From NCBI GenBank assembly GCA_008080735.1, contig SHMW01000085.1, positions 1-18,484 of the forward strand: a stretch of 18,484 bases of DNA, written 5' to 3'. The DNA is from Promethearchaeota archaeon (GTDB lineage: Archaea; Asgardarchaeota; Lokiarchaeia; Sigyniarchaeales; SOKP01). Shown one piece after another: positions 1 to 18,484 of the stretch (positions within the stretch are counted from its first letter, which is position 1; every line of letters starts with the position of its first letter). The notes under the pieces are model-generated. The model was not told the DNA's origin. It did not search any database and worked only from the letters and a program-made list of their open reading frames with translations. A program made the translations under genes and the position numbers.

Positions 1-1
1 C

Positions 2-127
2 TCGGTCAATTATAACAGCATCATCTATTACCAACGCCTCTACACCGCCAGAAAGGTCGATTTAGAAAGCAAGAAAAGCTATTACGCCATCCTCAGAAAT
101 TTCTTTTTCCACTTTTTGTTTAAATAG
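2..127 (+). CDS. Possible 3' end of a hypothetical protein entering from the left edge (partial)
   Basis: Frame +2 is open from the window edge to TAG at 125-127 (SVNYNSIIYYQRLYTARKVDLESKKSYYAILRNFFFHFLFK*), convergent with the kinase ending at 183. No recognisable motif. Confidence 0.4.
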   Translation, partial: SVNYNSIIYYQRLYTARKVDLESKKSYYAILRNFFFHFLFK

Positions 128-182
128 ACAGAATAATTAAGAGTAGTATGATCTCCATGAGTAATTTTAAACTCTAAAGTTT

Positions 183-3077
183 TTACTTTTGAGGTATAGT
201 AAAGAGAATAGTCGTTCCTTTATTTGGTCCTGGTGATTCTGCCCAGATTTCTCCCCCGTGCGCATTTACAATGCCCTTAGTGATATATAATCCAAGACCT
301 GTTCCACGGTATTTAACTTCATGTTTAATGGGACTTTTAATACGTTCAAATTTTCGAAATAATCGACCTATTTCGTTTGAATTCAATCCTAAACCATTAT
401 CTCTCACTTTAAATAAATATTCATCTTCATTCCGTTCTTTTCCGATTATTTTGATTTTCCCATTTTCTTTTGTGAATTTTATAGCATTAGATATAAGGTT
501 GGTAAATACTTGCGAAAGACGCTCTCTATCAATATTAATTATTTTGTTCTCGTCTATATCAATTAATACTTCGTGGTTTTTTTCTTTAATCTGGTATGAT
601 AGATCTTTGACACATTCTTCGATTAAATCACGTATATTTGTATCCTTTCGTTTCAGTTTGATTTTTTCCTCATCAATTTTCATTACTTCGAAAAGTTGAT
701 CCATAAGTTTTTCTAAGCGATTGACATTTTTTTTAATAGTTGCTAAGTCTTCTTTAACTTCCGTGTCTATATTTTCTGCATATTTCATTAATAAATAGTC
801 AGTGTAGCCAGAAATACTAATCAAGGGAGTTTTAAGTTCGTGAGCTGCATTTTGAATAAATTCGTTTTTTAAGTTATCTAAACGCTTAAGTTTAACGTTT
901 TGTTTTCGTAATTTCTCCTCTGATGCTCTTAATTCCCTGGTGCGTTCCATTACTTTTTTTTCTAGCTCTCTATTTAATTCCTTTAATTTTTCTTGTGACT
1001 CTTTAATTTTCTGCTGAGCTTTTTTATTTTCAGTGATATCTTGGATAATAACTTGAATTAGGGTCTCGTCTCCCAACTTAATAAGTGAGCCAATAACATT
1101 AATCCAGATTGCTCTATCTTTCGGTCGTTGAATTCGTACTTCGGTCGGTTTCAATTCTTTACCTTCTCTGATTTTTGAAAAGCGCTTTTTAAAATGAGAG
1201 ACTAGATGTTCAGATTTGTCGAGAAGAGAAAGGATTTCTGTGAAATTTTGTCCAATAAGATCCTCTTTGATGTGTTCAGTAAGTAATGTATTTGTAGTAG
1301 TATTACAATCTAAAATAGTTCCATCTAAACGGACTAACCAAATAGAATATGGGGAACCTTCAAATAAATATCGATATTTTTCTTCGGATTTTTTAAGCTG
1401 AGCTTCTGCTTTTTTTCTTTCTTCAATTTCTTTTTTTAATGCAAGTTCTGACTTTTTTCTTTCTGTAATATCATTAATAATCCCCCTTACTCCAACAATT
1501 TCTCCATTTTCATATATAGCTTTTGCATGACTGCGTCCATAAAAATAACTCCCATCCTTTTTTTGTAATAAAACATCATTTGGTTCGATTAGCTCTCCAT
1601 TCAGTATTTTATTAATATCTCTTATAGAAGGATCTAGATCTAATGGAGCGATAAATTCTGTAAATTTTATTCCCTTATAATCATCTTGAGAAATTCCAAA
1701 TTTTTCCAATCCAGATTTATTTACAAATGTTAATTCGAAATTTTTATTGAATTCATAGATGATTGCGGGTAGAGATTGTGCCAGATTCCGATATTTCTTT
1801 TCAGATTCTTTTAATTTTTTTTCTGCTTTAAGAAGCTTGGATATGTCATGAACTATACCTAATAATCCTGTAATTTCTTCATCTTTAAATAAAGGTCTTG
1901 AATGAAGCATCACGTATATTGATGATCCATCCTTTTTTATCATTTTATATTCATGAGCTTCCGTAATTTCACCATTTATGACTTTTTTAAAGTTTTTCTG
2001 GAGAAAAGTTAATTCTTCTTCTGGGAAAAAATTATTGATATGCATTTTTTCATAAATTTCTTCTGGTTTATAACCTAACATATGATAGGCTGCGGAATTA
2101 ACATATGTTATTATTCCTTCTTTATTTACAGTATAAACGACATCAGGCAGTAATTCGGTTAATTTTCTAAATCTCTTTTCACTTTGTTCTAAAGCTTTTT
2201 TTGATTTGGTTCGCTCTGTTATGTCTTCATATGCGATTAAGATCCCAATAACATCACCCGTTGAATCACGTAAAGGTACACGACTAACGTCTAGAAATCT
2301 TTCTTCATTTCCTACCTTAAACCATGATTCGATCTTATGAAATTCTGGATTTTTAGAATCTATAACTTTCTGCTCCCTCTCTGTGATATAGCTTCTGATA
2401 TCAATATTTTGATAAATTTCTCTATTTGTTTTACCTATTATAAGTTCTGGTTTTTCATATCCAATTACTCTAGCGAAATTGATATTACACCCCAAAAATG
2501 TGAGATTTTTATCCTTCCAAGCAATATATTGAGGCATTTGGTCGAGCACGAATTGAAGCATTTTAAGTGATTCTTTTAATGCACTCACACGCTGCTTCGG
2601 TTGTAATAGTTTCCAGAAACTAATTTCCGAGAGTGAATGGAACAAATCTCCATCTTTCTCATTTGACATTGTTTCCTCAGAAATCACAGATTTATCCTTG
2701 AAAATCTTGTTTAAAAGTAAGATAATTTTGCTATCTTGATCTCTATTATTTTTGAGAATACTCCCTTTTAGAATAAACCAAATAAATCCACCATTCTTAT
2801 TGATCAAGCGGATTTCAGTATTTACGATATGTCCTTTTTTTAATTGCTGGTGAAACTCAATAAATTTTTCTCGATCTTCATGATAAATAAAGGAAAGAAG
2901 GGAATCGTCTAATAATTCTTCAACGGAAAATCCAATTATACTTTTACTGTTATATCCAATATATTTTATTTTATAATTTTGATCAATAAGTATTGCCAAA
3001 TCATGAATATTTTTAATGAGTATTTTAATAAGATTGATGCTTTCTTCATTATTTAATAATTCAGTTAGTTCTGGCAT
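183..3077 (-). CDS. Soluble multi-PAS sensor histidine kinase (5 PAS/PAC, coiled coil, HisKA, HATPase_c)
   Basis: Repeated PAS/PAC units ending in DITE/DISK; H-box AAHELKTPL; N-box QVFTNLISNAIKF; G1 DNGLG; F-box LFRKF; G2 GTGLGL. No transmembrane segment seen. Confidence 0.95.
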   Translation of the reverse strand: MPELTELLNNEESINLIKILIKNIHDLAILIDQNYKIKYIGYNSKSIIGFSVEELLDDSLLSFIYHEDREKFIEFHQQLKKGHIVNTEIRLINKNGGFIWFILKGSILKNNRDQDSKIILLLNKIFKDKSVISEETMSNEKDGDLFHSLSEISFWKLLQPKQRVSALKESLKMLQFVLDQMPQYIAWKDKNLTFLGCNINFARVIGYEKPELIIGKTNREIYQNIDIRSYITEREQKVIDSKNPEFHKIESWFKVGNEERFLDVSRVPLRDSTGDVIGILIAYEDITERTKSKKALEQSEKRFRKLTELLPDVVYTVNKEGIITYVNSAAYHMLGYKPEEIYEKMHINNFFPEEELTFLQKNFKKVINGEITEAHEYKMIKKDGSSIYVMLHSRPLFKDEEITGLLGIVHDISKLLKAEKKLKESEKKYRNLAQSLPAIIYEFNKNFELTFVNKSGLEKFGISQDDYKGIKFTEFIAPLDLDPSIRDINKILNGELIEPNDVLLQKKDGSYFYGRSHAKAIYENGEIVGVRGIINDITERKKSELALKKEIEERKKAEAQLKKSEEKYRYLFEGSPYSIWLVRLDGTILDCNTTTNTLLTEHIKEDLIGQNFTEILSLLDKSEHLVSHFKKRFSKIREGKELKPTEVRIQRPKDRAIWINVIGSLIKLGDETLIQVIIQDITENKKAQQKIKESQEKLKELNRELEKKVMERTRELRASEEKLRKQNVKLKRLDNLKNEFIQNAAHELKTPLISISGYTDYLLMKYAENIDTEVKEDLATIKKNVNRLEKLMDQLFEVMKIDEEKIKLKRKDTNIRDLIEECVKDLSYQIKEKNHEVLIDIDENKIINIDRERLSQVFTNLISNAIKFTKENGKIKIIGKERNEDEYLFKVRDNGLGLNSNEIGRLFRKFERIKSPIKHEVKYRGTGLGLYITKGIVNAHGGEIWAESPGPNKGTTILFTIPQK

Positions 3078-3158
3078 TGAATGAGTAGGGTAATTTTTAC
3101 CAAATAATATTCTTTATAAAAGATATGGTTTTCCATCTATTTTAATATTATATAAATG

Positions 3159-6005
3159 TTAATCTACGGGAAGGGTAAATTTGAAAGTGCTACCCAAATT
3201 CTTTCCTTGAGATTCTGCCCAAATTTCTCCTCCATGTCCCTCAATTATTCCTTTAGAAATATATAGACCAAGTCCACTTCCTTTTGAGAACTTTTCTATA
3301 TCTTTTTCCAACATAACAAATTTTCCAAAAAGTTTTTCAATTTCACTTTCAACCAAACCAATTCCATTATCTTTCACACAACACAAAATTTTTTCCGCAT
3401 CATTCCTCTCAACGATAATTCGAATGTTTCCACCTTTCTGAGTAAATTTTATTGCGTTGCTCACTAAATTGGAAAATACTTGAGAGAGTCGAAATGGATC
3501 AACACGAGAAATAATTTGGTTATCTAGTCTAAAAGAGATCGAAATTTCTTTTTTCTGTATTTGATATTTCAAATCTTCAACGCATTCCTTCACTATGTTA
3601 GCAATATCTGTCTTTTGTTTATTAAAATCCATTTTCTGAGCATCTATTTTCATTGCGTCTAATAATTTATTGATATATTCCTCTAAACGCTTAGAATTAT
3701 TTAAAATACGTTCCAAATCTTCTCGAATCTCCGACTTTAGTTTTTGCTCTCTCAACAAGATCAAGTCAGTGTATCCAGATATAGAAATTAGAGGAGTTTT
3801 TAACTCATGTGCTGCCATGGTAATAAAGTCAGTTTTCAGTTGATCCAATTTTTTTAATTCTTTATTCTTTAGCTTTAATTCCCGCTCTGATTTTCTAAGT
3901 TTTAATTCTGCCACTTTTTTATCCGTAATATCCACAATAGAAATTAATTTTGCTTTTTTGCCTTGATATTTAATTCTTCTTATAAACACATCTAAATATT
4001 TCGTTTGTTGGGATTTAGTTATCATTCTTATCGAAAATTGTTTTGTAAATCCAAAAGAAGATTTTGATGTTTCATTCACTAATTCCATAAATTTTAATTT
4101 ATCTTTCGGATGGATGGATTCTACTATACTCTCCATTCCTAAATTTTCCATTTCTTCAATTTCCCAACCTAAAATAGAAGAGAGTGCTTTATTGGCATAT
4201 ATTAAGGTGTTATCTTGAATAAATGTGATACCTAATAGGGACTGCTCAGATATAGTTCGGAACTTCTCCTCTGATTCTCTCAATTTCTTCGTACGTTCTG
4301 AAATTTTCTTTTCTAATAACTTATTTAGTTTTTTTAACTTTTCCTCTGATTTCTTAATTTTCTCTTCATTTCTTTTCCTTTCAGTTATATCCCTTGAAAT
4401 TAATAACGCTTTTGATCTATTATCAGTATCATTAAAGATCCTCCCCTTCACATCTAACCATATCCATTTCCCGCTCTTATGTTTGAATCTTACTTCTTGT
4501 GATCCGGGTTTTTCTTTAGCAAAACTAAATTTCAATGTCTTAATTGCCCTTTTTCTATCATCGGGATGAAGATAATCAATACAAGATTGACCGATCAAAT
4601 CATCTTTTGAATATCCCAATCCCATTAGGTAAGGTTGTTTATTTATATATTCAAATTTTAGTTGATCATTAATTATTGTGATATAATCATTTGCATTTTC
4701 AGAAATAAGTCGATATCGCTCTTCAGACTTCTTTAATTTTTGCTGAAGTAGATATTTTTCTGTTATTTCTCGTAATAAACCACTGAATCCAATTTTATTT
4801 CCTTCAGAATCATATCTCAAATTAATTGAAGTCTCAACGTAAACTTCTTTTCCTTCTTTATCATATGCTTTATACTGAAAATCTTTAACGCTAGTTTCTG
4901 TCCTATATACATAATTAAATTTATTATATATCTTTTTATGTGTTGATTCATCACAGAATATTTTATAATTTATTCCAATAAACTCTTCGCCGTCATATCC
5001 CAGTAAATCTATAAATGCATCATTAGCAAAAGTAATATTACCCCTTAAATCTACTTCATAATATGATTCTTTAATATTTTCTAAAATATTTCGATATTTT
5101 TTCTCTGAAGCTCTTAATCTCTCTTCAGCTAGCTTGGATGAGGTCATATCTTGATACATAGATAAAATCCCGACAACTTCATCATTATCACCCGATAAAG
5201 GGATCCTATTTACATTAAAAATTAGTTTTTCTCCATTGGGAAGGATAAAAATTTCATTTTTTTTTAGGCTTGGTTTATTAGAACTAACCACTTCTTGTTC
5301 AATACGCCCAAATTCTTTAGCATAATTTCTAAATAGGGGGAGGTCCTTATTAGTTTTGCCAGTTATCTCACTTGGGTCGGTTAAACCAGCTAATTCGGAA
5401 AAGTTTTTGTTGCATCCTAAGAAATTTAAATTATCATCTTTCCAAAATACATAATGAGGAATATTATCCATTACCGTTTCGAGCATTTCTTGAGATTTTT
5501 GAACCGCACTTACGCATTTTTTAGGCTGCAGTAAACGCCAATATTTTATTTCAGGTACATATTCAGAAATCCATCGAAATCTGGCTCGAGCCTCTTCTAG
5601 ATTTTTCTCAAACATCTTTTCTTTATCAATATCCCTTGCAACTATGAAAATATTATCAAAGCCCAAAATATCTACTCTATTTATGGAGATCTCGCACCAG
5701 AAATACTCTTGTTTTTGCTTCTTTAATCTAATTTCCAAAGATTTACTGGTTTTTAATAAGCCATTATTCAATATATTAAGAAATTTATCAATATCTTCTT
5801 TGTGGATCAATTCCAAGAAAGATTCACCTACTAATTGACTTTGGGAAACCTTAAGAATTCGTTTTGCTTGGTTTTTGTTAATAAAATCAATTCGGAATTC
5901 ATTATTATCTCTAAGTATAAAGATAAGATCTTTAGTCTGCTGTAATAGGTGTTCTTGAATCCTTTCTAAAAAGTCTTTCTTAATAGTTGATTCCATTTTC
6001 CTCAA
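3159..6005 (-). CDS. Soluble multi-PAS sensor histidine kinase, paralog of the adjacent kinase
   Basis: 5 PAS/PAC units; H-box AAHELKTPLISISGY identical to the neighbour; N-box QVFSNLVSNAIKF; DNGIG; GSGLGL. The start may be the downstream ATG (MEST...). Confidence 0.95.
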   Translation of the reverse strand: MRKMESTIKKDFLERIQEHLLQQTKDLIFILRDNNEFRIDFINKNQAKRILKVSQSQLVGESFLELIHKEDIDKFLNILNNGLLKTSKSLEIRLKKQKQEYFWCEISINRVDILGFDNIFIVARDIDKEKMFEKNLEEARARFRWISEYVPEIKYWRLLQPKKCVSAVQKSQEMLETVMDNIPHYVFWKDDNLNFLGCNKNFSELAGLTDPSEITGKTNKDLPLFRNYAKEFGRIEQEVVSSNKPSLKKNEIFILPNGEKLIFNVNRIPLSGDNDEVVGILSMYQDMTSSKLAEERLRASEKKYRNILENIKESYYEVDLRGNITFANDAFIDLLGYDGEEFIGINYKIFCDESTHKKIYNKFNYVYRTETSVKDFQYKAYDKEGKEVYVETSINLRYDSEGNKIGFSGLLREITEKYLLQQKLKKSEERYRLISENANDYITIINDQLKFEYINKQPYLMGLGYSKDDLIGQSCIDYLHPDDRKRAIKTLKFSFAKEKPGSQEVRFKHKSGKWIWLDVKGRIFNDTDNRSKALLISRDITERKRNEEKIKKSEEKLKKLNKLLEKKISERTKKLRESEEKFRTISEQSLLGITFIQDNTLIYANKALSSILGWEIEEMENLGMESIVESIHPKDKLKFMELVNETSKSSFGFTKQFSIRMITKSQQTKYLDVFIRRIKYQGKKAKLISIVDITDKKVAELKLRKSERELKLKNKELKKLDQLKTDFITMAAHELKTPLISISGYTDLILLREQKLKSEIREDLERILNNSKRLEEYINKLLDAMKIDAQKMDFNKQKTDIANIVKECVEDLKYQIQKKEISISFRLDNQIISRVDPFRLSQVFSNLVSNAIKFTQKGGNIRIIVERNDAEKILCCVKDNGIGLVESEIEKLFGKFVMLEKDIEKFSKGSGLGLYISKGIIEGHGGEIWAESQGKNLGSTFKFTLPVD

Positions 6006-6161
6006 TTGATTTTTTTCTGAATTATTCTTTAGTAAATTTTATTAATTATAAATTAAAGATATTGGTATTTAGTGAAAATATTAAAAAAAAGTGAATTCTA
6101 ATACTATCTACCTAAGTTTTCTTGGGGATTATAAAAAATACCAAAGGTAGGTAGAAGAAAA

Positions 6162-7361
6162 TTGAAATTTAATATTAAAGATGAATCTTTATTGGATGAT
6201 TATGGGCCAGAAAAAATCATTAATATAAACAATCCTTCAATTGGATTAAATGCTGTTTTAGTTATAGATAACTCTGTATATGGAATTCCCGCCGGGGGAA
6301 TAAGGCTGCTTCCTGATATTGAATTAGATGAGATGATTAGACTATCAAGAGCTATGACGCTAAAATTCTGTTCTTATAAAATGAAAGTGGGAGGCTCTAA
6401 GGCAGGTATTTGGGGTGATCCAACAGATGACGAAGAAAAAAATATATTGCTAACTGGTTTCGCCAAGCAGATTGAACCATTTATTAAAAATGACGTTTAT
6501 TATCCGGGACCCGATATGGGCACTGATGATTATGATTTATTGAAGATCTTTAATGTAATTGGAGCATCAAACCTTGCTCCAAATAAGTTAGGGATGAAAA
6601 AGAGTGGAGTGCCAGTCGAGGAATTATTCACTGGTTATGGGGTAGTTTATTGCTTGGAAGTAATTTATAATAATTTAGAGAAATTATCTTATAAGGAAAG
6701 AGATACCAGCAAAACTCCCTCAGTGATCTTGGAGGGATTTGGGAAAGTCGGCACTGCTATAGGAATGGCTCTAGATGAGTTGGGATTTACACTCACGGGC
6801 GTTTCTACTATAAAAGGTGCGATATTCGATGAAAATGGTTTAGAGATAAATAAACTTTTAGAATTAAAAGATCAATATGGAGATGATTTGGTAAATTATT
6901 ATGAGAGTTCCAATCTTCTAAGGGTTGAAAAGGAAAAGCTTTTCGAACTCTCTTCTGAATACCGAACAGATTTTATCATACCAGGAGCAAGACCTGATGT
7001 AATTAATAAACAAAATATTGATAAGATTGATGCAATTGCGATTGTTCCTGCTGCGAATATTCCGTATCAAAAAGGAATTTTTGAAACCTTGGAGGAGAAA
7101 AGCATTATAGCATTTCCCGATTTCGTGGCGAATGCGGGAGAGATTCTGGCAATTTGGGTAAATAAGGTTGCCAAAAATGCCGAGGAAATATTTGAGTTTA
7201 TAAAAGAAAAAATTTCTGATAAAACATTTGAGACGATTCAAGGTGCAGCGGAGGAAAGTATGACACCTTATAATTATGCGGTACAAAATGCCCTTAAAGA
7301 ATTAGAAAAACAAATGCGGAGGAACAAACGAAAACTCACCAAATTGAATGAGAGATATTAA
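6162..7361 (+). CDS. Glu/Leu/Phe/Val (ELFV) dehydrogenase-family protein, specificity uncertain
   Basis: GGIR, MTLK (K68), GGSKAG (catalytic K80), PGPDMGT (D118), TGYGV, Rossmann GFGKVG, PAAN and PDFVANAG motifs. TTG start preceded by AGGTAGGT. Confidence 0.9.
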   Translation: MKFNIKDESLLDDYGPEKIININNPSIGLNAVLVIDNSVYGIPAGGIRLLPDIELDEMIRLSRAMTLKFCSYKMKVGGSKAGIWGDPTDDEEKNILLTGFAKQIEPFIKNDVYYPGPDMGTDDYDLLKIFNVIGASNLAPNKLGMKKSGVPVEELFTGYGVVYCLEVIYNNLEKLSYKERDTSKTPSVILEGFGKVGTAIGMALDELGFTLTGVSTIKGAIFDENGLEINKLLELKDQYGDDLVNYYESSNLLRVEKEKLFELSSEYRTDFIIPGARPDVINKQNIDKIDAIAIVPAANIPYQKGIFETLEEKSIIAFPDFVANAGEILAIWVNKVAKNAEEIFEFIKEKISDKTFETIQGAAEESMTPYNYAVQNALKELEKQMRRNKRKLTKLNERY

Positions 7362-7396
7362 AATTATTAGATAATAAATTTGCTACATAATATCAA

Positions 7397-7407
7397 TTTT
7401 TTTTTTT
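7397..7407 (+). terminator. Oligo-T tract, probable archaeal intrinsic terminator between convergent genes
   Basis: 11 consecutive T about 35 nt after the dehydrogenase stop codon. Confidence 0.5.
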
Positions 7408-7429
7408 ATCATATCCATTTCTAAAAAAA

Positions 7430-8050
7430 TCACCTAAATAATTCATATCCCGCTTTAAGACGTTGAAGTGCTGTAATAAATACTAAAAAAGCGAAAAGCC
7501 ATAATATTATGAGACGTGTGATAGGGATAAGAATTAAAACTACTAAAAAAAGAAAGGTTTCTCCTCTTTCCATAATTCCATTAGCATAGTATATTATTTT
7601 TTCCGACCGCTCTAATTTTTCTTCATTAACAGCTCCCCCAATAGCTAAAAACACAGTTATGCAAAGAACAATAGCAGCTAAAGAGAAGATTCCCGGCCAA
7701 AATAAGAATGTATCTGTGGAAATAATGGCAATTAATACGAATACTTCGACAGTTCTATCACAAAAAAGATCAAGAACCCCACCAAATTGACTGGAATTCC
7801 CCGTCCGAGCCACTGCACCATCAATAGCATCAAAAAAAAAAGAGATACATAAAAATACCACGGAAGCGATTAAAATATAAAGATTATCAAAATAAAGTGG
7901 GCTTATCCATATTAATAGAGCACTGCATAACCCTAAAAATAAACCCAAAATCGTTAGAGAGTTTGCTGATATTTTATGATAAAATGTTTTCTGTATAAAC
8001 TTTTCAAAGGATTCTTTAAATTTCGTTTTAGAAAGCAGATTATCCAGCAA
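7430..8050 (-). CDS. CDP-alcohol phosphatidyltransferase family protein (phospholipid head-group synthesis)
   Basis: Complete signature DxxDGxxAR...GxxxDxxxD (DAIDGAVARTGNSSQFGGVLDLFCD), N-terminal ANSLT, late ERGE motif and multiple TM helices. Confidence 0.93.
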   Translation of the reverse strand: MLDNLLSKTKFKESFEKFIQKTFYHKISANSLTILGLFLGLCSALLIWISPLYFDNLYILIASVVFLCISFFFDAIDGAVARTGNSSQFGGVLDLFCDRTVEVFVLIAIISTDTFLFWPGIFSLAAIVLCITVFLAIGGAVNEEKLERSEKIIYYANGIMERGETFLFLVVLILIPITRLIILWLFAFLVFITALQRLKAGYELFR

Positions 8051-8153
8051 AGATATTCACATCCTTTAGAAAACCTATTTTATACTACAATAGAAATTAA
8101 GATTACTATTATAACCTTACCATTATTTTAATAATAAAAAAGGATTCATTCTT

Positions 8154-8288
8154 TCATAAAAAATCCTTTTTAATCGTTTCATTTGCTTCTCTTGCTTGAA
8201 CGCTATAAGAATATTGTGGACCAATCCTCTCGCAGATCTCCTCGATGAAATTAAGCATATATTCAGTTAATTCCTTATTTATATCCAT
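8154..8288 (-). pseudogene. 44-aa ORF, probable N-terminal remnant of an M28/M20-like metallopeptidase
   Basis: Manual translation MDINKELTEYMLNFIEEICERIGPQYSYSVQAREANETIKKDFL*. It resembles the 'I..IC..IGPR.S.S..E..A...I...F' N-terminus of M28-type aminopeptidases (from memory, not searched). No room for a catalytic domain downstream. Confidence 0.5.
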
Positions 8289-8412
8289 ATTGCCCAGCCA
8301 ACTTGCTTACTAATGATCTATAAATGAATCTTTGATATTAATCTATAAAAGCCAATCTAGGTATTTTCAAAAAACCCAAGGCGTTTTTAAAATATAAATT
8401 AAGAGAGAAATT

Positions 8413-9102
8413 TTAGGTTATAACATACTTGGAAATTTCATAATTCACTTTTTTTGATGTCTGAAAAAAGAAAGTAATTTTATATAGCCGATTTGGTTTG
8501 AAAATCTTTAACCTTCTTTCGGTATTAAATCCCTCATGGGTATAAAACATTCCGCGTTCTTTAAGGATATTATTAAGTAGGTACAGTTCCATCTCATCTT
8601 CAGGAGTGCTATCCAACTTATTCAAGAGATTAGTAAAATATTCTCCCATCTCCATTGAAGTGCATCTAAAAAAATCGTTGATGTTATCGAAATCCTTATT
8701 TTCTATTGAATAAAAAGCAAAATCTAGTCTTAATTTCCCAAATCCAGCGTTTTTAATCATAAAATCTATTTCATAAAGATCTTCCTTTAAATGTTGAATT
8801 ATAAGCTCTTTAACTGCGTATTCTTTTAAATACATCATCCTATACAAGATCCCTGTGAGTGAAAGGATTAATGCTGCAACTGAGAATATTTCAGTGACTC
8901 TCGAAATTATGAATCCAGATAAGATTATAAGTAGTAATAGCATTAGAGAAACGATTAATACAAATATTATAAGGAAGAAACTTCTTTTATAATAATAAAA
9001 AAACCTTACAAGTTTATAATGAATTTTTCTCGATTTTGCAATATAATTCGATAATAGAGCCTTGACCTCTTCATTATCATTTATTAACTCATAGTTTTTC
9101 AT
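8413..9102 (-). CDS. Hypothetical membrane protein (two TM helices plus soluble C-terminal domain)
   Basis: 229-aa ORF with hydrophobic stretches at about aa 42-66 and 72-87. No recognised motif. Confidence 0.75.
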   Translation of the reverse strand: MKNYELINDNEEVKALLSNYIAKSRKIHYKLVRFFYYYKRSFFLIIFVLIVSLMLLLLIILSGFIISRVTEIFSVAALILSLTGILYRMMYLKEYAVKELIIQHLKEDLYEIDFMIKNAGFGKLRLDFAFYSIENKDFDNINDFFRCTSMEMGEYFTNLLNKLDSTPEDEMELYLLNNILKERGMFYTHEGFNTERRLKIFKPNRLYKITFFFQTSKKVNYEISKYVIT

Positions 9103-9271
9103 TATATTACCCTTCTCTTATTGCTGAATCTGAAATAGAGACATAATAAAATTCTCTTCAAATCTTATATAGAAATATCTTAGTTGGATTAGGAAAATTA
9201 TTTATTTTACAGATAAAAATATTTCTTTTTTAGAGAATTCAAAATTTAAGATGATTATTAATATCTCAAAA

Positions 9272-9955
9272 TCAAATCTTATATTTTCCAAAAAAGTATT
9301 CCATAGCTTTTCTACGAACTTTTCTCAGATGTTTATTTACCGCTGATGCTGAAATATTAAAATTATCGCCAATTTGAGTAGCAGAAATGTGTTTTGGGGT
9401 TTCAAAGAATCCTTTTTCTGTGGCATATTGCGCAATTTCTCGCTGTTTTTTTGTAAATTCTGGAAATGGTATCGAATATTTCCCAATAATATCCTCAATC
9501 TTTTTCACGTCCTTTACATTACTTATTCCGAGAATATCATAACTTTCAGTGAACTTTGCAAGGGTTTCAAACAGATTGGCCACATAATCATCATGTGAGA
9601 TGAAATTAACCAATAAAACCTCTCGAGAAGCATAAATCGGAAAAATGAAAGCCCAAGGACCGGAATCTATGATGGGAAAAAATCCTGACGCTTTATTCTG
9701 ATACATGATACAGAGAATTTCATCTCTCTTGATATCTAATATTTGAATGTTTTTTGGATTGAATTTATTTTTAATTTCATTGGAAATATCTTTCATCGTA
9801 TCGGGCTTAAACCGTATCTTTTGTAGGGAGAAGAATTGGTTTTGATCGTACTGAAACGCTTTCAGAATCTCCACAGACCTTATTTCCTCAAACATCTCAG
9901 CGAATCCAACAAGTTTTAATAAATTTCCAGGGATCTGTAGTCGAATTACTTTCAT
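9272..9955 (-). CDS. Transcriptional regulator with C-terminal HTH_10 (bacterio-opsin activator-type) domain
   Basis: C-terminal FTKKQREIAQYATEKGFFETPKHISATQIGDNFNISASAVNKHLRK matches the HTH_10 pattern LT.RQ......A...GYF..PR......A....IS......HLR. Confidence 0.88.
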   Translation of the reverse strand: MKVIRLQIPGNLLKLVGFAEMFEEIRSVEILKAFQYDQNQFFSLQKIRFKPDTMKDISNEIKNKFNPKNIQILDIKRDEILCIMYQNKASGFFPIIDSGPWAFIFPIYASREVLLVNFISHDDYVANLFETLAKFTESYDILGISNVKDVKKIEDIIGKYSIPFPEFTKKQREIAQYATEKGFFETPKHISATQIGDNFNISASAVNKHLRKVRRKAMEYFFGKYKI

Positions 9956-10187
9956 CTATCTAAGCTGTTAGAAAATTATGATTGTGAATATAAAATTCAT
10001 CTATATTTAAATAATTCCCGCTCGCAACCCATTAAATAATTAGTATGTAATTATTTTATTCTAATAAGAACGAGGAATTCGAATATTAGAAACTCAAAGT
10101 TCCCGTAAGATTGGAATCCCTAAATGATTTTTATATCATTTAGTCAATATTCCGTCTAATAAAAGATTTAGGAATAATCATAAAAAA

Positions 10188-11141
10188 ATGAAGATATTAT
10201 TAACAGGAGCATTTGGAATTGTAGGAAGAGAAGTTTTAGACACATTAATTAGAAGAGGTTATGAAGTCAGAATATTTGAGATTAAAAATTTTAATAATTG
10301 GACGACCTCCTTGGGATATGTAAAAAATGCAGAGATCTTTTGGGGTGATATCAGAAAAGAAGAGGATGTAAAAAATGCCCTTAAAGATATTGGTATTGTA
10401 ATCCATCTTGCCGCTATTATTCCACCTTTAGCAGATAAAAATCCAGATCTAGCATATTCAGTAAATTTTGGTGGAACTATGAATCTAATTAATTCAATGG
10501 AAGATCAAACAACGAAGCCCAAATTGATCTACACCTCTTCCATAGCTATTTATGGTGATCGGAGAGATGATCCATATATTAAAAAAACAGATAAACCGAA
10601 TCCAAATTCAAATGATCATTATGCAAAACAAAAGTCACAATGCGAAATAGAAATCAAGAAATCAAATTTGGAATGGGCTATTTTTCGACTAACATATATT
10701 GTCTCTCCTAGGAAACTCAAAATGGATCCGATAATGTTTGAGATGCCTTTGGACACTTCTATTGAAGTCTGCACTGCAAAAGATACTGCCTTAGCATTGG
10801 TGAATGCGATTGAATGTGAAGAAATATGGGGAAATATTTATCATATAGCTGGTGGAAAGAAATGTCGCACATCCTATAAAGAATATTTAATCAGGATGTT
10901 TCAAATTTTTGGAATTGATTTTAAGAACTTTCCGGATGAGGCATTTGCTAAAAAAGATTTCCATTGCGGGTTTTTAGATACTGAGGAGAGCCAAAGACTC
11001 CTTCACTATCAAAAGCATACCTTAGAAGATTATTATCAAAATGTCGAGGAAGAAATCGGAATCCTATACTATTTTTACAAATTAACCAAAAACATTGCCC
11101 AAAAACATCTACTTCATCAATCCAAATATTTAGATGAATAA
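10188..11141 (+). CDS. Extended SDR, NAD(P)-dependent epimerase/dehydratase/oxidoreductase
   Basis: TGAFGIVG (TGxxGxxG), GDI, HLAA, VNFGGT, YTSS and catalytic YAKQK (YxxxK). Confidence 0.92.
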   Translation: MKILLTGAFGIVGREVLDTLIRRGYEVRIFEIKNFNNWTTSLGYVKNAEIFWGDIRKEEDVKNALKDIGIVIHLAAIIPPLADKNPDLAYSVNFGGTMNLINSMEDQTTKPKLIYTSSIAIYGDRRDDPYIKKTDKPNPNSNDHYAKQKSQCEIEIKKSNLEWAIFRLTYIVSPRKLKMDPIMFEMPLDTSIEVCTAKDTALALVNAIECEEIWGNIYHIAGGKKCRTSYKEYLIRMFQIFGIDFKNFPDEAFAKKDFHCGFLDTEESQRLLHYQKHTLEDYYQNVEEEIGILYYFYKLTKNIAQKHLLHQSKYLDE

Positions 11142-11288
11142 GGTGGAAATAAGCTTTTTCTTTTTGTTAAAATAAACTTAAGTTAAAAATTATGCTATTG
11201 AGTTAAATAAACATTAGATTTTTAATTCTGAATTTTTTTAATTACTAAAAAGAAAGTAAATCAAAAAAGTTACTTTTAGAAAATTCCA

Positions 11289-11897
11289 ATGCGTGATATA
11301 GTCGAACCCGAATTTGAAATCGATGAAAAAGGGAGAGTTCTCTGTAAAACACATTCTAATTTTGATTTTTTTTCACAACCTAAAGTAAATCGTTACCAGC
11401 AAAGAGAGTTGGAGAAACAACTGACATGTGAAACGTGTTCTCATTATTTTAATGATGATTGTTATTTTCCTCGATCTGAAATCAACTTGATTGAATACGA
11501 CAGAAAAAAGAGTAATGCCTTCAAGTGTAAATTGTGCGGGAATAAAATAGATAGAATGTTGACAGTCATCCATAAATTATATTATAAAGATAAATATAAT
11601 ATAGAGCTGCCTTTAATTTGCTGTACGTGCTATGAGACCCTAAAAGACGGAAAATTTTTGGAGAGTTCTAAATGGAGAAGCAATATGTTCTTATATAACG
11701 CGTTATATGCCATATATTCATTGATTTCAGTAATATTTTTCATATTAGTCTACCAAGTACGGATTTATTATTTACTGATTTTTCTTATTCCAATTATTTA
11801 CCTATTTTATCAAAACATAAAAAAGCGTAGGGAGATAAAAGAAGGTATGCAGTATTACGAGAAATATTTCATAGATTCAAAAAATAATTCTTTATGA
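11289..11897 (+). CDS. Cys/His-rich putative metal-binding protein with two C-terminal TM helices
   Basis: CxxH (19-22), CxxCxH-x5-C (47-58), CxxC (80-83) and CCxC (111-114); hydrophobic hairpin at about aa 133-174. Confidence 0.8.
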   Translation: MRDIVEPEFEIDEKGRVLCKTHSNFDFFSQPKVNRYQQRELEKQLTCETCSHYFNDDCYFPRSEINLIEYDRKKSNAFKCKLCGNKIDRMLTVIHKLYYKDKYNIELPLICCTCYETLKDGKFLESSKWRSNMFLYNALYAIYSLISVIFFILVYQVRIYYLLIFLIPIIYLFYQNIKKRREIKEGMQYYEKYFIDSKNNSL

Positions 11898-11899
11898 TG

Positions 11900-13006
11900 T
11901 TAACCTAATCTTCCTGCCCATCCTCTCACTTTTTTTCGCATTTTTTCTTGCTCTTGAATAATCTTTTGTAATTCTTGTGAAGTTTTGTTCGACAAATTCA
12001 TCAGTTTGGGAACAAAATCATAGTAGATGAAATGATTCTTACATATTTTTGAAACAAGGTCCTCTGGAATTTTTTTTGGATTATCTGCAAATTGAATATG
12101 CTCTTCCTCCCACTTTTCGAAGAAATCAGCCAGATGATCATAATGTTCGAATAAGGGTAAGATCCCTAACCCATTAGGTGTCGTTACAGCCGAGTTTGCA
12201 TATTTTAGGGAAAATCGATTCCCGTTAAATGAAACGGCGATACCTCCCTCTTTATCAAGTCTTTCCAGCATGTTAATATCCGTAATAGAATCTCCTATAG
12301 CGATCATCTCAGAAATAGGTTTTTTAGTTCTATCCGCAATATCTTCAACTGCTCGTTCCTTTCTTTTCCCCCCCCTAACTTTTACTTTATTCATTATCTT
12401 AATATAATCACTATTTTCTCCCTTCCAAAAAAAACTATTTAGATCATTTATAATTGTATTTAGATTTTTATCATTATCAAGATATTTCTGAAATATTGTT
12501 TTCACTAAAAGATCTACATCATCTTCGATATTAGAGCTGTTCTTTTTCAATTCAGAGAGATTTAAATCTGTACAATAGACATGATCTTGTGATATATTAA
12601 TCATTTTCGCCACTTGATGTGCGAATTGAGAATAACTCGTAGAGATTATAAAAATTTCCCATTCTTTTTGTATAAGTGCCATTAGTTCTTGTATGCCGGG
12701 CAAAATTCCCAAGTTATTTTTTGCGAGGGCTTTCAATTCCTTATCGGTAAAACACGCTACAAACATCGGCGCCATAATACGCAATGTGTCCCCCGGTTGA
12801 TATTCGGGAATATCCAGCTGCTTTTTCACACCTGGGGTATCAATTAAATAATCATCATATTGAGAAATCATAAAAAAAAACTCACCCATATCATATTTTT
12901 GCAACCCCAGTTCTCTCTTCGATCCCAACAATTTACCCATTTCTGCGGCGAAATCAACGACAGAAATAGGCCCTTCAAGATCCCAGCAACAGACTTTCAT
13001 TTTCAA
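11900..13006 (-). CDS. HAD-superfamily protein, EhaR-like (energy-converting hydrogenase A subunit R family)
   Basis: Motif I WDLEGPIS, YQPGDTL, motif II ISTSY, GGKRK, motif IV GDSITD, SFNGN and C-terminal MRKKVRG..G.LG. Confidence 0.8.
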   Translation of the reverse strand: MKMKVCCWDLEGPISVVDFAAEMGKLLGSKRELGLQKYDMGEFFFMISQYDDYLIDTPGVKKQLDIPEYQPGDTLRIMAPMFVACFTDKELKALAKNNLGILPGIQELMALIQKEWEIFIISTSYSQFAHQVAKMINISQDHVYCTDLNLSELKKNSSNIEDDVDLLVKTIFQKYLDNDKNLNTIINDLNSFFWKGENSDYIKIMNKVKVRGGKRKERAVEDIADRTKKPISEMIAIGDSITDINMLERLDKEGGIAVSFNGNRFSLKYANSAVTTPNGLGILPLFEHYDHLADFFEKWEEEHIQFADNPKKIPEDLVSKICKNHFIYYDFVPKLMNLSNKTSQELQKIIQEQEKMRKKVRGWAGRLG

Positions 13007-13147
13007 ATTTAAATAAGTTTAGAAGTTTAAGATATAAATATTTCCAAGAATGGGATCTTTTTAAATTTTTTATTAGATATTTGATATTCAATTTGGATAA
13101 AAATAATTTCACTTTTTTCTAAAAAAAATCTTTATAATTAGTAGATC

Positions 13148-13453
13148 TTAGTCGATAAGTGCCACAATTCCACCTACAAGGACTAAAATACCTCCTAAGA
13201 AGCTTGCGAGGATAATCATTAATATACCCATAATAATCATAAGAAGACCTTGGGGGGGAAGAGAAACTACTAATGCTATCACAGAAATTATCAATGCTAC
13301 AATGATCCCGATTGAAACTTCCAATGTGAGGAAATCAAGTTCAATTGGACCTGAGATCCTACCTTGTCCAGCTAGATCTAAAACTGCGTCCACTATCCCT
13401 ATAACGGCACCTATTATTCCTAATATTTTAGCTACATCTTCATTTGATGTCAT
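13148..13453 (-). CDS. Small integral membrane protein (about 101 aa, 3-4 TM)
   Basis: Gly/Ile/Leu-rich hydrophobic ORF. The start is more plausibly MTSNED at 13453 than the track's 13540, because the upstream extension looks like AT-rich intergenic sequence. Confidence 0.75.
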   Translation of the reverse strand: MTSNEDVAKILGIIGAVIGIVDAVLDLAGQGRISGPIELDFLTLEVSIGIIVALIISVIALVVSLPPQGLLMIIMGILMIILASFLGGILVLVGGIVALID

Positions 13454-13671
13454 ATTATAACTAAAGTATTTCTCTTTGATAGATATCATATTAGATCTAT
13501 TTACGTAAAAAATTTGGACATAAAGAAACTTCCTCTTCATTCAGATAAAAAATTATTCTTTGAAAATGAAAATAGAAAAGGTTTTACTAAATTTAATTAG
13601 ATTATTCAAGTAATAGAGAACAAAATTAGACTCAAAGATTTACATATCTATAGGAATCAATGAATTTTTCT

Positions 13672-14157
13672 TTATAATTTTCCGAAAATCTCTTCTAAAC
13701 TTTTCTTCTTCTGTTCTTTTTCTAGAATTTTCCTCCAATTCGGCTCTATAGTATCGAAAGCTTGCTTGGTTAATTCCCTAATTTCTCCGTCTTCAGATGT
13801 CAAAAATTGTCCAATATATGCAAGAGCACGTTTATCTTTAATTCCTATTAAACTCTCGATTATAGCAATAATTCTATACTTATTTGGATGATCTTTTCCT
13901 TGTTCTAACATCAATTTTTCAAGAATTGCTCTTGTTGCTTTTGGGTTGCCGATTCTACCAAGAGCCTCTATCAGACGATTTATAACATTGAATTCCTCTT
14001 CCTTTTTCAGTGCCTTCACCATTAGATTTACGGCACGACCATCTTGCATGAATCCTAAAGTCCTGACAGCTTCAGCACGTTCTTTCCATTCCTCAGCATG
14101 AAACATATCCTTGATAAGTTCATTAAAATCGGCATCTCTTGATTTTTCTTCTGTCAT
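13672..14157 (-). CDS. HEAT-repeat (PBS lyase-like) protein
   Basis: Repeated units such as RAEAVRTLGFMQDGRAVNLM, IEALGRIGNPKATRAI and IESLIGIKDKRALAYI. Confidence 0.88.
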   Translation of the reverse strand: MTEEKSRDADFNELIKDMFHAEEWKERAEAVRTLGFMQDGRAVNLMVKALKKEEEFNVINRLIEALGRIGNPKATRAILEKLMLEQGKDHPNKYRIIAIIESLIGIKDKRALAYIGQFLTSEDGEIRELTKQAFDTIEPNWRKILEKEQKKKSLEEIFGKL

Positions 14158-14329
14158 TTCTTGGTTTCAAAATATTTTTGATTTTATTATAATTTGATGT
14201 TTATTTATTATAAAAAGCCTTCAGTACTAACTAATCTATAACTAGTAAATATTATAGATGAGGTCAAAAATTTTTACCACGAGTGTGCGAGAGCACCGTC
14301 CTTTAGGGCAGTAATGAATTGTATATAGG

Positions 14330-14337
14330 TTTAAATA
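14330..14337 (+). promoter_or_regulatory. TATA-box-like element inside the mini-IS (probable former tnpB promoter)
   Basis: TTTAAATA located 27 nt upstream of ATG 14365, a spacing consistent with an archaeal leaderless or near-leaderless transcript. Confidence 0.55.
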
Positions 14338-14384
14338 CTTGTATCCACATATTATTATTGAGAAATGATAACCAAGTTTCTCTA

Positions 14385-14486
14385 ACCGTAGGGAATACGG
14401 GGTTCGCGTTTGGAGAGGATGGAAGACTAATAGTAGGTCAGCAATCCCCGATGAATTACGAATCTCACGCCTTTAGGCGAGAGTAG
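14385..14486 (+). pseudogene. tnpB: Relic of the tnpB 3' end (C-terminal tail)
   Basis: Translates as TVGNTGFAFGEDGRLIVGQQSPMNYESHAFRRE*, matching the characteristic TnpB tail pattern TVGxTG...G......MxxESxAFRRx that overlaps the right end. No RuvC or zinc-finger sequence remains. Confidence 0.75.
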
Positions 14487-14510
14487 TTCACTTTATACAT
14501 AAATGGATAA
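14385..14510 (+). ncRNA. Candidate TnpB omega-RNA/reRNA (scaffold to about 14491 plus flank-derived guide)
   Basis: Hairpin CCGTA-GGGAA-TACGG (14386-14400), imperfect GGATGG/CAATCC stem with an inner GAC/GTC, then the right-end hairpin. The location matches known TnpB guide RNAs. Expression and boundaries are not shown by the sequence. Confidence 0.55.
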
Positions 14511-14704
14511 AGAGATAATATAAAATAAAATGATAGTACTATCCAAGGTAATAAAATAAAAAAGAGCTTTCAATCTCACGAAAATCCATCCTTGTAGAAC
14601 AAACCCCCCTTGAAAAATTAGTATTTTGAATCATTTTATCTAGAGATTTATTAACAAACTGCGTATATCAGAGTAGAGGTTATAATTTAGAAATAAAAAG
14701 AAGA

Positions 14705-16027
14705 TTATTTAGATAATATGGATTCCATGTGATCAATCCGTTTTTTGAGTAGTGATTGGGTACCCACGTCCTTTCTATGGAACAGATTTCCATGAATACA
14801 TCCGACACCTTTTTCTGCGATCTCTTCAGCCTTCTTAAGAGAGTCAGCAACACCCAATACACCCATAGCCCGGGAGGTAGTTGTATATACTTGTCCATCC
14901 TTTTTATAAACTGAGGCATAGTAATATCTGGCTCCGATATCCTTGAGTTTTTTAGTATCAATTTCTACTAATTGATCTTTCTTTGGAGATTTAGGATATC
15001 CTTCAGGTGCTAAATACTTACATACCGTCGCTTTTTTCTGGAATTCAATACTACTTGCTAAATTTTCATTAATAATTCCTTTACAAATATCGACAAAATT
15101 GGTTTTCAAAATAGGTAAGATATTCATCGCTTCAGGATCTCCGAGTCTTGCATTGAATTCTATGAGCTTGATACCATTCTTAGTTTTCATAAATTGACCA
15201 TAGAGGAATCCTTTATATTTCACACCGGTCTCAGCTTTAATTGCGGCGACGATGTTTTTCATATCTTCTAACGCATCCTCCACATCTTCTTGAGTAATAA
15301 ATGGCATAAGATGGTTTGCCATTGAATAGGAACCCATCCCACCCGTGTTAGGGCCCTTATCTCCTTCATAGGCTCTTTTATGGTCTTGAACCAAGGGGGT
15401 ACTTACCACATTTTCCCCGTCAACAAAGGTTTGAAGGGTAAATTCCTCACCCTCAATTTTCTCTTCCAGAATGAATTGTCGTTTTTGATCTATCAATTCT
15501 GTACAATAATTCACCATATCTTCTTTACTAAAAAGATGGTCTCCAAATACTTTCACACCTTTACCACCTGTTAGGCCATCTGGCTTAACAACAAGATTAA
15601 CCTCACCCATTTTATCTATATATTCCTCCACACCTTCCATACTTTTAAAACTTTTACTCTTCACGTTTGATTTAATTTTAAATTTTTCCATAAGGTTTCT
15701 CATAAAGATTTTTGAGCCCTCTATTTGAGCTGCCTCTATTTTAGGTCCCACGCAAGGAAATCCACTGCTTTCTATAGCATCAACAATTCCCACGCATAAT
15801 GGTTTCTCGGGACCAATTACTACAAAATCAATATTCTTTTCCTTACAAAAACTAATAATTGCTTTAAAATCCGTCTCAGAATGGATTCTTATACGATTTT
15901 TACTTAATTCATCTAATCCCGCATTTTTAAAACTCATAAAGGCATATAATTCTGCTCCACCGCGTACGAGGGCCTCACCAATGGCATGCTCACGAGCCCC
16001 ATGTCCTACAATTAAAATATTCGTCAT
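14705..16027 (-). CDS. purD: Phosphoribosylamine--glycine ligase (GAR synthetase)
   Basis: GHGAREHAI, VVIGPE, IEGSK, VVKPDGLTGGKGV, QDHKRAYEGDKGPNTGGMGSYS, EFNARLGDPE and PEGYP. Confidence 0.98.
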   Translation of the reverse strand: MTNILIVGHGAREHAIGEALVRGGAELYAFMSFKNAGLDELSKNRIRIHSETDFKAIISFCKEKNIDFVVIGPEKPLCVGIVDAIESSGFPCVGPKIEAAQIEGSKIFMRNLMEKFKIKSNVKSKSFKSMEGVEEYIDKMGEVNLVVKPDGLTGGKGVKVFGDHLFSKEDMVNYCTELIDQKRQFILEEKIEGEEFTLQTFVDGENVVSTPLVQDHKRAYEGDKGPNTGGMGSYSMANHLMPFITQEDVEDALEDMKNIVAAIKAETGVKYKGFLYGQFMKTKNGIKLIEFNARLGDPEAMNILPILKTNFVDICKGIINENLASSIEFQKKATVCKYLAPEGYPKSPKKDQLVEIDTKKLKDIGARYYYASVYKKDGQVYTTTSRAMGVLGVADSLKKAEEIAEKGVGCIHGNLFHRKDVGTQSLLKKRIDHMESILSK

Positions 16028-16278
16028 TTTTCATCAGATTTAACGATACTATTTAATTATTACATTAAATGGTATTTGCAATAATAAAATATATGTTAAT
16101 AATCTTAAAATAAGGAGATATAACTTCGAGAATTTTCAATTTTATGCTAAATTAGACTTATTAAAAAAATTCTTTATAAGATTTATCCAAATCGATTAAA
16201 TAACCCAGATGCTTATTTTAATATGAATCGTGAATTATGAAATAAACGTAATTAAATCAAATCTTAATTACCATTCAA

Positions 16279-17667
16279 ATGGTGTTTAGATTGTTACTGA
16301 AAGAAATCATAAATAAATGGACTATTCCCCGATCTTTTGAGGAAGAAGGAAAAATATCTAGAGAGGGAATTTTAAAGCTTATTGAAGCGGCACGTTGGGC
16401 TCCATCGGCAGAAAATCAACAAGTCTGGAGATTTCTAGTGGTTGAAAATAAGGAGAAAAAGGGTTTGATAACTGAAGCGATAAAGAGACAAGACCCTCGG
16501 CTTAAATCTACAAAACATGAGATTGAAAAACCTGTGTTAGATGCAAAATTCGTTTTCAATACAAATAACTTTAATGCATTAAAGGATAAGTACAAGGATC
16601 TTATACAAAATTCCCATAAAAATGATATTAACTGTTCCAAGGAAGCAGCTATACTAATTATTTTTACTCACTCACAAAAGTTTTTGGGAAATACGTTCGG
16701 ATCAACCGATATTGGAGCCGCTATGTCTAATGTAAATATTGAAGCCTACAATCTAGGATATAATTGTCGATGGATTAGAAATTTCGATAGGGAATTTCTT
16801 CAAGAACAATTTAGCATTTCCGATAAGTATAGTATTGATTCCATATTTGCTATAGGCAAAGAAAAGCTAATTCAAGACCATTCTGAAGTTGAGAAAAAAG
16901 ATTTCAAAAACTTTTTCTTTATTAATCAATGGGAAAAATGCCCAGATTTTTCAAAATTTCAAGAAGAGGAATCTTTTAAAGAATATGATGTGAGTGCAAT
17001 AGATGCGATTCTTGACAGGAGATCGGTCAGAGATTTTCAAGAAGACAAAAAAATACCGTTATATCATCAACACGAATTAATGAATGCCGCAATGATGGTG
17101 CCGCTTACCGTGAATGAACCGTATATCAAAATATTATTAATTGACGATAGGGATATAATTGGTCAAATTGCTGAGAATTCCAAAATCGTGATCAGGCGAC
17201 AAAAACATGTCCAGCAAGTGCCACTTATAATAATACCGACTTATGATTGTACCAATAATTCTCCCGCATTTTATGCCGAAGAGGATACAGGCGCAATTAT
17301 TCAGAATATATTATTAAGAGCTCATAGTTTTGGTATCGGATCGTGCTGGATTGGAGCCTTTAATCGCGATGCGGTAAAAGAAATAATAAATATTCCTGAA
17401 CAATGGCATATTCCAACACTTGCTATCTTCGGATATCCAAATGAATATCCTCCTGCACCACCAAGAAAAGATTTGGGGAAAATATGTTTTTATGATGATT
17501 GGAAAAGTCGCATTAAAGAGCGAGAACGCACATTTATGCCATCCTCACATTTTTTAAGTATATTATTTCGAAGGATGAAAAATGGAGAGAATAAATCAAT
17601 TTTACGGGAAAGGAGAGTAGGAGAAATAGAAGAAATCTCCGAATTCAAAGAATTTTTGAAAGAATAA
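16279..17667 (+). CDS. Nitroreductase-family flavoprotein with two fused nitroreductase domains
   Basis: Domain 1: AARWAPSAENQQVWRF and DIGAAMSN...LGYNCRW. Domain 2: ILDRRSVRDF, DTGAIIQNILLRAHSFGIGSCWIGAF and GYP....PPRK. Confidence 0.92.
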   Translation: MVFRLLLKEIINKWTIPRSFEEEGKISREGILKLIEAARWAPSAENQQVWRFLVVENKEKKGLITEAIKRQDPRLKSTKHEIEKPVLDAKFVFNTNNFNALKDKYKDLIQNSHKNDINCSKEAAILIIFTHSQKFLGNTFGSTDIGAAMSNVNIEAYNLGYNCRWIRNFDREFLQEQFSISDKYSIDSIFAIGKEKLIQDHSEVEKKDFKNFFFINQWEKCPDFSKFQEEESFKEYDVSAIDAILDRRSVRDFQEDKKIPLYHQHELMNAAMMVPLTVNEPYIKILLIDDRDIIGQIAENSKIVIRRQKHVQQVPLIIIPTYDCTNNSPAFYAEEDTGAIIQNILLRAHSFGIGSCWIGAFNRDAVKEIINIPEQWHIPTLAIFGYPNEYPPAPPRKDLGKICFYDDWKSRIKERERTFMPSSHFLSILFRRMKNGENKSILRERRVGEIEEISEFKEFLKE

Positions 17668-17745
17668 TTTCATTTCATTCGTGTTTCCCTTTTCTATAAA
17701 AATTCTATATTAATAAAAAAAATAAGTATAATTTTTTTCGTAAAT

Positions 17746-18276
17746 TTATGTTTTTTGAACCAATTGAATAGATAAGAAAGTCAGAGAACCTTCTGCGTCA
17801 CCGCTTATTATTCCTTGACCCTGCATAGTCCCCATTAATCTTAACTGATCTCCCGCTTTGAGGGTAATCATATCACTAGTTTGGGCTGTACCAGTATAAG
17901 CTCGATTAATATATATATAGCATTTTAACGGCTCTTTATCACTATTAAGTCTTAAAAATCCCACACATGATTGTATAATAGTATCCGGACGAAATGTAAT
18001 ACTTATGCATATCAAATATTTACCCGGTGTTATTATGGTAAAAAAATGCTCGTTTGAATCCCAATCTATACCATTATGGTCCATCCCATCAGATGAAAGT
18101 GCAGCCACATAAGTTCCACTTCCGAGTATATTTTGATTACTCCTCAGTTCAGCTCGACCAAAGATATTCCCTGGATCTATATCTGGTATTTGAAAAAATA
18201 TCGTATATGCTCCCAGACCGATCCCCGCTATTGCAAGGATAATGGCAATTGATGCTACTCCCGTACCTTTACTCAT
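17746..18276 (-). CDS. N-terminally membrane-anchored C1q/TNF-like beta-sandwich protein
   Basis: N-terminal hydrophobic helix (aa 7-28); FTIITPGKYLICISITF, ITLKAGDQLRL and terminal TFLSIQLV, typical of C1q/BclA-C-like domains. Confidence 0.7.
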   Translation of the reverse strand: MSKGTGVASIAIILAIAGIGLGAYTIFFQIPDIDPGNIFGRAELRSNQNILGSGTYVAALSSDGMDHNGIDWDSNEHFFTIITPGKYLICISITFRPDTIIQSCVGFLRLNSDKEPLKCYIYINRAYTGTAQTSDMITLKAGDQLRLMGTMQGQGIISGDAEGSLTFLSIQLVQKT

Positions 18277-18484
18277 TTTAAATCAACTTTTTTATATATT
18301 TTCTTTACAACAATGGAAACCGATATTCTTCCTTTTTAGGTTCTCTCTTTATATTTTCTATAGCTAATACAAAAAATCATGTTAAATATATAGATTTTCT
18401 AAATTCTAAAATATTAAATTAATAGAATAGAACAAAGTCTCTAATAGATATCTTTTAAAAACAGATTGTTTTTTTCATTAATAG

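Follow-up and report, generated by a model that had tools for sequence, protein, structure and literature searches.

A protein-less IS605-type mini-element as a candidate stand-alone guide-RNA cassette in a Loki-type Asgard archaeon

A 214-base stretch of DNA from a Loki-type Asgard archaeon is, as judged from its sequence, a protein-less, PATE-like deletion derivative of an IS605-type (tnpA plus tnpB) IS200/IS605 element, and it probably acts as a stand-alone omega-RNA cassette that is served in trans by TnpB (probability about 0.62). The evidence consists of its homology, the distribution of its copies, covariation in its scaffold, the spacing of its promoter box and the presence of partner genes, all observed in the genomes compared. 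The source DNA (GCA_008080735.1, contig SHMW01000085.1) is that of a Promethearchaeota archaeon (Lokiarchaeia; Sigyniarchaeales; SOKP01). The window, that is, the whole stretch of DNA analysed (18,484 nucleotides), is a complete 18.5-kb contig (C85) of a 4.1-Mb genome assembled in 140 contigs. The element lies inside a 547-bp gap (14158-14704) between two genes:

13672-14157, minus strand: HEAT-repeat gene, one flank of the gap that holds the mini-element
14705-16027, minus strand: purD, the other flank of this gap

No open reading frame of at least 60 amino acids was found in the gap, and the tRNA and tmRNA searches found none there. Rfam returned zero matches in the window at the gathering threshold, and only two chance-level matches at E values up to 10, both outside the mini-element; a CRISPR-DR44 match at 14219-14257 (E 1.5) was rejected as chance. 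The HEAT-purD order is kept in five congeners, with spacers of 62-174 bp that do not contain the mini-element. The exact empty site could not be aligned in these congeners, since the spacers are too diverged, but the lack of the element in all five indicates that the insertion is specific to the source lineage. The ~190 bp of spacer located 3′ of the element (14510-14700) have no counterpart in the shorter congener spacers (n = 5) and are unique within the genome. Elsewhere in the window, two adjacent and similar multi-PAS histidine kinase genes (183-3077 and 3159-6005, minus strand; 964 and 948 amino acids) are probably a tandem duplication.

The original prediction, made from this DNA before the present analysis, had described a miniature IS200/IS605 element of which the two ends, a promoter box and the scaffold of a TnpB guide RNA were left, and all the features it listed were found where it had placed them. 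Apart from the scaffold helices, the anatomy is as follows:

14273-14277, plus strand: TTTAC insertion target motif, directly 5′ of the left end; also the predicted TAM of the cognate TnpB
14278-14491, plus strand: mini-element of 214 bases, which has lost both enzymes and kept both ends, the promoter box and the scaffold
14278-14319, plus strand: left end; 25 sibling minis and the IS605-type parent L058 have homologous left ends
14285-14296, plus strand: small left-end hairpin of 4 bp
14294-14313, plus strand: subterminal left-end hairpin with 8-nt arms, a TTTA loop and two mismatches
14330-14337, plus strand: TATA-box-like octamer of archaeal type, TTTAAATA, which starts 30 nt before helix 1
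14365-14385, plus strand: MITKFL* frame (ATG to TAA), 6 codons, inside helix 1
14385-14486, plus strand: relic TnpB C-terminal frame, 33 codons, open; it overlaps the scaffold and is not a gene
14464-14491, plus strand: right end, formed by helix 5, TAG and the terminal TTCAC; 81% identical to the right end on contig C91
14487-14491, plus strand: terminal TTCAC (family consensus terminus, TTCAA)
14492-14511, plus strand: predicted guide of 16-20 nt, in the unique flank that adjoins the right end on its 3′ side

The MITKFL* frame is present as described, but it is part of helix 1 and not a gene remnant, because it lies inside a scaffold helix and the short frames of the siblings vary in length. 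Translation of MITKFL or of the 33-codon tail was also considered and rejected, since these frames are not conserved among siblings. The tail frame matches the TnpB fragment on C91 with 49% identity over 43 amino acids (tblastn).

The proposed derivation from a tnpB with matching ends in the same genome is borne out by contig C91, where the 3′ end of a tnpB together with its right end is 81% identical to window positions 14386-14490 (E 5e-20). The C91 gene encodes a C-terminal TnpB fragment of 214 amino acids at the contig end, with OrfB_IS605 and TNB domains, which aligns to residues 211-372 of ISDra2 TnpB (E 1e-36) and keeps the ED and HDRD motifs. The fragment covers the C-terminal half of the protein; the first RuvC aspartate belongs to the N-terminal half, which lies outside the assembled sequence. 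The one Y1_Tnp match of the genome is found at C36:69-437 (E 7e-36), and this TnpA is 82% identical to that of the parent element on contig C39 of a congeneric genome (G002). On C36 (1-560, L029) tnpA is located at the contig edge and is followed by the first 16 codons of tnpB. The left-end hairpin that is present in the parent seems to be missing upstream of this copy, which may be a 5′-truncated, immobile IS605 that still encodes the enzymes, and the C36 and C91 pieces may be one element split by assembly.

On the congeneric contig G002:C39, TTTAC and the same left end are followed by two TATA-like boxes and then by a Y1 tnpA and tnpB, a layout which identifies the parent as an IS605-type element. 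The N-terminal part of its TnpB is a 281-residue open reading frame, which has a 72-residue overlap with the C91 fragment (92% identity). The minis track the parent up to the loop of a left-end-proximal hairpin and rejoin it just before helix 2 of the tnpB tail, and the 3′ arm of mini helix 1 is most like a left-end-proximal segment of the parent; compared in this way, the sequences suggest that the minis arose by two deletions. The left-end side of the parent, and not tnpB, is the source of helix 1 and the promoter. Full-length tnpB genes have a different hairpin of 6-7 bp, located a few bases before helix 2 and within the open reading frame, so the mini has replaced a tnpB-embedded helix with a left-end-derived one.

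The designation as PATE-like is based on several features. No transposase or other open reading frame lies between the ends, which bear hairpins and are homologous to those of a tnpA/tnpB element (G002:C39 for the left end, C91 for the right). Insertion took place 3′ of a fixed motif, TTTAC, at many unrelated sites, the orthologous site is polymorphic for presence and absence of the element among the source genome and its five congeners, and a Y1 TnpA is available in trans (C36).

Sibling copies with the same junction, which the original prediction had suggested looking for, occur by the dozen in related genomes. We collected 25 complete minis of 214-301 bp with a common layout, plus one 99-bp version. 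Of the 26 complete siblings that were aligned, about 22 directly follow TTTAC, as does the G002:C39 parent, and the 3′ flanks differ in every sibling copy. The window copy is 80-83% identical to its nearest siblings and is the only member of its subfamily in its own genome; a closer sibling and the window-specific helix 1 were sought in metagenomes, with no match. The 99-bp micro-element (L070, G009:C85:50049-50147) consists of little more than its ends, ~35 nt from the left and 57 nt from the right, and has the window-type variant of the right hairpin (93% identity to window 14437-14490). A 301-bp mini (L079, G001:C334:2292-2596) carries an internal tandem duplication over the TATA box, helix 1 and the start of helix 2. 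There is also a sister mini family of ~300 bp (L044, L049, L053, L135 and L172), members of which occur on many contigs of G008, a genome with at least 53 scaffold matches. This family has its own left hairpin and a longer helix 1 with the same core scaffold.

Searches at the DNA level and with the covariance model returned at least 53, at least 41, at least 23, at least 16 and at least 12 scaffold matches in five related genomes, counts which are lower bounds and include tnpB tails and relics. At least one scaffold copy is present in 17 of the 41 sampled genomes of the family. A tnpB open reading frame is absent upstream of most sampled scaffold matches, and the scaffold-rich relatives have ~1-4 long tnpB open reading frames per assembly. 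This suggests that guide cassettes are commoner than nuclease genes for this element in some Lokiarchaeia, with a guide-to-nuclease ratio that is provisional because MAGs under-assemble repeats. An exact-pattern scan of 185,579 species genomes with the scaffold core gave 44 matches, all of them in Promethearchaeota, Promethearchaeia or Helarchaeota MAGs, in agreement with the Asgard host that had been considered probable. Metagenomes contained 47 further matches to the core, about half of them with a full-length tnpB, and viral contigs contained none. A metagenome locus (L211) carries a full-length gene that is 86% identical to the cognate tnpB.

A dispersed guide library, as the original prediction envisaged, does not exist for this subfamily in the source genome, where it is single-copy; there are dozens of copies in relatives, and five minis of a related subfamily in the source genome itself. 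The latter, of ~330-480 bp, have the 5′ end of tnpA joined to the tnpB tail at one shared junction, and retain the last ~30 tnpB codons and the scaffold:

C3:122603-123090, minus strand: second-subfamily mini
C9:22118-22600, minus strand: second-subfamily mini
C1:39050-39495, plus strand: second-subfamily mini
C2:96640-97073, plus strand: second-subfamily mini
C30:35058-35400, minus strand: second-subfamily mini with a further internal deletion

The same genome also has a decayed tnpB (C1:103935-104567, L097/L110), interrupted by 7 in-frame stops, behind which the scaffold and right end can still be recognised.

To describe the scaffold, which is ~132 nt long and homologous to the 3′ end of tnpB plus the right end, we read a structure of five helices by hand from the alignment and then tested it for covariation. 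In the window copy its parts are:

14360-14366 with 14376-14382, plus strand: helix 1, 7 bp, 9-nt loop
14386-14400, plus strand: helix 2, 5 of the 6 family pairs formed, 5-nt loop
14415-14420 with 14444-14449, plus strand: helix 3, 5 of 6 pairs, with one A-C mismatch; it encloses helix 4
14427-14430 with 14438-14441, plus strand: helix 4, 3 of 4 pairs
14450-14464, plus strand: single-stranded core of 15 nt, nearly invariant
14464-14471 with 14476-14483, plus strand: helix 5, which is the right-end subterminal hairpin, 7 of 8 pairs

An alternative register of helix 4 (14425-14428 with 14436-14439) forms 4 of 4 pairs. With the family covariance model the window copy scores 131 bits (E 1.6e-24), within a family range of ~70-171.

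A covariance model had been proposed as a check, and the stems show compensatory changes rather than decay. Among the 28 minis alone, 89.8% of the cells are paired, versus 32-48% in slid controls, and 12 pairs are changed on both sides (5-8 in the controls), a value which none of 500 shuffles reached. For 75 distinct sequences, whose alignment was fitted to the covariance model and is therefore biased towards the tested structure, 89.2% of the cells are paired (25-46% in slid controls) and 28 of the 31 pairs change on both sides, again with 0 of 500 shuffles as high. In this larger alignment, two-sided changes affect 268 cells and are found in each helix: the covarying pairs are 7 of 7 in helix 1, 6 of 6 in helix 2, 5 of 6 in helix 3, 3 of 4 in helix 4 and 7 of 8 in helix 5. 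Some copies, such as G009_C32, have entirely different helix 3 and helix 4 sequences with the pairing preserved, and the columns of the core are mostly invariant or at least 90% conserved among the 28 minis. The TnpB tail frame is kept in 2 of the 28 minis and is shifted or broken in the other 26, with 1-nt and 4-nt insertions being common, so coding constraint cannot explain this conservation; common descent could account for part of it, for the structure as well as for the TATA box. The scaffold thus combines homology to the tnpB 3′ end and right end with a conserved secondary structure, as for an omega-RNA.

RNAalifold gave a poor consensus (-6.7 kcal/mol) on a MAFFT alignment, owing to misalignment of the window-type rows at helices 1 and 5, and the hand-read structure was used instead. 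The long-range pairing in the RNAalifold consensus, between the loop side of helix 2 and the last bases before the guide, shows almost no informative variation. The window RNA has an energy of -34.1 kcal/mol in the family fold versus -37.2 kcal/mol in its minimum free energy (MFE) fold (z = -2.2), and single-sequence folding was not used as evidence because this MFE fold is unlike that of the family.

The placement of a promoter directly upstream of the scaffold is supported by its spacing. Among 38 distinct window-type minis, 29 have a strict TATA-like octamer that begins 29-31 nt ahead of helix 1, despite a distance from left end to helix 1 that varies between 55 and 141 nt, and conservation of the octamer is 0.75, versus 0.56-0.57 in its flanks. 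In the window copy the octamer starts 30 nt before helix 1, which, by analogy with the usual archaeal spacing between TATA box and transcription start, places the predicted start near 14360, the first base of helix 1. In the sister mini family that is abundant in G008, the TATA box lies 33 nt before its own helix 1.

The function of the mini-element is probably to keep itself in place, and we infer transcription, TnpB loading and cleavage as follows. After insertion behind TTTAC in the HEAT-purD spacer, an RNA would be made from the element's own TATA promoter, starting at the first scaffold base and running into the flank. Directly 3′ of the right end this flank is different in every copy, and by analogy with known TnpB guide RNAs it would serve as the guide. 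The cognate TnpB, encoded by the C36/C91 element at another place in the genome, would bind this RNA in trans. If TnpA excises the mini-element, the TTTAC-plus-guide site is formed again and would be cut by the complex. Recombination with a sister chromosome copy still carrying the element would then restore it, so that the mini-element would exploit TnpA for mobility and TnpB for retention.

The main rival to this retention model is that the window copy is a dead relic, a single insertion which is immobile, makes no useful RNA and drifts, while the family signals describe its active relatives. The original prediction had allowed for a decaying relic, and the window copy is indeed somewhat eroded, with one mismatch in each of helices 2-5. 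The family consensus matches the IS608 tetranucleotides at four positions: TTAC precedes the left end, AAAG and GAAT stand before the left and right hairpins, respectively, and TCAA closes the right terminus. The window copy departs from this code at two of the four. It has AGAG (14290-14293) instead of AAAG before the foot of the left hairpin, owing to a 2-nt deletion in the preceding A run, and TCAC instead of TCAA at the terminus; GAAT is kept (14460-14463), inside the core, at the position of the IS608-type right-end guide tetranucleotide. Together with the two mismatches of the left hairpin, these changes mean that the window copy may be immobile, and its single-copy status, its distance of 80-83% identity from the nearest siblings and the lack of a closer relative in metagenomes also point towards a relic. 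On the other hand, the stems of the family are compensated, the TATA octamer of the window copy is a perfect consensus at the family spacing, and its helix 1, in which two pairs differ from the family consensus on both sides, still pairs at 7 of 7 positions. The 131-bit score falls within the family range and the near-invariant 15-nt core is intact. Moreover, production of a guide RNA does not depend on mobility, and by analogy with IS608-type ends the altered termini may impair excision by TnpA without preventing RNA production. We consider the relic reading a serious one, although clearly the less likely of the two.

The element could alternatively have been taken over by the host, with its guide steering TnpB, or a TnpB-like protein that has lost nuclease activity, to a target in the host or in a virus, or with read-through producing an antisense RNA to the 3′ end of purD. 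TnpB-derived RNA-guided repressors (TldR) do exist, and the element is oriented towards the convergent purD, whose 3′ end is located 213 nt downstream on the opposite strand. However, the predicted guide has no second TTTAC-adjacent match in its own genome, which fits self-retention better than host targeting, and both the absence of the scaffold core from viral contigs and the five congeners without the element at the HEAT-purD locus make a host role very unlikely. Marginally less probable still is a plain PATE or MITE whose interior is conserved for the DNA needs of TnpA (single-strand hairpins and end recognition), for although helix 5 and the left hairpin would be TnpA recognition hairpins by analogy with IS608 and the 99-bp L070 shows that ends alone can persist, helices 1-4 covary outside the parts that TnpA needs in IS608-type elements, the same helices are kept inside the open reading frames of full-length tnpB, and the distance from TATA box to helix 1 is fixed.

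The guide-only cassette read here in the window can be compared with three known systems. PATEs of the IS200/IS605 family were named first in Haloquadratum walsbyi (PMC3119063) and are also seen in Geobacillus stearothermophilus; according to Meers et al. (2023, PMC10055086), PATEs in many cases encode omega-RNAs that depend on TnpB supplied in trans. Like the Asgard mini, PATEs are protein-less, have the ends of autonomous members and are mobilised in trans. In contrast to them, the Asgard mini is found in an Asgard host, has its own archaeal TATA box fixed 30 nt from the scaffold, and carries a left-end-derived 5′ helix in place of the tnpB-embedded one. Stand-alone omega-RNAs are described as mobilised and working in trans (Altae-Tran et al. 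2021, as summarised in PMC10691335); according to that summary they resemble the Asgard mini in having neither effector nor transposase, with effector loci elsewhere in the genome. Their activity in trans is presented there as demonstrated, whereas for the Asgard mini we infer it, and in sequence the Asgard family forms a lineage of its own, with matches in Loki- and Hel-type Asgard MAGs only. The third system, ISDra2 TnpB with its right-end-derived guide RNA (Karvelis et al. 2021, PMC8612924; structures 8EXA, 8BF8 and 8H1J), likewise has a scaffold that overlaps the 3′ end of tnpB and the right end and takes its guide from the flank. The Asgard mini differs from it by an unrelated RNA sequence with no Rfam match, a predicted TAM of TTTAC and the lack of an effector in cis.

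As PATE omega-RNAs and stand-alone omega-RNAs are both published, the Asgard mini is not a new kind of element. Guide cassettes without proteins are known from bacteria, and the concept is already set out in Meers 2023 and in Altae-Tran 2021 and 2023; what is new is the archaeal family; our literature search found no paper on guide-only minis in Asgard archaea. The family thus provides an archaeal, Asgard example of a guide-RNA-only IS605 derivative that is backed by comparative genomics. With five covarying helices, a predicted TTTAC TAM and a predicted promoter, the RNA, its partner TnpB and the retention model are directly testable. It is a bolder and doubtful proposition that self-promoted guide-only minis are the main suppliers of TnpB guides in some Lokiarchaeial genomes. 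If this is true, they would form a dispersed, transposon-borne set of guides, intermediate between single-guide TnpB elements and arrayed CRISPR guides; alternatively, where guide-only minis dominate, they may represent a guide-only hyperparasite of TnpB.
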